A stretch of 64,000 bases of DNA from an uncultured Candidatus Binatia bacterium (GCA_965242525.1 OZ251459.1:3808001-3872000), one strand, 5' to 3'; counted from the stretch's first letter, positions 1-64,000 are shown. Notes: a model not told the origin generated them from the letters alone. Translations and numbers: made by a program.

Positions 1-167
1 CGGGCGCGTATGGCTTGCGCCAAGTTCTCCGGCTCGGTCCGGGGCCGGACCGCATCCCGCAAGATGATCCGCGCTTCTTCCTCCATGGAATGGCCCCGCT
101 CGGCCGCCCGCATTCGGAGCCGGGCCTTCACACTGTCTTCGAGGTTTCGGACCGTGATACTCGCCAT
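1..167 (-). CDS. FitA/Arc-like ribbon-helix-helix antitoxin (3' end outside window)
   Basis: Manual translation MASITVRNLEDSVKARLRMRAAERGHSMEEEARIIL..., typical of FitA-like antitoxins; GGAGG RBS upstream; missing from the ORF track because it runs off the edge. Confidence 0.8.
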   Translation of the reverse strand, partial: MASITVRNLEDSVKARLRMRAAERGHSMEEEARIILRDAVRPRTEPENLAQAIRA

Positions 168-212
168 AGCCTGCCCTCCATCGCTTGGAAGACAACTTTC
201 GATGAGCGCGAG

Positions 213-593
213 ATGTCTCCTGAACTGGTCCATTCAAAACGCCACGCGGATGCCCATGCTCCGAATCGTCCCGATGAACAATACGAATATCTGTCCTGTC
301 AAGAAGGCGGAACGGGACAACTGGACCGCATGTTCAGGGAACCTGGCGACAAACGCGCCAAGTCCCTCGAGCGAATCATCCGGAACAGGATGGTATATCT
401 GGCAGTCTTCTACAGGAACGAACAGACAAGGTGCAAATGCATCTATGAAATGGATCCCGCGGTCGTGCTCAAAGAGACCGGACGCCAGCTCGATCAAAGC
501 AGAAACGTCATCTCCCACGTGGGATTCTCCGAAGCCTGGGCAAGGCAGAACGGCCGCGTCGTCTATACCAATCCTTCCTTCGAACCTCGGTAG
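213..593 (+). pseudogene. C-terminal part of a PvuII-like restriction-endonuclease-fold protein, apparently 5'-truncated
   Basis: DAH..EQYEYLS, YLAVFY..CIYEMDP and ISHVGFSEAWARQNGRVVY resemble PvuII segments from memory; the upstream part of the ORF is occupied by the opposite-strand antitoxin gene. Confidence 0.4.
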
Positions 594-739
594 CGAACGG
601 GACAGGCTCCGAACGGAATCCGTGGCGACGGAAATCGGGGATGATGCCCGGGCTCGCAACATGGCCGCGCATGTGGTAGGTTGCGGCAACTTCGAGTTCA
701 TTCCGCACTTCGACGACTATCGTAACGCAGGGAGGCCAT

Positions 740-1543
740 ATGCACTGGGGTATGGAGAACAGACTGGCGCGCATCATCCGACCCGAGGATGGGCGCTGTG
801 TGATGCTGGCGGTGGACCACGGCTACTTCCTCGGTCCCACCAGTGGGCTGGAGCAACCGCGGGAGACCATCGAGCCGCTGCTGCCCCACGCCGACGCCAT
901 CATGCTCACCCGCGGGGTGCTGCGGAACGCGGTGGACGCGGCCATGCCGGCGCCGGTGGTGCTGCGGGTGTCCGGAGGAACGAGCATCCTCAAGGAACTC
1001 TCCAACGAGGACATCACCGTGTCCATCGAGGACGCCATCCGGCTCAACGTCTCCGCCATGGCGCTGTCCATCTTCGTGGGCTCCGAGTACGAGAAGGAGA
1101 CCCTGGTGAGCCTGGCGCGGCTGGTGGACGAGGGCGAGCGCTACGGCATTCCCGTGCTCGCGGTCACCGCGGTGGGCAAGGACATGGCGCGGGACGAACG
1201 CTACCTGGGTCTGTCCTGCCGCATCGCTGCGGAGCTCGGCGCCCACTTCGTCAAGACCTACTACTGCGAGGACTTCGAGAACGTGGTGGATAGCTGCCCC
1301 ATCCCGGTGATCGTGGCCGGCGGCAAGAAGACCCCGGAGACGGAGGCGTTGCAGCTCACCCGGAACGCGGTGGACCACGGCGCGGTGGGGGTCGATATGG
1401 GCCGGAACATCTTCCAGTCCGACGCCCCCGCGGGAATGATCCGGGCGGTTCGGGCCATCGTCCACGACGATGCCTCGGTCGAGGAGGCCTACGGGATCTA
1501 CGAGTCTTCGAGGCCCTCCGCGGCGGAGCGGGCCGCGGGTTGA
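740..1543 (+). CDS. lsrF: LsrF-like class I aldolase/thiolase (DeoC/FbaB family)
   Basis: MLAVDHGYFLGPT, ELGAHFVKTYY, VAGGKK, GVDMGRNIFQ motifs; GGAGG RBS. Confidence 0.85.
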   Translation: MHWGMENRLARIIRPEDGRCVMLAVDHGYFLGPTSGLEQPRETIEPLLPHADAIMLTRGVLRNAVDAAMPAPVVLRVSGGTSILKELSNEDITVSIEDAIRLNVSAMALSIFVGSEYEKETLVSLARLVDEGERYGIPVLAVTAVGKDMARDERYLGLSCRIAAELGAHFVKTYYCEDFENVVDSCPIPVIVAGGKKTPETEALQLTRNAVDHGAVGVDMGRNIFQSDAPAGMIRAVRAIVHDDASVEEAYGIYESSRPSAAERAAG

Positions 1544-1652
1544 CCCGGGGCCCGACGCCGATGGGGCGGCTTCGCTGACGGACACGTCGGCGCACGGCCG
1601 CCAGGACCTCCCTCGCGCCGCCGGACCCCGGCCCGGACTTCGGGAACGAGCC

Positions 1653-2681
1653 ATGCGCGTCGCCATGTACTACAGCAACGACGACGTCCGGGTGGAGGAG
1701 GCGCCGGTTCCCTCCGCGGGCCCGGGCGAGTTGCTGCTCCGGGTCCACGCCAGCGGCATCTGCGGCACCGACGTGCTGGAATGGTACCGTCGCAAGCAGG
1801 CGCCGGTGGTGCTCGGACACGAGGTGGCCGGCGAAGTAGCCGAGGTCGGACCCGGAGTCGAGGCTTTCGCCCCCGGCGACCGCATCGTCGCCACCCACCA
1901 CGTCCCCTGCCAGGACTGCCGCTACTGCCGTTCCGGGCACGCCTCCGTGTGCCAGCTCATGCGGCAGACCCGCTTCGACCCCGGAGGCTTTGCCGAGTAC
2001 CTGAAGCTGGCAAAGGCCAACGTGGATTCCGGCGCCTTCCTCCTTCCCGACTCCCTGTCCTTCGTGCAGGGCTCGTTCGTGGAGCCGCTGGGCTGCGTGG
2101 TCCGGGCATGGGACCATGCGCGCGCCCCCGTGCAGGAGACCGTGCTGGTCATGGGCGCCGGCATCGCCGGCCTGCTGCACGTCCAACTGGCCCGGAGCCG
2201 CGGCGTGAAGACCCTGGCGGCCACGGACTTGAACGAAGAGCGCCTGCGTCTCGCCCGGTCCCTGGGCGCGCACGAGGCCATCCCTGCCGGGGACGACGTA
2301 CCCGCGCGCCTGCGGGAGGCGAGCGGCGGACGGCTGGCGGACCTGGTGGTCGTGTGCACCGGGGCGGCCCCGGCCATCCGGCAGGCGTTCCAATGCGTGG
2401 AGCGCGGCGGCACGCTGCTCTTCTTCGCCTCCGCCCCCGAAGGGCAAGCGGTGCCCGTGCCGTTGTACGAGATGTGGCGCGACGAGGTGAGGCTCGTCAC
2501 CTCCTACGGGGCAAGCCCACAGGACCTGGAGAAAGCCGTCGAGCTACTGGCGGGGGGAAAGGTCCTGGTGGACCGCCTCGTTACCCATCGACTGGCGCTG
2601 GCCGAGACGGGGAAGGGGTTTCAACTGGTGGCCAACGCGCGGGACTCGCTCAAGGTCATCATCGAGCCCCAGCGGACCTGA
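1653..2681 (+). CDS. Zinc-dependent alcohol/sugar-alcohol dehydrogenase (MDR family)
   Basis: GICGTD, GHE, CxxCxxC(x7)C structural Zn site, GAGIAG NAD motif. Confidence 0.9.
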   Translation: MRVAMYYSNDDVRVEEAPVPSAGPGELLLRVHASGICGTDVLEWYRRKQAPVVLGHEVAGEVAEVGPGVEAFAPGDRIVATHHVPCQDCRYCRSGHASVCQLMRQTRFDPGGFAEYLKLAKANVDSGAFLLPDSLSFVQGSFVEPLGCVVRAWDHARAPVQETVLVMGAGIAGLLHVQLARSRGVKTLAATDLNEERLRLARSLGAHEAIPAGDDVPARLREASGGRLADLVVVCTGAAPAIRQAFQCVERGGTLLFFASAPEGQAVPVPLYEMWRDEVRLVTSYGASPQDLEKAVELLAGGKVLVDRLVTHRLALAETGKGFQLVANARDSLKVIIEPQRT

Positions 2682-2697
2682 CGGTCCGCGGTCCGGG

Positions 2698-2904
2698 TCA
2701 CTCGGTCTCCGGTGCTTCCGGCCGCGCTTCCCTGACCTTGCCCGCGGCCACCTCGCGCAGGGCCACGACGATCTCGCGGTTGTCCGACTCCACCAGGGGC
2801 TTGGCGCCCTTGAGGAGCTGCTTGGTCCGGCCGGAGGCCAGCATCACCAGCTTGAAGCGGTTGGCCACTTGGTCGAGACAGTCTTCCACGGTAATTCGCG
2901 CCAC
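2698..2904 (-). CDS. rpoZ: RNA polymerase omega subunit
   Basis: (M)[31 protein letters not shown]; GTG start with GGAGG RBS. Confidence 0.92.
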
Positions 2905-2969
2905 TTCATGCCCTCCGACTACGCGGGCAGCGCGCCGGACCGGGAGCGAAGCCCGGTTCCGACCGGCCG

Positions 2970-4007
2970 CTACGCCATGCTCCGCTGCTCCGGCAGGCCT
3001 TCCTGCTCCGGGGTCTCGACCTCGAACCCCATGTCCTCGATCATCCGGTGGGCGTCCGAGGCGGCTTGGCCCGACATGGTAAGGTAACCGTTGACGAATA
3101 GGGAGTTGGCCGGGTACAGGCTCAGGGGCTGTAGCGAACGCAGGTTCACCTCCCGGCCGCCCGCCACCCGTATCTCCTTGCTCGGGTTGACCAGACGGAA
3201 CAGGCACAGCACCTTGAGGCAGTACTGGGGCGTCAGGTTCGACCGGCCTTCCATGGGGGTTCCGGGTATGGCGTGCAGGAAATTGACCGGGATGGAATCC
3301 ACGTCCAGCTCGCGCAAGGACACCGCCAAGTCCACCACGTCCTCGTCCTGCTCCCCCAGGCCGACGATGCCGCCGCCGCACGTGGACAGCCCCGCGGCCT
3401 TGACGTTCTCCAGTGTAGCCACGCGGTCGTCGTAGGTATGGGTGGAGCAGATCTCCGGGTGGTAGCGGCTGCTGGTGTTCAGGTTGTGGTTGATCCGCTC
3501 GACGCCGGCCTCCTTGAGGATCCGCGCCTTGGATTCCGTGAGCAGCCCCATGCAGGCGCACACGTTGATGGGCACCCGGCGCTTGATCTCCGCCACGGCC
3601 TCGGCCATCTTCTCGGTCTCCCGGAGGGTCGGACCGCGGCCGCTGTTCACCAGGCAGAAGCGCATGGCGCCCGACTCCCTGGCCCTGACCGCGGCCTCCA
3701 CCAGCACGTCCTTGGCCAGGAACGGGTACTTGTCGATGTCCGCCCCGGAGACCGACGACTGGGAGCAATAGCCGCAGTCCTCCGGACAGAGTCCGCTCTT
3801 GGCGTTCATCAGCACGTGGATCTGCACCTTCTTGCCGAAGTAGCGGTAGCGGACGCGGAACGCCGCCTCGATCAGCTCCGGCAGCCGTTCGTCGGCGCCG
3901 TGGATGACCGACTTCATCTCCTCGGGCGACAGCAGCATCCCGTCGAGGGCCTTCTCCGCGAGGGCCGCGTACCTCGGCTCCGCCGTGCTCGGCTCCACCA
4001 TGTTCAT
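2970..4007 (-). CDS. bioB: Biotin synthase (radical SAM)
   Basis: [17 protein letters not shown] (CxxxCxxC), [23 protein letters not shown]. Confidence 0.93.
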
Positions 4008-4093
4008 GGGGCTTTCGTGTAACATGGAGGGTGGGAACTTGCAACCGGCGGCCCGCAGGGACGCGCGCCCGGCCGGAAGGCTCCCGGGGCGCC

Positions 4094-4582
4094 TCATCCC
4101 ACGAAGAGCGTGAAGACCGCGCCGCTCTGGTTGGATACCCGTCTGGGACGCAGCAACCGCGGCTCGGGAGACAGCGCGCTCCGCGCGATCTCCCAGTTGG
4201 TCTGGGGCAACGGCTCCAGGGCGCGGATCTCCTCCAGCGACAGGTACGCCGCCCGGTCCACCTCGCGCCGGTCCGGCTCGGGCTCCGCGGTCAGACCCCT
4301 GAGCAGCAGCACCACGTAGAGGCTGTTGCCGGACCCCGGGTCGAACCGGCTGCGCACCCCCAGCACGCCTTCGACCTCGGCCTCCACCCCCGCTTCCTCG
4401 GCCACCTCCCGGACCACCGCGGCCTCCACGGTCTCGTCCGGCTCCACGAACCCTCCGGGCACCTGCCAGTTGCCGCGGCCGCGCCGGGACGCGCGCCGGA
4501 CCAGGAGCAGGCGCCCCTCCCGCACCACCGCGCCGCCGACCCCGACGTTGTACCCCTCGTTGTAGCGCTCCGGTATCGCCAT
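4094..4582 (-). CDS. NUDIX hydrolase
   Basis: Nudix box [24 protein letters not shown]. Confidence 0.9.
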
Positions 4583-4700
4583 GCCGTCCTTTCCGCCCGC
4601 GGGGAGCCGTCCGCAATTCGGTTCCGAGGCTCCGGCATGTTATACCTTGGCCCCGGAACGCGAGTCCAGCAGCGCCGGACCGGCCGGCGGAGAAGCATCC

Positions 4701-5447
4701 ATGGTCGATGCCCTGGGCTGGCGGCGGAAGTTCGCCGTCATCGCCCCGTCCACGAACACCTCGGTGCAGCCCGAGTTCGACGACATGAGGCCGCGGGGAG
4801 TGACCAACCACTTCGCGCGGATTTGGATACCGGACGACCCCATCCGGGACGACGGGGACTTCGAGCAACTGATGCGGAACATCCGCGCCGAGGTGGACAA
4901 CGCCATCGACCGGGTGATGACGTGCCGGCCCGACTACCTCATCATGGGCATGTCCTCCGAAACCTTCTGGGACGGGGCCGAGGGCAGCCGGCGGCTGCTG
5001 GCGTCGGTGGAGGATCGGGCGGGGGTCCGCGCGGCCATGGGGTCGTACGCGTCGCTGGCCGCCCTGGAGGCCTACGGCGGCATCGAGCGCATCGCGGTGG
5101 TCACGCCGTACATGCCCGTCGGAGACGCCCAGGTGGCGCGCTTCTTCACCGACTGCGGGTATCGGGTGGTGCGCCTCAAGGGGCTCCGGTGCGAGAGCCC
5201 GGTGCAGATCGCCCACGTGCCCGCGGACACCCTGCGGGCCGCGGTGCTGGAGGTGGACGGCGACGACGTGGACGCGGTGGTCCAGGTGGGCACGAACCTG
5301 GCCATGGTCCGGCTGGCCGACGAAGCCGAGCGCCGGCTCGGCAAGCCGGTCATCGCCATCAACGCGGCCATCTACTGGTACGCCCTGCGGCAGAACGGGC
5401 TGTCGGACCGACTCCGGGGATTCGGCGGGTTGCTGGCGCGGTTCTGA
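4701..5447 (+). CDS. Asp/Glu racemase superfamily (maleate isomerase/arylmalonate decarboxylase-like)
   Basis: IAPSTNTSVQPE, IAVVTPY, QVGTNL, LGKPVIAIN motifs. Confidence 0.8.
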   Translation: MVDALGWRRKFAVIAPSTNTSVQPEFDDMRPRGVTNHFARIWIPDDPIRDDGDFEQLMRNIRAEVDNAIDRVMTCRPDYLIMGMSSETFWDGAEGSRRLLASVEDRAGVRAAMGSYASLAALEAYGGIERIAVVTPYMPVGDAQVARFFTDCGYRVVRLKGLRCESPVQIAHVPADTLRAAVLEVDGDDVDAVVQVGTNLAMVRLADEAERRLGKPVIAINAAIYWYALRQNGLSDRLRGFGGLLARF

Positions 5448-5471
5448 ACCGGGAAGGATGCGGGAACGCTC

Positions 5472-6263
5472 ATGGAGCCGACGGTCTATCGAGTCCCCGG
5501 GTGGGAGTCGGAACCCGGTCTGGCGCACGGGTTTCTGGGCCGGGGCGGCGGCCACAGCCAAGGCGCGTACGCGGGCCTCAACCTCTCCTTCGACGTGGGC
5601 GACGACCCCCGGGCGGTCAAGGACAACTACTGCCGCATGAAGGGCGCGGCGGGCATGCGCGGCGCGCGGCTGGTCACCATGCGGCAACGGCACGGCGACG
5701 CCGTCATCGACGTGGCCGAGGCGCGCAAGCACGCCGGCGACGGGGACGCCATGGCCACCGCCGCCCCGGGGGTGTTCCTGGGCGTGCTCACCGCGGACTG
5801 CGCCCCCATCCTGTGCTGGGCGCGCACAACGCGGGGGAGGCTCGCCGCGGTGGTCCACGCGGGCTGGCGCGGGACTCTGGCCGGGTTGGCGGCCAAGATG
5901 GTGCGGCACATGGAAGGCCGTTACGGCGCCGCGCCCCAACACCTGTGGTGGGCCCTGGGACCCACCGTGGGAGACTGCTGCTACGAGGTCGGCCGCGACG
6001 TTGCCGAACCCCTGGTGCGGACCTGGGGCGAGAAGGCGGAGTCCTCGCTCCGGCGCGCGGACGGCAGGACCTTCCTCGACCTGAGGAAGTTGAACGCCGC
6101 GCTCCTCCTGGCCGCGGGCGTGCCCGCGGAGCGGATCGCTTCGGTAGGTCCCTGCACCGCGTGCAACCCCGCGGCGTTCTTCTCCTACCGCAGGGAATCG
6201 CGCAAGGGCGCCGGCCCCACCGGACGCCAATCCAGCTTCATCGGGTGGTCGGAACCCCCGTGA
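5472..6263 (+). CDS. pgeF: YfiH/PgeF family protein
   Basis: LNLS, Q-HG, LTADCAPI, VHAGWRG, GPTVGDCCYEV, CTAC..FFSYRR. Confidence 0.88.
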   Translation: MEPTVYRVPGWESEPGLAHGFLGRGGGHSQGAYAGLNLSFDVGDDPRAVKDNYCRMKGAAGMRGARLVTMRQRHGDAVIDVAEARKHAGDGDAMATAAPGVFLGVLTADCAPILCWARTTRGRLAAVVHAGWRGTLAGLAAKMVRHMEGRYGAAPQHLWWALGPTVGDCCYEVGRDVAEPLVRTWGEKAESSLRRADGRTFLDLRKLNAALLLAAGVPAERIASVGPCTACNPAAFFSYRRESRKGAGPTGRQSSFIGWSEPP

Positions 6264-6284
6264 CCCCGCAAACGAAGGCCCGAA

Positions 6285-6690
6285 GGAAACCCTGAACGAT
6301 GGCGCTTCAGGAATTCGTGTGGATTGCGACACTCCCCATCCCGTCATTCCCGCGAAAGCCCCGTCTCGTGATTCCCGCGGACGCCCACCCATCGTCATTC
6401 CCGCGAAAGCGGGAATCCAGACCCTGCGAGCAAACCCCATGGCCCCTGTATGGGAGATTTGTACAACGAGAGCGAGGAAAGCGGATGGATTCCCGCCCCC
6501 GCTTCCGCGAGGACATGCTTTCGCGGGAATGACGGGGGCAGGCATGTGCGGGAATGACGAGGCGGGGCGTCTGCGGAGCAATGACGGCGTGACCCCTTTC
6601 CCTCCTACCTTACCCACACGAAAGCCGGAAGAACCTGAACGATTACCTCCCGTTCGTCCTGAGCGTAGCGAAGCGAAGTCGAAGGACCCG
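6285..6690. mobile_element. MITE family A copy (GGAAACCCTGAACGAT end), interrupted by a family B element
   Basis: Left end at 6285 matches the intact copy at 8866; the core CCCGTTCGTCCTGAGCGTAGCGAAGCGAAGTCGAAGG resumes after 6643. Confidence 0.75.
6301..6635. mobile_element. MITE family B (ISL3-like ends) carrying REP-like GTCATTCCCGCGAAAGCGGGAATCC palindromes
   Basis: Imperfect TIRs GGCGCTTCAGGAATTCGTGTGG / CCACACGAAAGCCGGAAGAACC flanked by perfect 8-bp direct repeat TGAACGAT (6293-6300, 6636-6643). Confidence 0.78.
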
Positions 6691-6693
6691 CGT

Positions 6694-6723
6694 TTGACAA
6701 GTCCCCCTCGTTTCTCTTAGGAT
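6694..6723 (+). promoter_or_regulatory. Sigma70-type promoter
   Basis: TTGACA (6694-6699) - 18 nt - TAGGAT (6718-6723). Confidence 0.6.
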
Positions 6724-6755
6724 AGGGGCCAGCAGGGAAAGGAGGTGGTCAAAAC

Positions 6756-6794
6756 ATGAGTGATTTATGTAGCTGCGAGGTGACTGAGACCTAG
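6756..6794 (+). CDS. Putative 12-aa small ORF MSDLCSCEVTET
   Basis: Extended SD AAAGGAGGTG (6738-6747) at canonical spacing, between a promoter and a terminator. Confidence 0.5.
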   Translation: MSDLCSCEVTET

Positions 6795-6844
6795 GCTCTC
6801 TAGCCTTTCGGAATTGAGGGTCTGGTCAATTCCGGCAGTACACC

Positions 6845-6887
6845 GAGCCTTGGCTGGCCAACGCGCCAGCCAAGGCTTTTTCATTTT
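6845..6887 (+). terminator. Rho-independent terminator
   Basis: AGCCTTGGCTGGC-caacgc-GCCAGCCAAGGCT stem followed by TTTTCATTTT. Confidence 0.85.
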
Positions 6888-6888
6888 C

Positions 6889-7014
6889 GGGAAGTCTGTT
6901 CAACTCCGGCTCGAACTCCCTCTCCCCAGGGGAAAGCGCATCCTTCGACTTCGCTACGCTCAGGATGAACGGGGTTGGTTGTTCAGAGAACGGGGTTCGT
7001 TGTTCAGGGTTTCC
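6889..7014. mobile_element. MITE family A copy, degenerate, reverse orientation
   Basis: Contains CCTTCGACTTCGCTACGCTCAGG core and ends TTCAGGGTTTCC. Confidence 0.7.
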
Positions 7015-7089
7015 CGAGGAGTCTCCCTGCGAGAACGCCAAAGACCTGCCCGGCGCCCATGGTCGGTTCCGCGGCGCGCTGCGCGGGGA

Positions 7090-7701
7090 TCAGCGCGGAG
7101 GCTCTTCGTGCCGTGTCAACGCGAAGGCCGCGGCGTTCCGCACCCGGGCGTCGGGGTCGCTTGCGGCCGCGCTCCGAAACGCGTCCAGGGCTGCGGCGCC
7201 GACCTCCGGGGCCTTGGCCAGGCTGGTGACCACCGCGACCCGCACCAGCGGCTCCGGGTCCCGGACGGCGCCGAGCAGCGCGTCCGCAAGTCCGGTCCCG
7301 GCCGCGCCCATGTCCCGCAGGCAGTACACCGCCATGCGCCGCTGGGTCGCGGAGCCGCGGCGCAGCAGCCCTTGCAGGCGCTCCCGGACTTCGGGATAGC
7401 GCTTGCCCAGATCGGTGAGCAGGAGCTGCGTGGCCCATCGAAGGTCCTGGTCGCCGCTCCCGAGGCCGCCGGCGAGCACTTCGAGGCAGAGCGCGGACGG
7501 GCGGGCGATCCGTCCGAGGGCGTAGGCGACGGACCACCGGGGCCGGGCGCGCAGCCGCCGGTCGAGGGCCTCGGCCACCCCCGGGACCTCCGCGGCCAGG
7601 GCCACCAGCCCCTCCACCGCGCCGCGGACCGCGGCCTTGTCGTTCTGCTGCAACGCATCGAGCAACGGTCCCACGGGCGGGTCCGGCGTCCTGTCCTGCA
7701 T
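7090..7701 (-). CDS. HEAT-repeat protein
   Basis: Repeated D-P-x-x-x-VR-x-A-A motifs (DPEPLVRVAVV, DPDARVRNAAA). Confidence 0.75.
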   Translation of the reverse strand: MQDRTPDPPVGPLLDALQQNDKAAVRGAVEGLVALAAEVPGVAEALDRRLRARPRWSVAYALGRIARPSALCLEVLAGGLGSGDQDLRWATQLLLTDLGKRYPEVRERLQGLLRRGSATQRRMAVYCLRDMGAAGTGLADALLGAVRDPEPLVRVAVVTSLAKAPEVGAAALDAFRSAAASDPDARVRNAAAFALTRHEEPPR

Positions 7702-7720
7702 GGCCGGGGGAGGGGCGGCG

Positions 7721-8542
7721 CTAACGCGCCGCCCGCGTCAAGTCCCGCAACCGGGCGGGGTAATCGGTGACGATGCCGTCGACCCCCATGGCCAGGAGCT
7801 CCTGCATCTCTTCCAATTCGTTGACGGTCCACACGTGGACCTCCACGCCCCGCTCGTGCGCGGCCGCCACGGACGCCGGGGTGACCAGCTCCCTGCCCTC
7901 GTACCGCCGCGGTATCTGCATGGCCTGGCCCGCGGACTCCGACCGCGGCTCCCGCCCGGACCACAGGGCGGCCATGAAAGCCCGGATCTCGCCCATGGCG
8001 AACCCCGTGGCCACGGACAGCCCGCGGCCGTGGACGGCCTTGCGAACGGCGTGCATCACCGAGTCGTCCTGGGCCGCCACCAGCACCTGCGGCGCTCTCC
8101 GGAACTCCTCCACGAGGTCCACCAGGGTCTCGACGCCCGGCGGCGACAACGCCTTGATCTCGACCGTGGCCCGGGCCCGGGGAAAGTCGGAGAAGAACTC
8201 CCGGAGGGTCGGGATGCGAATCCCCCGGCCGCGGAACGGGTGGGTCGAGCCGTGGTCTTGGGTGAACCGGAACCCGGCGTCGAGACGCTGCAACTCGGAC
8301 AACCGCATCTCCCGAACGGCCCCGGCGCCGTCGGTGGTCCGTTGCACGGTCTCGTCGTGGATGACCACGACTTCGCCGTCGCGGGTCTCGTGGACGTCCA
8401 ACTCGATGAACGCCGCCCCCTCCTCCAGCGCGCGGGCAAAGGAGGCCAGGGTATTTTCCGGCATGGAGCCCGCGGCCCCGCGATGCCCGCCGACCCTGGG
8501 CCGGGGGCCGGAGAAGAACGGATGGGATGAATATCCCGTCAT
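7721..8542 (-). CDS. Glycerophosphodiester phosphodiesterase
   Basis: GHRGA, PENTLASF, IELDV, VVIHD, HVWTVN, DGIVTD. Confidence 0.92.
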   Translation of the reverse strand: MTGYSSHPFFSGPRPRVGGHRGAAGSMPENTLASFARALEEGAAFIELDVHETRDGEVVVIHDETVQRTTDGAGAVREMRLSELQRLDAGFRFTQDHGSTHPFRGRGIRIPTLREFFSDFPRARATVEIKALSPPGVETLVDLVEEFRRAPQVLVAAQDDSVMHAVRKAVHGRGLSVATGFAMGEIRAFMAALWSGREPRSESAGQAMQIPRRYEGRELVTPASVAAAHERGVEVHVWTVNELEEMQELLAMGVDGIVTDYPARLRDLTRAAR

Positions 8543-8699
8543 GGTTGGGCCTCGAAGGAACCGATCCGGGGCGTTCCTTGAAATTTTGCTCTGCTGCGCC
8601 TATGATTCATGGGCTCGTTTCTTCGAGTCTCATGGTTCGGAGACCATTGGCATTGATAACCGTGCCGACCTTTCCCGGTCAAGAGATGGAAGCATCCAA

Positions 8700-9023
8700 C
8701 CTGCGCGCCCCGGCGCCTTCTCTCTGGATTCCCGCTTTCGCGGGAATGACGGAGTCCGGCAGCCTGCGCGCTGCGGCGCTTTCTCTCCGGATTCCCGATT
8801 TTGCGGGCATGACGGGGTTCGGCAGCCCGTGCGCCGAGGCGCCTTCTCCGTGGATTCCCGCTTTCGGAAACCCTGAACGATTATCCCCGTTCGTCCTGAG
8901 CGTAGCGAAGCGAAGTCGAAGGACGCGCTTTCCCACAGGGAGAGAGGGTTCGAGCCGGAATCGTCCAGGGTTTCCTTTCGCGGGGATGACGGGGTCCGGC
9001 AGCCTGCGCGCTGCGGCGCCTTC
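8700..9023. repeat. Tandem array of ~63-bp units, each with a GGATTCCCGC-tttc-GCGGGAATGAC palindrome
   Basis: Unit starts at 8700, 8763, 8826 and (partial) 9003; third unit is split by a MITE. Confidence 0.85.
8866..8975. mobile_element. Intact 110-bp MITE family A (IS5-like ends)
   Basis: TIRs GGAAACCCTGAACGATT / AATCGTCCAGGGTTTCC; 4-bp TSD TTTC (8862-8865, 8976-8979). Confidence 0.85.
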
Positions 9024-9077
9024 GGCGAGGCGGGGAGCGGCCGCGGGCCGCGGGAACGCGGCAGGCGAGGGGCGTAC

Positions 9078-10628
9078 ATGGCCGTAGAGGACCGGCTTCT
9101 CCGACTGAAGGAGCTCGACCGCCGCGCGCAACTGGGCGGCGGCGAGTTGCGCATTCGCCGGCAGCACAACGAGGGGAAGCTGCTTGCCCGGGAACGCCTG
9201 GAGCTCCTCCTGGACCCGGGCAGCTTCGTGGAGATGGACCGCCTGCGCACCCACGAATGCACCGACTTCGACATGCAGGACAACAAGATCCCGGGCGACG
9301 CGGTGGTCACCGGCGCCGGCGCCATCGATGGCCGCAACGTCTTCGTCTATGCCCAGGACTTCACCGTGTTCGGGGGGAGCCTGAGCGGTGTGGTGGCGGA
9401 CAAGATCTGCAAGGTCCAGGAACTGGCCATGAAGAACGGCGCTCCCGTCCTTGGCATCAACGATTCCGGGGGGGCGCGCATCCAGGAGGGCGTGGTGAGC
9501 CTGGACGGCTACGCCCGCATCTTCGCCAACAACGTCATGGCCTCGGGGGTGGTGCCGCAGATCTCCGCCATCATGGGACCCTGCGCCGGCGGCGCCGTCT
9601 ATTCCCCGGCCATCACCGACTTCATCTTCATGACCCGCAACACCGGGTACATGTTCATCACCGGACCCGACGTCATCAAGACCGTGACCCACGAGGAAGT
9701 CACGAAGGAGCAGTTGGGCGGGGCGGAGACCCACACCGGCAAGAGCGGAGTGGCCCATTTCTCCGCGGACGACGACAAGGAGTGCCTGCTCATGATGCGC
9801 GAGCTCATGAGCTTCCTGCCCGGCAACAACCTGGAGGAGCCGCCGTTCCATCCCACCGAGGACGACCCCAACCGGCGCGACCAGCGCCTGCGGCACGTGG
9901 TGCCGGAGAACCCCAACCTGCCCTACGACATGAGGGACGTCATCGGCTCGGTGGTGGACGAGGGGTACTTCTTCGAGGTCCACAGGGAGTTCGCCCCCAA
10001 CATCGTGGTGGCGTTCGCGCGGTTGGGAGGACGGACGGTGGGGATCGTCGCCAACCAGCCGGCGCACCTGGCGGGCTGCCTGGACATCGACGCCTCGGTG
10101 AAGGCGGCCCGGTTCGTGCGGTTCTGCGACTGCTTCCACATCCCGGTGGTCACCTTCGTGGACGTCCCCGGCTTCCTCCCCGGCATCAACCAGGAGTACG
10201 ACGGCATCATCCGGCACGGCGCCAAGCTGCTGTTCGCGTACGCGGAGGCCACGGTGCCGAAGATCACCGTCATCACCCGCAAGGCCTACGGCGGCGGCTA
10301 CATCGTCATGGCGAGCAAGTTCCTCCGGGGCGACATCAACCTCGCGTACCCGGGCTCGGAGATCGCGGTGATGGGGCCCGAAGGGGCCATCAACATCGTC
10401 TTTCGCAACGAGCTCAAGGAGGCCAAGGACGAGAAGAAGGCCCGGCAGCGGCTGGTGGAGGACTACCGCAGGATGTTCGCCAACCCGTTCCGGTCCGCGG
10501 AACTCGGCAACCTGGACGCCATCATCGTCCCCGAGGACACCCGCCCGACGCTCGTTCGTTCGCTGGAGATCCTGAAGAAGAAGCGCGAGAACAACCCCCC
10601 CAGGAAGCACGGCAACATCCCCCTCTGA
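9078..10628 (+). CDS. pccB: Acyl-CoA (propionyl/methylmalonyl-CoA) carboxyltransferase subunit
   Basis: [53 protein letters not shown]. Confidence 0.9.
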
Positions 10629-10678
10629 GCGCGGGGACGCCGACGAAGCGGGCCTTCACCGAGGGGAACCGTCCGACC

Positions 10679-12217
10679 ATGTTCAAACGGATACTGGTGG
10701 CCAACCGCGGCGAGATCGCCGTCCGCATCATCCGGGCGTGCCGCGAGCTGGACATCCAGAGCGTGGCGGTTTACTCCGAGGCCGACCGGGAGGCGCTCCA
10801 CGTCAAGTACGCGGACTACTCCTATCCGGTAGGCCCTGCCCCGTCCGCGGAAAGCTACCTGCGCATCGACCGGATCATCGACGCGGCCCGGAAGAGCCGG
10901 GCGGAGGCCATCCACCCGGGCTACGGTTTCCTCGCCGAGAACCCGGCCTTCGCCCGGGCCTGCGAGGAGGCGGGCATCGTCTTCCTCGGTCCGGCCCCCG
11001 ACGTCATCAAGCAGATGGGCGACAAGGTCCACGCCCGGGCGCTCATGAAGAAGGCGGGGGTGCCGGTGATCCCGGGCTCGGACGACATACTCAACTCCGA
11101 GGACGAGGTGCTGGAGACCGCGGAGGCCATCGGCTACCCCTGCGTGCTCAAGGCCGTGGCCGGCGGCGGCGGCAAGGGGCTGCGCCTGGTGGAGTCGAGC
11201 AAGGAGGTGCGCTCGGCCTTCCGCGCGGTGCGCTCCGAGGCCGCGGCGTCCTTCGGCGACTCCCGGCTCTACGTGGAGAAGTTCCTCCAGCGGTGCCGCC
11301 ACGTGGAGGTGCAGCTCCTGGCCGATACCCACGGCAAGGTGCTGCACCTGTTCAACCGGGAATGCTCCATACAGCGGCGCCACCAGAAGATCATCGAGGA
11401 GTGCCCCGCCCCGGGCATCGACGCGCGGATCCAGAAGGTCATGGGCAAGACCGCGGCCCAGGGGGCCAAGGCGCTGCACTACACGGGCGTGGGCACCATG
11501 GAGTTCCTGGTGGACCGGAACCGTAACTTCTACTTCCTGGAGATGAACACCCGCCTGCAGGTGGAGCACGCCATCACCGAGCGGGTGGTGGGCATCGACT
11601 TGGTGAAGGCGCAGATCAACGTGGCCTCGGGGGAGCGCCTGCCCTGGTCGCAGCGCCAGATCCGGGCCACGGGCCACGCCATCGAGTGCCGCATCTACGC
11701 CGAGGACCCGGAGACCGACTTCATGCCCTGTCCGGGAAAGATCGAAGGACTGCGGCTGCCCGAGGGGTTCGGCATCCGCAACGACTGCGGGGTGTATGAG
11801 GGCGCCGAGATCCCCATCCACTACGACCCCATGATCGCCAAGCTCATCGTCTGGGGCGAGGACCGGGTGGAGGCCATCCGGCGGCTGAAACGGGCCCTGC
11901 GCGAGTATCAGGTCCGGGGCGTCAAGACCAACATCTCCTTCCACCAGTGGATGCTGCGCCACCCCCGGTTCATCGAAGGCGAGCTCCATACCGGCTTCGT
12001 GGACGAGCAGCGGCCTTTCATGGCCATGGAGGAGGTCTATCCGGACCGGCACGTGGCGCTGGCGTCCGCGGCCATCGTGGCCCTGCACCGGGACCAGGAA
12101 CGGGCGCTCCGGCTGGTGGAGAAGGGGGCCGCGGAGAAGTCCGAGTGGCGGGAGGCCGGACGGAGGGAGGCGCTCCGCATCGACTCCGGCGGGTCGAGCC
12201 CGGGGCGGGGTTGGTGA
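10679..12217 (+). CDS. accC: Biotin carboxylase subunit
   Basis: ANRGEIA, HPGYGFLAEN, GGGGKG, RECSIQRRHQK, EMNTRLQVEH. Confidence 0.92.
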   Translation: MFKRILVANRGEIAVRIIRACRELDIQSVAVYSEADREALHVKYADYSYPVGPAPSAESYLRIDRIIDAARKSRAEAIHPGYGFLAENPAFARACEEAGIVFLGPAPDVIKQMGDKVHARALMKKAGVPVIPGSDDILNSEDEVLETAEAIGYPCVLKAVAGGGGKGLRLVESSKEVRSAFRAVRSEAAASFGDSRLYVEKFLQRCRHVEVQLLADTHGKVLHLFNRECSIQRRHQKIIEECPAPGIDARIQKVMGKTAAQGAKALHYTGVGTMEFLVDRNRNFYFLEMNTRLQVEHAITERVVGIDLVKAQINVASGERLPWSQRQIRATGHAIECRIYAEDPETDFMPCPGKIEGLRLPEGFGIRNDCGVYEGAEIPIHYDPMIAKLIVWGEDRVEAIRRLKRALREYQVRGVKTNISFHQWMLRHPRFIEGELHTGFVDEQRPFMAMEEVYPDRHVALASAAIVALHRDQERALRLVEKGAAEKSEWREAGRREALRIDSGGSSPGRGW

Positions 12218-12220
12218 CCC

Positions 12221-12724
12221 GTGGCGTTCATCGCAAAGTTCGGCGGCCAGACCTCGGTGGTGCGGATCACCGAGACCCGCAAGTCCCTCTACCGGGTGGT
12301 GGTGGACGGGCACGAGTTCACGGTGGACGGGAGGAGGACGGGCCGGAACAACTACTCGCTGTTGATCGACAACCGTTCCTTCGAGGTGGACGTGGACACC
12401 ACGGAGGACGAATACCGCGTGCTGCTCGACGGCAGGACCTACCGCATCCGCATGTCCGACGAGCGCCAAGTCCGCGTGGGCGACCGGCAGTCCGGCGTCG
12501 AGGTGTCCGGTCGGCAGGAGATCCGCGTCCCCATGCCCGGCAAGGTGGTGGCGGTGCTGGTGAACGAGGGGGACACGGTGGCCAAGGGCCAGGGCCTGGT
12601 GATCGTCGAGGCCATGAAGATGGAGAACGAGATACGCGCGCCAAGCAACGGCGAGGTCCGGGAGATCCGCATCAAGGCCGAGGAGTCCGTGGAAGCCGGA
12701 CAGGTGCTGGCGGTGGTGGAATAG
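12221..12724 (+). CDS. Biotin carboxyl carrier protein
   Basis: PMPGKV and EAMKM biotinylation motif. Confidence 0.9.
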   Translation: MAFIAKFGGQTSVVRITETRKSLYRVVVDGHEFTVDGRRTGRNNYSLLIDNRSFEVDVDTTEDEYRVLLDGRTYRIRMSDERQVRVGDRQSGVEVSGRQEIRVPMPGKVVAVLVNEGDTVAKGQGLVIVEAMKMENEIRAPSNGEVREIRIKAEESVEAGQVLAVVE

Positions 12725-12754
12725 ACGGTTCCCGCCGGGCTGTTCCTTCTCCCT

Positions 12755-12807
12755 TTATCCCCGTTCGTCCTGAGCGTAGCGAAGCGAAGTCGAAGGACGC
12801 GCTTTCC
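12755..12807. repeat. Truncated family A repeat core between convergent genes
   Basis: CCCCGTTCGTCCTGAGCGTAGCGAAGCGAAGTCGAAGGACGCGCTTTCC. Confidence 0.8.
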
Positions 12808-13571
12808 TATTCCTCTTTTCCCTCCTCCTCCTCCGTCTTCCGCCCCACGAAATACACCAGCACGATGGTGAGACCGTAGAGCGCCGTCAACGGCAGCGCC
12901 AGCAGCACCTGCGAGACCACGTCGGGCGGCGTGAGCACGGCGCCCAGCACGACGATTCCCAGGAACGCGTAGGGGAACCGGCGCATCATCATGCGGTGGT
13001 CGATGAACCCGACCCGGGCCAGGAAGACCCCCGCCACCGGCAACTCGAACACGACCCCGAAGGCCAGCATGAGCCGGGCCGAGAAGGACAGGTACTCGCT
13101 CACGCGGATGGCCGGGCGGACGTCGAGATGCTGGTACTGGTCCAGGAAGAACCGGTACCCCACGTCGAATATGACCACGTAGCAGAAGCCGGCTCCGAGC
13201 ACGAAGCACACCGTGCCGAACCCTACGAAACCCCTGGCGTAACGCCGCTCGTGGCCGTAGAGGCCGGGGGCCACGAACCTCCAGGCGTGCCACAGCAGCA
13301 CGGGCAGCGACACGAACAGCGCGGCCACGAACGCCACCTTCAGCTTCGCGAAGAACGCCTCCGCCACGCCGGTGCCGATGACGGTGAGGCCGGAGGCCTC
13401 CAGCCGGAGCAGCGGCGCGGTCATGAAGGCGATGAGCCGGTCTGCCACGGCGTAGCAGAGGAGGAACGCCGCCAGCACGGCCGCAGAGCACCTGATGAGT
13501 CGAGAGCGGAGTTCCTCCAGGTGCGCCGTCAGCGGCATGCTGGCGTCGTTCGACGGGTCAGCCATGTGCAA
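12807..13571 (-). CDS. tatC: Twin-arginine translocase subunit TatC
   Basis: HLEELRSRL, FVAPGLY..ERR, FELP, LTPPD. Confidence 0.93.
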   Translation of the reverse strand: MHMADPSNDASMPLTAHLEELRSRLIRCSAAVLAAFLLCYAVADRLIAFMTAPLLRLEASGLTVIGTGVAEAFFAKLKVAFVAALFVSLPVLLWHAWRFVAPGLYGHERRYARGFVGFGTVCFVLGAGFCYVVIFDVGYRFFLDQYQHLDVRPAIRVSEYLSFSARLMLAFGVVFELPVAGVFLARVGFIDHRMMMRRFPYAFLGIVVLGAVLTPPDVVSQVLLALPLTALYGLTIVLVYFVGRKTEEEEGKEE

Positions 13572-13622
13572 CGAGTCCGGAAGGGTCGGGAAGCATGGGC
13601 CGGAGCCGGGGAGGACCCGCGC

Positions 13623-13913
13623 TCACTCTTTCCGGGCGGGGCCGCCCGCGGGAGACGGAGGCGCGGCATCGGCTTCCGCGCCTTCCCCGGCCGCTTCTCC
13701 GGCCGGCTTGGCGTCCGCGTCGCCGGTCTCGGGCGGGGCCTCCAGCTCGTCAGCGGCGGCCTGCATTTCCCGCTTCACGTCGTCCGTGGTGCGGCGGAAC
13801 TCGGCGAGACCCCGCCCCAGGGAGCGTGCGATCTCCGGCAGTTTCTTGGGCCCCAGGACGATCAGGGCCACCGCCAGGATCAAGAGCAGCTCCGGCATTC
13901 CGATACCAAACAT
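13623..13913 (-). CDS. tatB: Twin-arginine translocase TatA/TatB subunit
   Basis: [30 protein letters not shown], directly upstream of tatC. Confidence 0.8.
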
Positions 13914-14086
13914 TGCGACTCCCGGGGGCGCGTGCAACGGACCCGCGCGGCGTCGGCAGACGCTCCACGGTCCGTCCGTTACGGGCCACTAGGCTAGGAC
14001 ATTTGCGGGAGCGAGTCAAAGAGCTGCCCTACGAGGGATTTGATTGACAACCCAACCCCTTGTAAGCTGGAAGCAGGAGAGAGACC

Positions 14087-17000
14087 GTGCCGAACTCGTT
14101 GACGGATCCCATGGAAGTATTCACCGGCGTGCTTGAAGACAAGCGGCCGCTGGTGCTGTTCGCCGGCCAGAGTCTCGACACGGCCAGCGACGCCATACTT
14201 GGAACGCTCCTTGCCCGACTTGGCTGCGCGGAGCGCGGCGCTGGATGGCGAGCAGCCATCGAGCAGGGCATGGGTGCATCCGACATGGAGTGGCTGTCCG
14301 AACGGTTCGACCGAAGCGTGCCATCCGACCCCGCCTCCCGAATTTTCGACGTCCCATGGAGCGCGGTGTTCACCTCGTCCATCGACCCCCACTTTGCGCG
14401 GCGGTTCGAGACCCGCGGGCGGCAGCCCGAGCCGGTGCTTTCCAAGGATGCCTACCCGAGGGTTCCTCGTAGCCGTTCGAGGCCGCCAATCCACTATCTC
14501 TTCGGTAAAGCCGACGAAACCGTAGATGAGGCGCGGGCGCCCGGAAGTCAAGGCAGTCTGACGCGCCGCCTCAGCCTTCACGCCACGGCGCTGGTCAACC
14601 GTATTGCGGAAACTGCGACTGTAGGCGGCCTGGTGGTCATAGCCGGCTACGACCCGATTGGGGATTGGCTGCCGATGGACTCCCTGTTGGCGCCCTTGTA
14701 TGGCCAGGCCGGCCCCAAGGTCCTGTGGTTCGGCCGTGCCGACAAACCGGACTCGGACCTCGCTGACGAGATGCTGGTGTCGGGGTCGCTCGTGGTGACG
14801 CCGGAGACCCTGACGAGCGCAATCGCACAGCTCGAACTCCGCGGCGTGCTCGATGTTGCAGGATCCGCTGCCCCGGACGAGCCGGGCATGGTGTCCATCG
14901 CCAAGGGGGCGGTACTGGACATCACGCCTGCCCTGCGGCTCCGAGTGGAGGCTTCGGCGTCCATCGTCGATGACACATGGACGGAAGAGCCGGAGTCACT
15001 GGACGGTTTCGAGTTGTATGGCGCCTTTCGCCGATTCCACGGCGCCCTTGGCAACTTCAGGTCGCTGGTGGAGGGGGTGGCGCGCGGGTTTGCGGTAGAA
15101 CGCGAGTTCGAGCGTACCCTTTGGAATACGGTGGAGAAAAAGCTGGATCGGCTTCGGCAACCCGACTCCGACGACGTGGTCGTCCTGCACGGGCAGTCAG
15201 GCGCCGGAAAGAGCATCGCGCTTGCGCGGTTGACCCGGAGGATCCGTCGTGAGCGGTGCCTGCCTGTTCTGGCGGCGACGAACCGGATACCCCATCCCCA
15301 GGACGTCGAAGCATTCTGTCAGGAATCCGAGCGCTTGGGGGCCACGACGGTTCTGGTCTGTGACTCTAGCCAACCTCCACAACGCTATGAGGACCTGGCG
15401 TCCGCCTTGCGGAGTCGTGGACGGCGGTTGCTCATTGTCGGCACGTGCTATCGCCTCCCCGACAGGAGCCGTTCGAATCGACTAGTAGAGGCGCCAGCCC
15501 ACGTCTCGGAGGCCGAGATGGCGGCGTTCACAGAACTGTCGAACAGGTTCGACTTGCCCCCTGACATCGCTGATACCGACACGAACTCCATTTTCGCCAT
15601 GCTGTACCGCCGATTGTCCGTCTCGCGCCATCGGCTTGCGGCTGGCGTGTCATCGGAAGCGCGAGCGGCCGAAGGTATGGTGCGGGAGCGGGCGAGGCAT
15701 GCGCCGCGGCCCGCCGCCAACCTTTCTCCCATCGCACTACAGCTAATCAAACTGGGCATCCTCAGCGAGACTTCGCCCTTGTTCGAAGATGATGAAAGGC
15801 TTGCAGCTTCGGGCTTGGACGAGGCTGGACGGTTGATCGATTACGTCATGGCCGCTGGACGGCTGAACAGCGCCATGCCTGTCAACCTCCTGTTTCGGGT
15901 TCTGGGCCACGCCAGCGGATTGCACTCGGACCAGTTCAGCCATCTTCTGGGGGATCTCGATCTCTTCCGTTGGAGACAGGATGAAGAAGGGTCAGACTTC
16001 CTGATCGCTCCACGCATACAACTGGAGGCCGATCTCATATGCAGACGGCGGCTGACGCCGGAACAGGAAATCGAACGGTTGATCGAATTGATCCGCGGTG
16101 TCAGACCTGGAGTGGATCGAGGGAACGAAAAGTCATTCCTACTCGACCTGATGTTCAAGCTGGATCGTAATGGACCAAGAAAAGATGCATACGGTTGCGG
16201 CTACCTGCGGTTTGCCAACGCGCTCAAGGAATTGCGGGAACAGAACGGCATATTCGATGCGGACATCGTCTTACGTGAATGTGCGTTACGATGCCATGCC
16301 GTAGTCCGATCACAAAGCGATCCTGACGTAGATGGAACCGACGATGAACGGCTGGCCATCCTGGATGAGGCCCGCGATACCATCGAAACGACCCTGCGTA
16401 CGATCGACGAGAGGAAACTTCGGGTATCCAGAAGGACGAAGCAAAGCCTCGTTACGGAGCGTTCGACAATATACGGACTCCTCGCCGTTCAGCGTGCACA
16501 GTCCGGCGGCGGGGATTTCTGGTCGGACTATCTCGCCGCCAGAGTAGCGAGCGAGACAGCCCTGGGACTGGGCGGGAACACCTACCCCATCGACATCGCC
16601 CTCTGGACGGCGACGGACGTGCTCGAATGGAAGAAAGGCGAACTGTCGGACGCACAACGAGCCGAGGTATTGGCCGACCTGTATGCAACCATCGACTATG
16701 CAGACTGTGTGTTCAGGGTGAAGGAAGTGTTAAAGGTAAATGCACCGAATACCAAGGCCCCGAACGGCTTGCAGGAAGACAGTGGACCGGACGAGGGCTC
16801 GGTCGCTCCGAATCAAAAGGACTATCTGAAGCGTCGCACCCGTGTTGCATACGCGTTGGGCGACGCGAGAATGAGCAATGAAACGCTGGCCGCATTGGAA
16901 AGCGTCGCACCCGAGGCCGCAACCTTTCTCATTGCAAGGCGGCAGGCAGAGGCAGTCTATGGGAGCGCGCCGCCTTTCAACGGAGAGACCCGCAGCATCG

Positions 17001-17581
17001 CAGCGAAGGCGGCCGACTACCTGTCCGGTCGAAACGACGCCGGAATCTCGCTGGACGACCGTTGCCTCCGTCTCTGGCTCAGGTTGCGATGGGCGCAGGC
17101 AACCGGCGAGCGCCTGATGTTCGACCATCGCGGCCGTACTCCCGCGGACACGGGTCAGATCACCGAGTTGCTCAAGGTCGTAGGCGACCTCAATGAACAG
17201 GCCGGCGCCGATGCACGCAACCGGGAACGGTTCCTCGAAGCGGTGTTGTGCTGGCTCCTCAAAGATACCAGCCACGCGATCAAGATGTGGCAGTCGTTGT
17301 CGCAGGACACCGATTATGAGGACCCATCACGCGTGAAACGATGGCTCGTGCAGACGGACGCCAGCGGTTCTCCGCGTCGATTCCAGGGACGGGTCGAAGC
17401 GAAAGGCGAGGACAACTGGCGAGTTCGAGTGGAAGGCATCGGGAGGCCGATCCTGTTGCGAGGACAGGATTTCCCGAACGAGGACCTAGCCCATGGCCGG
17501 GAACTGCGGGAGATTGGCATCGCCTTCAGCTACACCGGCCCCATTGCTGATCCGCTCTCACGTCCAATGCGGGGACGATGA
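14087..17581 (+). CDS. SIR2-like (degenerate) + STAND-type P-loop NTPase + helical repeat + C-terminal OB/CSD-like protein; putative defence sensor
   Basis: SIR2-like motifs LFAGQS, WSAVFTSSID, YLFG, IAGYD; Walker A GQSGAGKS (15191-15214); Walker B VLVCD; beta-rich tail ending IAFSYTGP; codon style differs from flanking genes. Confidence 0.7.
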   Translation: MPNSLTDPMEVFTGVLEDKRPLVLFAGQSLDTASDAILGTLLARLGCAERGAGWRAAIEQGMGASDMEWLSERFDRSVPSDPASRIFDVPWSAVFTSSIDPHFARRFETRGRQPEPVLSKDAYPRVPRSRSRPPIHYLFGKADETVDEARAPGSQGSLTRRLSLHATALVNRIAETATVGGLVVIAGYDPIGDWLPMDSLLAPLYGQAGPKVLWFGRADKPDSDLADEMLVSGSLVVTPETLTSAIAQLELRGVLDVAGSAAPDEPGMVSIAKGAVLDITPALRLRVEASASIVDDTWTEEPESLDGFELYGAFRRFHGALGNFRSLVEGVARGFAVEREFERTLWNTVEKKLDRLRQPDSDDVVVLHGQSGAGKSIALARLTRRIRRERCLPVLAATNRIPHPQDVEAFCQESERLGATTVLVCDSSQPPQRYEDLASALRSRGRRLLIVGTCYRLPDRSRSNRLVEAPAHVSEAEMAAFTELSNRFDLPPDIADTDTNSIFAMLYRRLSVSRHRLAAGVSSEARAAEGMVRERARHAPRPAANLSPIALQLIKLGILSETSPLFEDDERLAASGLDEAGRLIDYVMAAGRLNSAMPVNLLFRVLGHASGLHSDQFSHLLGDLDLFRWRQDEEGSDFLIAPRIQLEADLICRRRLTPEQEIERLIELIRGVRPGVDRGNEKSFLLDLMFKLDRNGPRKDAYGCGYLRFANALKELREQNGIFDADIVLRECALRCHAVVRSQSDPDVDGTDDERLAILDEARDTIETTLRTIDERKLRVSRRTKQSLVTERSTIYGLLAVQRAQSGGGDFWSDYLAARVASETALGLGGNTYPIDIALWTATDVLEWKKGELSDAQRAEVLADLYATIDYADCVFRVKEVLKVNAPNTKAPNGLQEDSGPDEGSVAPNQKDYLKRRTRVAYALGDARMSNETLAALESVAPEAATFLIARRQAEAVYGSAPPFNGETRSIAAKAADYLSGRNDAGISLDDRCLRLWLRLRWAQATGERLMFDHRGRTPADTGQITELLKVVGDLNEQAGADARNRERFLEAVLCWLLKDTSHAIKMWQSLSQDTDYEDPSRVKRWLVQTDASGSPRRFQGRVEAKGEDNWRVRVEGIGRPILLRGQDFPNEDLAHGRELREIGIAFSYTGPIADPLSRPMRGR

Positions 17582-18453
17582 CCCCCATCGAGCTCAGCAA
17601 CCTCTACCAAACGCTTCGCACTCGCGTTTCCATCCACTGCCCGGACGGTTGCGCCGAGATCTCACTGCGGTTGCCATCCGATTTCGACGGTGAGTTGGCG
17701 TTCTATCGTCTGGTCATGTGGGGACATGCCCTCGTCAACGAAGCGGCTAGGGTCCCCCTTGCCTTCCTCGCGAAGTTGCCGCCGCTCAAGGCCAACCGTT
17801 CGTTCCGCGACGAAACGTCCCGATTGCGAACCTACCTGACCCACAACCTGGGTCTCAACAAGGCGCGGGATCAGGGGACTCACGCCTTCGTTCATCGTTG
17901 GTTCAGGGAGGCGTGCGAGTACGGCAGTCCCGAGGGCGCCGCCCATTACGCCGCTTGTTGTGACTGCCTCGCCGGCAGGCTTCGGGAATTGCTCGACGGC
18001 GCGATTGCGGCCTGCGACCTGCTCGATGATCCGGAGGATGGTCCAAGACTCGTTGCCGACCTCAGGGGACGCCTGGAAGTCGATTGGGAAGCGTCTCGTT
18101 TCGATCCGCTGGTCGAGAAGTGCTCGGTCCGATTGGGCGATCCGGGCATCAACCTGAAGGGGCTCCGCGGAATGCATCTCGAAAAGTGGCGCCAAACGCT
18201 TTCTCAAGCCGACGAGAACGAACGCGAGCGCGTCCTCGAACAGCGAATCGAAGCCGATCTTCTGGCGGCCATTGGCGATGCCCTGCCCCGGACCGTCCGG
18301 GAGAAGCTGCAACGGGTCGCCGCAAGCGCCGAGGCGACTGTCGCGGCGCTGCTCCTGTTGCGTGAGGCCCGGCGCCTCGGCGCGATGTCGCTGCCGCAGA
18401 TCATCGATTTCGTCAGTTCCCAAGCCACGGGACTTGACGGATCCGAAGCCTGA
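17578..18453 (+). CDS. Hypothetical helical protein with RxxxxH (HEPN-like) motif
   Basis: ATGA overlap with upstream gene; R84-TYLT-H89 (17827-17844) with upstream Glu55. Confidence 0.6.
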   Translation: MTPIELSNLYQTLRTRVSIHCPDGCAEISLRLPSDFDGELAFYRLVMWGHALVNEAARVPLAFLAKLPPLKANRSFRDETSRLRTYLTHNLGLNKARDQGTHAFVHRWFREACEYGSPEGAAHYAACCDCLAGRLRELLDGAIAACDLLDDPEDGPRLVADLRGRLEVDWEASRFDPLVEKCSVRLGDPGINLKGLRGMHLEKWRQTLSQADENERERVLEQRIEADLLAAIGDALPRTVREKLQRVAASAEATVAALLLLREARRLGAMSLPQIIDFVSSQATGLDGSEA

Positions 18454-18494
18454 GCTTGCCGTCTGCTCGTAATCGAAGTTTTATGAAATAACTC

Positions 18495-18507
18495 CAACCC
18501 ATTGATT
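18495..18507. promoter_or_regulatory. IHF-consensus site in AT-rich insert boundary
   Basis: CAACCCATTGATT matches YAANNNNTTGATW. Confidence 0.4.
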
Positions 18508-18735
18508 TTACTAACTTTTGTTACCATCAACCGTCCTTTCTCCTCAAAGGGAAAGTGACGCCGCGGGTGCCGTAGGAAGCACATGGGCGCGCCCGGATCC
18601 GTTCAGGGTCAAGGTAGGGGAGAGAGGAAACGCCGTCTTGGGCCATCCTGAGAGACTGGGAGGTGTCTCTGGGGGTCAGGGTTGGCTGCTAGTACTTTGA
18701 CCCCGCGTGCCGCATGGTGGTAAAGTAGGCGGAAC

Positions 18736-19770
18736 ATGCCTCGTTCCGCCATCGTGGCCGACCCCGTGTTCCTGAAGCACGAACCCGGCCCGCACCATCC
18801 CGAGAACCCGCAACGTCTCAGGACCCTGCTGGACCTCGCCCACGAGGTGGCGGAGGGGAGCGCGGACTTCGAGTTGCTGCCGCTGCGCGCCGCGGTGCAG
18901 GAAGAACTGGAGTTGTGCCATGGCGCGGGCTACATCGACCTGGTGCGCTCCACCTCGGAGCACAACCGGTTCGCGCTGGACGGGGACACCGTCACCTGCC
19001 GGGACTCGTTCGGCGTGGCGCTCATGGCGGTGGGAGGGTTCCTGCAGATGCTCGACGCCCTGGCCGCGGGCGATTACCGCAACGGCTTCACCCTGGTCCG
19101 GCCTCCCGGCCACCACGCGCTGCGGGACCGGGGCATGGGGTTCTGCCTGTTCAACACCGCGGCCATCGGCGCCCGGTACTTGCAGAAGGTCCACGGCGCC
19201 CGGCGGGTGGCGGTGGTGGACTGGGACGTGCACCACGGCAACGGCTCCCAGGACGCCTTCTACGACGATCCCTCGGCGCTGTTCCTGTCCACGCACCAAT
19301 ACCCTTACTACCCCGGCACCGGAGCGGTGGACGAAGCGGGCCGCGGCAAGGGGGAAGGTTACACCGTGAACGTGCCCCTTCCCGCGGGGTGCGGCGACGA
19401 CGAGTACTTGGCGGTGTTCCGGGAGGTGGTGGTCCCGGTGGTCGAAGGCTACGGCCCCGACTGGCTGCTGGTGTCCGCGGGCTTCGATTCCCACCGGGCC
19501 GACCCCCTCGGGGCCATGAACGTCACCGAGCAGGGCTTCGGCGTCATGGCCGACGCGCTCCTGGAGCTTGCCCGGAAGCACGCAGGCGGCAGGGTCGCGT
19601 TCCTGCTGGAGGGCGGCTACGACCTTTCGGCCCTCCGCAACTCCGTGGCCGCGGTGCTGGAACGCATGAAGTCGGACGGGACCTCCGCCGCGGACGTCCG
19701 GGACGCCGACGGAGGACGCATCGACGCGCGCATCCGGGAGGTGCTCCGGGTCCGGGAAAGGTACGGGTAG
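18736..19770 (+). CDS. Histone deacetylase-family amidohydrolase
   Basis: [39 protein letters not shown]. Confidence 0.92.
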
Positions 19771-19822
19771 GGGCTACGGGCAGGGCGCGCCCCGGAGGCG
19801 GCGCGGCCCCGAGATACACGAC

Positions 19823-21076
19823 ATGGGAAACCGCAACGGACGCAGAGTGGTCGTTACCGGCATGGGGATGTTGACTCCCCTGGGTATCGGGGTGGAAGCC
19901 AACTGGGAAGCCATACGGGCGGGACGCTCGGGCATCGGCCCCATCACCCGGTTCGACGGCGTCGAGTCGTTCTCGAGCCGGATCGCCGGCGAGATCGACG
20001 GCTTCGAACCCCAGGACTTCATCGATGCGAGAGAAGTCAAGAAGATGGACCTGTTCATGCAGTACGCCATGGCCGCGGCCCAACTGGCGGTGGAGGACGG
20101 CGGCTTCTCGGTCAGCGACGACGAGGCGTTTCGCGCCGGGGCCATCGTGGGCGTGGGGTTCTGCGGCATCTCTACCATCGAGCACTACTACGAGGTCTAT
20201 CTGAAGCAGGGTCCGCGCAAGATATCCCCCTTCTTCATCCCCAAGGTCATCTCGAACCTGGCGCCGGGCCAGATCGCCATCCGTTACGGCCTGAAGGGGG
20301 TCAACTGGACGCCCACCTCCGCGTGCGCGTCGGGCAACAACGCCCTGGGAGAGGCGTTCCGGCTGATCCGGGAAGGACTGCAGGACGCGGTCATCGCCGG
20401 CGGCGCCGAGGCCGCCACCACCCCCCTGGGAGTGGGAGGGTTCAGCGCCATGAAGGCCCTGTCCACGCGCAACGACGAACCGGAACGGGCCAGCCGCCCC
20501 TTCGACAAGGACCGGGACGGCTTCGTCATCGCGGAAGGCGCGGGCATCCTGGTGCTGGAAGAGCGGGAACGCGCCGTGCGCCGGGGCGCCCGGATCTACG
20601 CGGAGATGGTCGGCTACGGCACCAACGGGGACGCCTACCACATCACCTCCCCCTCGCCGGAGGGCGAAGGGGCCGCCCGCTGCATGGCGCTGACCCTGGA
20701 AGACGCGGGCGTCGACCCGGCCGACGTGGACTACGTCAACGCCCACGGCACCTCCACGCCCTACAACGACGCCAACGAGACCGCGGCCATCAAGCAGGTA
20801 TTCGGCGACCATGCCCGGGACCTGCCGGTGAGCTCCACCAAGTCCATGACCGGCCATCTCCTGGGCGCGGCCGGGGCGGTGGAGGCCATCTACAGCGTGC
20901 TCGCGCTGCACCACGGAGTGCTGCCGCCCACCATCAACTACCACACGCCCGACCCGGAATGCGACCTCGACTACGTACCCAACGAGCCCCGCGACGCGGC
21001 CATCCGGGTGGCCCTTTCCAACTCCTTCGGATTCGGCGGCACCAACGCGTGCATCCTGCTCAGGAAGGCATCATGA
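19823..21076 (+). CDS. fabF: 3-oxoacyl-ACP synthase II
   Basis: [43 protein letters not shown]. Confidence 0.95.
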
Positions 21077-22068
21077 CACCAACAGCACCGCGAAGCGTCA
21101 TACTGGGCACGGGCTCCGCCGTTCCCTCCACGGTGGTCACCAACGACGACATCGCCAGGATCGTCGATACCAGCGACGAGTGGATCACCACCCGCACGGG
21201 CATCAAGGAACGGCGGGTGCTGGAGCAGGACCAGGCCGGCTCGGACCTTGCGCAGCGCGCTTCGGAGTTGGCGCTGGAAGACGCCGGCCTCCGGGCCGAC
21301 GAACTCGAAGCCATCATCGTCGGCACCTGCACGCCGGACTACATGTTCCCCAGCCTGGCCTGCGTCCTCGAAGCCAAGCTGGGGGCCAGGGAGGTGTTCT
21401 CGTTCGACGTGAACGCCGCCTGCTCGGGGTTCCTGAACGCGCTTTCGGTGGGCGACATGTTCATCCGGTCCGGGCGGGTGCGCAACACGCTGGTGGTGGG
21501 CAGCGACGTGCTGAGCCGCTTCCTGGACTGGCAGGACCGCAGCACCTGCATCCTCTTCGGCGACGCGGCCGGGGCCGCGGTGCTGGGCGCCGCGGACGAC
21601 GGGGACCGGGGCATCCTCAGCACCCGGCTGCAGACCGACGGCTCCTACGCCGAGACCCTCTACATACGGGCCGGGGGCGCCAAGCGGCCGGCCACCGCGG
21701 AGACCGTGGAGAACCGCGAGCATTCCATCTACATGAACGGCAAGGAGGTCTTCAAGGTGGCGGTCCGGTCCATGGAGGAGATCAGCCGCCGGGTCCTCGA
21801 CGAAGCCCGGCTGTGCGTGGACGACGTGTCCCTGGTGGTCCCCCACCAGGCCAACCGGAGGATCATCGCCGCCCTGGCCTCCCGGCTCGGCATCCCCATG
21901 GAGAAGGTCATCGTCAACGTGCACCGGTACGGCAACACCTCCGCGGCGTCCGTGCCCGTGGCCCTGGACGAGGTCCGCCGGGAGGGCCGCATCGCTCCCG
22001 GCGACGTGGTCCTCCTCAACGCCTTCGGCGCCGGCTTCGCCTGGGGCGCTTCCGTCATCCGGTTCTGA
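21073..22068 (+). CDS. fabH: 3-oxoacyl-ACP synthase III
   Basis: [37 protein letters not shown]. Confidence 0.95.
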
Positions 22069-22101
22069 CCCCGCGCCCCTGCCGGAACCCGCGTCCCTCC
22101 C

Positions 22102-22968
22102 GTGATCCCGGCCGAAGCCTTCGCGCTCGCCTGCGGGCTCTTCACCGCCGTCAACCTGACCCTGCTCAAGAAGGGGATGGCCCACGGCAACCCCGTCACC
22201 GCCATCGTCGTCTCCCTGGCCATCAACGTGGTGACCTTCTGGAGCTTCGTCTTCGTGGCGCTCCCCGTGGACGAGATCCTGCGCCCCGAACTGTTGCTCT
22301 TCGTGCTGGTGGGCCTCATCCAGCCCGGCGGCACCCGTTTCCTCGCCTACGTCAGCGTCGAGAAGGTGGGCGTGGCGGTCACTGCGCCGCTGCGGGCCAC
22401 CACTCCGCTGTTCTCTTCCCTGCTGGCCATCGCGGTCCTGGGCGAGCAGCTCACTCCCTCGGTGGCCGCGGGCACGGCCCTGGTGGTATGCGGCGTCGCC
22501 CTGCTCAGCATGAGGGAGGAGAAGACCGGCGCATGGCGCAACGTCTTCGTCGCCCTGCCGTTGCTGAGCGCGTTCGTGGCCGGCTCCACCCAGGTCATCC
22601 GCAAGATCGGCCTGGCCCGGATCGCCCTGCCCATCCTGGGCGCCGCGGTGACCACCGGAACGTCCTTCGTCGCGGTGGCGCTGTCCCTGCTGGTCTCGCG
22701 GAAATGGTCCATGGTCCGGTTCGACCGCGCCTCCCTGGGCTATTTCGTCCTGGCCGGCTGCGCGGTGACCCTGGGCGTCGCCAGCGTCTATATGTCCCTG
22801 TACCTGTCGGACGTGGTCATCGTGGCGCCGCTGGCGAGCCTCAGCCCGCTCTACAGCCTGGCCCTCTCCGCATTGTTCCTGCGCGAGGTCGAGGTCATCA
22901 CCGTCCGCCGCGTGGCCGCGGCCGCCCTCATCGTCCTGGGAGTCGTGCTCATCACCGCGCTGCGGTGA
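22102..22968 (+). CDS. EamA/DMT family transporter
   Basis: About 10 hydrophobic helices in two repeats, LGE/LRE motifs. Confidence 0.8.
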   Translation: MIPAEAFALACGLFTAVNLTLLKKGMAHGNPVTAIVVSLAINVVTFWSFVFVALPVDEILRPELLLFVLVGLIQPGGTRFLAYVSVEKVGVAVTAPLRATTPLFSSLLAIAVLGEQLTPSVAAGTALVVCGVALLSMREEKTGAWRNVFVALPLLSAFVAGSTQVIRKIGLARIALPILGAAVTTGTSFVAVALSLLVSRKWSMVRFDRASLGYFVLAGCAVTLGVASVYMSLYLSDVVIVAPLASLSPLYSLALSALFLREVEVITVRRVAAAALIVLGVVLITALR

Positions 22969-22971
22969 ACC

Positions 22972-23085
22972 GGGAACTCCGAACGACCATCCCCTTTCAT
23001 CCTGAGCGTAGCGGCCAACTCCCCCGTTCGTCCTGAGCGTAGCGAAGCGAAGTCGAAGGACGCGCTTTCCCACAGGGAGAGGTTG
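22972..23085. repeat. Family A repeat copy with partial internal duplication
   Basis: TCCTGAGCGTAGCG occurs twice, followed by AAGCGAAGTCGAAGGACGCGCTTTCCCACAGGGAGA. Confidence 0.75.
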
Positions 23086-23172
23086 GGAAGTGGCCGCGGA
23101 TCCGGCAGGAGGGGGCCGCGGGTGTTGAAAATCCGCGCCCGCCGGGTCACATTCCGCTACCGGGAGGTGGCC

Positions 23173-23805
23173 ATGAGACAGGTACTGAGCGAGCACGTGC
23201 CCTACAACAGCGGTTGGGTCAGGGACCTCGGGAAGGGGCAGGTCATCCGCATCATCGGGACCACCACCGTGGACTTCCTGGTGCTGGACCGGCACAACCT
23301 GCGGGAGAGGTTCGACCAGGCCCGCACCAAGGTCTATAACGGCAAGATCTTCCTGAGCACCGGCGACAAGCTCATGTCCCGGGACAACCGGCACTTCATG
23401 ACCATACTGGCGGACACCTTCGAGGAAGGGACCCACGACCTGCAGAAGGGCATGTGCAGCGGCCGCCGCTTCCGGCTCGCCAAAGAGGAGGGCCGGCTGC
23501 GGGAGTACTACCACCGGGACTACGACGACGGCGAGATCCCGGACCACGGCTGCTGGGAGAACCTGTCCGGGGTGCTCGCGCCTTACGGCATCGCCCCGGA
23601 GGACGTCCCGAGCCCGTTCAACATCTTCCAGCACATGATCATCGACGGCAGGACCGGGCTCATGCAGCACACGAGCATCCGGCCGAAGACCCCGGCCCAC
23701 GTGGACCTGCGCGCGGAGAGGGACCTGCTGGCGGCCTTCAGCGCGTGCCCGGACATGCCCGTGGGGGGCAAGCCGGTGGACGTGGAGATCTTCGAAGAGG
23801 ATTGA
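23173..23805 (+). CDS. DUF1989 / urea carboxylase-associated family protein
   Basis: GQVIRI..VDF, HDL..MC, GCWENL, PFNIF, DLLAAFSACP. Confidence 0.8.
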   Translation: MRQVLSEHVPYNSGWVRDLGKGQVIRIIGTTTVDFLVLDRHNLRERFDQARTKVYNGKIFLSTGDKLMSRDNRHFMTILADTFEEGTHDLQKGMCSGRRFRLAKEEGRLREYYHRDYDDGEIPDHGCWENLSGVLAPYGIAPEDVPSPFNIFQHMIIDGRTGLMQHTSIRPKTPAHVDLRAERDLLAAFSACPDMPVGGKPVDVEIFEED

Positions 23806-23823
23806 GGCGGCGGGGTACGGGAC

Positions 23824-24492
23824 CTACTCGAACCCCATGCGGCGGCCCCAGTTGGCGGGGTCCTTGAGGAAATCGACGATATGGTCCCTGCTCTCGTCCG
23901 AGAAGAATCGGGTCTCCGCGCCCGCGCTCAGCACGTCGTCCCAGTTGGACAAGGTGTGGAGGCCGATCTCGTGGTCGGCGAGGTTCTTCTTCCCCTCGTG
24001 CAGGTCCAGCTCGTCGGAGCTGTACTCGAAGACGCAGAGGCAATGGGTGATCCGCGCCTTCTGCGCGCGGACGCCGATGTTGAACCGGAGCTTGCTGAAC
24101 CCGTCGGTCACCAGGTCTTCCACCAGAGTGACCCGCTGGCCCTCGCCCAGGACCCCTTCGATCTGGTTGGTCTGCCCGTAGCCCTTGGGGTTCTTGCGGA
24201 TGTAGATCATGGGCTTGCGCAGGTAGTGGGACACGAAGGCGGCGTACGGGATGCCCGCGGTCTCCCCGCCGGCCACCACGTCCATGTTGTCGAGGCCGAT
24301 GTCACGGCGCGCGATCTGGGCCAACGCCTCCAGAATCTCGTCCCGCGCCTCCGGGAAGGACAGCAGCCGCCGGCAGTCGATATAGACCGGCGACACCCTG
24401 CCCGAGACGAACACGAACGGCCGATCCCGATATACCTGGATGGATTGCGTGCTCAGCAGTAGCTGGGCGATTCTCTTTCCGGTCTCGGACAT
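23824..24492 (-). CDS. pyrE: Orotate phosphoribosyltransferase
   Basis: SGRVSPVYIDCR, GGETAGIP, YIRK.PKGYG, LVEDLVTDG. Confidence 0.88.
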   Translation of the reverse strand: MSETGKRIAQLLLSTQSIQVYRDRPFVFVSGRVSPVYIDCRRLLSFPEARDEILEALAQIARRDIGLDNMDVVAGGETAGIPYAAFVSHYLRKPMIYIRKNPKGYGQTNQIEGVLGEGQRVTLVEDLVTDGFSKLRFNIGVRAQKARITHCLCVFEYSSDELDLHEGKKNLADHEIGLHTLSNWDDVLSAGAETRFFSDESRDHIVDFLKDPANWGRRMGFE

Positions 24493-24530
24493 GGTTCCGT
24501 GGATAGCGGTCAGCAGTAATGTCTGAAAAG

Positions 24531-24613
24531 TGCCGGCTTCCCTGTGGAAAGGGCGTCCTTCGACTTCGCTTCGCTACGCTCAGGACGAACGGAGGAGGTT
24601 GTTCGGGGTTTCC
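24531..24613. repeat. Family A repeat copy, reverse orientation
   Basis: CGTCCTTCGACTTCGCTTCGCTACGCTCAGGACGAACGG...GTTCGGGGTTTCC. Confidence 0.75.
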
Positions 24614-24729
24614 GTCTGCCCCAACTGCCGGTGGGCTTATAGCACGGCCCTTGTCCCGTTGCCAACCGTTGTTTCCGGCCGCTTTCCTTTGTTACCATGC
24701 AGGGCGCTTCGGACCTTTCGAGTGGATGG

Positions 24730-25989
24730 ATGGAAGTCCCCGGGATCAACGAGGAGAGGCTCCTCCGGGACCTCAACGCGGTGTCGCGCATCGGGTTGGG
24801 CGAGGGCGGCTCGGTCACGCGGCTGGCGTTCTCGGCCCATGAGATGCGAGCCCGGCAACTGCTGGTCCACCTGATGCGCCGGGCCGGCCTCCATGTCCGC
24901 GTGGACGCGGTGGGCAACGTCTTCGGGCGCCTGCCCGGGACCCGGGAAGGACCCGCGGTGCTGGCCGGGTCGCACCTCGATTCCGTGGTCCGGGGGGGGA
25001 GGTTCGACGGCCCGGTGGGGGTCATCGGCGCCCTCGAAGCGGTCAGGACCCTCAAGGAAAACGACGTGCGGCTGCCCGCGCCGCTGGAGAGCGTCTGTTT
25101 CGTGGGGGAGGAATCCAGCCGTTTCGGGTTCGCCACCCTGGGCAGCAGCCTGGTGGCGGGCGAGGTCGCCATGGACGACTTCGCCAACGCGGTGGACGCC
25201 AACGGCGCCCGCCTGGAAGACGTGCTTGCGGGTCTGGGCGTCCACCGGGAGAATCTGGACTCCCTGAAACGCGACCCCGGGACCGTCAAGGCATACTTCG
25301 AGCTCCACGTCGAGCAGGGTCCCGTCCTCGAGTCCCGGCGGAAGAAGGTCGGGGTGGTCACCGCCATCGCCGCGCCGCGCCGGTTCCGGGTGGTCTTCCA
25401 CGGCCATACGGACCACAGCGGCGCCACTCCCATGGAGATGCGCAAGGACGCCCTGGTGGCCGCGGCGCGCCTCATCACCTGCGTGGACGAGGTGTGCCGG
25501 GAACACGCGGCCAGGGACCGGGGCGGGGTGGTGGGCACCGTGGGCGCGGTCGAGGTGGAGCCGGGGGTCATCAACGCCATACCCGGAAGGGTGGAGCTCC
25601 TGGTGGACGTGCGCAGCGTGGTCGCCGCGTCCAAGCGGAAGGCGGCAAGGCGGATCGAGGGCCAGGCGCGGCGTATCGCCCGGGAGCGGGGCATGGAGGT
25701 CGAGATACGGACCATCCGGGACGAGGACCCGGTGGCGCTGCACCCGCGGTCGATCGCGCTCGTCCGCTCCGCCTGCGAGGAAAGAGGCGTCCCCTTCGAG
25801 GTCATGCCCTCGGGCGCGGGCCACGACGCCATGCAGATGGCCAAGGTCACGCCCACCGGCATGATCTTCATCCCCAGCGTGGACGGGGTGAGCCACAACC
25901 CCGCGGAATGGACCGACCCGGAGGACGTCTGCCTGGGGACCCAGCTCCTGGCGGACACCCTCGCGCGAGCCGCTCATGCCACGATCTGA
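24730..25989 (+). CDS. Zn-dependent M20 amidohydrolase (allantoate amidohydrolase / N-carbamoyl-amino acid hydrolase family)
   Basis: GSHLDSV..GGRFDG, EESSRF, ELHVEQG, HSGATPM, SGAGHDA, SHNPAE. Confidence 0.9.
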   Translation: MEVPGINEERLLRDLNAVSRIGLGEGGSVTRLAFSAHEMRARQLLVHLMRRAGLHVRVDAVGNVFGRLPGTREGPAVLAGSHLDSVVRGGRFDGPVGVIGALEAVRTLKENDVRLPAPLESVCFVGEESSRFGFATLGSSLVAGEVAMDDFANAVDANGARLEDVLAGLGVHRENLDSLKRDPGTVKAYFELHVEQGPVLESRRKKVGVVTAIAAPRRFRVVFHGHTDHSGATPMEMRKDALVAAARLITCVDEVCREHAARDRGGVVGTVGAVEVEPGVINAIPGRVELLVDVRSVVAASKRKAARRIEGQARRIARERGMEVEIRTIRDEDPVALHPRSIALVRSACEERGVPFEVMPSGAGHDAMQMAKVTPTGMIFIPSVDGVSHNPAEWTDPEDVCLGTQLLADTLARAAHATI

Positions 25990-26542
25990 ACCGAAGAAGA
26001 ACAAGCCGACGAGGAAACCGACGAAGAGGACCCTCGGCGGGGCCGGCGTCAAGAGGCTCCTCGCGGGCCTTGCCGCGCGCATATGGGAGGATCTCGGGGA
26101 CGCCCGCTCCCTGGCCTTCGTCGGCGTGCGGACCCGGGGCCCGGTCCTGGCCCGGCGGGTGGCCGGCGTCCTGGAGGAAAAACACGGCCTGGCGGTTCCC
26201 GTGGGGGACCTCGACGTCGCCCTGTACCGCGACGACCTGGACGCGCTGCTGCCCAAGGGACGCATCGACGCCACGAGGGTCCCTTTCGACGTCGCCGACA
26301 AGACCCTGGTCCTGTTCGACGACGTGCTCCATACCGGGCGCACCGTCCGCGCCGCCCTGGACCACCTCATGGCCTTGGGGCGGCCCAGGGCCGTCTTCCT
26401 CGCCGTCCTCGTGGACCGCGGCGGACGGGAGCTTCCCGTCGAGGCGCGCTTCGTCGGAAAGAAGGTCGAGTTGCCCGAGGGAGGAGACGTGCGGGTGAGG
26501 CTGGCGGAGACCGACCGGGTGGACGAAGTGGTGGTGTCCTGA
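25976..26542 (+). CDS. pyrR: PyrR pyrimidine regulator / uracil phosphoribosyltransferase
   Basis: GVRTRG, LDVALYRDD, DDVLHTGRT.RAALD, LVDRGGRELP. Confidence 0.88.
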   Translation: MPRSEPKKNKPTRKPTKRTLGGAGVKRLLAGLAARIWEDLGDARSLAFVGVRTRGPVLARRVAGVLEEKHGLAVPVGDLDVALYRDDLDALLPKGRIDATRVPFDVADKTLVLFDDVLHTGRTVRAALDHLMALGRPRAVFLAVLVDRGGRELPVEARFVGKKVELPEGGDVRVRLAETDRVDEVVVS

Positions 26543-26660
26543 CGGCCCCGGCAACCCGGCCGTACCCCTTGGCCGTTACCGCTTGACATTATGGCCGCAA
26601 TAGTCGTAGAAGGCACGGTTTGATCGTTCTCGGCCCTCTTTCCCGCGCCCATCGGAGCCC

Positions 26661-27491
26661 ATGAACAACGCACCGGAACTACCCGTGGAAAGCGCCCAGG
26701 ACCCGTCGTTCGCGGCGTCCCTGAAGGGCGTCTATGACCGCCACCGCATCGGGCTCAATTTCTGCGTCTCCATGGCGCTGGCCTTGGCGCTGTGGGAGTT
26801 CGTGGACTACGTCTTCAACGACCCGGACTTCTTTACCGGACCCGTCGCGGTGATCATCGAGTACGGGGTCCTGGTCCAGGAACCGCGATTCTGGGAGCAC
26901 ATCCGGTACAGCGGCACCGAGTTGATCTACGGCTTCAGCTTGGCCGTGGGACTGGGAGTCTTCATCGGCGCGGCGGTGGCCTTCAGCCGCACCCTGGACG
27001 AGATGTTCTCGCCCATACTCGTGGGACTCTACGCCACCCCGCGTTCGGTGGCGGCGCCGCTGTTCATCATCTGGCTGGGTCTCGGCATCGCCTCGAAGGT
27101 CGGGGTCATCACCCTTGCCTCGGTCTTCCCCGTGATCATCAATACCCAGGCCGGCATCAAGAACGTCCAGGGCGAGTTCCGCATGCTGGGGCGGGCCTTC
27201 AACGTCTCCTTCTGGTCCATGCTGGTGAAGATCATCGTGCCGGGGTCGCTGCCGTTCCTGATCGCGGGGCTGAGGCTCGGCTACTCGCGGTCCGTGGTCA
27301 CCATCATGGTGGCGGAGCTCTTCGGGGCCGAGGCCGGGATCGGCTACATGATCGACCACGCCACCCAGACGTTCCACGTGGCGGAGATGATGGTGGGCAT
27401 CTCGCTCCTGACCATGATGGGCATCGCCGGCAACGAGATCCTGAAGTTCATCGAGCGGTGGGCCACCCCCTACCGGAAGACCCTGGTCTGA
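26661..27491 (+). CDS. ABC transporter permease (NitT/TauT family)
   Basis: APLFIIWLG, PGSLPFLIAGLRL, AELFGA..GIG. Confidence 0.88.
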   Translation: MNNAPELPVESAQDPSFAASLKGVYDRHRIGLNFCVSMALALALWEFVDYVFNDPDFFTGPVAVIIEYGVLVQEPRFWEHIRYSGTELIYGFSLAVGLGVFIGAAVAFSRTLDEMFSPILVGLYATPRSVAAPLFIIWLGLGIASKVGVITLASVFPVIINTQAGIKNVQGEFRMLGRAFNVSFWSMLVKIIVPGSLPFLIAGLRLGYSRSVVTIMVAELFGAEAGIGYMIDHATQTFHVAEMMVGISLLTMMGIAGNEILKFIERWATPYRKTLV

Positions 27492-27506
27492 GTCGAAGGC
27501 GGACCG

Positions 27507-28292
27507 ATGGAAGTCCTGAAGAACCTGTACGAAACGCAGCGCAGGTGGATCAACGCCGTGATCGGCCTTGCCATCGTCACGGCCTTCTGGTCGTTCGCCA
27601 ACTGGCAGGTGAACAGCGAGCTGTTCTTCGTGGGGCCGTGGCGGGTGGTCACCTACACCTGGCAGATCTTCGCCAGCGGCGAGATCCTGGACGACCTGCG
27701 CATCAGCGGCATCGAGTTCTTCTGGGGCTACGGCGTGGCCGCGGCCGCGGGCATCGGCTTCGGCATGGTCTTCGGCATCAGCCGGATCTTCCGGGAGTTC
27801 TTCGACCCCTGGCTCAGCGCCCTCTACGCCACGCCGTCGGTGGCCCTGGCCCCGCTCATCATCATCTGGTTCGGCGTGGACCTGACCGCCAAGATCGTCA
27901 TCGTGCTCATCACCGCGGTGATCCCCATCGTCCTGAACACCTATACCGGGGTGATGAGCGTGGGCAAGGAGTTCCAGACCCTGGCCAACTCGTTCTGCAT
28001 CCCCAGGAACCAGATCCTCTACAAGATCCTCATCCCCGGTTCGCTGCCCTACATCGTGACCGGCCTCCGTCTCGGCATCTCCCGGGGGATCGTGGGAGTG
28101 GTGGTGGGCGAGTACTTCGGCGCCCACGCCGGGCTGGGCTACCAGTTGTTCAAGGGGCTGGACACCTACAACATGCCCCTCATGATGTCGTGCGCCGCCA
28201 TGCTCGCAGGCACCGGCGTGGTCTTCAACCAGGTCATCCTCGTGGTGGAGCGGTGGATGGCGCCGTGGCGTGACAGCCAGTTACAGGAGTAG
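27507..28292 (+). CDS. ABC transporter permease (NitT/TauT family)
   Basis: APLIIIWFG, PGSLPYIVTGLRL, GEYFGA..GLG. Confidence 0.88.
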   Translation: MEVLKNLYETQRRWINAVIGLAIVTAFWSFANWQVNSELFFVGPWRVVTYTWQIFASGEILDDLRISGIEFFWGYGVAAAAGIGFGMVFGISRIFREFFDPWLSALYATPSVALAPLIIIWFGVDLTAKIVIVLITAVIPIVLNTYTGVMSVGKEFQTLANSFCIPRNQILYKILIPGSLPYIVTGLRLGISRGIVGVVVGEYFGAHAGLGYQLFKGLDTYNMPLMMSCAAMLAGTGVVFNQVILVVERWMAPWRDSQLQE

Positions 28293-28295
28293 TCC

Positions 28296-29087
28296 GTGTC
28301 GTCGTCGATCCAGGTAGAACAGATACACAAGGTGTTCATCAAGCCCACCGGGGAGACCGTCCATGCCGTGGGAGGCATCGACATGGACCTCCGGCCGGGG
28401 ACGTTCTATTCGTTCGTGGGACCCAGCGGCTGCGGCAAGACCACGCTGCTGCACATGATCCACGGCCTGCTGCCTCCCACCAAGGGCCGCGTGCTCCTCA
28501 ACGGGGATGAGGTCACCGGCCCGACCCCCAACAAGGCGGTGGTGTTCCAGCAGGCCCTGCTGCTGCCGTGGCGCAACGTCACCGACAACATCAAGTTCGG
28601 CATCGAGAACGACCGCGGCAAGTCCTCCACCGAGAAGCGGGAGATCTGCGACAAATACACGCAGATCGTCGGGCTGCGGGGTTTCGAGGGCCACTACCCC
28701 CACGAGCTTTCCGGCGGCATGCAGCAGCGGGTGAACCTTGCCCGCGCCTTGGCCGTGGACCCGGAAATCCTCCTGATGGACGAGCCCTTCGCCTCGCTGG
28801 ACGCCCAGACCCGCCTGCTCATGCAGGAGGAGCTCCAGCGCATGGTGGACTGGAAGAACTCCGGCAAGATCGTCATCTTCGTGACCCACGACATCGAGGA
28901 GGCCGTGTTCCTCTCGGACGTGGTGTTCTGCTTCAGCTTCCGGCCGGGGCGGATCATGAAGGAGATCAAGGTGCCCTTCCCCACGCCCCGGACCCTGCGG
29001 GTGAAGGAAGAGGCGGAGTTCCTGCAGATCAAGCACGACATCTGGGAGCTGTTGGCGGACGAGGCGCGCAAGGCCATGGAGGAATGA
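28296..29087 (+). CDS. ABC transporter ATP-binding protein (NitT/TauT family)
   Basis: GPSGCGKT, LSGGMQQR, LMDEPF, VTHDIEEA. Confidence 0.93.
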   Translation: MSSSIQVEQIHKVFIKPTGETVHAVGGIDMDLRPGTFYSFVGPSGCGKTTLLHMIHGLLPPTKGRVLLNGDEVTGPTPNKAVVFQQALLLPWRNVTDNIKFGIENDRGKSSTEKREICDKYTQIVGLRGFEGHYPHELSGGMQQRVNLARALAVDPEILLMDEPFASLDAQTRLLMQEELQRMVDWKNSGKIVIFVTHDIEEAVFLSDVVFCFSFRPGRIMKEIKVPFPTPRTLRVKEEAEFLQIKHDIWELLADEARKAMEE

Positions 29088-29214
29088 ACGGACGCGCGCC
29101 GCAACGCCGACCCGCAGGAACCCCCATCGAACGGGCGAGGATGAAGCAGTAGGGACGTCGAACGGCATGGCTGCCAACGTCATTCGGAGCAGCCCCCAAC
29201 CAGGGAGGAGAACG

Positions 29215-30237
29215 ATGAAGTCCAGGTGTATCGCAAAGGGAATCGTCGCCGCCTTCGTAGGCGCGGCGCTGTCATGGGGCGGTCCGGCGCTCGCGCTGGA
29301 GAAGCTCCGCATCCCGGTGGCGCAGACCAACTCCACCACCGCGCTGGTGGAACAGGTGGCCATCAACAAAGGCTGGTTCAAGGAGATCGGATACGACGCC
29401 AAGGTCTATTCGGTGTCGGGCGGCGAGCAAGCCGCGGTCCTGGCGCTGGAAAGGGGCCAGCTCCCGTTCTTCGGCTCGGACGACAACATCCCGCTGGCCA
29501 TTCGCCCGGGCAGCAACATCCGCATCGTCGGCACCGAGGTCAACACGCTGCCGTACTGGCTGGTGGGCGGAAAGCACGTCAAGTCCTACAAGGACCTGCC
29601 GCGGCCCGTGAAGGTCGGCATCAGCTCGCCCACCTCGTCCAACGTCTATGTGTCCCTCAAGCTGCTGCAGGCGGCCGGCATCCCGGAGAAGGACACCCGC
29701 CTGGTCAAGGTCGGCGGATCGTCGGCGCGGCTGGCGGGGGTGAAGGCCGGCAAGATCGACGTGGGTTCGCTGACGTTCGGCAAGATGCTGGTGGCCCGGG
29801 AAGCGGGGTTGACCGTCCTCGGCGGCGCGGAACAGTTCGCCAAGGAGTACGCCTTCCTGCAGCTCGCCATGAACAAGAACTACATCAAGGACGAGCCGGA
29901 AAAGGCCACCGCCATCTTCGGCACGCTCATTCGCGGCTGCGCCTACGTGAACGACCCCAAGAACGGGGAAGATGTGGTGGACATCTATACCAGGGTGATG
30001 CGCAACAAGCCGCACATCGCCAAGCAGATGTACGAGATCGAGGTCCTGGAGCAGGGGAGCATACCGGACCGGTGCCAAGCCACCGCAAAGGGGATCCAGG
30101 CGTACATCGATTCGGCCTTCTGGACCAAGTCCATCCCGGCCGACACCAAGGTCCCGCCCATCGACCAGATCATGATGCAGGACTTCTACGACAAGGCCCT
30201 GGCCTGGTACAACAACAAGGGCTGGATGAAGAACTAG
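29215..30237 (+). CDS. ABC substrate-binding protein (NMT1/SsuA-like)
   Basis: Signal peptide ending ALA; GGAGG RBS; position in NitT/TauT operon. Confidence 0.8.
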   Translation: MKSRCIAKGIVAAFVGAALSWGGPALALEKLRIPVAQTNSTTALVEQVAINKGWFKEIGYDAKVYSVSGGEQAAVLALERGQLPFFGSDDNIPLAIRPGSNIRIVGTEVNTLPYWLVGGKHVKSYKDLPRPVKVGISSPTSSNVYVSLKLLQAAGIPEKDTRLVKVGGSSARLAGVKAGKIDVGSLTFGKMLVAREAGLTVLGGAEQFAKEYAFLQLAMNKNYIKDEPEKATAIFGTLIRGCAYVNDPKNGEDVVDIYTRVMRNKPHIAKQMYEIEVLEQGSIPDRCQATAKGIQAYIDSAFWTKSIPADTKVPPIDQIMMQDFYDKALAWYNNKGWMKN

Positions 30238-30266
30238 GCCGGACGGTCCGCGCCTTCGGCCTGCCG

Positions 30267-30316
30267 GAAAAAGGGCTCCTCCCGATGCCGCGAGACATCG
30301 GGAGGAGCCCTTTCTT
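30267..30316. terminator. Bidirectional terminator between convergent genes
   Basis: AAAGGGCTCCTCCCGATG-loop-CATCGGGAGGAGCCCTTT. Confidence 0.8.
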
Positions 30317-30340
30317 CATGGAGCGTCTCCCCGGACGGGC

Positions 30341-31543
30341 CTACGCCAGCATCCGGAGCGCGGCCGCGGCATAGACCCGCGCCGCCCGGCGCAACTGCTC
30401 GATCGGGACCACCTCGCTGTCGGTGTGGGCGAACGCCAAGTCTCCGGGACCGAACATGACGGTCTCGATGCCCTTCTCGTTCAGGTAGCCGGCGTCCAGC
30501 GCCGCGGGGAAGTAGATGGGCGGCCCGGTCTCTCCGGCCATCTCGCGCGCCGCGGCGAGGGCCGCGGCCACCGCGCTGTCCGCCGGGACCTCCGCGGGGT
30601 ACATGAAGTCCCCTTGCGCCGCCTCCGCCCGCCACGGCTGCATGTCCGCCAACGCCCGCGATATGGCACCCAACGCCTCCCCGGGGTCCTCGCCCGGAAG
30701 CAGGCGCCGGTCCAGCGTGAGGCGGCAACGGTCCTGGATGGTGTGCAGGATGTCGGGGCCGCTCTCGATGCGGGTGGCCACCAGGGTGGCCTTGCCCAGG
30801 GCCGGGTGCTCGATGCCGTCCACCAAGCCGTCCAGGCGCTCCAAGACCGCGCGGGCGCCGTCCACCGCGTTGACCCCGGCCCACGGCGTGCTGCTGTGGC
30901 ACGACTTGCCGCGCACTTCCACCTCCACGTCGATCCTCCCCTTGTTGCCCAGGCAGACCCGGTTGCCCGTGCCCAGGCCCACGATCCCGTGGTGCGCCGC
31001 AAGGCCTTCCTCCTCGACCATGTGCCGGGCCGCAAGGTGCCGTCCCGTCTCCCCGGCAACGCTCACCGCCAGCACCAGCGGCCGCGCCAGACGACGCCCC
31101 GAGCGCCGCACCGCGGCCGCGGCCGCCATCATGGCCGCCAAGGCAGCCTTCTGCTCGCAGCCTCCCCTTCCCCACACGCACGGCCCCTGGAGCCCGTAGG
31201 GCTCCCCCGGGACGACCTTTCCCGAAAAGGGATCCGGCATGGAGCCGGCCGGAAAGGTCATGGCGTAGCCCATGAAGAGCAGTCCTTCCGCGGCCTCCCC
31301 CGGGTCTCCGTCCAGCCGCCAGAGCAGGTTGCCCATGCCGTCGGTGCGGGGCGCCGTGCCGGTGAGCGCTTCGAGCCTCGGAGCCGCCACGCGAGCCACG
31401 AAGTCCCTGACAGCGGGGTCGGCTTCCATGAGTTCCGTGTGCACCGACGGGACCCGCAGCAATTCGGTGAACAGCGCGTCCACCTCCGCATCCGCGACGT
31501 TCTCGTGGGCCAGGCGATAGGCTTGCCTCGCGTCCATGCTCAT
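30341..31543 (-). CDS. M20/ArgE-DapE-like metallopeptidase family protein (divergent)
   Basis: VWGRGGCEQK, GKSCHSS.P..GVNA, DRRLLP, FGPGDL..AH..E. Confidence 0.75.
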   Translation of the reverse strand: MSMDARQAYRLAHENVADAEVDALFTELLRVPSVHTELMEADPAVRDFVARVAAPRLEALTGTAPRTDGMGNLLWRLDGDPGEAAEGLLFMGYAMTFPAGSMPDPFSGKVVPGEPYGLQGPCVWGRGGCEQKAALAAMMAAAAAVRRSGRRLARPLVLAVSVAGETGRHLAARHMVEEEGLAAHHGIVGLGTGNRVCLGNKGRIDVEVEVRGKSCHSSTPWAGVNAVDGARAVLERLDGLVDGIEHPALGKATLVATRIESGPDILHTIQDRCRLTLDRRLLPGEDPGEALGAISRALADMQPWRAEAAQGDFMYPAEVPADSAVAAALAAAREMAGETGPPIYFPAALDAGYLNEKGIETVMFGPGDLAFAHTDSEVVPIEQLRRAARVYAAAALRMLA

Positions 31544-31820
31544 CCGTCCCGTAACTCGAAGGTCTCCCCCGCACAGGCTGTCCCCGGCCGGGTTCCGGGG
31601 AGCCAGTCTATGGCGCGAGCGCCTTGGAGTAAAGGCCGGACGGTCCTCGAAGACGACATTGTTCCGGCGACGACCCGGGGATGCCGACGACGCCCATGGG
31701 CGCCCCCGGCTCCACGGGGCGCGCGGCCCGGTTCCGCTTGCTTTCGACAAAGGCTTCTGTTAGCGTGGGGCCAGTCGAGCCAATCGTCAATCCCAACCGC
31801 AAAGCCTCGAGGGAGCGCAC

Positions 31821-32537
31821 ATGTTTACCGACAAGGTCGAGCTCAAGGACTTCGAGAAGATGGACCCGGAGTACCAGGACCTGCTGAAGCGGGTGCTGGC
31901 CATCCAGTGCGACTGCGAGATCGGCGGGCCGCACCTCTACCTGGAGGACATGCTCCCCAAGGCGCCGTCGAAGCTGGACCAGCTCGTGGTGGCGCGCACC
32001 GCGGCCGAGGAAGTGGACCACTACCGGAAGATGGCGCGTCTGGCGGGAGACATCGGGGAGGACGTGTCGTACGTCCTGAGCTGGCCGAACCAGAAGCGGT
32101 ACGTGGAAGCCTTCCGCGGCAGGATCACCACCTGGGAGGACTTCGCCGTGTTCGGTTTCCTCATCGACCGGGTGGGGAGCTACCAACTGGAGGAGTTCGA
32201 GGACTGCAGCTACGTGCCCCTGGCCACCATCCTTCCCACCATGGAGCAGGAGGAAGTCGGACACATCGACTTCGGCACGAACCTGACCCGGGAGATGGCG
32301 GGCAAGGGGGACGAGTCCAGGGAGCGCGTCCAGAAGGCCATCGACTACTGGTACGTCAAGGGACTGGACATGTTCGGCCGGAACGAGTCGAGACGCTCGG
32401 AACGGTATCGCTACTGGGGTCTCAAGAGGCGCACCAACGCCGAGCAGCGGCAACAGTACACCGACGAGGTCAACGCCCTGATCGAGGACATGGGCCTTCA
32501 GGTACCCGACCCCAGCGAGGGCCGTCTGTACACTTGA
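31821..32537 (+). CDS. PaaA/PaaC-like ferritin-fold di-iron protein
   Basis: Early Glu (DCE), EEVDH and EEVGH iron-ligand motifs, SYVPL, LDMFG, WGLKRRTN. Confidence 0.8.
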   Translation: MFTDKVELKDFEKMDPEYQDLLKRVLAIQCDCEIGGPHLYLEDMLPKAPSKLDQLVVARTAAEEVDHYRKMARLAGDIGEDVSYVLSWPNQKRYVEAFRGRITTWEDFAVFGFLIDRVGSYQLEEFEDCSYVPLATILPTMEQEEVGHIDFGTNLTREMAGKGDESRERVQKAIDYWYVKGLDMFGRNESRRSERYRYWGLKRRTNAEQRQQYTDEVNALIEDMGLQVPDPSEGRLYT

Positions 32538-32550
32538 GGCGGCATCCGGG

Positions 32551-32739
32551 ATGACGAAGGCGCCCCATACGGTCGAACTGGACGAGCACCTGAAGGATTG
32601 CATCACCGCGGTCCACCGGGCCGTGGGTCAGGCCATCTCCAACATCGAGGACGAGAAGGTCGTGGACCAGGCCCTCCATGACTGCCGGGAAGTCCTGGAC
32701 ATGGTGATGGATGGGAAGGTGTCCGACTGGCTTTCCTGA
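32551..32739 (+). CDS. Small hypothetical protein (62 aa)
   Basis: 13 nt after the PaaA-like gene, host-like codon usage. Confidence 0.6.
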   Translation: MTKAPHTVELDEHLKDCITAVHRAVGQAISNIEDEKVVDQALHDCREVLDMVMDGKVSDWLS

Positions 32740-32844
32740 AGCCGTCGGACTTCCCACGTTCCCCCGGCGCCGCCTTCGACCCCGCGCCGTGGCCGGCGCG
32801 GCCGGTTTCCCCCTACGCTTGACAGGACTGGAGGTTCACACGCC

Positions 32845-33624
32845 TTGGACATCGTGGTCTGCGGCAAGGTCATCCCCGCCAGCACCGTCACCATCGAGAT
32901 CGATCCGGCAACGAAACGGATGATCCGCAAGGGCGTCGCCCACGAGTTGGACCCGGCCGCGGCCAGCGCGGTGGAGGAGGCCCTGCGGCTGGTGGAGAAG
33001 GCGGGCGGCACGGTCACGCTGGTCACCATGGGGTTCCACGAGGTCACCATCGGCATCCGCACCGCCCTGGCCATGGGCGCTACCTCCGCGGTGCACCTCT
33101 TCGACGACGCCCTCGCGGGGTCGGACGCCCTGGGCACGGCCAAGGCCCTGGCCGCGGCCATCCGCAAGAAGCCCTTCGACCTCATCATCTGCGGCACAGA
33201 AAGCAGCGACAGCTACTCCGGCATCGTGCCCGGCCAGCTCGCGCGGCTGCTGGACGTCCCGCCGGTGACCTTCGCCAACGAGATGGCCGTGGAGGGGACG
33301 ACCCTCACCGTCAAGCGCCAGAGCGAGACCGGCTACGACGTGGTGGAGGCCGACCTTCCCGCCCTGGTCACGGTAACCAGCGGCATCAACGAGCCGCGCT
33401 ACCCGCAGCTCAAGGGCATCATGGCGGCCAAGAAGAAGGAGATCCTGCAATACTCCGTCGAGGACCTCGGCCTCGCGCCGGCCGAAGTGGGGGAGCAGGG
33501 CGCCCGCGAGAAAGTGCTGGAGGTCGGCCGGCCGCCCCGGCGCCAAGCCGGCGAGGTGGTGGAGGATGACGGCGAGGGGGGCAAGCGGATCGCCGATTTC
33601 CTGGCCGAGGTCAAGGTCCTTTAG
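32845..33624 (+). CDS. etfB: Electron transfer flavoprotein beta subunit
   Basis: IVVCGKVIP, AVEEALRL, DLIICG.ESSD, NEPRYP.LKGIMAAKKK; TTG start with GGAGG. Confidence 0.92.
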   Translation: MDIVVCGKVIPASTVTIEIDPATKRMIRKGVAHELDPAAASAVEEALRLVEKAGGTVTLVTMGFHEVTIGIRTALAMGATSAVHLFDDALAGSDALGTAKALAAAIRKKPFDLIICGTESSDSYSGIVPGQLARLLDVPPVTFANEMAVEGTTLTVKRQSETGYDVVEADLPALVTVTSGINEPRYPQLKGIMAAKKKEILQYSVEDLGLAPAEVGEQGAREKVLEVGRPPRRQAGEVVEDDGEGGKRIADFLAEVKVL

Positions 33625-34587
33625 ATGTCCGATACGGTTTGGGTGTACGGCGAGGTGGTGGACGACGCGGTCACCGCCACGACCCTGGAGATGGTGACGA
33701 AGGCCGCGGCGGCGGGCGCCGCGGAGGTGGTCCTGCTCGGCCCCGCTCCCGATGACGCGGTGGAGTTGCTGGGCCGCCACGGCGCGGGCAAGGTCTATCG
33801 TTCCACCGACCCGGTCTTCCGCGACTACCTGACGTTGCCGGCCGCGGCCGCGGTGGAGTCCCTGATCCGCCAACACCGGCCGGCGGTGGTCCTGTTCGCG
33901 TCGAGCTACGGCGGCCGCGACGTGGCCGCGGCCGTCAGCGCCAGCCTCGACTGCGGCGCCATCACCGACGTGGCCGACTTCACCCTCACCGACGGCCGGG
34001 TGGAAGCGAAGATCCCCGCCCTCGGGGCCAGCTACTGGAACACCGCCACCCTGACCCACGACCAAGTCCGGATCCTCCTGGTGCGGCCCAAGGCATTCGA
34101 GCCCGCGCCGAACCCCAGGACCCCGGTGGTGGTGGAGGTCGCGGCCGCGGACGACCCGGAGCTGCGCAAGGTCCGCGTCAAGGAAAAGGTCACCGCCAAG
34201 GCCGAAGGCCCCCAACTGGACGACGCCAGCGTCATCGTCGCCGGCGGCCGCGGTCTGGCCAGCGCCGAAAACTTCGACATGCTGCGGCAGTTGGCGGAGC
34301 TCCTGGGCGGCGCGGTGGGCGCCACCCGGGCCGTGGTGGACTCCGGCTGGGTCCCCTACTCCCTCCAGATCGGCCAGACCGGCAAGACCGTCAAGCCCGA
34401 CCTCTACATCGCCTGCGGCATCTCTGGCGCGGTCCAGCACCTGGCCGGTATGAAGGACTCCAAGGTCATCATCGCCGTCAACAAGGACCCCGACGCCCCC
34501 ATCTTCCAGATGTGCGACCTGGGCATCGTCGGCGATGTCTTCAAGGTCGTCCCCCGGTTGATCGACGCGATCAAGGAACGCAGGTAA
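33625..34587 (+). CDS. etfA: Electron transfer flavoprotein alpha subunit
   Basis: [38 protein letters not shown]. Confidence 0.93.
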
Positions 34588-34798
34588 AGCCGCATGCGAA
34601 CTGCCGAGTGAGGCGGCGCCAAGCCTTCGACGAGAACGTCACGGATCGACGATAGCGTCGAAGGTCCGGCGCGCCTGAACCCGAGTATCCCCCCGCAAAA
34701 CCGCACTCCTGCGTGCCCCTATGCCTGGCACGCTGTTTGCTTCTCTACATACGGACGATGCAAGGTTTCGAGGGCGGGCATGGACCGGGGGAGCACCC

Positions 34799-35020
34799 AT
34801 GAGACGACTATCCGATGACCTCACACTTCTCGACGTCGTGAACACCGTCGGTCAATATGCAGAGACCGACGACGAACTGAAGGCCGTTGTCGCCTACCTC
34901 GTCAACAGCGGCAGGGTCAGACTCTGCGGCAGCCTCGCCGGTTCGACGGTGGACTTGCCCCGGCCCCCGGCGTCGGTCTCCCGGCTCGAACCCGCCGCGG
35001 CCCGTTCCCACAGGGCTTAG
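34799..35020 (+). CDS. Small hypothetical protein
   Basis: GGGAG RBS; TLLDVV..V...DDEL.AVV.YLVNSGRVRLCG, helical/winged-helix-like. Confidence 0.55.
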   Translation: MRRLSDDLTLLDVVNTVGQYAETDDELKAVVAYLVNSGRVRLCGSLAGSTVDLPRPPASVSRLEPAAARSHRA

Positions 35021-35187
35021 CCGCAGCAGGCGCCGGCGGCGGCGTTGGATTCATCCATCCGGGATGAGGCCACCGCTTCCGACAACCTGCGACGCCCCTG
35101 ACGGCAGACCAACAGTCCATTGCAAAGAAAACCGATGTTCCCTATACTTGAACATAGTTGTCTGACCATTGAACGGAGACCGTCAGC

Positions 35188-35556
35188 ATGAAGCTCAATG
35201 AGGAACTAGCCAAGTGGCTGGCGGACTTGAGAGAACAGTGGTCGGGCAAGATCGAAAAACCTCTTCGATTTTGCTGGACATACCTCTGCTATTTTCTGGG
35301 AGCGTTCACGATCTTCTACTTCCCCGTCGTTGTAACGGCACCGAGGTCCATCACCACCAACATCCTTGACACGTTAGACCTAGTTCCTCTCATCCTTTCA
35401 CTGCTTCTCGCCGTCATGATCGCCCTGCTTCTTTCATGGCCGCGGCGAGCGTACACGCCCGCAAGGATGTATCTTGGCGGACTGGCCTTCGCCGCATTGG
35501 TTTGTCTGATCGTAGCCAACGTTGCAGGGCAACTTGCCAAACAACTCCTGCCATAA
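35188..35556 (+). CDS. Hypothetical membrane protein (~3 TM), low GC
   Basis: Three hydrophobic stretches; GGAG RBS. Confidence 0.6.
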   Translation: MKLNEELAKWLADLREQWSGKIEKPLRFCWTYLCYFLGAFTIFYFPVVVTAPRSITTNILDTLDLVPLILSLLLAVMIALLLSWPRRAYTPARMYLGGLAFAALVCLIVANVAGQLAKQLLP

Positions 35557-35566
35557 CGCTAGACCA

Positions 35567-36178
35567 ATGAACACCGTTCGATACAGCCTTTGCTTCGCAA
35601 CCGTCGCTCTGTGGGCAACCATGTCGATACCGGTCCTTGCTCAGGAACCGGTCATCGGTTCGCAAGGAACCCCACAGGACGTCATGGAACTGACTACAAG
35701 CAAGCAGGTACTGAATCTGCATAAAGTTACCTTGGAGACAAAGATAAAATGGAGTGCGCAATTGTTGTTCTATCCGAAGGCATTGCAATCCATACTAGCA
35801 CTCCATGCATACAAACTGAACGATATTTGCGATCCAGAAAGTAGCTTGACCACACAAGGGTTGGGGCAAGATTTGGGGTTTGTGGTCACATCCGTTCCCC
35901 GAAACGGCGATCCATCGGGTCCTTCCGGCTATCCTGGCTATAAAATTATCAAAAGTCCCAACCATAGACCGCTCACGCTGGCAATGGCATGCGACTTGTC
36001 GAAAAACCTCTCGGAAAATGCGCCAAACCTTTCGAATCTGCCCGCCATTCATGGACTATCGGGTGGGAAAAAAAGAATCCACCTTCTCATTCCGTTCGCC
36101 ATAGACAACGAGATTGAACCCGATCTGTATTGGACGACCGATCTGTCCAAAGTGATGCACTATCAAATAATGAAATAA
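35567..36178 (+). CDS. Hypothetical exported protein, low GC
   Basis: Signal-peptide-like N-terminus ending VLA-Q; 10 nt after the upstream gene. Confidence 0.55.
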   Translation: MNTVRYSLCFATVALWATMSIPVLAQEPVIGSQGTPQDVMELTTSKQVLNLHKVTLETKIKWSAQLLFYPKALQSILALHAYKLNDICDPESSLTTQGLGQDLGFVVTSVPRNGDPSGPSGYPGYKIIKSPNHRPLTLAMACDLSKNLSENAPNLSNLPAIHGLSGGKKRIHLLIPFAIDNEIEPDLYWTTDLSKVMHYQIMK

Positions 36179-36244
36179 CGAAAGGAAGGACACGACACTA
36201 GCGCCCTGTAACAGTAACTTATCTTCCAAGTTCCAGCGCCAGAT

Positions 36245-39200
36245 CTACCAAGTCAAGTCCAGGCTCAGCTTGACGCCGTATTCCGGGGCGCCGTCGGAAC
36301 TCCCGGCGCGCTCCCCTTCCAGGTTCAGGCTCAGGGACGGACCCAAGGCGAAGCGGCTGCCCATCCGGTAGGCGCGCTCGCCGCTCGACACCCCCACGCC
36401 CCCGTACACCGTCATCACACCATCCAAAACCCCTACGCCGTAGCCCAACTCCGCATCCACCCGCGCGCCAGATCCCGATCCGCTCTCTCCCGCGCCCGTC
36501 AGCCCCTCCTGCCACAGCCGATCCATACCGCTGTCCGTCTTGCCCCAGGCCGGACTCACCTGCAACGACAGCCCGCGCCCGTCCGAACCCGGGTCCAGCC
36601 GGACCGTCCCGCCCGCTCCCCATTCCCGCACCTCTCCCGCGTGCGCCAGCAACACCCGACCCGACCCCTCTACACTCAGCCCCAGACCCGCGTGCGCGTA
36701 CCGCATCCCACTCCCCAACTCCAACCCCGCACCGGTCTCACCGTCCCCGCCGTCCCAACGTACTCCCAACTCCACGGACGGCTCCAACCACCCACCGGAC
36801 TCCCACTCCAGCCGACGCTTCCCCTCCACCGCCATCCGCAACCGATGCGTGCCCACCGACACCCCCTCCAGCAACTCCCCGTTGTCATCCACCCGCAGCC
36901 CCGTCATCTGCCCCTCCCCCTTGACGTCCACCGTCGCGGCCCCCTCCGCTCCCGTGAACACTCGCACGCTGCCCCCCAATCCGCCCCCCCGGAACTCCGC
37001 GTCGCTCGACTCCCGGCCCGCAGCCCCGTCCCGCAACGTCACCTTGCCCTCTCCGTAGCCGAACACTGCCCACAACTGCGACCCGCCCGCAGACGACCAC
37101 CCCAGGTACGGATGGAACAGGGTCATCCGGCTCCGGTGCTCTCCCCGGACCTCTTCGCCTCCCCGCCGGTCCGTGTACTCCACGTCCGCGTCGAACCACG
37201 ACGCCCCCAGCCCTCCCACCAAACCCGCCCCCAACTCCGCGTCCGCCCCCGTATGCACCCCGAACAGACCTCCCTCCCACTCCACTCCCCGGCCACCCGA
37301 CAGGCTCCGGTAATCGCTCCCCGCCCACATCCCCAGGCCCCAACCTTCCTCCTCCTCCTTCCCCAGACGAACCGTGAACGACGTCCCGCCCAGCACTTCC
37401 TTCCAGTCGATCCCCTCCCCTTCCGGTTGCTTCCACCCGTCTTGCCGCAGCCCCAGCAACTCGTCCCAACCCAGGCCCTCTTCCAGCCCCCGCTCCCGAC
37501 CGGGCAGTTTCTCCAACACCGACGCCACCGTCCGCGCCACGTCGGCGCTCTCCACCCTCCGCTCCGGCCCCAGACGCACGCTCACCGAGTCCACCGCGCT
37601 GCTCCACATGGCGCGGGACACTTCCGGCAGGATCACCTCGTTCACCCCACGGAGACGACGCCGCTGCACCTCCGCCTCCGTCAGCACCGTCACCGAGAAC
37701 CGCACCACCGCACTGTCCCCGTCCTCGTCCGTGGCCGTCCACGCGTACTCCGTGCGCTCCAACCCTTCCGTCGGCGTCCCCGTTACCGTATGCGTGGACG
37801 GGTCCCGGACCACCCCGCCCGGCAGCGCCGGCGTCAACGTGTAGCGCAACGTCCCGTTGCCGCCCCTCGCCAGCGGCAGGCTCACAGGCGTGATGTCCTC
37901 GTCCTCGATCCACTCCTGGTCCGCCACCGTCTCCTCGAAACTCGGCGTCAGGTCCGGCTCCACCAGGATGGTGAACCTCAACGTGGCGCTGTCACCGTCC
38001 TCGTCCGTGGCCGTCAGCGTGTACACCCTCTCCACCGACGCCTCCCTAGGCGTGCCGCACAGGGTGCCGCCGCCATCGGCCATGGGCATGTCCCCCTTCC
38101 CGGCATCCCCTCTCTGGCCGCGGCACATCTCCGGCCTGCCCGGCGCCACGTAGAGGATCCCGGTGGGCAGGGGCGCCCTGGACGGCCGGGCCAACCGGGT
38201 CACGTCGCCACCGGAAGCCACGAGCGGCCCCCTCAACTCGTAGCTCAGCCTCCCGTCGCCGCCGGTCGCAGCGGGCAACCGCACCACAGGCTCGATCACT
38301 TGGCCCTCGATGTAGCGCTGCGCGGCAAAGATGCTTGGATCGAAGGACGGCGTCAGGTCCGGCGCCGCTGCCCTGACCGAGCTCACCACCTCCATGCGGA
38401 ACGACAGGCTCGCCTCGTCACCGTCCTCGTCCGTGGCCGTCAGCGTGTAGGTCGCCTCTGCCGCCACCTCCGCAGGCGTGCCCGACAGGGTCCCGCCCGT
38501 GCCGTCGCCGGCGCTCGGCGCCGCGTACGCGATCCCGGCCGGCAGGGTCAGGCTGCTCGAATCCCCCGGCCCGCTCAGAGTATAGGTCAGCGTCCCGTCC
38601 CCGCCGGTGGCTGCCGGCAGCGAGACCGGCGCGATGGTCGAGTCCCGCACGTAGCGTTGCGCGTCGAACGTGTCCGAGCCGAAGGCCGGCGCCCCGTCCT
38701 CCGCTCCGGCATTCTGCCGGGTCCCCTGCCCGCTCCCTTCGGTGATGGTCAGCGCCGCGCCAGCCACGCCTCCCACGCCCTGGCTGTTCTCCGCAGTCCC
38801 CGTCACAGTCACCGAACGGTCCTCCGCGTTGTCCACGCCGTCGTCCACCGCAGTGATCGTCACGCTGTCCGCAGCGTTCGACGTCTCGCCCGCGGCAATC
38901 GTGATGGTCGCGTCCGAGCCCACCGTGTAGGCCCCCGAAACCGGCTGCACGGTGATCGTGGTCGCCGCGCTCGACGCATGGCTCAAGGTCGCGGTCACCG
39001 TTGTCGTACCGCCGTTCTCGGAGATCGAGGCGTCCGCTACCGCCAACGCCACCGTCGGCGCCGCTTCGTCGTCCTCGATGGTCAGGGTCATGCTCGCCGG
39101 CGCCGCCACCCCGCTGTTCCCGCTCACCACCGCCGTGACCGTCACTTCCTTGTCCGGCGCGTCAACCGTGTTGTCGACCGCGGTTACCGTCACCGTGCCG

Positions 39201-42200
39201 GTGCTGCTCGTGTCTCCTGCCGCGATGGTGAGCGTCTTCGCGCTCGACAGACTGAAGTCACCCGATGCCGCGTTCCTTCCCGCGGCCGCGGCCACGGTCA
39301 GCGTTACCGCCTCACTCGACGTGCGGTTCAGCGTCGCCGTCACCGTCGCCGAACCCGGATTCGTCCCGTCGTGCTCATCGATCGCCGCCGGATTCAGCAC
39401 GAGCGTTGCCGTTGGCGCTCCCTCGTCGTCGGTCAGCGTCAAGCTCGCGCCCGTTACCGTGCCGATGCCCTGGCTGTTCTGCGCCGTTCCGCTCACCGTC
39501 GCCGTCCGGTTCACCACGTTGTCGATCGCGTCGTCCACCGCCGTGATGGTCACGCTGTCCGCGGTGTTCGAGGTCTCGCCTGCCGCAATCGTGATGGTCG
39601 CGTCCGCGCCCACCGTGTAGGCGCCCGCTTCCGGCTGCACCGTGACCGTCGTCGCCGCGCTCGATGCATGGCTCAAGGTCGCCGTCACCGTCGTGGTACC
39701 GCCGTTCTCGGAAATCGCGCTGTCCGCTACCGCCAACGTCACCGTCGGCGCCGCGTCGTCGTCCTCGATCGTTCCCGTTCCCGTCGCGGCGCTCACCGGG
39801 AGTCTCGCGTTCACCGGCTCGCTCAGCGATACCTTCACCGTCTCGTCCGGTTCGTCCACCCCGTCACCGGTCACCGTCACCGTCACCGTCTTGCTCGTCT
39901 CACCGGGCGCAAACGTCAGTGTCCCGGCACTGAGCGCCGCGTAGTCGGTCCCGGAGGTCGCCGTACCCGTACCCGCGTCCGCGTACTTCACCGTCACCTG
40001 CGCGGTGCTCGCCTTGCTCAAAGTCACCGTCCACGTCAGGGCCGACGTCGTACCCGACGCCCCCTCCGTCACCCGCGGCGACGACAGCGACAACGCCGGC
40101 AGGTCTCCCGTGTTCACGACGATCCCCGGCGGGTTGACCAACCGGGGCGGGTCGCCCGGGCGAATCACCGCCGCGAGGAACCGCACCGAATCCTCGTCCC
40201 CGTCCTCGTCCTCCACCGTCCAGGTGTATTCCACCTGGTTCGTCGGATCGTCCGGCGTCGTGCCCGTCACCAGGAACCCGTTCCGCGACAGCCACGAAGG
40301 CAACGCCGGCGACAACGTGTAGGTCAGCGTCCCATCTCCCCCCGTCGCCCGCGGCAGCACCAGGCGTGGAATCACGGTGGCGGTCGGCCACAGCCGGCTG
40401 GCGACCTGCGCGCCGCCAAACGTCGGCTTCAAGTCCAGGTCGTCGTCCGTGATCGTCAGGGTCACCGCGTTCGGGTCACCGGCCACGCCGTGGCTGTTGG
40501 CCGCCGTCGCCGATACGCTCACCACCTTGTCGTTGGCCGCGTCCTCGTCGTCGTCCACCGCAGAAATCGTCACCGTGCCGGTGCTCGTCGTCGTCCCCGC
40601 CGCGATGGTCAGCACCCTGTTCGCACTCAATCTGAAGTCCGCCGCCCCCGTGTGCGCCCCCGCCGAGGCCGCCACCGTCACCGTCGTCGCCGCGCTCGAT
40701 GCGTGCGAGAGCGTCGCCGTTACCGTCGCCTCGCCGCCGTCCTCCGAAATGGACGACGAGGACAGAACCAGCGTCACCTTCGGCGCCGCTTCGTCGTCCT
40801 CGATGGTGAGCGTCACGCTCGACGGGTCAGCCACGCCGCTGTCGCCGCTCACCGACGCCGAGACGGTCACCTGTTTGTCGGGGGCGTGCGCCGTGTTGTC
40901 CACCGCGGTCACGGTCACGGCGCCGGTGCTGCTCGTGTCTCCCGCCGCAATGGTGAGCGTCTTTGCGGACGACAGGCTGAAGTCGCCCGACGCCGCGTTC
41001 GTCCCGGCGGTGGCCGCTACCGTCAGCGTGACGGCCTCACTCGACGCGCGATTCAGCGTCGCCGTCACCATCGCCGACCCGGGGTTGGTCCCGTCGTGCT
41101 CGTCGATCGTCGCGTCGCTCAGCGCCAGCGTCGCCGTCGGCGTAGTTTCGTCGTCGGTCAGCGTCAACGCCGCTCCGGTCACCGTGCCCACGTCGTGACC
41201 GTTCTGCGCCGTCCCGGTGACCGTCGCTGAGCGGTTGACTACGTTGTCAACCGCGTCATCCACCGCCGTGATCGTCGCCGTGTCCGCGGCGTTCGAGGTC
41301 TCGCCAGCCGCAATCGTGATCGTCGCGTCCGCCCCCACCGTGTAGGCGCCGGCTTCCGGCTGTACGGTGATCGTGGTCGCTACACTCGAAGCATGGCTCA
41401 GCGTCGCCGTCACCGTCGTGGTACCGCCGTTCTCGGAGATCGAGGAGTCCGCTAACGCCAGCGCGACCGTCGGCGCGGCTTCGTCGTCCTCAATGGTCAG
41501 CGTCACGTTCGTCGGGTCGGCCACCCCGCTGTCGCCGCTCACCGACGCCGAGACCGTCACTTCCTTGTCCGGCGCGTCGGCCGTATTGTCCACCGCGGTC
41601 ACTGTCACCGTGCCGGTGCTGCTCGTCTCCCCCGCCGCGATGGTCAGGGTCTTGGCGCTTGACAGGTTGAAGTCCGTCGCTGCCGCGTTGGTCCCTGCCG
41701 CTGCCGCCACGGTCAGCGTCACCGCCTCGGTCGATGCACGGTTCAGCGTGGCGGTTACCGCGCTCGTCCCCGGATTCGCCCCGTCGTGTTCGTCGATCGC
41801 CGCCGGATTCAGCGCCAGGGTCACCGCCGGCGTGTCTTCGTCGTCGGTCAAGGTCAGCGCCGCGCCGGTCACCGCCACCGTCGCCGACTCCGCGGCAGCC
41901 TGCGCGTTGGCCGCCGTCCCCGTCACCGTCGTCGAGCGGTTGACCACGTTGTCGATGGCGTCGTTCACCGCCGTGATCGTCACGCTGTCGGTCGCGTTCT
42001 CCGTCTCACCCGCCGCAATCGTGATGGTCGCGTCCGCCCCCACCGTGTAGGCCCCCGACACCGCCGTCACAGTGACCGTCGTCGCCGCGCTCGACGCATG
42101 GCTCAAGGTCGCGGTCACCGTCGTCGTGCCGCCGTTCTCGGAGATCGCGCTGTCCGCCACCGCCAGGGCGACCGTCGGCGCGGCTTCGTCGTCCTCGATG

Positions 42201-45200
42201 GTCAGGGTCACGGCGGACGGGGCGGCCACGCCGCTGTTCCCGCTCACCACCGCCGATACCGTCACTTCCTTGTCCGGCGCGTCCACCGTGTTGTCCACCG
42301 CGGTCACCGTCACCGTGCCGGTGCTCGCCGTCTCCCCTGCCGCGATGGTCAGGGTCTTCGTGCTCGACAGGCGGAAGTCGCCCGACGCCGCGTTCGTCCC
42401 CGCTGTTGCCGCCACCGTCAAGGTCACAGCCTCGCTCGACACCTGGTCCAACGTCGCCGTCACCGTGCTCGCGTTGCCCGCACCGCTCTCGTCGATGGTG
42501 TCCGGCTTCAACGCATCGGGTTCGGACAGCGCCAGGGTCACCGCCGGCGTGGCTTCGTCGTCGGTCAGCGTCAGCGCCACACCCGTAACCGTGCCCACGC
42601 CGTGGCTGTTCTGCGCCGTTCCGTTCACCGTCACCGACCGGTTGCCCACGTTGTCAATCGCGTCATTGACCGCGGTTATGGTCGCCGTGTCCGCGGCGTT
42701 CGAGGTCTCGCCAGCGGAGATCGTGATCGTCGCGTCAGCGCCCACCGTGTAGGCGCCCGCCTCGGGCTGCACGGTGATCGTGGTCGCCACGCCCGACGCA
42801 TGGCTCAGGGTTGCCGTCACCGTCGTCGCGCCGCCGTTCTCGGAGATCGAGGCGTCCGCTACGGCCAACGCCACCGTCGGCGCCGCTTCGTCGTCCTCAA
42901 TCGTCAGCGTAACGCTCGTCGGGTCAGCAACCCCACTGTCGCCGCTCACCTCCGCCGAAACGGTCACTTCCTTGTCCGGCGCGTCGACCGCGTTATCGAC
43001 CGCCGTCACCGTCACCGTGCCGGTGCTGCTGGTGTCCCCCGCCGCGATGGTGAGCGTCTTCGCGCTCGACAGTTTGAAGTCCGTCGCCGCCGCGTTGCTC
43101 CCGGCCGCCGCCGCCACCGTCAGCGTCACCGCCTCGGTCGACGCACGGTTCAGCGTGGCGGTCACTGCCGCCGCCCCTGGATTCGTCCCGTCGTGCTCGT
43201 CGATGGTCGCCGGACTCAGCGCCAGCGTCGCCATCGGCGCTCCTTCGTCGTCGGTGAGGGTGAGGCTGGCTCCGGTCACTGTCCCAACGCCTTGGCTGTT
43301 CTGCGCCGTTCCGCTCACCGTGGTCGTCCGGTTGACTACGTTGTCAATCGCGTCATCCACCGCCGTGATGGTCGCCGTGTCCGTAGCGTTCGCGGTCTCG
43401 CCAGCGGCGATCGTGATGGTCGCGTCCGAACCCACCGTGTAGGCGCCGGCCACGGCCGTTACGGTGACCGTCGTCGCCGCGCTCGACTCATGGCTCAGCG
43501 TCGCCGTCACCGTCGTCTCGCCGCCGTTCTCGGAGATCGCGCTGTCCGCCACCGCCAGCGTCACCTTCGGCTCGGCTTCGTCGTCCTCGATCGTCAAGGT
43601 CACGCTCGCCGGCGCGGCAACGCCGCTGTCCCCGCTCACCCTCGCCGAGACGGTCACCTGCTTGTCTGGCGCGTCCACTGTATTGTCCACCGCGGTCACC
43701 GTCACCGTGCCGGTGCTGCTCGTGTCCCCCGCCGCGATGGTGAGCGTCTTCGCGTTCGATAGGCTGAAGTCCCCCGACGCCGCGTTCGTCCCCGCCGTCG
43801 CCGCCACCGTCAAGGTCACAGCCTCGCTCGACGCCCGGTCCAAGGTCGCCGTCACCGTCGCGGACCCCGGGTTCATCCCGTCGTGTTCGTCGATGGTCGC
43901 ATCGCTCAGCGCCAGGGTCACCGCCGGCGTGTCTTCGTCGTCGGTCAGGGTCAACGCCGCGCTGGTCACGGCCACCGTCGCCGACTCCGCGGCAACCTGG
44001 GCGTTGGCCGCCGTTCCCGTCACCGTCACCGCACGGTCGCCCACGTTGTCCACGGCGTCGTTCACCGCCGTGATCGTCACGCTGTCCGCCGCGTTCGCCG
44101 TCTCGCCCGCCGCAATCGTGATGGTCGTGTCCGACGAATCCACCGTGTAGGCGCCGTCCACCGCCGTCACGGTGATCGTGGTGTCTTCGCTCGACGCATG
44201 GCTCAAGGTCGCGGTCACCGTCGTCGTGCCGCCGTTCTCGGAGATCGAGGCGTCCGCTACCGCCAACGCAACCGTCGGCGCCGCTTCATCGTCCTCGATG
44301 GTCAGCGTCACGTTCGTCGGGTCCGCCACCCCGCTGTCGCCGCTCACCGTCGCCGAGACCGTCACTTCCTTGTCCGGCGCGTCCGCCGTGTTATCGACCG
44401 CCGTCACCGTAACCGTGCCGGTGCTGCTCGTGTCCCCCGCCGCGATGGTGAGCGTCTTCGCGCTCGATAGGTTGAAATCCGCCGCCACCGCGTTCGTCCC
44501 GGCCGTCGCCGCCACCGTCAACGTCACAGCCTCGCTCGACACCCGGTCCAACGTCGCCGTCACCGTGCTCGAACCCGGGTTCGTACCGTCGTGCTCGTCG
44601 ATGGTGTCCGGCTTCAAGGCATCGGGTTCGGACAGCGCCAGGGTCACCGCCGGCGTGGCTTCGTCGTCGGTCAAGGTCAGCGCCGCGCCGGTCACCGCCA
44701 CCGTCTGCGACTCCGCGGCAGCCTGGGCGTTGGCCGCCGTGCCCGTCACCGTCGTCGAGCGGTTGACCACGTTGTCCACGGCGTCGTTCACCGCCGTGAT
44801 CGTCACCGTGTCCGCGGCGTTCGCCGTCTCGCCCGCTGCAATCGTGATCGTCGCGGCCGACGAATCCACGGTGTAGGCGCCCGACACCGCCTGCACGGTG
44901 ATCGTGGTCGCCGCACTCGACGCGTGGCTCAACGTCGCCGTCACCGTCGTCGTGCCGCCGTTCTCGGAGACCGCGCTGTCCGCCACCGCCAGCGTCGCCG
45001 TCGGCGCGGCTTCGTCGTCCTCGATGGTCAGCGTCACGTTCGTCGGCGCCGCCACCCCGCTGTCGCCGCTCACCACCGCCGATACCGTCACTTCCTTGTC
45101 CGGCGCGTCCACCGTGTTGTCCACCGCCGTCACCGTCACCGTGCCGGTGCTGCTCGTCTCCCCCGCCGCGATGGTCAGCGTCTTCCCGCTCGACAGGCGG

Positions 45201-48200
45201 AAGTCACCCGACGCCGCGTTCGTCCCCGCTGTCGCCGCCACCGTCAGCGTCACCGCCTCGCTCGACACCCGGTCCAAAGTTGCCGTCACCGTGCTCGCGT
45301 TGCCCGCGCCGCTCTCGTCGATGGTGTCCGGCTTCAACGCATCGGGTTCGGACAGCGCCAGGGTCACCCCCGGCGTGGCTTCGTCGTCGGTCAAGGTCAG
45401 CGCCGCACCGGTCACCGCCACCGTCGCCGACTCCGCGGCAGCCTGCGCGTTGGCCGCCGTGCCCGTCACTGTCACGGCCCGGTCGCCCACGTTGTCCACG
45501 GCGTCATCCACCGCCGTGACCGTCACCGTGTCCGCCGCGTTCGACGTCTCGCCCGCTGCGATCGTGATGGTCGCGGCCGACGAATCCACGGTGTAGGCGC
45601 CCGACACCGCCTGCACGGTGACCGTGGTCGCCACGCTCGACGCATGGCTCAGCGTCGCCGTCACCGTCGTCGTGCCGCCGTTCTCGGAGATCGAGGCGTC
45701 CGCGACCGCCAGCGCTACCGATGGCGCCGCCTCGTCGTCCTCGATCGTCAGCGTCACGCTCGTCGGATCCGCCACGCCGCTGTTCCCGCTCACCACCGCC
45801 GATACCGTCACTTCCTTGTCCGGCGCGTCCACCGTGTTGTCCACCGCGGTCACCGTCACCGTGCCGGTGCTGCCCGTCTCCCCTGCCGCGATGGTGAGCG
45901 TATTCGCGCTCGACAGCGTGAAGTCGCCATCCGCCGCGTTCGTCCCCGCAGTCGCCGCCACCGTCAACGTCACCGCTTCGCTCGACACCCGGTTCAGGGT
46001 CGCCGTCACCGTGCTCGCACCCGGATTCGTCCCGTCGTGCTCGTCGATGGTGTCCGGCTTCAACGCATCGGGTTCGGATAGCGCCAGGGTCACCGTCGGC
46101 GTATCTTCGTCGTCGGTCAAGGTCAGCGCCGCGCCGGTCACCGCCACCGTCGCCGACTCCGCAGCAGCCTGCGCGTTGACCGCCGTCCCCGTCACCGTCG
46201 TCGTGCGGTTGACCACGTTGTCGATGGCATCGTTCACGGCCGTGACCGTCGCCGTGTCCGAAGCGTTCGTCGTCTCGCCCGCGGCGATCGTGATGGTCGC
46301 GTCCGAGCCCACCGTGTAGGCCCCCGACACCGCCGTCACGGTGACCGTGGTCGCCGCGCTCGATGCATGGCTCAGCGTCGCCGTCACCGTCGTCGTGCCG
46401 CCGTTCTCGGCAATGGCGCTGTCCGCTACCGCCAACACGACCGTCGGCGCCGCTTCGTCGTCCTCGATGGTCAGGGTTACGGCGGACGGAGCGGCCACGC
46501 CGCTATTCCCGCTCACCACCGCCGAGACCGTCACTTCCTTGTCCGGAGCGTCCACCGTGTTGTCCACCGCGGTCACCGTCACCGTGCCGGTGCTCGCCGT
46601 CTCCCCCGCCGCGATGGTGAGCGTATTCGCGCTCGACAGGCGGAAGTCCCCCGACGCCGCGTTCGCCCCCGCCGTCGCCGCCACCGTCAGGGTCACCGCC
46701 GCGCTCGACGCCCGGTCCAACGTTGCGGTCACCGTGCTCGAACCCGGGTTCGTCCCGTCGTGCTCGTCGATGGTGTCCGGCTTCAAGGCGTCGGGTTCGG
46801 ACAGCGCCAGGGTCACCGCCGGCGTGTCTTCGTCGTCGGTCAGGGTCAGCGCCGCGCCGGTCACCGCCACCGTCTGCGACTCCGCGGCAGCCTGCGCGTT
46901 GACCGCCGTTCCCGTCACCGTCACGGCCCGGTCGCCCACGTTGTCCACGGCGTCGTTGACCGCCGTGATCGTCACGCTGTCCGCCGCGTTCGCCGTCTCG
47001 CCCGCCGCAATCGTGATGGTCGCGTCCGACGAATCCACGGTGTAGGCGCCCGACACCGCCGTCACAGTGATCGTCGTTGCCGCGCTCGATGCATGGCTCA
47101 GGGTTGCGGTCACCGTCGTGGTTCCGCCGTTCTCGGAGATCGAGGCGTCCGCGACCGCCAGCGCTACCGACGGCGCCGCCTCGTCGTCCTCGATCGTCAG
47201 CGTCACCCCCGCCGGCGCGGCAACGCCGCTGTCCCCGCTCACTGTTGCCGAGACGGTCACCTGTTTGTCGGGCGCGTCGACCGTGTTGTCCACCGCGGTC
47301 ACCGTTACCGTGCCGGTGCTGCTCGTGTTCCCCGCCGCGATGGTCAACGTCTTCGTGCTCGACAGGCTGAAGTCGCCCGTCGCCGCGTTCGTCCCCGCGG
47401 CCGCCGCCACCGTCAGGGTCACCGCCTCGCTCGACGCCCGGTCCAACGTCGCCGTCACCGTGCTCACGTTGCCGGCGCCGCTCTCGTTGATGGTGTCCGG
47501 GTTCGACGAATCCGGTTCGGAGAGGGCCAAGGTCGCGGTCGGCGTGGCTTCGTCGTCCGTCAGCGTCAGCGCCGCGCCGGTCACGCGGCCCGATGCGGTG
47601 GCGGTTCCCGTCACCGTCACCGACCGGTCGCCCACGTTGTCGATGGCGTCGTCCACCGCCGTGATCGTCACGCTGTCGGCCGCGTTCGACGTGGCGCCCG
47701 CGGCGATCGTGATGGTCGCGTCCGAGCCGACCGTGTAGGCCCCTGCCACCGCGGTTACCGTCACCGTCGTCGCCGCGCTCCACGCCCGGCTCAACGAGGC
47801 CGTCACCGTCGTGGTCCCGCCGTTCTCGGCAATGGCGCTATCCGCCACCGCCAGCGTCACCGCCGGCGCATCGTCGTCCAGGATCTTGCCGGTTCCGGTC
47901 GCGTTGCCGAGCGACGCGTTGGACGGGTTGCTCAGCTCCATCACCACGGTCTCGTCTGGCTCCGGCGTCGCGTCGCCGTACACCGTCACGGGGACGGTCT
48001 GCCTGGTGACCCCCGCCGCAAAGACCAGCGTCGGCTCCGGCGGAAAACCGTGGTCCGCTCCTGTCCGGTCCCGCGTCCGCAACGTCCCCACGGTCGCGGT
48101 GCCGGTCGAGTTGACGGCGACCGAGACCTGCACCCGCTGGGCGCTCGCCGGCAGCAGCGTCACCGTCCACTCCAGCGTATTCGTGTCTCCCGGCCCGCCC

Positions 48201-51200
48201 TCGGTGACGCTGGGCGCATCGATGAACAGCGTCGGCGTGGACGGGCGGTCGTCGTCGGTGATCGTCAGCGTCACGTCGTCCGGCGCGGACACCTCGGCGT
48301 TGCCCACGCTCCCCGACACGGTGACCGACTTGTCGAGCTCGGCGTCCGCGTTGTTCACCGCGGTGATCGTTACCGCGCCGGTGCTGGTGGTATCGCCCGC
48401 GGCTATGGTCAGCGTCTTGTTGGCGCTCAGGGTGAAGTCCCCGGCCTCCGCGTTGGTCCCCGCGGCCGCCGCCACCGTCACCGTGGTGGCCGCGCTCACC
48501 GCCCGGTCCAGCGTCGCCGTCACCGTCGCCGCGTTGCCGGCGCCGCTCTCGCCGATGGTAGAGGGCGTCAGGATCAGGGTCGCCTGCGGCCGGTCCGCCA
48601 CGGTCACGTCGAACGTCAGCGACGCCGCGTCTCCGTCCCCGTCGGTGGCGGTCCAGGTGTATTCGGTCTGCGCCAACGCCGCAGTCGGCGCGCCACTGAC
48701 CCGGTGGCTCGCGTCCTTGGTCACCCCGCCCGGCAATGCAGGCGAGAGGGCGTAGGATACGCTCCCGTCGCCGCCGGTGGCGGTCGGTAGCGTGAACGCG
48801 GTGATCGCCTTGCGCCGCGTCCACGACTGGTCCGGGATCGTCGCTGCGCCGAAGTCGGGCCGCCCGTTGTCCTGCACGGTGATGGTGAAGCTCCAGGTCG
48901 CCTGGTCCCCGTCCGCGTCGGTGGCGGTCCAGGCGTAGGCGGTCCTGGCCATGGCCGCAGTGGGCGCGCCTGAGAGCGTGCGGTTGTGGGTGTCCACCAC
49001 CGGCTCGTCGGGGTCGGAGGCGGCGCGCGGACTGGCGCTGCGCGCCACGCCGGCCGGCAGGGCCGGTGAGAGCGCGTAACTCAACGGGGCGTCGCCGCCG
49101 ATCGCCACCGGCAGCAGGCCGCTGACGGACTTGTACCGCGTCCACACGTGGCTCATGGGCTCGAGGCCGGTGAATGCCGGCAGGCTGTTGTCCGCCACGG
49201 TGATGGTGAAAGTAAGCTCCGCGCGGTCGCCGTCGCTGTCCGTGGCCGTCCAGGTATAGGTGGTCGCGTCCAGGGCCACGCTCGGCGCGCCGCTGATCCG
49301 GTGGCTGGCGTCCTTGGCCGCCCCGGCCGGCAGGGCGGGAGAGAGGGTGTAGGTCAGGGCGCCGTTGCCGCCGGTGGCGGCCGGCAGCGTGAACGCGGTC
49401 AGCGCCTTGTACCGCCGCCACGACTGGTTGGCCACGCTGGCCGCGCCGAAGTCAGGCGCCGCGTCGTCCTGCACCTCCAGCGTAAAGGTGAGCGTGGCCT
49501 GGTCGTCGTCCGCGTCGGTGGCGGTGAGCGTGTAGCTGGCTTGGGCCGCTACCGCGGTGGGGGCGCCGGAGAGGGTGCCGCCGGTGCTGGTTCCGGTGGG
49601 AGCCGTGTAGGAGACGCCGGCCGGCAGGGTCAGGGTGGTGACCGCGCCCGGCCCGGTCAGCGCATAGCTCAGGGCGCCGTTGCCGCCGGTGGCGGCCGGC
49701 AGCGCCACCGGGGTGATCGCTTCGTCCTTGACGTACACCTGCGCGGCGAAGGTGTCGGGTATGAACACCGGGGAGGCGTTGGCCGTGACCTCGATGGAGA
49801 AGTCGAGCGCGCCCTTGGCGCCGGTCACGCCGTCGGTGGCCTCCAGCGTGTAGGTGGCCGGCGCGGTCACGGTGGTCGGCGTGCCGGAGATGGTCCGCGA
49901 CGCCGCGGAGAACTGCAGGCCGTCCGGCAACGCCGGCCGCAGCGCGTAGCTGATGGCGCCGCGGGCGCCGGCGGCCGCGGGCAGCGCGTAACTGACGCCG
50001 GAGCCGACCGCCCAGGTCCGCGCGGACACCGTTCCGGTGAAGGCCGGCTGCGGCAGCACCCGTCCGTCCACCCGCCGGTTGGCGTCCGCGGCCACGGCCG
50101 GCAGCGTCAGGCTGGCGGTGGTGCCGCCGGGGCCGGTGATGGTGGCGCCGTTCAGGGTGAGCGCGCCGCTGCCGAAGCCGATGCCGTCGCCGTCGCGGTC
50201 GCCCGCCACCACCACGTAACGGAACCGGGTGTAGCGCTGGCTCCCGCTATGGCGTCCGGCCTGCCGCGTGCCCGCGCCGACGTCGATGGCAAGCTGCGGC
50301 GTGCCGGTAACGGTCACCGGCTTGCCCCAGTTGACCACCACGTCGATCGCGTCGCCCTTGCCGTACACGCCGCCCGCCGGCCGGCCGGCGAACCCCGCGC
50401 TCACCACGACCGGCGGGTGGTTGGCCGCGCCGTTGACGTTCGGCGTACTGGCGTTGGTGACGTAGTTCCGTATCGACCCGTGGCCGAGCGCCGCGTTCAC
50501 GCCGTACTGGTTGCGTATGGTGGCGCCGTTGAGCGCCAGCGAGTTGGCCGGCACGTCGACGCCGTTGCCGTCCGCGTCGCCGGCCTGCACCTCGTACTCG
50601 AACCGGAGCTGGGACCCGGAGGCGGAAGCGAGGTCCAGCGTCTTGGTCGAGGAACCGATGACCAGGGACAGGCGCGGCGTGCCGGTCACCGTCACGCCTT
50701 GGCTGAACTTGACGTTGACGCCGATCACCTCGTAGCGGTCGAAGGTCGATCCGCGCTGCGGCGCGCCGATCGCCAGGGATCTCACCACCGGCGGGCGGAT
50801 GGCGCCGTCCACCTTGTGGCTGGCACCGCCCCGGACGGTGAAGCCGCTAAGGTCGGTCACCGCGGGGTTGCCGTTGGCCGCGGTGTCGATCACGGCGCCG
50901 TTCAGACTCAGCCCGCTGCTGACCACGCTGACCCCGTCGGCGTCGCGGTCGGCCGCCTGCACGGTGTAGCTGAAGGCGATGCTGTTGGCGCCGGCGCCGG
51001 CGTACGCCATCTGCCGCGTGTTGGCGCCGACCAGGAGGCCCAGGGTCGGCAGGTTGGGCGCCCTGCCCGTGAAGCGGATCGGCAGGTTGAACGTGAGCGC
51101 CACGCGGATCACTTCGCCGGCGGCGTAGGTGTTGTCGGCGCCGGGCCGTGACGTGATGCTCACCCCGGACACGCTGGCCCGCCGCCCGTCCACCTTGTAC

Positions 51201-54200
51201 GCCGCGGCGGAGACGGCGTGGCTGCCGAGGCTCAGGGTCGCATTGACGCCGCCGCGGCTGATGCCGCCCAGATTCACGTCCAGCGCGCCTTGCGTGATGC
51301 CGAAGCCGTCGCCGTCGTAGTCGCCGGCCGGCACCGTGTAGCCGAACTCCAGGGTGGTGTTGGCCGGGGCGCGCTCGGTGTATTGGGAGCTGACCTTCAG
51401 GGCGGCGTGGCGGGTGTGGCTGCCGACGGTGAGCGCCAGCCGCGGCCAGCCCGGATTCCCCTGCCGGTAGGTCCGCCGGGCCGCCACCACCGCCTTGCTG
51501 AACGTCACCCGCACCCTGATCTCTTCGCCGATGCGGAAGGTGTCGCCGGTGGCCGGGCGCGAGGTGACGGCGACGCCGGTCACGATGGCCGGCGAGTTCA
51601 GGGCGCCGTTCACCTTGGCGTTGCCGGCGTTGGTGACGGCGTGGCTGCCCAGGGCGAGGGCCGCGTTGGCGCCCGCGTTGCTGCGGATGGCGCCGCTGTT
51701 GAGGGTCAGGGCGCCGCTCCGGATGCTGAGCCCGTCGGCGTCCACGTCGGCCTGTTGCACCACGTAGCGGAAGTACTGCGTGGCCGAGGTGGCGCCGGCG
51801 CGGTCGTAGGCCGCTTGGCGGGTGGCGCTGCCGATGCGCAAGGCGAGCCGCGGCGATCCGGTCACGCCCACGCCCTGGCTGAAGCGCACCGCCACTTCCA
51901 CCGTCTCGCCGCGGCTGTAGGTGTCGCCGGTGGCCGGGCGCGAGGTGATGGTTACCCCGGCCACGCTCGGCGCGCGGGTCACGCCGCCGTCCACCTTGTG
52001 CGCCGCCTGGCTGGAAAGCGTGTGGCGGCCCAAGCCGAGCACCGCGGCGTTGCCGGCGGCGTCGCGGATGGCGCCGCCGTTGAGGGTCAGGGCGCCGGCG
52101 GCGACGGCAACGCCGTCGGCGTCGCGGTCCGCGGCCTGCACGGTGTAGCGGAAGCGCACTTCGTCGCCGCTGACGCCGTAGTAGGCGGCCTGCCGCGTCA
52201 CGCCGCCCACCTGCAGCGCCAGGCGGGGCGCTCCGGTCACCACCAGGGCGGCGGCACCTTGCCGCCGGAAGCGCACCGCCACCCGGATCTCCTCGTTGCG
52301 AGCGTAGGTACTGTCCGCCGCCGGGCTGGACAGGAAGCTCAGGCCGCGCACCGTGGGACGGGCGCCGACCACCGCCAGGGTGAAGGTCACGGTGTCGGTG
52401 TCGCCGTTGGCGTCGGTCACCGTAAGCGTGTGGCGAGTGGACGGCGCCGCTACGGTGGCGGCACCGGTCAGGACCGCGGTGGCGCGGTTGAGGGACAGGC
52501 CGGCCGGCAGCGCCGGCGACACGGTGTAGGCCAGCGGCGCGTCCCCGGTGGCGGAGCGGGGCAGGGCGCAGCCCACGTGCAGCGGGCCGCAGGACGAGTG
52601 CAGCGAATAGTTCACCACCCGGTTGGTGAGCATCGACAGGTCGGGGCCGCTGGCAACGCCGAAGTCCGGCCACAGGCCGGTGCGGCTGCCGTCCACCTTG
52701 GCGGCGGCGTAGCGGGTTGCGGCGTAGCGGCTCAGGTCGAGCGCGGCGTCGGTGGCGCCGGCGTCGCGGATGGTCGCGCCGCTCGGCAACGTCAGCGCGT
52801 CGCCGGTGATGCCCAGGCCGTCGGCGTCGGTGTCCCCGGCCGCCACCGTATAGCTGAAATCGACGTAGGCGTTGCCGCTGCCCGCGGCGGCCGTGGCGGT
52901 GCGGGTCTGGCCGCCGATGGTGAGGGAGAGCCGGGGACTGCCGGCCACGGTGACCGCCTGGTCGTAACTCACCCGCGCGGTGACGACCCCGCCGCGGGTG
53001 TAGGTTCCAGCCTGCTGCGGGGTGGAGACGATGGACAGACCGGTGACCTTTGGCGGCGTGTGGACCTTGTGTTCCAACTGGTTGCCCAACGCGCGCGTGC
53101 CCAGACCGAGGGCGGCGTCAGCGCCGTGGGCGTCCTGCACGGTGGCGCCGGCCGGCAGGGTGAGGGCGTCGGCGGCCACGCTGATGCCGTCGGCGTCGTC
53201 GTCGGATACCAGCACCGTGTAGCGGAAGTGCAGACTCTTGAGATCGGCCCGGTCGAAGGCCGCCTGCCGCGTGGTGGTCCCGATGCGGATGGCCAGGCGC
53301 GGCGCGCCGGTCACCGCCAGCGTTTCCGTGAAGCCGACGCTGAGGCGGATCACGTCGCCGGCGGCGTAGCCGCTGCTCGCCACCGGCCGGGACTGGATGC
53401 CGACCGCGCGCACCGCGGGCGCGGCGTTGGCGCCGCCGTCCACCTTGTGGCTGCCGGCGGTGGCGACCGCATGGCTGCCGAGCGCCAACGAGGCGGCGAC
53501 GCCGGCGTCGCTCGACTGCACGATGCTGCCGCCGTTCAGCTCCAGGGCGCTGGCGCCGATGCCGATGCCGTCGGCGTCCCGGTCGGCCCCCTGCACGGTG
53601 TAGCTGAACACGTGGTGGTACCCGGTGAGCGACGAGGGCGATGCGTAGTAGTCGGCGTAACGGGTTCGGGCGCCGATGGACAACGCCAGCCGCGGCGTGC
53701 CGGTCCTGGTCACCGTCTCGTCGAACTTGAGGCCCACCGCGATCGTCTCGCCGGCGCCGTAGGTGTCGCCGGTCCGCGGCGAGGAGAGGAAGGTCAGCGC
53801 CGACACCTTCGGCGCGTCGGCCGCCGCCACGGTGATGGGGAAGGTGAGGGTCGTTTCGTCGCCGTCGCCGTCGGTGGCCACCCAGGTCTGCTCGCTGGCG
53901 GCGCCGGCGGCTTGCGGCGTTCCGCTGATGGTGCGGGAGGCGCTGCTGTAGGCAAGCCCGCCCGGCAGCGTGCTGGTGAGCTCGTACGAGATGCTGCCGT
54001 CGCCGGTGGCCGTGGGCAGGGTCAGCGAGGCGGCCGTGCCGGCCACGTAGTGCTGCGCCGGCACCGCGGCGCTGAACGCCGGCGCGGTGTCGCGCACCCG
54101 GTGATCGCCGTCGTTGGTGACCGCGTGGCTGCCGAGCCCCACCAGCGCCTGGCGATACGGATCGTCGCTGCCGGAGTAGGTCAGGAAGCCGCCGTTGGCG

Positions 54201-56554
54201 GTCACCGCGCCTGCGGCGATGCTGATGCCGTCGCCATCGAAGTCGGACGCCTGCACGGTGTAGGTGAAGGTATGGCTGGGCGGCGCACTCGTGCCGCTGT
54301 GCCAAGTCGCGGTGCGCGTGTCGAGGCCGATGGTGAGCGCCACGGTCGGCGCGTCGCTGCGCACGTACACCGACTCCGAGAACGTGAGGCGCACCGAGAT
54401 CACGTCGCCGGCGGCGTAGTTGCCGCCGGCCGGGGTGGAGGTGATGGCGACGCCGGAGACGACCGGCGGCGTATCCACCTTGTGGCCGCTGGCCGCGGCG
54501 ATGGCGTGGCTGCCGAGCGCCAGGTTGGCGTTGCGGGTTCCGGTGGCGTCGCGAAGCTTGCCGGCGCCGGTGAGGGTGAGCGCACCGGCGGCGACGCTGA
54601 TGCCGTCGTCGTCGTCGTCCGAGGCCTGCACCCGGTAGTTGAAGCGCAGGGTGCTGGCGTTGGGCTTGCTGGCGAAGGCCGCGCTGCGGGCGTTGCTGCC
54701 GACGGTGAGTTCCAGGCTGGGGTTGGGTGTGGTTACCGTCACCGCCTGGTCGAAGCGCACGTCCACGCTGATGGTCTCCTGCACGCCGTAGGCGCCGCCG
54801 CTCGCCGGGCTGGAGCGGACGGTCACCGCGCTCACCGTGGGGACGCTGGTCACCGCAAGGCGGAAGGTGAGCGCCGCGGCGTCGCCGTCGCCGTCGGTGG
54901 CCCGGTAGGTGTAGGTCGTGGACGCGGCCTGGGCGGTGGGCGTGCCGTGGATGCGGCGCCGGCCGGCGTCGAAGGCCAAGCCGGCCGGCAGGGCCGGCGC
55001 CAGGGAGTAGCGCACGGTTCCGTCGCCGCCGGTGGCGGCCGGCAGCGAGTCGTTCACCGCCGTGCCGGTGGGGTAGGTCTTGTTCCCTACAGAGGCGGAG
55101 CCGAAGCTCGGTTGGGTATCGCGCACCGTATAGCGGTCGTCGTTGGCAAGGTCATAGGCGCTCAGGTCGCGCGCCGCGGCCACGGCGGCGTCGCCGGCGT
55201 CGGTGATGCCGCCGCCGTTGAGGGTGAGCGCCGCGGAGCCGATGCTGATGCCGTCGCCGTCGAAGTCCGCCGCGGTCACCGTGTACTTGAACGAGATGTC
55301 GTCGGGGTCGCTGCTGGTGCTGCTGAACGCCGCCTGGCGGACGTGGGCGCCGATGGTCAACGCGAGCTGCGGTGCGCCGGTGATGGTGACCGCCCGGTCG
55401 AACGTGACGATCGCCCAGATCACTTCGCCGGCCGCGTAATCGCCGTCGAAGCCCACCGGCGGAACGATGGTGAGCGCGCTCGGCTTCGGCGCGTTGGCCG
55501 CGGCCACGGTGATGGTAAACGGGCCGAGCGCCGCGCGGTCGCCGTCGGCGTCCGCGGCGGTGAGGGTGTGCGTGGTGGCGCCCGACACGGTGGGCGTGCC
55601 GGTGATGGCGGCGGTGGCGCTCCCCAGCGCCAGGCCGCGGGGCAGCGCGGGGGATATGGTGTAGGTGAGCGCGCCGTCGCCGCCGGTGGCTCGTGGCAGC
55701 GTGGTGGAGGTCGCAACGCCCCGCGCCAGCGACCGGTCGGCGCCGGACGCGGCTTGCGAGAAGGAGGGCGCGGTGTCGCGCACCCGCATCTTGGCGCTCA
55801 CCGTGCCGCCGCTCGCCACCGCGTGGCTGCCCAGGCTGAGCTTGACGTCGGCGGCGGAGGCCACCGTGCGGATGGTCCCGCCGTTGAGGCGGAGCGCGTC
55901 CGCGGGGACGGCGGCGCCGTCCCCGTCGAAGTCGTCCGCCCGCACAGTGTAGGTGAAGACCAGCACGTCGGCGGTATCGGCGGTCCACGCCTGCCGGAGC
56001 TCCGCGGTCTCGGCGGCGTCGTAGCCGGCCGTGCGCGTGCGGTCGCCGATGGCCAGAGCGAGCTGCGGCGTCCCGGTGACCGCCACCTTCTCGGGATATT
56101 GGAGGAGCAGCTTGATGGTTTCCCCGGACTGGTAGTTGGACTTGGTGACCCCGTTCACGGTCCACTCCAACACGTCGACGCCGTTGACCGCCGGCCCCGC
56201 AGGGGCCCAGACCTGCAGGGAGAAGGTGAGCGCCGCGGCGACGCCGCCCGCGTCGGTGGCGGTCCAGGTGTAGGTGGCGGCGGTGACCTGGTTAGGCGTG
56301 CCGGCGATGGTGCGGGTGGAGGCGGTCCAGGTGAGCCCGCGCGGCAGCGTGGCCGGCGACAGGGTGTAGCTCACCGCGCCGGTTCCGCCGGTCGCTTCCG
56401 GCAGCACGATGGGGGTGATCGCCGTGCCGGTGTCGTAGAGCCTGCTTTCGACCGTGGCCGAACCGAAGGAGAGGGGGTCGGATTGCGCCGCGGCCGGCAG
56501 CGCCAGCAGCAGGACCAGCACGACCGACCCGACGAACCGGCTAACCCGGTTCAC
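36245..56554 (-). CDS. Giant (~6,770 aa) repetitive surface adhesin with C-terminal autotransporter beta-barrel
   Basis: Signal peptide VNRVSRF..LPAAAQ (GTG at 56554); ~13 F.Y.V...DxDxDG domains; ~14 LPxATGG..LPxG putative Ig domains; Calx-beta-like repeats; barrel-type C-terminus ending LSLDLTW. Confidence 0.88.
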   Translation of the reverse strand: MNRVSRFVGSVVLVLLLALPAAAQSDPLSFGSATVESRLYDTGTAITPIVLPEATGGTGAVSYTLSPATLPRGLTWTASTRTIAGTPNQVTAATYTWTATDAGGVAAALTFSLQVWAPAGPAVNGVDVLEWTVNGVTKSNYQSGETIKLLLQYPEKVAVTGTPQLALAIGDRTRTAGYDAAETAELRQAWTADTADVLVFTYTVRADDFDGDGAAVPADALRLNGGTIRTVASAADVKLSLGSHAVASGGTVSAKMRVRDTAPSFSQAASGADRSLARGVATSTTLPRATGGDGALTYTISPALPRGLALGSATAAITGTPTVSGATTHTLTAADADGDRAALGPFTITVAAANAPKPSALTIVPPVGFDGDYAAGEVIWAIVTFDRAVTITGAPQLALTIGAHVRQAAFSSTSSDPDDISFKYTVTAADFDGDGISIGSAALTLNGGGITDAGDAAVAAARDLSAYDLANDDRYTVRDTQPSFGSASVGNKTYPTGTAVNDSLPAATGGDGTVRYSLAPALPAGLAFDAGRRRIHGTPTAQAASTTYTYRATDGDGDAAALTFRLAVTSVPTVSAVTVRSSPASGGAYGVQETISVDVRFDQAVTVTTPNPSLELTVGSNARSAAFASKPNASTLRFNYRVQASDDDDDGISVAAGALTLTGAGKLRDATGTRNANLALGSHAIAAASGHKVDTPPVVSGVAITSTPAGGNYAAGDVISVRLTFSESVYVRSDAPTVALTIGLDTRTATWHSGTSAPPSHTFTYTVQASDFDGDGISIAAGAVTANGGFLTYSGSDDPYRQALVGLGSHAVTNDGDHRVRDTAPAFSAAVPAQHYVAGTAASLTLPTATGDGSISYELTSTLPGGLAYSSASRTISGTPQAAGAASEQTWVATDGDGDETTLTFPITVAAADAPKVSALTFLSSPRTGDTYGAGETIAVGLKFDETVTRTGTPRLALSIGARTRYADYYASPSSLTGYHHVFSYTVQGADRDADGIGIGASALELNGGSIVQSSDAGVAASLALGSHAVATAGSHKVDGGANAAPAVRAVGIQSRPVASSGYAAGDVIRLSVGFTETLAVTGAPRLAIRIGTTTRQAAFDRADLKSLHFRYTVLVSDDDADGISVAADALTLPAGATVQDAHGADAALGLGTRALGNQLEHKVHTPPKVTGLSIVSTPQQAGTYTRGGVVTARVSYDQAVTVAGSPRLSLTIGGQTRTATAAAGSGNAYVDFSYTVAAGDTDADGLGITGDALTLPSGATIRDAGATDAALDLSRYAATRYAAAKVDGSRTGLWPDFGVASGPDLSMLTNRVVNYSLHSSCGPLHVGCALPRSATGDAPLAYTVSPALPAGLSLNRATAVLTGAATVAAPSTRHTLTVTDANGDTDTVTFTLAVVGARPTVRGLSFLSSPAADSTYARNEEIRVAVRFRRQGAAALVVTGAPRLALQVGGVTRQAAYYGVSGDEVRFRYTVQAADRDADGVAVAAGALTLNGGAIRDAAGNAAVLGLGRHTLSSQAAHKVDGGVTRAPSVAGVTITSRPATGDTYSRGETVEVAVRFSQGVGVTGSPRLALRIGSATRQAAYDRAGATSATQYFRYVVQQADVDADGLSIRSGALTLNSGAIRSNAGANAALALGSHAVTNAGNAKVNGALNSPAIVTGVAVTSRPATGDTFRIGEEIRVRVTFSKAVVAARRTYRQGNPGWPRLALTVGSHTRHAALKVSSQYTERAPANTTLEFGYTVPAGDYDGDGFGITQGALDVNLGGISRGGVNATLSLGSHAVSAAAYKVDGRRASVSGVSITSRPGADNTYAAGEVIRVALTFNLPIRFTGRAPNLPTLGLLVGANTRQMAYAGAGANSIAFSYTVQAADRDADGVSVVSSGLSLNGAVIDTAANGNPAVTDLSGFTVRGGASHKVDGAIRPPVVRSLAIGAPQRGSTFDRYEVIGVNVKFSQGVTVTGTPRLSLVIGSSTKTLDLASASGSQLRFEYEVQAGDADGNGVDVPANSLALNGATIRNQYGVNAALGHGSIRNYVTNASTPNVNGAANHPPVVVSAGFAGRPAGGVYGKGDAIDVVVNWGKPVTVTGTPQLAIDVGAGTRQAGRHSGSQRYTRFRYVVVAGDRDGDGIGFGSGALTLNGATITGPGGTTASLTLPAVAADANRRVDGRVLPQPAFTGTVSARTWAVGSGVSYALPAAAGARGAISYALRPALPDGLQFSAASRTISGTPTTVTAPATYTLEATDGVTGAKGALDFSIEVTANASPVFIPDTFAAQVYVKDEAITPVALPAATGGNGALSYALTGPGAVTTLTLPAGVSYTAPTGTSTGGTLSGAPTAVAAQASYTLTATDADDDQATLTFTLEVQDDAAPDFGAASVANQSWRRYKALTAFTLPAATGGNGALTYTLSPALPAGAAKDASHRISGAPSVALDATTYTWTATDSDGDRAELTFTITVADNSLPAFTGLEPMSHVWTRYKSVSGLLPVAIGGDAPLSYALSPALPAGVARSASPRAASDPDEPVVDTHNRTLSGAPTAAMARTAYAWTATDADGDQATWSFTITVQDNGRPDFGAATIPDQSWTRRKAITAFTLPTATGGDGSVSYALSPALPGGVTKDASHRVSGAPTAALAQTEYTWTATDGDGDAASLTFDVTVADRPQATLILTPSTIGESGAGNAATVTATLDRAVSAATTVTVAAAAGTNAEAGDFTLSANKTLTIAAGDTTSTGAVTITAVNNADAELDKSVTVSGSVGNAEVSAPDDVTLTITDDDRPSTPTLFIDAPSVTEGGPGDTNTLEWTVTLLPASAQRVQVSVAVNSTGTATVGTLRTRDRTGADHGFPPEPTLVFAAGVTRQTVPVTVYGDATPEPDETVVMELSNPSNASLGNATGTGKILDDDAPAVTLAVADSAIAENGGTTTVTASLSRAWSAATTVTVTAVAGAYTVGSDATITIAAGATSNAADSVTITAVDDAIDNVGDRSVTVTGTATASGRVTGAALTLTDDEATPTATLALSEPDSSNPDTINESGAGNVSTVTATLDRASSEAVTLTVAAAAGTNAATGDFSLSSTKTLTIAAGNTSSTGTVTVTAVDNTVDAPDKQVTVSATVSGDSGVAAPAGVTLTIEDDEAAPSVALAVADASISENGGTTTVTATLSHASSAATTITVTAVSGAYTVDSSDATITIAAGETANAADSVTITAVNDAVDNVGDRAVTVTGTAVNAQAAAESQTVAVTGAALTLTDDEDTPAVTLALSEPDALKPDTIDEHDGTNPGSSTVTATLDRASSAAVTLTVAATAGANAASGDFRLSSANTLTIAAGETASTGTVTVTAVDNTVDAPDKEVTVSAVVSGNSGVAAPSAVTLTIEDDEAAPTVVLAVADSAIAENGGTTTVTATLSHASSAATTVTVTAVSGAYTVGSDATITIAAGETTNASDTATVTAVNDAIDNVVNRTTTVTGTAVNAQAAAESATVAVTGAALTLTDDEDTPTVTLALSEPDALKPDTIDEHDGTNPGASTVTATLNRVSSEAVTLTVAATAGTNAADGDFTLSSANTLTIAAGETGSTGTVTVTAVDNTVDAPDKEVTVSAVVSGNSGVADPTSVTLTIEDDEAAPSVALAVADASISENGGTTTVTATLSHASSVATTVTVQAVSGAYTVDSSAATITIAAGETSNAADTVTVTAVDDAVDNVGDRAVTVTGTAANAQAAAESATVAVTGAALTLTDDEATPGVTLALSEPDALKPDTIDESGAGNASTVTATLDRVSSEAVTLTVAATAGTNAASGDFRLSSGKTLTIAAGETSSTGTVTVTAVDNTVDAPDKEVTVSAVVSGDSGVAAPTNVTLTIEDDEAAPTATLAVADSAVSENGGTTTVTATLSHASSAATTITVQAVSGAYTVDSSAATITIAAGETANAADTVTITAVNDAVDNVVNRSTTVTGTAANAQAAAESQTVAVTGAALTLTDDEATPAVTLALSEPDALKPDTIDEHDGTNPGSSTVTATLDRVSSEAVTLTVAATAGTNAVAADFNLSSAKTLTIAAGDTSSTGTVTVTAVDNTADAPDKEVTVSATVSGDSGVADPTNVTLTIEDDEAAPTVALAVADASISENGGTTTVTATLSHASSEDTTITVTAVDGAYTVDSSDTTITIAAGETANAADSVTITAVNDAVDNVGDRAVTVTGTAANAQVAAESATVAVTSAALTLTDDEDTPAVTLALSDATIDEHDGMNPGSATVTATLDRASSEAVTLTVAATAGTNAASGDFSLSNAKTLTIAAGDTSSTGTVTVTAVDNTVDAPDKQVTVSARVSGDSGVAAPASVTLTIEDDEAEPKVTLAVADSAISENGGETTVTATLSHESSAATTVTVTAVAGAYTVGSDATITIAAGETANATDTATITAVDDAIDNVVNRTTTVSGTAQNSQGVGTVTGASLTLTDDEGAPMATLALSPATIDEHDGTNPGAAAVTATLNRASTEAVTLTVAAAAGSNAAATDFKLSSAKTLTIAAGDTSSTGTVTVTAVDNAVDAPDKEVTVSAEVSGDSGVADPTSVTLTIEDDEAAPTVALAVADASISENGGATTVTATLSHASGVATTITVQPEAGAYTVGADATITISAGETSNAADTATITAVNDAIDNVGNRSVTVNGTAQNSHGVGTVTGVALTLTDDEATPAVTLALSEPDALKPDTIDESGAGNASTVTATLDQVSSEAVTLTVAATAGTNAASGDFRLSSTKTLTIAAGETASTGTVTVTAVDNTVDAPDKEVTVSAVVSGNSGVAAPSAVTLTIEDDEAAPTVALAVADSAISENGGTTTVTATLSHASSAATTVTVTAVSGAYTVGADATITIAAGETENATDSVTITAVNDAIDNVVNRSTTVTGTAANAQAAAESATVAVTGAALTLTDDEDTPAVTLALNPAAIDEHDGANPGTSAVTATLNRASTEAVTLTVAAAAGTNAAATDFNLSSAKTLTIAAGETSSTGTVTVTAVDNTADAPDKEVTVSASVSGDSGVADPTNVTLTIEDDEAAPTVALALADSSISENGGTTTVTATLSHASSVATTITVQPEAGAYTVGADATITIAAGETSNAADTATITAVDDAVDNVVNRSATVTGTAQNGHDVGTVTGAALTLTDDETTPTATLALSDATIDEHDGTNPGSAMVTATLNRASSEAVTLTVAATAGTNAASGDFSLSSAKTLTIAAGDTSSTGAVTVTAVDNTAHAPDKQVTVSASVSGDSGVADPSSVTLTIEDDEAAPKVTLVLSSSSISEDGGEATVTATLSHASSAATTVTVAASAGAHTGAADFRLSANRVLTIAAGTTTSTGTVTISAVDDDEDAANDKVVSVSATAANSHGVAGDPNAVTLTITDDDLDLKPTFGGAQVASRLWPTATVIPRLVLPRATGGDGTLTYTLSPALPSWLSRNGFLVTGTTPDDPTNQVEYTWTVEDEDGDEDSVRFLAAVIRPGDPPRLVNPPGIVVNTGDLPALSLSSPRVTEGASGTTSALTWTVTLSKASTAQVTVKYADAGTGTATSGTDYAALSAGTLTFAPGETSKTVTVTVTGDGVDEPDETVKVSLSEPVNARLPVSAATGTGTIEDDDAAPTVTLAVADSAISENGGTTTVTATLSHASSAATTVTVQPEAGAYTVGADATITIAAGETSNTADSVTITAVDDAIDNVVNRTATVSGTAQNSQGIGTVTGASLTLTDDEGAPTATLVLNPAAIDEHDGTNPGSATVTATLNRTSSEAVTLTVAAAAGRNAASGDFSLSSAKTLTIAAGDTSSTGTVTVTAVDNTVDAPDKEVTVTAVVSGNSGVAAPASMTLTIEDDEAAPTVALAVADASISENGGTTTVTATLSHASSAATTITVQPVSGAYTVGSDATITIAAGETSNAADSVTITAVDDGVDNAEDRSVTVTGTAENSQGVGGVAGAALTITEGSGQGTRQNAGAEDGAPAFGSDTFDAQRYVRDSTIAPVSLPAATGGDGTLTYTLSGPGDSSSLTLPAGIAYAAPSAGDGTGGTLSGTPAEVAAEATYTLTATDEDGDEASLSFRMEVVSSVRAAAPDLTPSFDPSIFAAQRYIEGQVIEPVVRLPAATGGDGRLSYELRGPLVASGGDVTRLARPSRAPLPTGILYVAPGRPEMCRGQRGDAGKGDMPMADGGGTLCGTPREASVERVYTLTATDEDGDSATLRFTILVEPDLTPSFEETVADQEWIEDEDITPVSLPLARGGNGTLRYTLTPALPGGVVRDPSTHTVTGTPTEGLERTEYAWTATDEDGDSAVVRFSVTVLTEAEVQRRRLRGVNEVILPEVSRAMWSSAVDSVSVRLGPERRVESADVARTVASVLEKLPGRERGLEEGLGWDELLGLRQDGWKQPEGEGIDWKEVLGGTSFTVRLGKEEEEGWGLGMWAGSDYRSLSGGRGVEWEGGLFGVHTGADAELGAGLVGGLGASWFDADVEYTDRRGGEEVRGEHRSRMTLFHPYLGWSSAGGSQLWAVFGYGEGKVTLRDGAAGRESSDAEFRGGGLGGSVRVFTGAEGAATVDVKGEGQMTGLRVDDNGELLEGVSVGTHRLRMAVEGKRRLEWESGGWLEPSVELGVRWDGGDGETGAGLELGSGMRYAHAGLGLSVEGSGRVLLAHAGEVREWGAGGTVRLDPGSDGRGLSLQVSPAWGKTDSGMDRLWQEGLTGAGESGSGSGARVDAELGYGVGVLDGVMTVYGGVGVSSGERAYRMGSRFALGPSLSLNLEGERAGSSDGAPEYGVKLSLDLTW
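38700..47870 (-). repeat. Intragenic tandem ~690-745 bp two-domain repeats of the adhesin
   Basis: Near-identical units recurring near 41367, 42072, 42774, 43464, 44172, 44898, 45618, 46341, 47067, plus copies near 38952 and 39642. Confidence 0.9.
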
Positions 56555-56597
56555 CGTCCCGGCCCCTATTTCGTATGGTGTCGGCCGCCCGGAACGA

Positions 56598-56630
<33 letters not shown>

Positions 56631-56711
56631 CACCGACCGATGGCCGGCGCCGCGGACAGGATACGGCGACCACGGCGATGGACCCACTCGTAAACAGGTG
56701 GACGAAGCACG

Positions 56712-56815
56712 CACGAACAATTCCGGCTCGAACTCCCTCTCCCTGTGGGAAAGCGCGTCCTTCGACTTCGCTTCGCTACGCTCAGGACGAACGGGGGTAA
56801 TCGTTCAGGGTTTCC
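56712..56815. mobile_element. MITE family A copy, reverse orientation
   Basis: Near reverse complement of 8866-8975, ends AATCGTTCAGGGTTTCC. Confidence 0.8.
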
Positions 56816-56894
56816 TGAATTCAATTCCACCTCGGATAGATTAAGGATCGACACTCCAGGCGAATACCTTAGAGACCGTCTTGGAATTTTTCGA

Positions 56895-57007
56895 GGCGCT
56901 TCGGGCTTTCGTGTGGGTTGTGACACTCCCCTCAACCCCGCGGTACCCACTCTGCGAAGTCCTGCCACACATTCCCGCGAAAGCCCCGCGCCGAAGCCGG
57001 AAGACCT
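56895..57007. mobile_element. Short MITE family B copy
   Basis: Starts GGCGCTTCGGGCTTTCGTGTGGG, ends GAAGCCGGAAGACCT; flanks TTTTTCGA / CTTTTCGA (7 of 8 match). Confidence 0.65.
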
Positions 57008-57093
57008 CTTTTCGATTCACCGGAAATCATACTATCGTCTCGAAAAATCTCAAGACCGGGGGCCCCCTGCCTTTCGCGCCGCCGGACCGGCCC

Positions 57094-58620
57094 TCAGACC
57101 ACCTGCCGGTCCAGGCTGCGGTACTGGATGGCTTCGGCGATGTGCGGCGGCAGGATCTCGTCGGCGCCGGCGAGGTCGGCGATGGTGCGGCCGACTTTCA
57201 GGATGCGCACGTAGGCCCGGGCGCTCAGTCCGAGCCTCCGGATGGCGGTCTCCAGCAACCGCTCTCCCGCGGCGTCCACCCGGCAGTACCGCTGGACGTC
57301 GCGGGCGCTCATGCGCGCGTTGGCGTGCAGCCCGGTCTCCTCGAAGCGCGCCACCTGGACCTTCCGGGCCTCATCGACCCGCTTGCGGATGGACTCGGAG
57401 GGCTCGCCCGGGGCCCGGGACGCCAACGCCCGGTATTCCACCGCGGGGACTTCCACCTGGATGTCGATGCGGTCGAGCAGCGGCCCCGAGACCCGGGAAC
57501 GGTACCGGGCCACCTGCATGGGGGTGCACCGGCACTCCCTCTGGGGGTCTGCGAAGAACCCGCAGGGACAGGGGTTCATGGCCGCCACCAGCATGAAGCT
57601 GGCCGGGTAGTCGATGGACCCGGCGGCCCGGGCCACGGTGATGCGGCCGTCCTCCAGGGGCTGCCGCAGGACCTCCAGGACGTTGCGGCGGAACTCCGGC
57701 GCTTCGTCCAGGAACAGCACGCCGTTGTGGGCCAGAGACGCCTCTCCGGGCTTGGGCGTCGCGCCGCCGCCCACGAGGCCGGCGTCGGAAATGGTGTGGT
57801 GCGGCGCCCGGAACGGCCGCACCGCCACCAGCGCCCTGCCGTTCAGCACGCCGGTCACGCTGTGGATCTTGGTGGTCTCCAGGGCTTCCGTCAGGGTGAG
57901 GGCCGGGAGTATGGTGGGGAGCCGCTTGGCCAGCATGGTCTTCCCCGCGCCCGGAGGACCCATCAGCAGGACGTTGTGGCCGCCCGCGGCGGCCACCTCC
58001 AGGGCGCGCTTGACGTGGGGCTGTCCCCGGACGTCGCCGAAGTCGGCGTCGTGGACGGCGTTCCGGCTGAACAGCCGGGCCAAGTCCACCCGGGTCGGCT
58101 CCAGTTCCCGGTCTCCGTTCAGGAAGTCCACCACCTGCGCCAGGTTCTCGACGCCGAAGACGTCGATGCCCTGGACCACCGCGGCCTCGGCGCTGTTGGC
58201 CCCGGGCAGGATCAGGCCCTTCAGCCCCTGCCGCCTCACCGCCGCGGCGATGGGCAGCGCCCCGCGCACGGGCTTGACGCCGCCGTCCAGGGACAACTCC
58301 CCCACCAGCAGGTAGTCGCCGAGTCGGGAAGCGTCCACCGCTCCCTGGGCGGCGACGATCCCCAGGGCCATGGGGAGGTCGTAGCCGGACCCTTCCTTCC
58401 TCACGTCCGCGGGGGCCAGGTTGACGGTGATCTTCTGGGGCGGAAACGGATAGCCGCAGTTCCGCAGCGCCGCCCGTATGCGCACCTTGCTCTCGCGCAC
58501 GGCGCCCTCGGGCAGTCCCACCGTGGCCAGTTCGGGGAGCCCGGAGGCGATGTCCACCTCCACCGTCACATCGAGGGCGTCGATGCCGTGGAGCGACGCG
58601 CAATGAGTCCTGGCAAGCAT
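57094..58620 (-). CDS. comM: YifB/ComM Mg-chelatase-like AAA+ ATPase
   Basis: VGLPE.AVRES, NLAPAD, GPPGAGKT, PFRAPHH, LFLDE, AAMNPCPCG. Confidence 0.92.
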   Translation of the reverse strand: MLARTHCASLHGIDALDVTVEVDIASGLPELATVGLPEGAVRESKVRIRAALRNCGYPFPPQKITVNLAPADVRKEGSGYDLPMALGIVAAQGAVDASRLGDYLLVGELSLDGGVKPVRGALPIAAAVRRQGLKGLILPGANSAEAAVVQGIDVFGVENLAQVVDFLNGDRELEPTRVDLARLFSRNAVHDADFGDVRGQPHVKRALEVAAAGGHNVLLMGPPGAGKTMLAKRLPTILPALTLTEALETTKIHSVTGVLNGRALVAVRPFRAPHHTISDAGLVGGGATPKPGEASLAHNGVLFLDEAPEFRRNVLEVLRQPLEDGRITVARAAGSIDYPASFMLVAAMNPCPCGFFADPQRECRCTPMQVARYRSRVSGPLLDRIDIQVEVPAVEYRALASRAPGEPSESIRKRVDEARKVQVARFEETGLHANARMSARDVQRYCRVDAAGERLLETAIRRLGLSARAYVRILKVGRTIADLAGADEILPPHIAEAIQYRSLDRQVV

Positions 58621-58630
58621 CCTCTGTATG

Positions 58631-58728
58631 GGAAACCCCGAACGATTCCGGCTCCCTGCGGAAAAGCGCGTCCTTCGACTTCGCTTCGCTACGCTCAGGA
58701 CGAACGGGGTTCGTTGTCTAGGGTTTCC
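58631..58728. mobile_element. MITE family A copy with 4-bp TSD
   Basis: GGAAACCCCGAACGA...TTGTCTAGGGTTTCC flanked by TATG (58627-58630, 58729-58732). Confidence 0.82.
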
Positions 58729-58867
58729 TATGGATACCATCGGCGGGTCGAGCCGGACCTTTAGCCCGCGCTCCCGGAAACGGGGAATCGAGCCGCTTCG
58801 AGCTTGTCACCAACGGGAAATCCTGCTAGGAGGGGTCATGCACATGATGGAGCCGAAATGACCGGGG

Positions 58868-58895
58868 AGCCCAGGCCAGCGTCTGGGCTTTTTTT
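58868..58895 (+). terminator. Terminator-like hairpin in the guaB leader
   Basis: AGCCCAGGC-cagc-GTCTGGGCT followed by a T run, 25 nt before the guaB ATG. Confidence 0.65.
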
Positions 58896-58919
58896 GTACT
58901 TGCCGCTCCGAGGTGGAGG

Positions 58920-60386
58920 ATGCTCGAACAGGAAGTATTGCCCATTGGGCTCACCTTCGACGACGTGCTGTTGATCCCCGCGGAATCGTCGGTGCTGCCG
59001 CGCGACGCGGACGTGTCCACGCGGTTGACGGAGCGCATCCGGCTCAACATCCCGCTCCTGAGCGCGGCCATGGACACGGTCACCGAGGCCCGCACCGCCA
59101 TCGCCATGGCCCAGGAAGGCGGCATGGGCTTCATCCACCGCAACATGCCGGTGGAGGCCCAGGCCAAGGAAGTGGAGAAGGTCAAGAAGTTCGAGAGCGG
59201 CATGATCTCGGACCCGGTGACCGTGGACCCGCACCAGAAGATCGCTGAGGCGCGGCAACTGATGGACCAGCACGGCATATCGGGGCTCCCGGTGACCCGG
59301 CAGGGCCGGCTGGTGGGGATACTCACCAACCGCGACCTGCGCTTCGAGAAGAACCCGGACCGCTGCGTGGACGAGCTGATGACCAAGGACAACCTGGTCA
59401 CGGTGCGGGACGGCGTGGACCTCGACGAGGCCCAGGAGATCCTCCACCGGCACCGGATCGAGAAGCTGCTGGTGGTGGACGAGCACTACCGGCTCAAGGG
59501 CCTGTTCACGGTCAAGGACATCGAGAAGAAGACCCGCCATCCGCTGGCGTGCAAGGACGACCGGGGCCGCCTGCGGGTGGGGGCCGCGGTGGGCGTGGGG
59601 CCGGATTGCGAGGAGCGGGTGGAGGCCCTGGTGCGGTCCGACGTGGACGCCGTGGCGGTGGACACGGCGCACGGCCACGCCGCCAAGGTGCTGGAGACGG
59701 TGGCGCGCATCCGCCGGGAGCATCCGGAACTGGACCTCGTCGGCGGCAACGTGGCCACTGCCCAGGGCGCCCAGGCCCTCATCGACGCGGGCGTCGACTG
59801 CGTGAAGGTGGGGGTGGGGCCGGGCTCCATCTGCACCACCCGGGTGGTCTCCGGCGTCGGCGTCCCGCAACTCAGCGCCGTTGCCGACTGCGCCCGTGTG
59901 GGCGCGCGCACCGGCGTGCCGCTGGTGTCGGACGGCGGCATCAAGTATTCCGGCGACGTCACCAAGGCCCTGGCCGCGGGCGCCAGCGCGGTGATGATCG
60001 GCACGCTGTTCGGGGGCTGCGAGGAAAGCCCGGGGGAGACCGTGCTCTACCAGGGGAGGACCTACAAGGTATATCGGGGCATGGGCTCCATCGGCGCCAT
60101 GCGGGAAGGCAGCAGGGACCGCTACGCCCAGGACGACATCGAGGAGGACGTGAAGCTCGTGCCCGAAGGGGTGGAAGGCCAGGTGCCCTACCGGGGCACC
60201 CTGGCGTCGAACATCTACCAGCTCATCGGTGGCGTCCGGGCCGGCATGGGGTACGTGGGCTGCGCCGACATCCACGAGCTCCAGACCAAGGCCCGGTTCA
60301 TGCAGGTCACCGCGGCCGGCCTGACCGAAGGGCACGTCCACGACGTCTTCATCACCAACGAAGCGCCCAACTATCGAAGAGAATGA
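58920..60386 (+). CDS. guaB: IMP dehydrogenase
   Basis: [19 protein letters not shown] pair, [15 protein letters not shown]. Confidence 0.96.
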
Positions 60387-61915
60387 TCGTCGTCCTCGAC
60401 TTCGGGTCCCAGTACACCCAGCTCATCGCCCGCCGCGTCCGGGAAGCGCGCGTGTACTGCGAGATCCGCTCCTTCGACACCCCGGTCGAAGAGTTGCGCC
60501 GCCTGGGTCCCGCGGGGGTCATCCTGTCCGGAGGACCGGCCAGCGTCTATGACAACGGGGCGCCCCGGGTCAGCCCGGAACTGTTCCGGTTGCCGGCCCC
60601 GTTCCTGGGCATCTGCTACGGCATGGGCATCATCAACCAGGCCATGGGCGGCGGCGTGGCGGAAGCGGCGCGCCGGGAGTACGGCCTGGCCGACCTGCGG
60701 GTGGACGACGCCGGGGACCTGTTGGCCGGCTTCGAGCCGGACCGCGGCCACGCCGTGTGGATGAGCCACGGCGACCGGATGACGTCGCTGCCGGAGGGCT
60801 GGTCGGTGATCGCGCATACCGGGAACTCGCCCATCGCCGGGTTCGCCGACCGCGGGCGCCGCCTCTTCGGCCTCCAGTTCCATCCCGAAGTGGTCCATAC
60901 CGAGGGCGGCCGCGCCATACTGGAGAACTTCCTGTTCCGTATCTGCGGCTGCGCGGCCGACTGGGACATGGAGCACTTCGCCACCGCCGCGGTGGAGAAG
61001 GTGCGCCGACAGGTGGGCGGCGCCCGGGTGCTGTGCGGCTTGAGCGGCGGCGTCGATTCGTCGGTGGCCGCCACCCTGGTGCACCGCGCCATCGGCGACC
61101 GGCTCGTGTGCGTGTTCGTCAACAACGGGCTCCTGCGACAGGACGAGCCGGAGACCGTCTCGCAGGTCATGGGGGAACGCTTCGGCGCGAGTTTCCGCTA
61201 CGTGGACGCCTCCCGGCGCTTCCTGGAGGTCCTCCGGGGGGTGGAGGACCCCGAAGAGAAGCGCAAGCGCATCGGCGGACTCTTCATCCGCGTGTTCGAG
61301 GAGGAGACCCGCAAGCTCGGCGACTTCCCGTTCCTGTGCCAGGGGACCCTCTATCCCGACGTCATCGAGTCGGTTCCCCGCGCCGGCCCGGCCGCGCTCA
61401 TCAAGAGCCACCACAACGTGGGCGGGTTGCCGGAGAACATGGAGTTCGAGCTGGTGGAGCCGCTACGGGAGCTCTTCAAGGACGAGGTCCGCGCCCTGGG
61501 CCGGGAACTCGGACTGCCGGACCGCTGGATCCAGCGGCAACCGTTCCCGGGTCCGGGCTTGGCCATCCGCATACTCGGCGACGTGACCGAAGAGCGGCTC
61601 CGGATACTGCGGGCCGCGGACGCCGTGGTGGTGGAGGAGGTCCGCAACGCCGGCCTGTACGAGCGCATCTGGCAGGCCTTCGCCGTCCTCCTGCCCATCC
61701 GCACCGTGGGGGTCATGGGCGACGAGCGGACCTACGAGAACGTGGCCGCGGTGCGGGCCGTCGACAGCCGGGACGGCATGACCGCGGACTGGGTCCCGCT
61801 GCCCCCGGACCTCCTGGCCCGCATCTCGAGCCGCATCATCAACGAAGTGCGCGGCATCAACCGGGTGGTGTACGACGTGTCGTCCAAGCCCCCCGCCACC
61901 ATCGAATGGGAGTAG
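60383..61915 (+). CDS. guaA: GMP synthase (glutamine-hydrolysing)
   Basis: [42 protein letters not shown]. Confidence 0.96.
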
Positions 61916-61992
61916 TTTCGAGAAATGGAGACGGGCTGCTGCGCCACTCGCCGAAGGGACATGAGAAATACCCGTTGGTGCAGATATACGGG

Positions 61993-62064
61993 TACAGGGC
62001 TGGACACTGAGGGGCCATGATGTGAAGATACGTGGATACAGGGCCGGACACTGAGAGGCCATGA
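61993..62064. repeat. Two 28-bp direct repeats, period 44
   Basis: TACAGGGCYGGACACTGAGRGGCCATGA at 61993 and 62037. Confidence 0.7.
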
Positions 62065-62076
62065 CAAGGACGTTCC

Positions 62077-62121
62077 CCCGTTCGTCCTGAGCGTAGCGTA
62101 GCGAAGTCGAAGGGCGAACGG
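62077..62121. repeat. Free REP-like palindrome (family A core without TIRs)
   Basis: CCGTTCGTCCT-gagcgtagcgtagcgaagtcga-AGGGCGAACGG. Confidence 0.8.
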
Positions 62122-62129
62122 CAAACATC

Positions 62130-62357
62130 GTGAGTTTCCGGGTTTACATGTTGCGCTGCAGAGACAGGGCGTACTATATCGGCCACACGGATGACCTGGA
62201 CCACCGTCTTTAGCAACATCACATTGATGTTTCCGACGGATACACCACGTCCCGCAAGCCCCTGTCTCTGGTCTATTCTTGCTAGTTTCCCTCAAGGGGA
62301 GAGGCGCTAGAAGCCGAACGGCAGATCAAGGGTTGGACTCGAAAGAAGAAGGAAGCA
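62130..62357 (+). pseudogene. GIY-YIG nuclease (YhbQ/UPF0213-like) pseudogene
   Basis: VYMLRCRD.AYYIGHTDDL..RL*QH...YT..RKP..L..*F..R.EAL.AERQIKGWTRKKKEA; in-frame TAG at 62211 and 62283. Confidence 0.8.
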
Positions 62358-62427
62358 TCGTGGGATGGGCGGATTAGTGGACAGAGGTATGGCAAACCCC
62401 GGAAGCGAACCTATGGCAGGGAAACTG

Positions 62428-62691
62428 AGTGCCTTGGCCATCGCGTTGCTCAGCCTGAGAGGGATGCGGGAGGGAGTCCGGGTTATGACCGGTGGTTGCA
62501 GGCCAACACGGTGAGACACCGCACGCATTCGTTGTTTTGACAGGCCCTGTGCTGTATGAGCAGACCCCCAACTGGCCCGAACACCGCCTGCGCCCCCTCA
62601 TGGACAGGTTTGCTCAAATGCTGATGGAACAACGAGTCTATCCTAATGTCTTCGCCATCATCTAAACCCTCAAAATGAGGAGGTGTTTGAG
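62428..62691 (+). mobile_element. IS4-family transposase 3' remnant with probable right end
   Basis: Frameshifted ALAIALL..GYDRWLQANT..RTHSLF*Q..LYEQ.PNWPEHRLRPLM.RF, stop at 62665, then AAAATGAGGAGGTGTTTGAG. Confidence 0.6.
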
Positions 62692-62709
62692 GCCCATGGG
62701 AGGAGAATC

Positions 62710-64000
62710 ATGAGCGATGAACTCTCTGAGCAACTGCGCGGCAGGCGGCATACCGTATCGCTTGCACGCCTCTACTTGGACCCGAACAACTATCGGATCG
62801 TAGATAACCCAGAGTACCGTCCTGTCGCACCTGCAGATGTTTTCAACCTGGATGTGCAGCGACGCACGACCAGATTTGTTGCCGGGCGCACTCAGGAGAA
62901 CATTCGAGACCTGATTGCCAGCATCAAGGAGAATGGCTGGCTGGACATCGATTCGATCCTGGTCGAACGTCGGGACGGTGGCCGACATCTGGTCCTCGAG
63001 GGCAATCGGCGCGTGGCCACGCTCAAGTACCTGCAAGGCCGATACGAGATGGACTCCATCGATCTGGGCAAGCTAGATCCTGCGTTGTTCTCCAAGGTGC
63101 CAGTGGTCTTCCACGAGTTCGCCGACGAACGGCAGCGTATGGTGATGATGGGCCTCCATCACATCACCGGCAAACGGCGCTGGCCGGCCGTCAATCGCGC
63201 CATGGCATTGAAGCACCTGCAGGAGCATTTCGATGGTGATGCAGATGCCGTATGCAATGCGCTCGGCATCAGCAAGCGCGAGTTCAATCTGTCCGTCAGG
63301 ACCCTTGCTTTGGTGGAAGCATACAAGGAAAGTGATTTCGGTGACCAGTTTCAATCCGATCAGTACAACCTGTTCCGCGAGGTTCTCAACAGCCCCTCAA
63401 TGCGCGGTTGGCTTGGCTGGGACCATTCGACGTGCAGGGCTACTAGACAGGCCAATCTGGAACGTATCTTCCACTGGATATCGTCAGAAGTCGAAAAGGA
63501 AGGTGGAGACGGTGACGAGGATATTGACGTCTGGGCGGAGTCCAACCCCGTAATCACCACGATCGGCCACATTCGTGAGCTTGCAAAGATCATCGACGAT
63601 CCCGAAGCGGTCAAGAGGCTGGACGAGACACGCAGTTTGCAGGAGGCAACGCTGTCGAGCAGCCTTTTGGTCAAGAGCGAAGTCGGCCGGGCATTCGAAT
63701 CATGCGACATCGGCATTCAGAAGCTGAGCAGGCGAGTCGGGGAGTTGACGCCCGAGGATCTGGACCGCATCGATCAACTCATCGGTAAGCTGCAAGGGCT
63801 CGCTCTAGCGCACAAGCGGCGCCCGCTGATGTCCGCCGGCCGGTTGCCTTGGGAGCCATTCAACGAGTTGACGCAATCGCAGTTCTCCGACGTCCATGTC
63901 CACCGTTACCGGGGTATCGACGGCCTTGCCCTTGAAGGCTTGAAGCGCATCAATCTCGTGGCAGGTACAAACAATGCCGGCAAGAGTTCCCTTCTCGAGG
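62710..64000 (+). CDS. ParB/Srx-like N-terminal domain fused to an ABC/SMC-type ATPase (runs off window)
   Basis: Manual translation: LYLDPNNYR, LIASIKENGW, VLEGNRRVATLK, H..GKRRW; then YRGI..L...INLVAGTNNAGKSSLLE (Walker A) at the window end; GGAGGAG RBS. Confidence 0.8.
   Translation, partial: MSDELSEQLRGRRHTVSLARLYLDPNNYRIVDNPEYRPVAPADVFNLDVQRRTTRFVAGRTQENIRDLIASIKENGWLDIDSILVERRDGGRHLVLEGNRRVATLKYLQGRYEMDSIDLGKLDPALFSKVPVVFHEFADERQRMVMMGLHHITGKRRWPAVNRAMALKHLQEHFDGDADAVCNALGISKREFNLSVRTLALVEAYKESDFGDQFQSDQYNLFREVLNSPSMRGWLGWDHSTCRATRQANLERIFHWISSEVEKEGGDGDEDIDVWAESNPVITTIGHIRELAKIIDDPEAVKRLDETRSLQEATLSSSLLVKSEVGRAFESCDIGIQKLSRRVGELTPEDLDRIDQLIGKLQGLALAHKRRPLMSAGRLPWEPFNELTQSQFSDVHVHRYRGIDGLALEGLKRINLVAGTNNAGKSSLLE

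Follow-up and report, generated by a model that had tools for sequence, protein, structure and literature searches.

A mobile gene pair joining a STAND NTPase with a degenerate SIR2-fold domain to an all-alpha partner: a candidate two-protein conflict system in a Candidatus Binatia bacterium

Avs5 (AVAST type 5; for example EfAvs5 and PaAvs5) is the product of a single gene and combines an active SIR2 NADase domain (PF13289), in which N141 is essential, with an nSTAND3 NTPase (PF20720) (PMC11897194; 10.1101/2025.07.08.663546); the N141A substitution abolishes defence by EfAvs5 (PMC11897194). In SAMD9 the SIR2-like domain has a structural but no catalytic role, and killing is carried out by a separate tRNase domain (PMC13600222). 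TOTE systems are defined in a further report (10.1101/2025.09.15.676423). Here we describe a gene pair that is probably an unnamed, horizontally mobile two-protein STAND NTPase conflict system of the anti-phage type, with a candidate effector chemistry.

The pair lies in a window of 64,000 nucleotides from an uncultured Candidatus Binatia bacterium (GCA_965242525.1 OZ251459.1:3808001-3872000). A preliminary description of this DNA had reported two ORFs of 1164 and 291 aa sharing an ATGA overlap, an atypical codon style and a position between a housekeeping tatB and an HDAC gene, all of which our analysis bears out (Table 1). Both genes are real rather than chance ORFs, because 356 homologues of the larger protein (P0001), many of them full length with 51-90% identity, and 136 homologues of the smaller one (P0002) were found; the P0002 family comprises 625 clusters at E<=1e-3. 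The overlap implies translational coupling of the two genes. Third-position GC is 0.71 in gene 1 and 0.74 in gene 2 versus 0.89-0.94 in neighbouring genes, and GC drops to 0.57-0.62 across the pair. A ketoacyl synthase gene is also among the neighbours, and a search for flanking repeats around the inserted segment found none.

Table 1. Coordinates of the gene pair, its domains and motifs, and its neighbours in the window.
Feature	Position	Strand	Basis or remark
TatC	12807-13571	-	upstream neighbour of the pair
TatA/B-family gene	13623-13937	-	immediate upstream neighbour of the pair
Inserted segment of ~4.7 kb with the gene pair	13938..18735	.	between TatA/B-family gene and HDAC gene
AGGAG ribosome-binding site	14075-14079	+	7 nt ahead of the GTG start of gene 1; direct sequence reading
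Gene 1 (P0001), 1164-aa protein	14087-17581	+	GTG start; SIR2-like domain, nSTAND5 NTPase, helical region, beta tail
Degenerate SIR2-fold domain, residues ~8-260 of P0001	14108..14866	+	structure model, fold search, profile alignment
Conserved segment R73-I85 of P0001 (RFDRSVPSDPASRI)	14303..14341	+	predicted partner-docking surface
STAND P-loop NTPase core, residues ~339-470 of P0001	15101..15496	+	PF25199 match, Walker motifs
Walker A GQSGAGKS, G369-S376 of P0001	15191-15214	+	invariant or nearly so
Walker B VLVCD, V422-D426 of P0001	15350-15364	+	invariant or nearly so
Long helical region, residues 471-1075 of P0001, presumed sensor	15497..17311	+	conservation profile
Hypervariable indel-rich loop, residues 871-900 of P0001	16697-16786	+	conservation profile
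C-terminal tail, residues 1076-1164 of P0001	17312..17578	+	called beta-rich by eye from residue pattern
ATGA stop/start overlap of gene 1 and gene 2	17578-17581	+	implies translational coupling
Gene 2 (P0002), 291-aa all-alpha partner	17578-18453	+	ATG start
Invariant R84-x4-H89-N90 motif of P0002 (LRTYLTHN)	17827..17847	+	alignments of relatives
HDAC-family gene	18736-19770	+	downstream neighbour of the pair

The fold of the N-terminal domain of P0001 (model pLDDT 85.2, with a helix from residue 8) agrees with the initial reading of this region as SIR2-like. In a wide VIA-align search its best match was SeThsA (Z 16.2, rmsd 3.6, 234 residues aligned), with KomC (Z 16.0), EfAvs5 (Z 14.1) and SAMD9 (Z 10.9) among the further matches; 22 of the top 23 rows were sirtuin or SIR2-domain chains, and unrelated Rossmann folds scored Z <= 8.3. 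The match to Avs5 covers model residues 3-324 (9jap, Z 14.1) and 7-256 (9nc9, Z 13.3). When the P0001 family profile was aligned to canonical SIR2_2 with hhalign (probability 84.6%, E 6.9e-6), the catalytic Asn of TTNxD fell on Ser/Ala98 within T96-S97-S/A98-I99-D100, the catalytic His of LHG fell on Phe139 of L138-F139-G140, a position held by Phe, Leu or Tyr in the family, and the GAGxS NAD loop read xGQx; the corresponding motifs of P0001 are FAGQS (25-29), TSSID (96-100) and LFG (138-140), and GY..DW follows at 187-194. Both catalytic residues are replaced in 13 of 13 gene 1 family members, so that the N-terminal effector, proposed earlier to be dead, indeed appears so from its aligned residues. 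We rejected an active NADase of the PF13289 type, since the catalytic Asn, the His and the GAGxS loop are absent and PF13289 gave no match at E<=1. ThsA (Thoeris) and KomC (Kongming), the top structural matches, are active NADases that are triggered by small molecules and carry no STAND module, whereas the P0001 domain has lost the catalytic residues.

The reading of the central part of P0001 as a Walker A/B NTPase was confirmed by the near-invariant motifs, in which G369, Q370, S371, G374 and K375 of Walker A do not vary in the alignment, and by a match to nSTAND_NTPase5 (PF25199), the sole Pfam match of the protein. At 31.2 bits this match is under the Pfam cut-off of 34, which counts against our preferred explanation; four of eight distant gene 1 homologues exceed the cut-off (38.9-47.8 bits), nSTAND5 ranks first among families in each of the nine proteins scanned (P0001 and these eight), and a database entry identical to P0001 carries it as a precomputed annotation (PF25199.2). 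The only trace of nSTAND3 (PF20720) was a single 12.8-bit match (E 0.095) in one distant homologue. The pair resembles Avs5 in its N-terminal SIR2 fold, STAND NTPase and helical repeat region, and both are mobile defence-type genes, but it differs in the replaced catalytic Asn and His, in carrying nSTAND5 rather than nSTAND3 and in its obligatorily linked second gene. Identity with Avs5 was rejected, as the locus has neither an nSTAND3 module nor a single gene with its own active SIR2 effector.

Within the helical region, TPR matches were found in relatives and were all sub-threshold. This presumed sensor is fairly evenly conserved and, one loop excepted (Table 1), not diversifying, a further point against the preferred explanation. 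The C-terminal tail has no Pfam match, and PF22707, PF22708 and PF22860 were absent from 13 C-terminal fragments; its Atlas feature matches of 0.85 to S1CSD-TOTE/DUF7017 clusters are a lead only. This lead would give the pair a likeness to TOTE systems, through a possible TPR plus S1/CSD sensor in P0001, but no Pfam match for S1/CSD was found and no TBP gene was noticed in the genomic or metagenome neighbourhoods of the pair. The pair also resembles SAMD9/SAMD9L and bacterial 'Avs9', in which a non-catalytic SIR2-like domain with a structural role precedes a STAND NTPase and a TPR-like region and another module, a tRNase, does the killing (PMC13600222; PMC12680541). In those proteins, however, the AlbA_2 effector is part of the same polypeptide, whereas the candidate effector here is encoded separately and has an unrelated all-alpha fold; P0001 gave no Pfam match to AlbA_2 and begins directly with the SIR2-like domain. 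Identity with SAMD9/Avs9 was rejected because the AlbA_2-SIR2-NTPase-TPR-OB architecture is not present: AlbA_2 is absent, and the OB tail is an Atlas lead without a Pfam match.

The partner had been described as HEPN-like with an RNase-type RxxxxH; the motif is borne out, and a HEPN relationship is no more than possible. The P0002 model (pLDDT 85.8) is all-alpha with 13 helices, and in it R84 is predicted to lie at the C-terminus of a helix, with H89 placed in the loop that follows. R84, H89 and N90 are kept in 62 of 62 aligned rows and in 36 of 36 rows of a wider alignment that includes members at 22-25% identity, and E55 is likewise invariant across 22-90% identity. This all-alpha fold with an invariant R-x4-H and conserved polar residues is reminiscent of HEPN RNases (RnlA, HepT and the HEPN domains of Cas13/Csm6). 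Nevertheless, HEPN Pfam families matched neither P0002 nor 8 distant and 91 further partner relatives, Foldseek against the PDB returned nothing at E<=1e-3, and a VIA wide search reached a top Z of 5.8 with no HEPN chain among the best 50 rows; given these negative searches, it is the motif that suggests an RNase. Among Pfam-bearing Atlas clusters, RnlA/HEPN_RnaseLS comes nearest, though weakly (0.76). Among the 91 relatives, the partner module is fused to TIR_2 in P0316 and P0364 and to PNP_UDP_1 in P0255, and one relative, P0353, carries a LuxR HTH. TIR and PNP domains are typical of immune effectors.

Since these fusions show that the module can serve as an adaptor for other effectors, the partner need not be a nuclease; they are as compatible with an adaptor as with an effector, which counts against our preferred explanation. 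The pair might then still be a defence system in which the partner, as an adaptor or regulator with no catalysis of its own, would link the STAND protein or hold it in check, with damage inflicted by a recruited host factor or by non-canonical chemistry of the Arg-rich SIR2-like pocket. Beyond the fusions to true effectors and to LuxR and the absent HEPN match, this would be in keeping with the loss of R84 and H89 from the LuxR-fused form, the only relative to lack the motif, and with the position of the most conserved stretch of gene 1, the Arg-rich residues 91-150, which belong to the SIR2-like domain but not to the modelled interface. We nonetheless regard it as unlikely, because the invariance of R84, H89, N90 and E55 over such divergence would be surprising in a simple scaffold, the motif is retained where the module is fused to TIR or PNP, and the canonical SIR2 catalytic residues are gone from all 13 family members.

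In structure prediction, the partner docks onto the dead SIR2 domain. The complex model of this domain with the partner scored 0.83 (three runs, 0.01, 0.84 and 0.83; best control 0.00), with partner pLDDT of at least 71 and a stated run-to-run contact agreement of at least 0%. Of 80 solved complexes, 58 attained the mark of the tool, as did 2 of 110 mismatched pairs, a calibration that applies only roughly here, because one of the three runs scored 0.01 and our own alignments were used. In the model, R73, R76 and V78 of gene 1 would contact L67, D154 and L158 of the partner, all of them invariant; R73 and R76 are unchanged in 60 of 60 rows. The predicted docking fits the earlier proposal that sensing and killing are split across two proteins, the killing half of which, an RNase partner, found no HEPN match. 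It also recalls the Aravind-type NTPase conflict systems, in which a STAND NTPase with a non-catalytic N-terminal domain is paired with a separately encoded effector, but a degenerate SIR2 fold takes the place of the Death-like or EAD domain as adaptor.

The two genes occur together. Both occur in the same 5 of 61 related genomes, and neither is present in the other 56. Among 16 metagenome loci carrying a partner relative, 14 had room upstream, and 13 of these have a gene 1 homologue immediately before the partner, with identities as low as 24-30%. For at least 37 of the 120 partner clusters listed, the longest contig is also that of a listed gene 1 cluster. The ORFs overlap by 4 nt in L012, L013 and L023 and by 1 nt in L014, the genes are adjacent in L018 and L020, and in L021 and L016 the first in-frame partner start is 11-20 nt downstream of gene 1. 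Separation of the homologues had been named in advance as grounds for abandoning the two-gene idea; they proved to be paired. Such a tightly coupled operon with the small gene second, the predicted binding of the two proteins and the presence of toxin-antitoxin (TA) genes at the same site in genome G006 would also be expected of an addiction cassette stabilizing a mobile segment, with the small protein as constitutive toxin and the large one as its neutralizer. This is extremely improbable, as an NTPase of 1164 aa, with conserved Walker motifs and an extensive helical part, is too big for an antitoxin, the G006 copy has decayed in both genes together and left no orphan, and the architecture parallels the Avs5 and SAMD9 sensors.

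The cassette is mobile and horizontally acquired, often in defence or mobile contexts. The spacing between TatC and HDAC is 440-557 bp in five of five congeners without the pair versus 5165 bp in the window; all four intact genomic copies have atypical GC3, and within one genus the cassette is found at three distinct places in the chromosome. When the phylum was sampled evenly, 1 of 301 genomes had it, that of the window itself. No copy was found in the viral contigs searched, a point against the preferred explanation. A type III restriction-modification (R-M) system adjoins the pair in G023 and a type I system lies directly upstream in the metagenome locus L019; elsewhere the neighbours are an HNH gene and a DinG-like helicase (L018), a C5 methylase and a resolvase (L013) or an integrase (L020). 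Housekeeping genes flank the pair in the window and likewise in G010 and G022, and defence-island enrichment, which the preliminary description had proposed to check, is therefore confined to ~6 of ~14 loci, a plain count that weighs against the preferred explanation. One survey classed 198 of 589 STAND clades as defence-associated, with switches between defence and other roles (10.64898/2026.01.04.697583). Together with the housekeeping flanks and the LuxR-fused variant, this leaves some room for a STAND module of cellular signalling or regulation (stress or metabolite sensing, for example) that is mobile by chance and has no part in immunity. We consider it very unlikely: Pfam found no DNA-binding or output domain in gene 1 (P0001 and 8 distant homologues), the spread is sporadic, the codon use is foreign and one copy has decayed, the neighbours include R-M, TA and integrase genes, and the TIR and PNP fusions point to immunity.

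For the anti-phage conflict system that we favour, gene 1 would act as both sensor and switch. The helical region towards its C-terminus may recognize an invader-derived trigger, upon which the nSTAND5 P-loop module would drive NTP-dependent oligomerization; as the SIR2-fold domain no longer has the Asn and His of NADase catalysis, it would be a docking platform for the gene 2 product instead of an effector. Gene 2 would form the effector arm, whose activity here most likely stems from an invariant centre of its own, E55 / R84-x4-H89-N90. It may work as a HEPN-style RNase directed by a C-terminal helical module with a likeness to the tail of CCA-adding enzymes; certain relatives instead have a TIR or PNP domain fused to this module. 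Protection against phage would be the outcome. A narrower version, that the pair is a bacterial trans-encoded counterpart of SAMD9 in which the dead SIR2 is an effector-docking hub, the STAND oligomer clusters an unrecognized RNase fold (RxxxxHN), the CCA-tail-like module aims it at tRNA and relatives swap TIR or PNP warheads, is decidedly unlikely in our estimation; in that version the invariant Arg-rich pocket in the dead SIR2 site (R112, R128, R130-R132) could also read a nucleotide or RNA signal. In PADLOC-DB 2.0.0, no family matched P0001 or P0002 at E<=1, and 16 distant relatives gave weak P-loop noise only (E>=0.004), so that no PADLOC 2.0 model corresponds to either protein or to these relatives, in agreement with the unnamed status first suggested. 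The pair has the look of an unnamed system related to the antiviral sensors of the Avs5/SAMD9 type, with two proteins in place of their one.

The two open reading frames of the preliminary description, which encode a large protein with a SIR2-like domain and an nSTAND5 NTPase (P0001) and a small all-alpha partner (P0002), were recovered at the same coordinates, together with their ATGA overlap and with the flanking tatB and HDAC genes (listed below). The atypical codon style ascribed to the pair is borne out by a third-position GC (GC3) of 0.71 and 0.74, compared with 0.89-0.94 in the neighbours, and the overall GC is 0.57-0.62 within the pair against 0.66-0.70 outside. The remaining nearby genes of the window are housekeeping genes, and scans for promoter and terminator consensus sequences gave nothing informative.

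Features of the gene pair and its flanks (window positions)
Feature	Position	Strand	Remarks
Biotin carboxylase and BCCP genes		+	farther upstream than the TatC gene
TatC gene	12807-13571	opposite to pair	upstream of pair
TatA/B-family gene	13623-13937	opposite to pair	upstream of pair
AGGAG		+	7 nt upstream of the gene 1 GTG; read from sequence
Gene 1 (P0001)	14087-17581	+	GTG start, 1164 aa
ATGA overlap	17578-17581	+	gene 1 stop with gene 2 start
Gene 2 (P0002)	17578-18453	+	291 aa
HDAC-family gene	18736-19770		downstream of pair
Ketoacyl synthase gene			downstream of pair

The TatC and HDAC genes are separated by 440-557 bp in all five congeneric genomes that lack the pair (5/5) but by 5165 bp in the window, and the pair is therefore an insertion of about 4.7 kb. 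No direct or inverted repeats were found flanking the ends of the insertion, and no tRNA genes were found in the window. A stretch of about 70 nt directly 3' of the partner stop (window 18460-18530), within the inserted segment, is AT-rich and differs from the GC-rich intergenic DNA of the host. The small protein is present in 5 of 61 related genomes, all of one genus (5/28 there, counting the window's own genome, and 0/33 in other families), and the large protein in exactly the same five; in a sample of 301 genomes drawn evenly from the phylum, the pair occurs in the window's own genome alone. Within the genus, the cassette occupies three different insertion sites: adjoining tatB (the window and genome G023), between dciA and a class II ribonucleotide reductase gene (G010), and between TRAP and ABC transporter genes (G022 and G006). 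In this genus, the site next to tatB is a variable hotspot, and the four genomic copies that are intact have a GC3 of 0.66-0.74. The G006 copy (L011:9053-17501) has decayed, with gene 1 in three fragments and joined by a deletion to partner residues 142-290, and sits in an island of small low-GC3 genes. A single-sequence scan of genome contigs returned one close relative only, and a scan of viral contigs returned no relative.

The neighbourhood comparison proposed earlier as a check on pair conservation showed the pair to be conserved. Beyond the five genomes that hold both genes, a metagenome scan with a small-protein profile yielded 16 loci, and a homologue of the large protein lies directly upstream in 13 of the 14 that have upstream room (L022 and L027 begin at a contig edge and fall outside this count); the sole exception, L015, carries a truncated remnant. 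The pairing extends to members only 24-30% identical in both proteins, and the junctions between the reading frames are still tight in these relatives. Database searches returned 356 homologues of the large and 136 of the small protein, and for at least 37 of the 120 small-protein clusters listed, the longest contig is also that of a large-protein cluster in the list, a count that is a lower bound. In a full-library profile search with clustering at 50% identity, the small-protein family reached 625 clusters at a threshold of E<=1e-3, of which 253 remained at E<=1e-30, with members mostly of about 300 aa. The two genes form a real, conserved and mobile cassette.

The N-terminal domain of the large protein had been read as SIR2-like with a dead active site, and both parts of that reading are supported. 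A model of residues 1-340 (60-row alignment, pLDDT 85.2, pTM 0.77), searched against about 48,000 PDB representatives, matched SeThsA (Z 16.2, rmsd 3.6, 234 aligned), KomC (Z 16.0), the SIR2-STAND protein EfAvs5 (Z 14.1), the AVAST5 filament (Z 13.3), Sir2-NAD (Z 13.0), HerA-Sir2 (Z 11.1-11.5) and human SAMD9 (Z 10.9), compared with Z <=8.3 for unrelated Rossmann folds. An hhalign comparison that set 13 N-domains of the family against 11 canonical SIR2_2 domains taken from related genomes (probability 84.6%, E 6.9e-6, 163 columns) placed the canonical TTNxD at T96-S97-(S/A)98-I99-D100, LHG at L138-(F/L/Y)139-G140 and GYSxxDP at G187-Y188...D193-W194, and the GAGxS loop reads xGQx in the gene 1 family. 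Given (S/A)98 and (F/L/Y)139 at the canonical sites, the catalytic Asn and His are missing in 13 of 13 members, and the domain is predicted from its sequence to be catalytically dead. It is nevertheless the most conserved portion of P0001, above all at residues 91-150, and holds an invariant Arg-rich constellation (R73, R76, R112, R128, R161 and R172). The top-conserved Arg-rich segment, residues 91-138 (window 14360-14500; FARRFETRGRQPE...RVPRSRSRPP), occupies the place of the canonical SIR2 NAD lid or small domain. Genes with a canonical SIR2_2 (PF13289) are themselves common in the genus, and 16 of the 41 relatives searched, the window's own genome among them, have one (for example, G000:C1:2707987-2708442, locus L042); many lie in reading frames of more than 1000 aa, so that the genus holds classical SIR2-bearing proteins of defence type alongside the degenerate form.

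The Walker A/B NTPase attributed to the large protein is likewise evident, with Walker A (G369, Q370, S371, G374, K375) and Walker B (V422-D426) invariant or nearly so. Against Pfam, nSTAND_NTPase5 scores 31.2 bits in P0001, under the cut-off of 34, with weak AAA and NACHT matches, and exceeds the cut-off in 4 of 8 distant homologues (38.9-47.8 bits); an identical database entry was already annotated with PF25199. NCBIfam matched neither protein, and a sequence-profile search of the PDB with the large protein gave only weak P-loop matches (E>=0.036) and no solved structure related by sequence. Past the N-domain and NTPase, all TPR signals are sub-threshold, and there is one hypervariable, indel-rich loop (residues 871-900). 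The final 90 residues or so read as five beta-strand-like segments; a Pfam scan of this tail gave no match, and an Atlas lead (0.85) to S1/CSD-TOTE clusters hints that it may be of S1/CSD (OB) type.

The partner matches no family in Pfam, NCBIfam or PADLOC, the last of these searches having been suggested at the outset. Its model, a confident one (pLDDT 85.8), is all-alpha with 13 helices, and E39, F42, E55, R84, H89, N90, W108, P118, G187, R197, W204, I224 and P237 stay invariant even in members of only 22-25% identity. The RxxxxH motif noticed earlier is present, with R84 and H89 among these residues and the consensus LRT[YF][LV]xHN[LM]D. HEPN Pfam families were not matched in P0002, in 8 distant relatives or in 91 relatives; Foldseek returned nothing from the PDB at E<=1e-3 for the whole model, and a PDB sequence-profile search gave two chance matches (E>1). 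A wide structural search found generic helical bundles only (Z<=5.8), of fumarase/ASL type for residues 1-154 and like a sigma factor or the Lon alpha-subdomain for residues 169-235, with no HEPN chain among the listed matches; because this search used a single model of both halves together, we do not call the protein a new fold. Among Atlas clusters that bear a Pfam family, RnlA/HEPN_RnaseLS comes nearest, with a weak 0.76. RNA cleavage by the small protein itself, with RxxxxHN as its centre, is a suggestion drawn from the motif that we would sooner doubt than assert. The C-terminus resembles PF13735, the CCA-adding enzyme tail, in 39 of the 91 relatives and in 6 of the 8 distant ones; as all of these matches are under the cut-off, they are kept only as a lead towards possible RNA binding. 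Six relatives of 365-394 aa (P0286, P0350, P0271, P0284, P0294 and P0319) carry an insert of about 90 residues before RxxxxHN, and two of them show weak RNA_pol_A_CTD (helix-hairpin-helix) matches.

Both TIR and PNP are domains typical of immune effectors. TIR_2 follows the partner module in the relatives P0316 (66 bits) and P0364 (79 bits) and PNP_UDP_1 in P0255 (75 bits), and this places the partner family in the effector arm of conflict systems. The R...HN motif is kept in the TIR and PNP fusions but gone in a fusion to a LuxR-type HTH (P0353), and the module can serve as an adaptor too. That it acts here as an adaptor or regulator only is unlikely in our estimation.

Complex modelling, also proposed in the preliminary description, placed the partner on the SIR2 domain. 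Three runs of the N-domain with the partner scored 0.01, 0.84 and 0.83 (median 0.83), compared with 0.00 for the best of three controls; 58 of 80 solved complexes attain the mark of the tool, as do 2 of 110 mismatched pairs, a calibration that is only rough because our own alignments were used. Partner pLDDT was at least 71, with a stated run-to-run contact agreement of at least 0%. The modelled interface involves residues 33-40, 73-85, 105-109 and 241-251 of gene 1 and 63-68, 148-165 and 206-226 of the partner, and in its lowest-error contacts R73, R76 and V78, all invariant, pair with the invariant partner residues L67, D154 and L158. Both the basic segment of gene 1 and the acidic patch of the partner (LLDDPEDGPRL here, xIExDExR in distant members) are retained across the deep split of the family. 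The model lends support to a putative binding of the partner to the N-domain of gene 1; the Arg-rich segment at residues 91-138 falls outside the modelled interface.

The surroundings of the pair bear out an expected defence-island setting only in part. Defence or mobile-type neighbours occur in about 6 of about 14 informative loci by plain count, whereas housekeeping genes flank the pair in the window, G010, G022, L012 and L014. In G023, a type III R-M system and a HATPase_c gene adjoin the pair; downstream (L008:2449-8791), a 1027-aa ResIII/RE_endonuc protein and a 1001-aa N6_N4 methylase make up that system, followed by low-GC3 genes, one with the HATPase_c domain and one of 325 aa without a family. 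A type I R-M system lies immediately upstream in L019, a C5 methylase and a resolvase gene beside the pair in L013, and a phage-type integrase gene in L020. Upstream of a distant copy (L018:912-6341), genes for an HNH_2 endonuclease, a DinG-like helicase, QueD (PTPS) and a radical-SAM protein together look like a cluster for DNA modification or defence of the 7-deazaguanine type. The decayed G006 site holds Phd, DUF5615 and HepT/MNT toxin-antitoxin genes and an aspartyl-protease-like reading frame. We regard it as improbable that the pair is a non-immune signalling module, and as highly improbable that it is itself a toxin-antitoxin-like addiction cassette.

The usual description of a bacterial STAND (Avs/NLR-like) sensor is of one protein that bears its own effector. 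Gene 1 shares the SIR2-STAND-repeat plan with Avs5, but Avs5 is a single gene with an active PF13289 SIR2 and an nSTAND3 NTPase (10.1101/2025.07.08.663546, PMC11897194), three features not found here; N141A, at the Asn equivalent to the SIR2 catalytic one, abolishes EfAvs5 defence (PMC11897194). In SAMD9 and 'Avs9', the SIR2-like domain is likewise non-catalytic and the RNase module is a separate one, AlbA_2, fused in cis (PMC13600222, PMC12680541). The parallel with human SAMD9, in which killing falls to the separate module, is direct, with the difference that the candidate module here is encoded in trans by a second gene. A 2026 survey distinguishes 589 STAND clades, 198 of them defence-associated (10.64898/2026.01.04.697583); our literature search found no description of nSTAND5 or of this pair, and the supplementary tables of that survey may list the clade. 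Most likely, the cassette represents an unnamed variant of STAND immunity of the Avs5/SAMD9 type, made of two proteins and with a pseudo-SIR2 adaptor. We propose that it is probably a two-component conflict system, in which gene 1 would sense the trigger and oligomerise via its NTPase, its catalytically dead SIR2 domain would be the socket for the small protein, and the latter would be the effector arm.

If this is true, an effector domain has decayed to a pseudo-enzyme and now serves as the socket into which an exchangeable effector arm, encoded separately, fits, a wiring that differs from that of single-protein STAND sensors. The partner family is large (625 clusters) and has neither a Pfam, NCBIfam or PADLOC name nor a solved relative; its characterization could bring a new effector or adaptor fold into the catalogue of defence proteins and could explain the role of degenerate SIR2 domains in immune NTPases.
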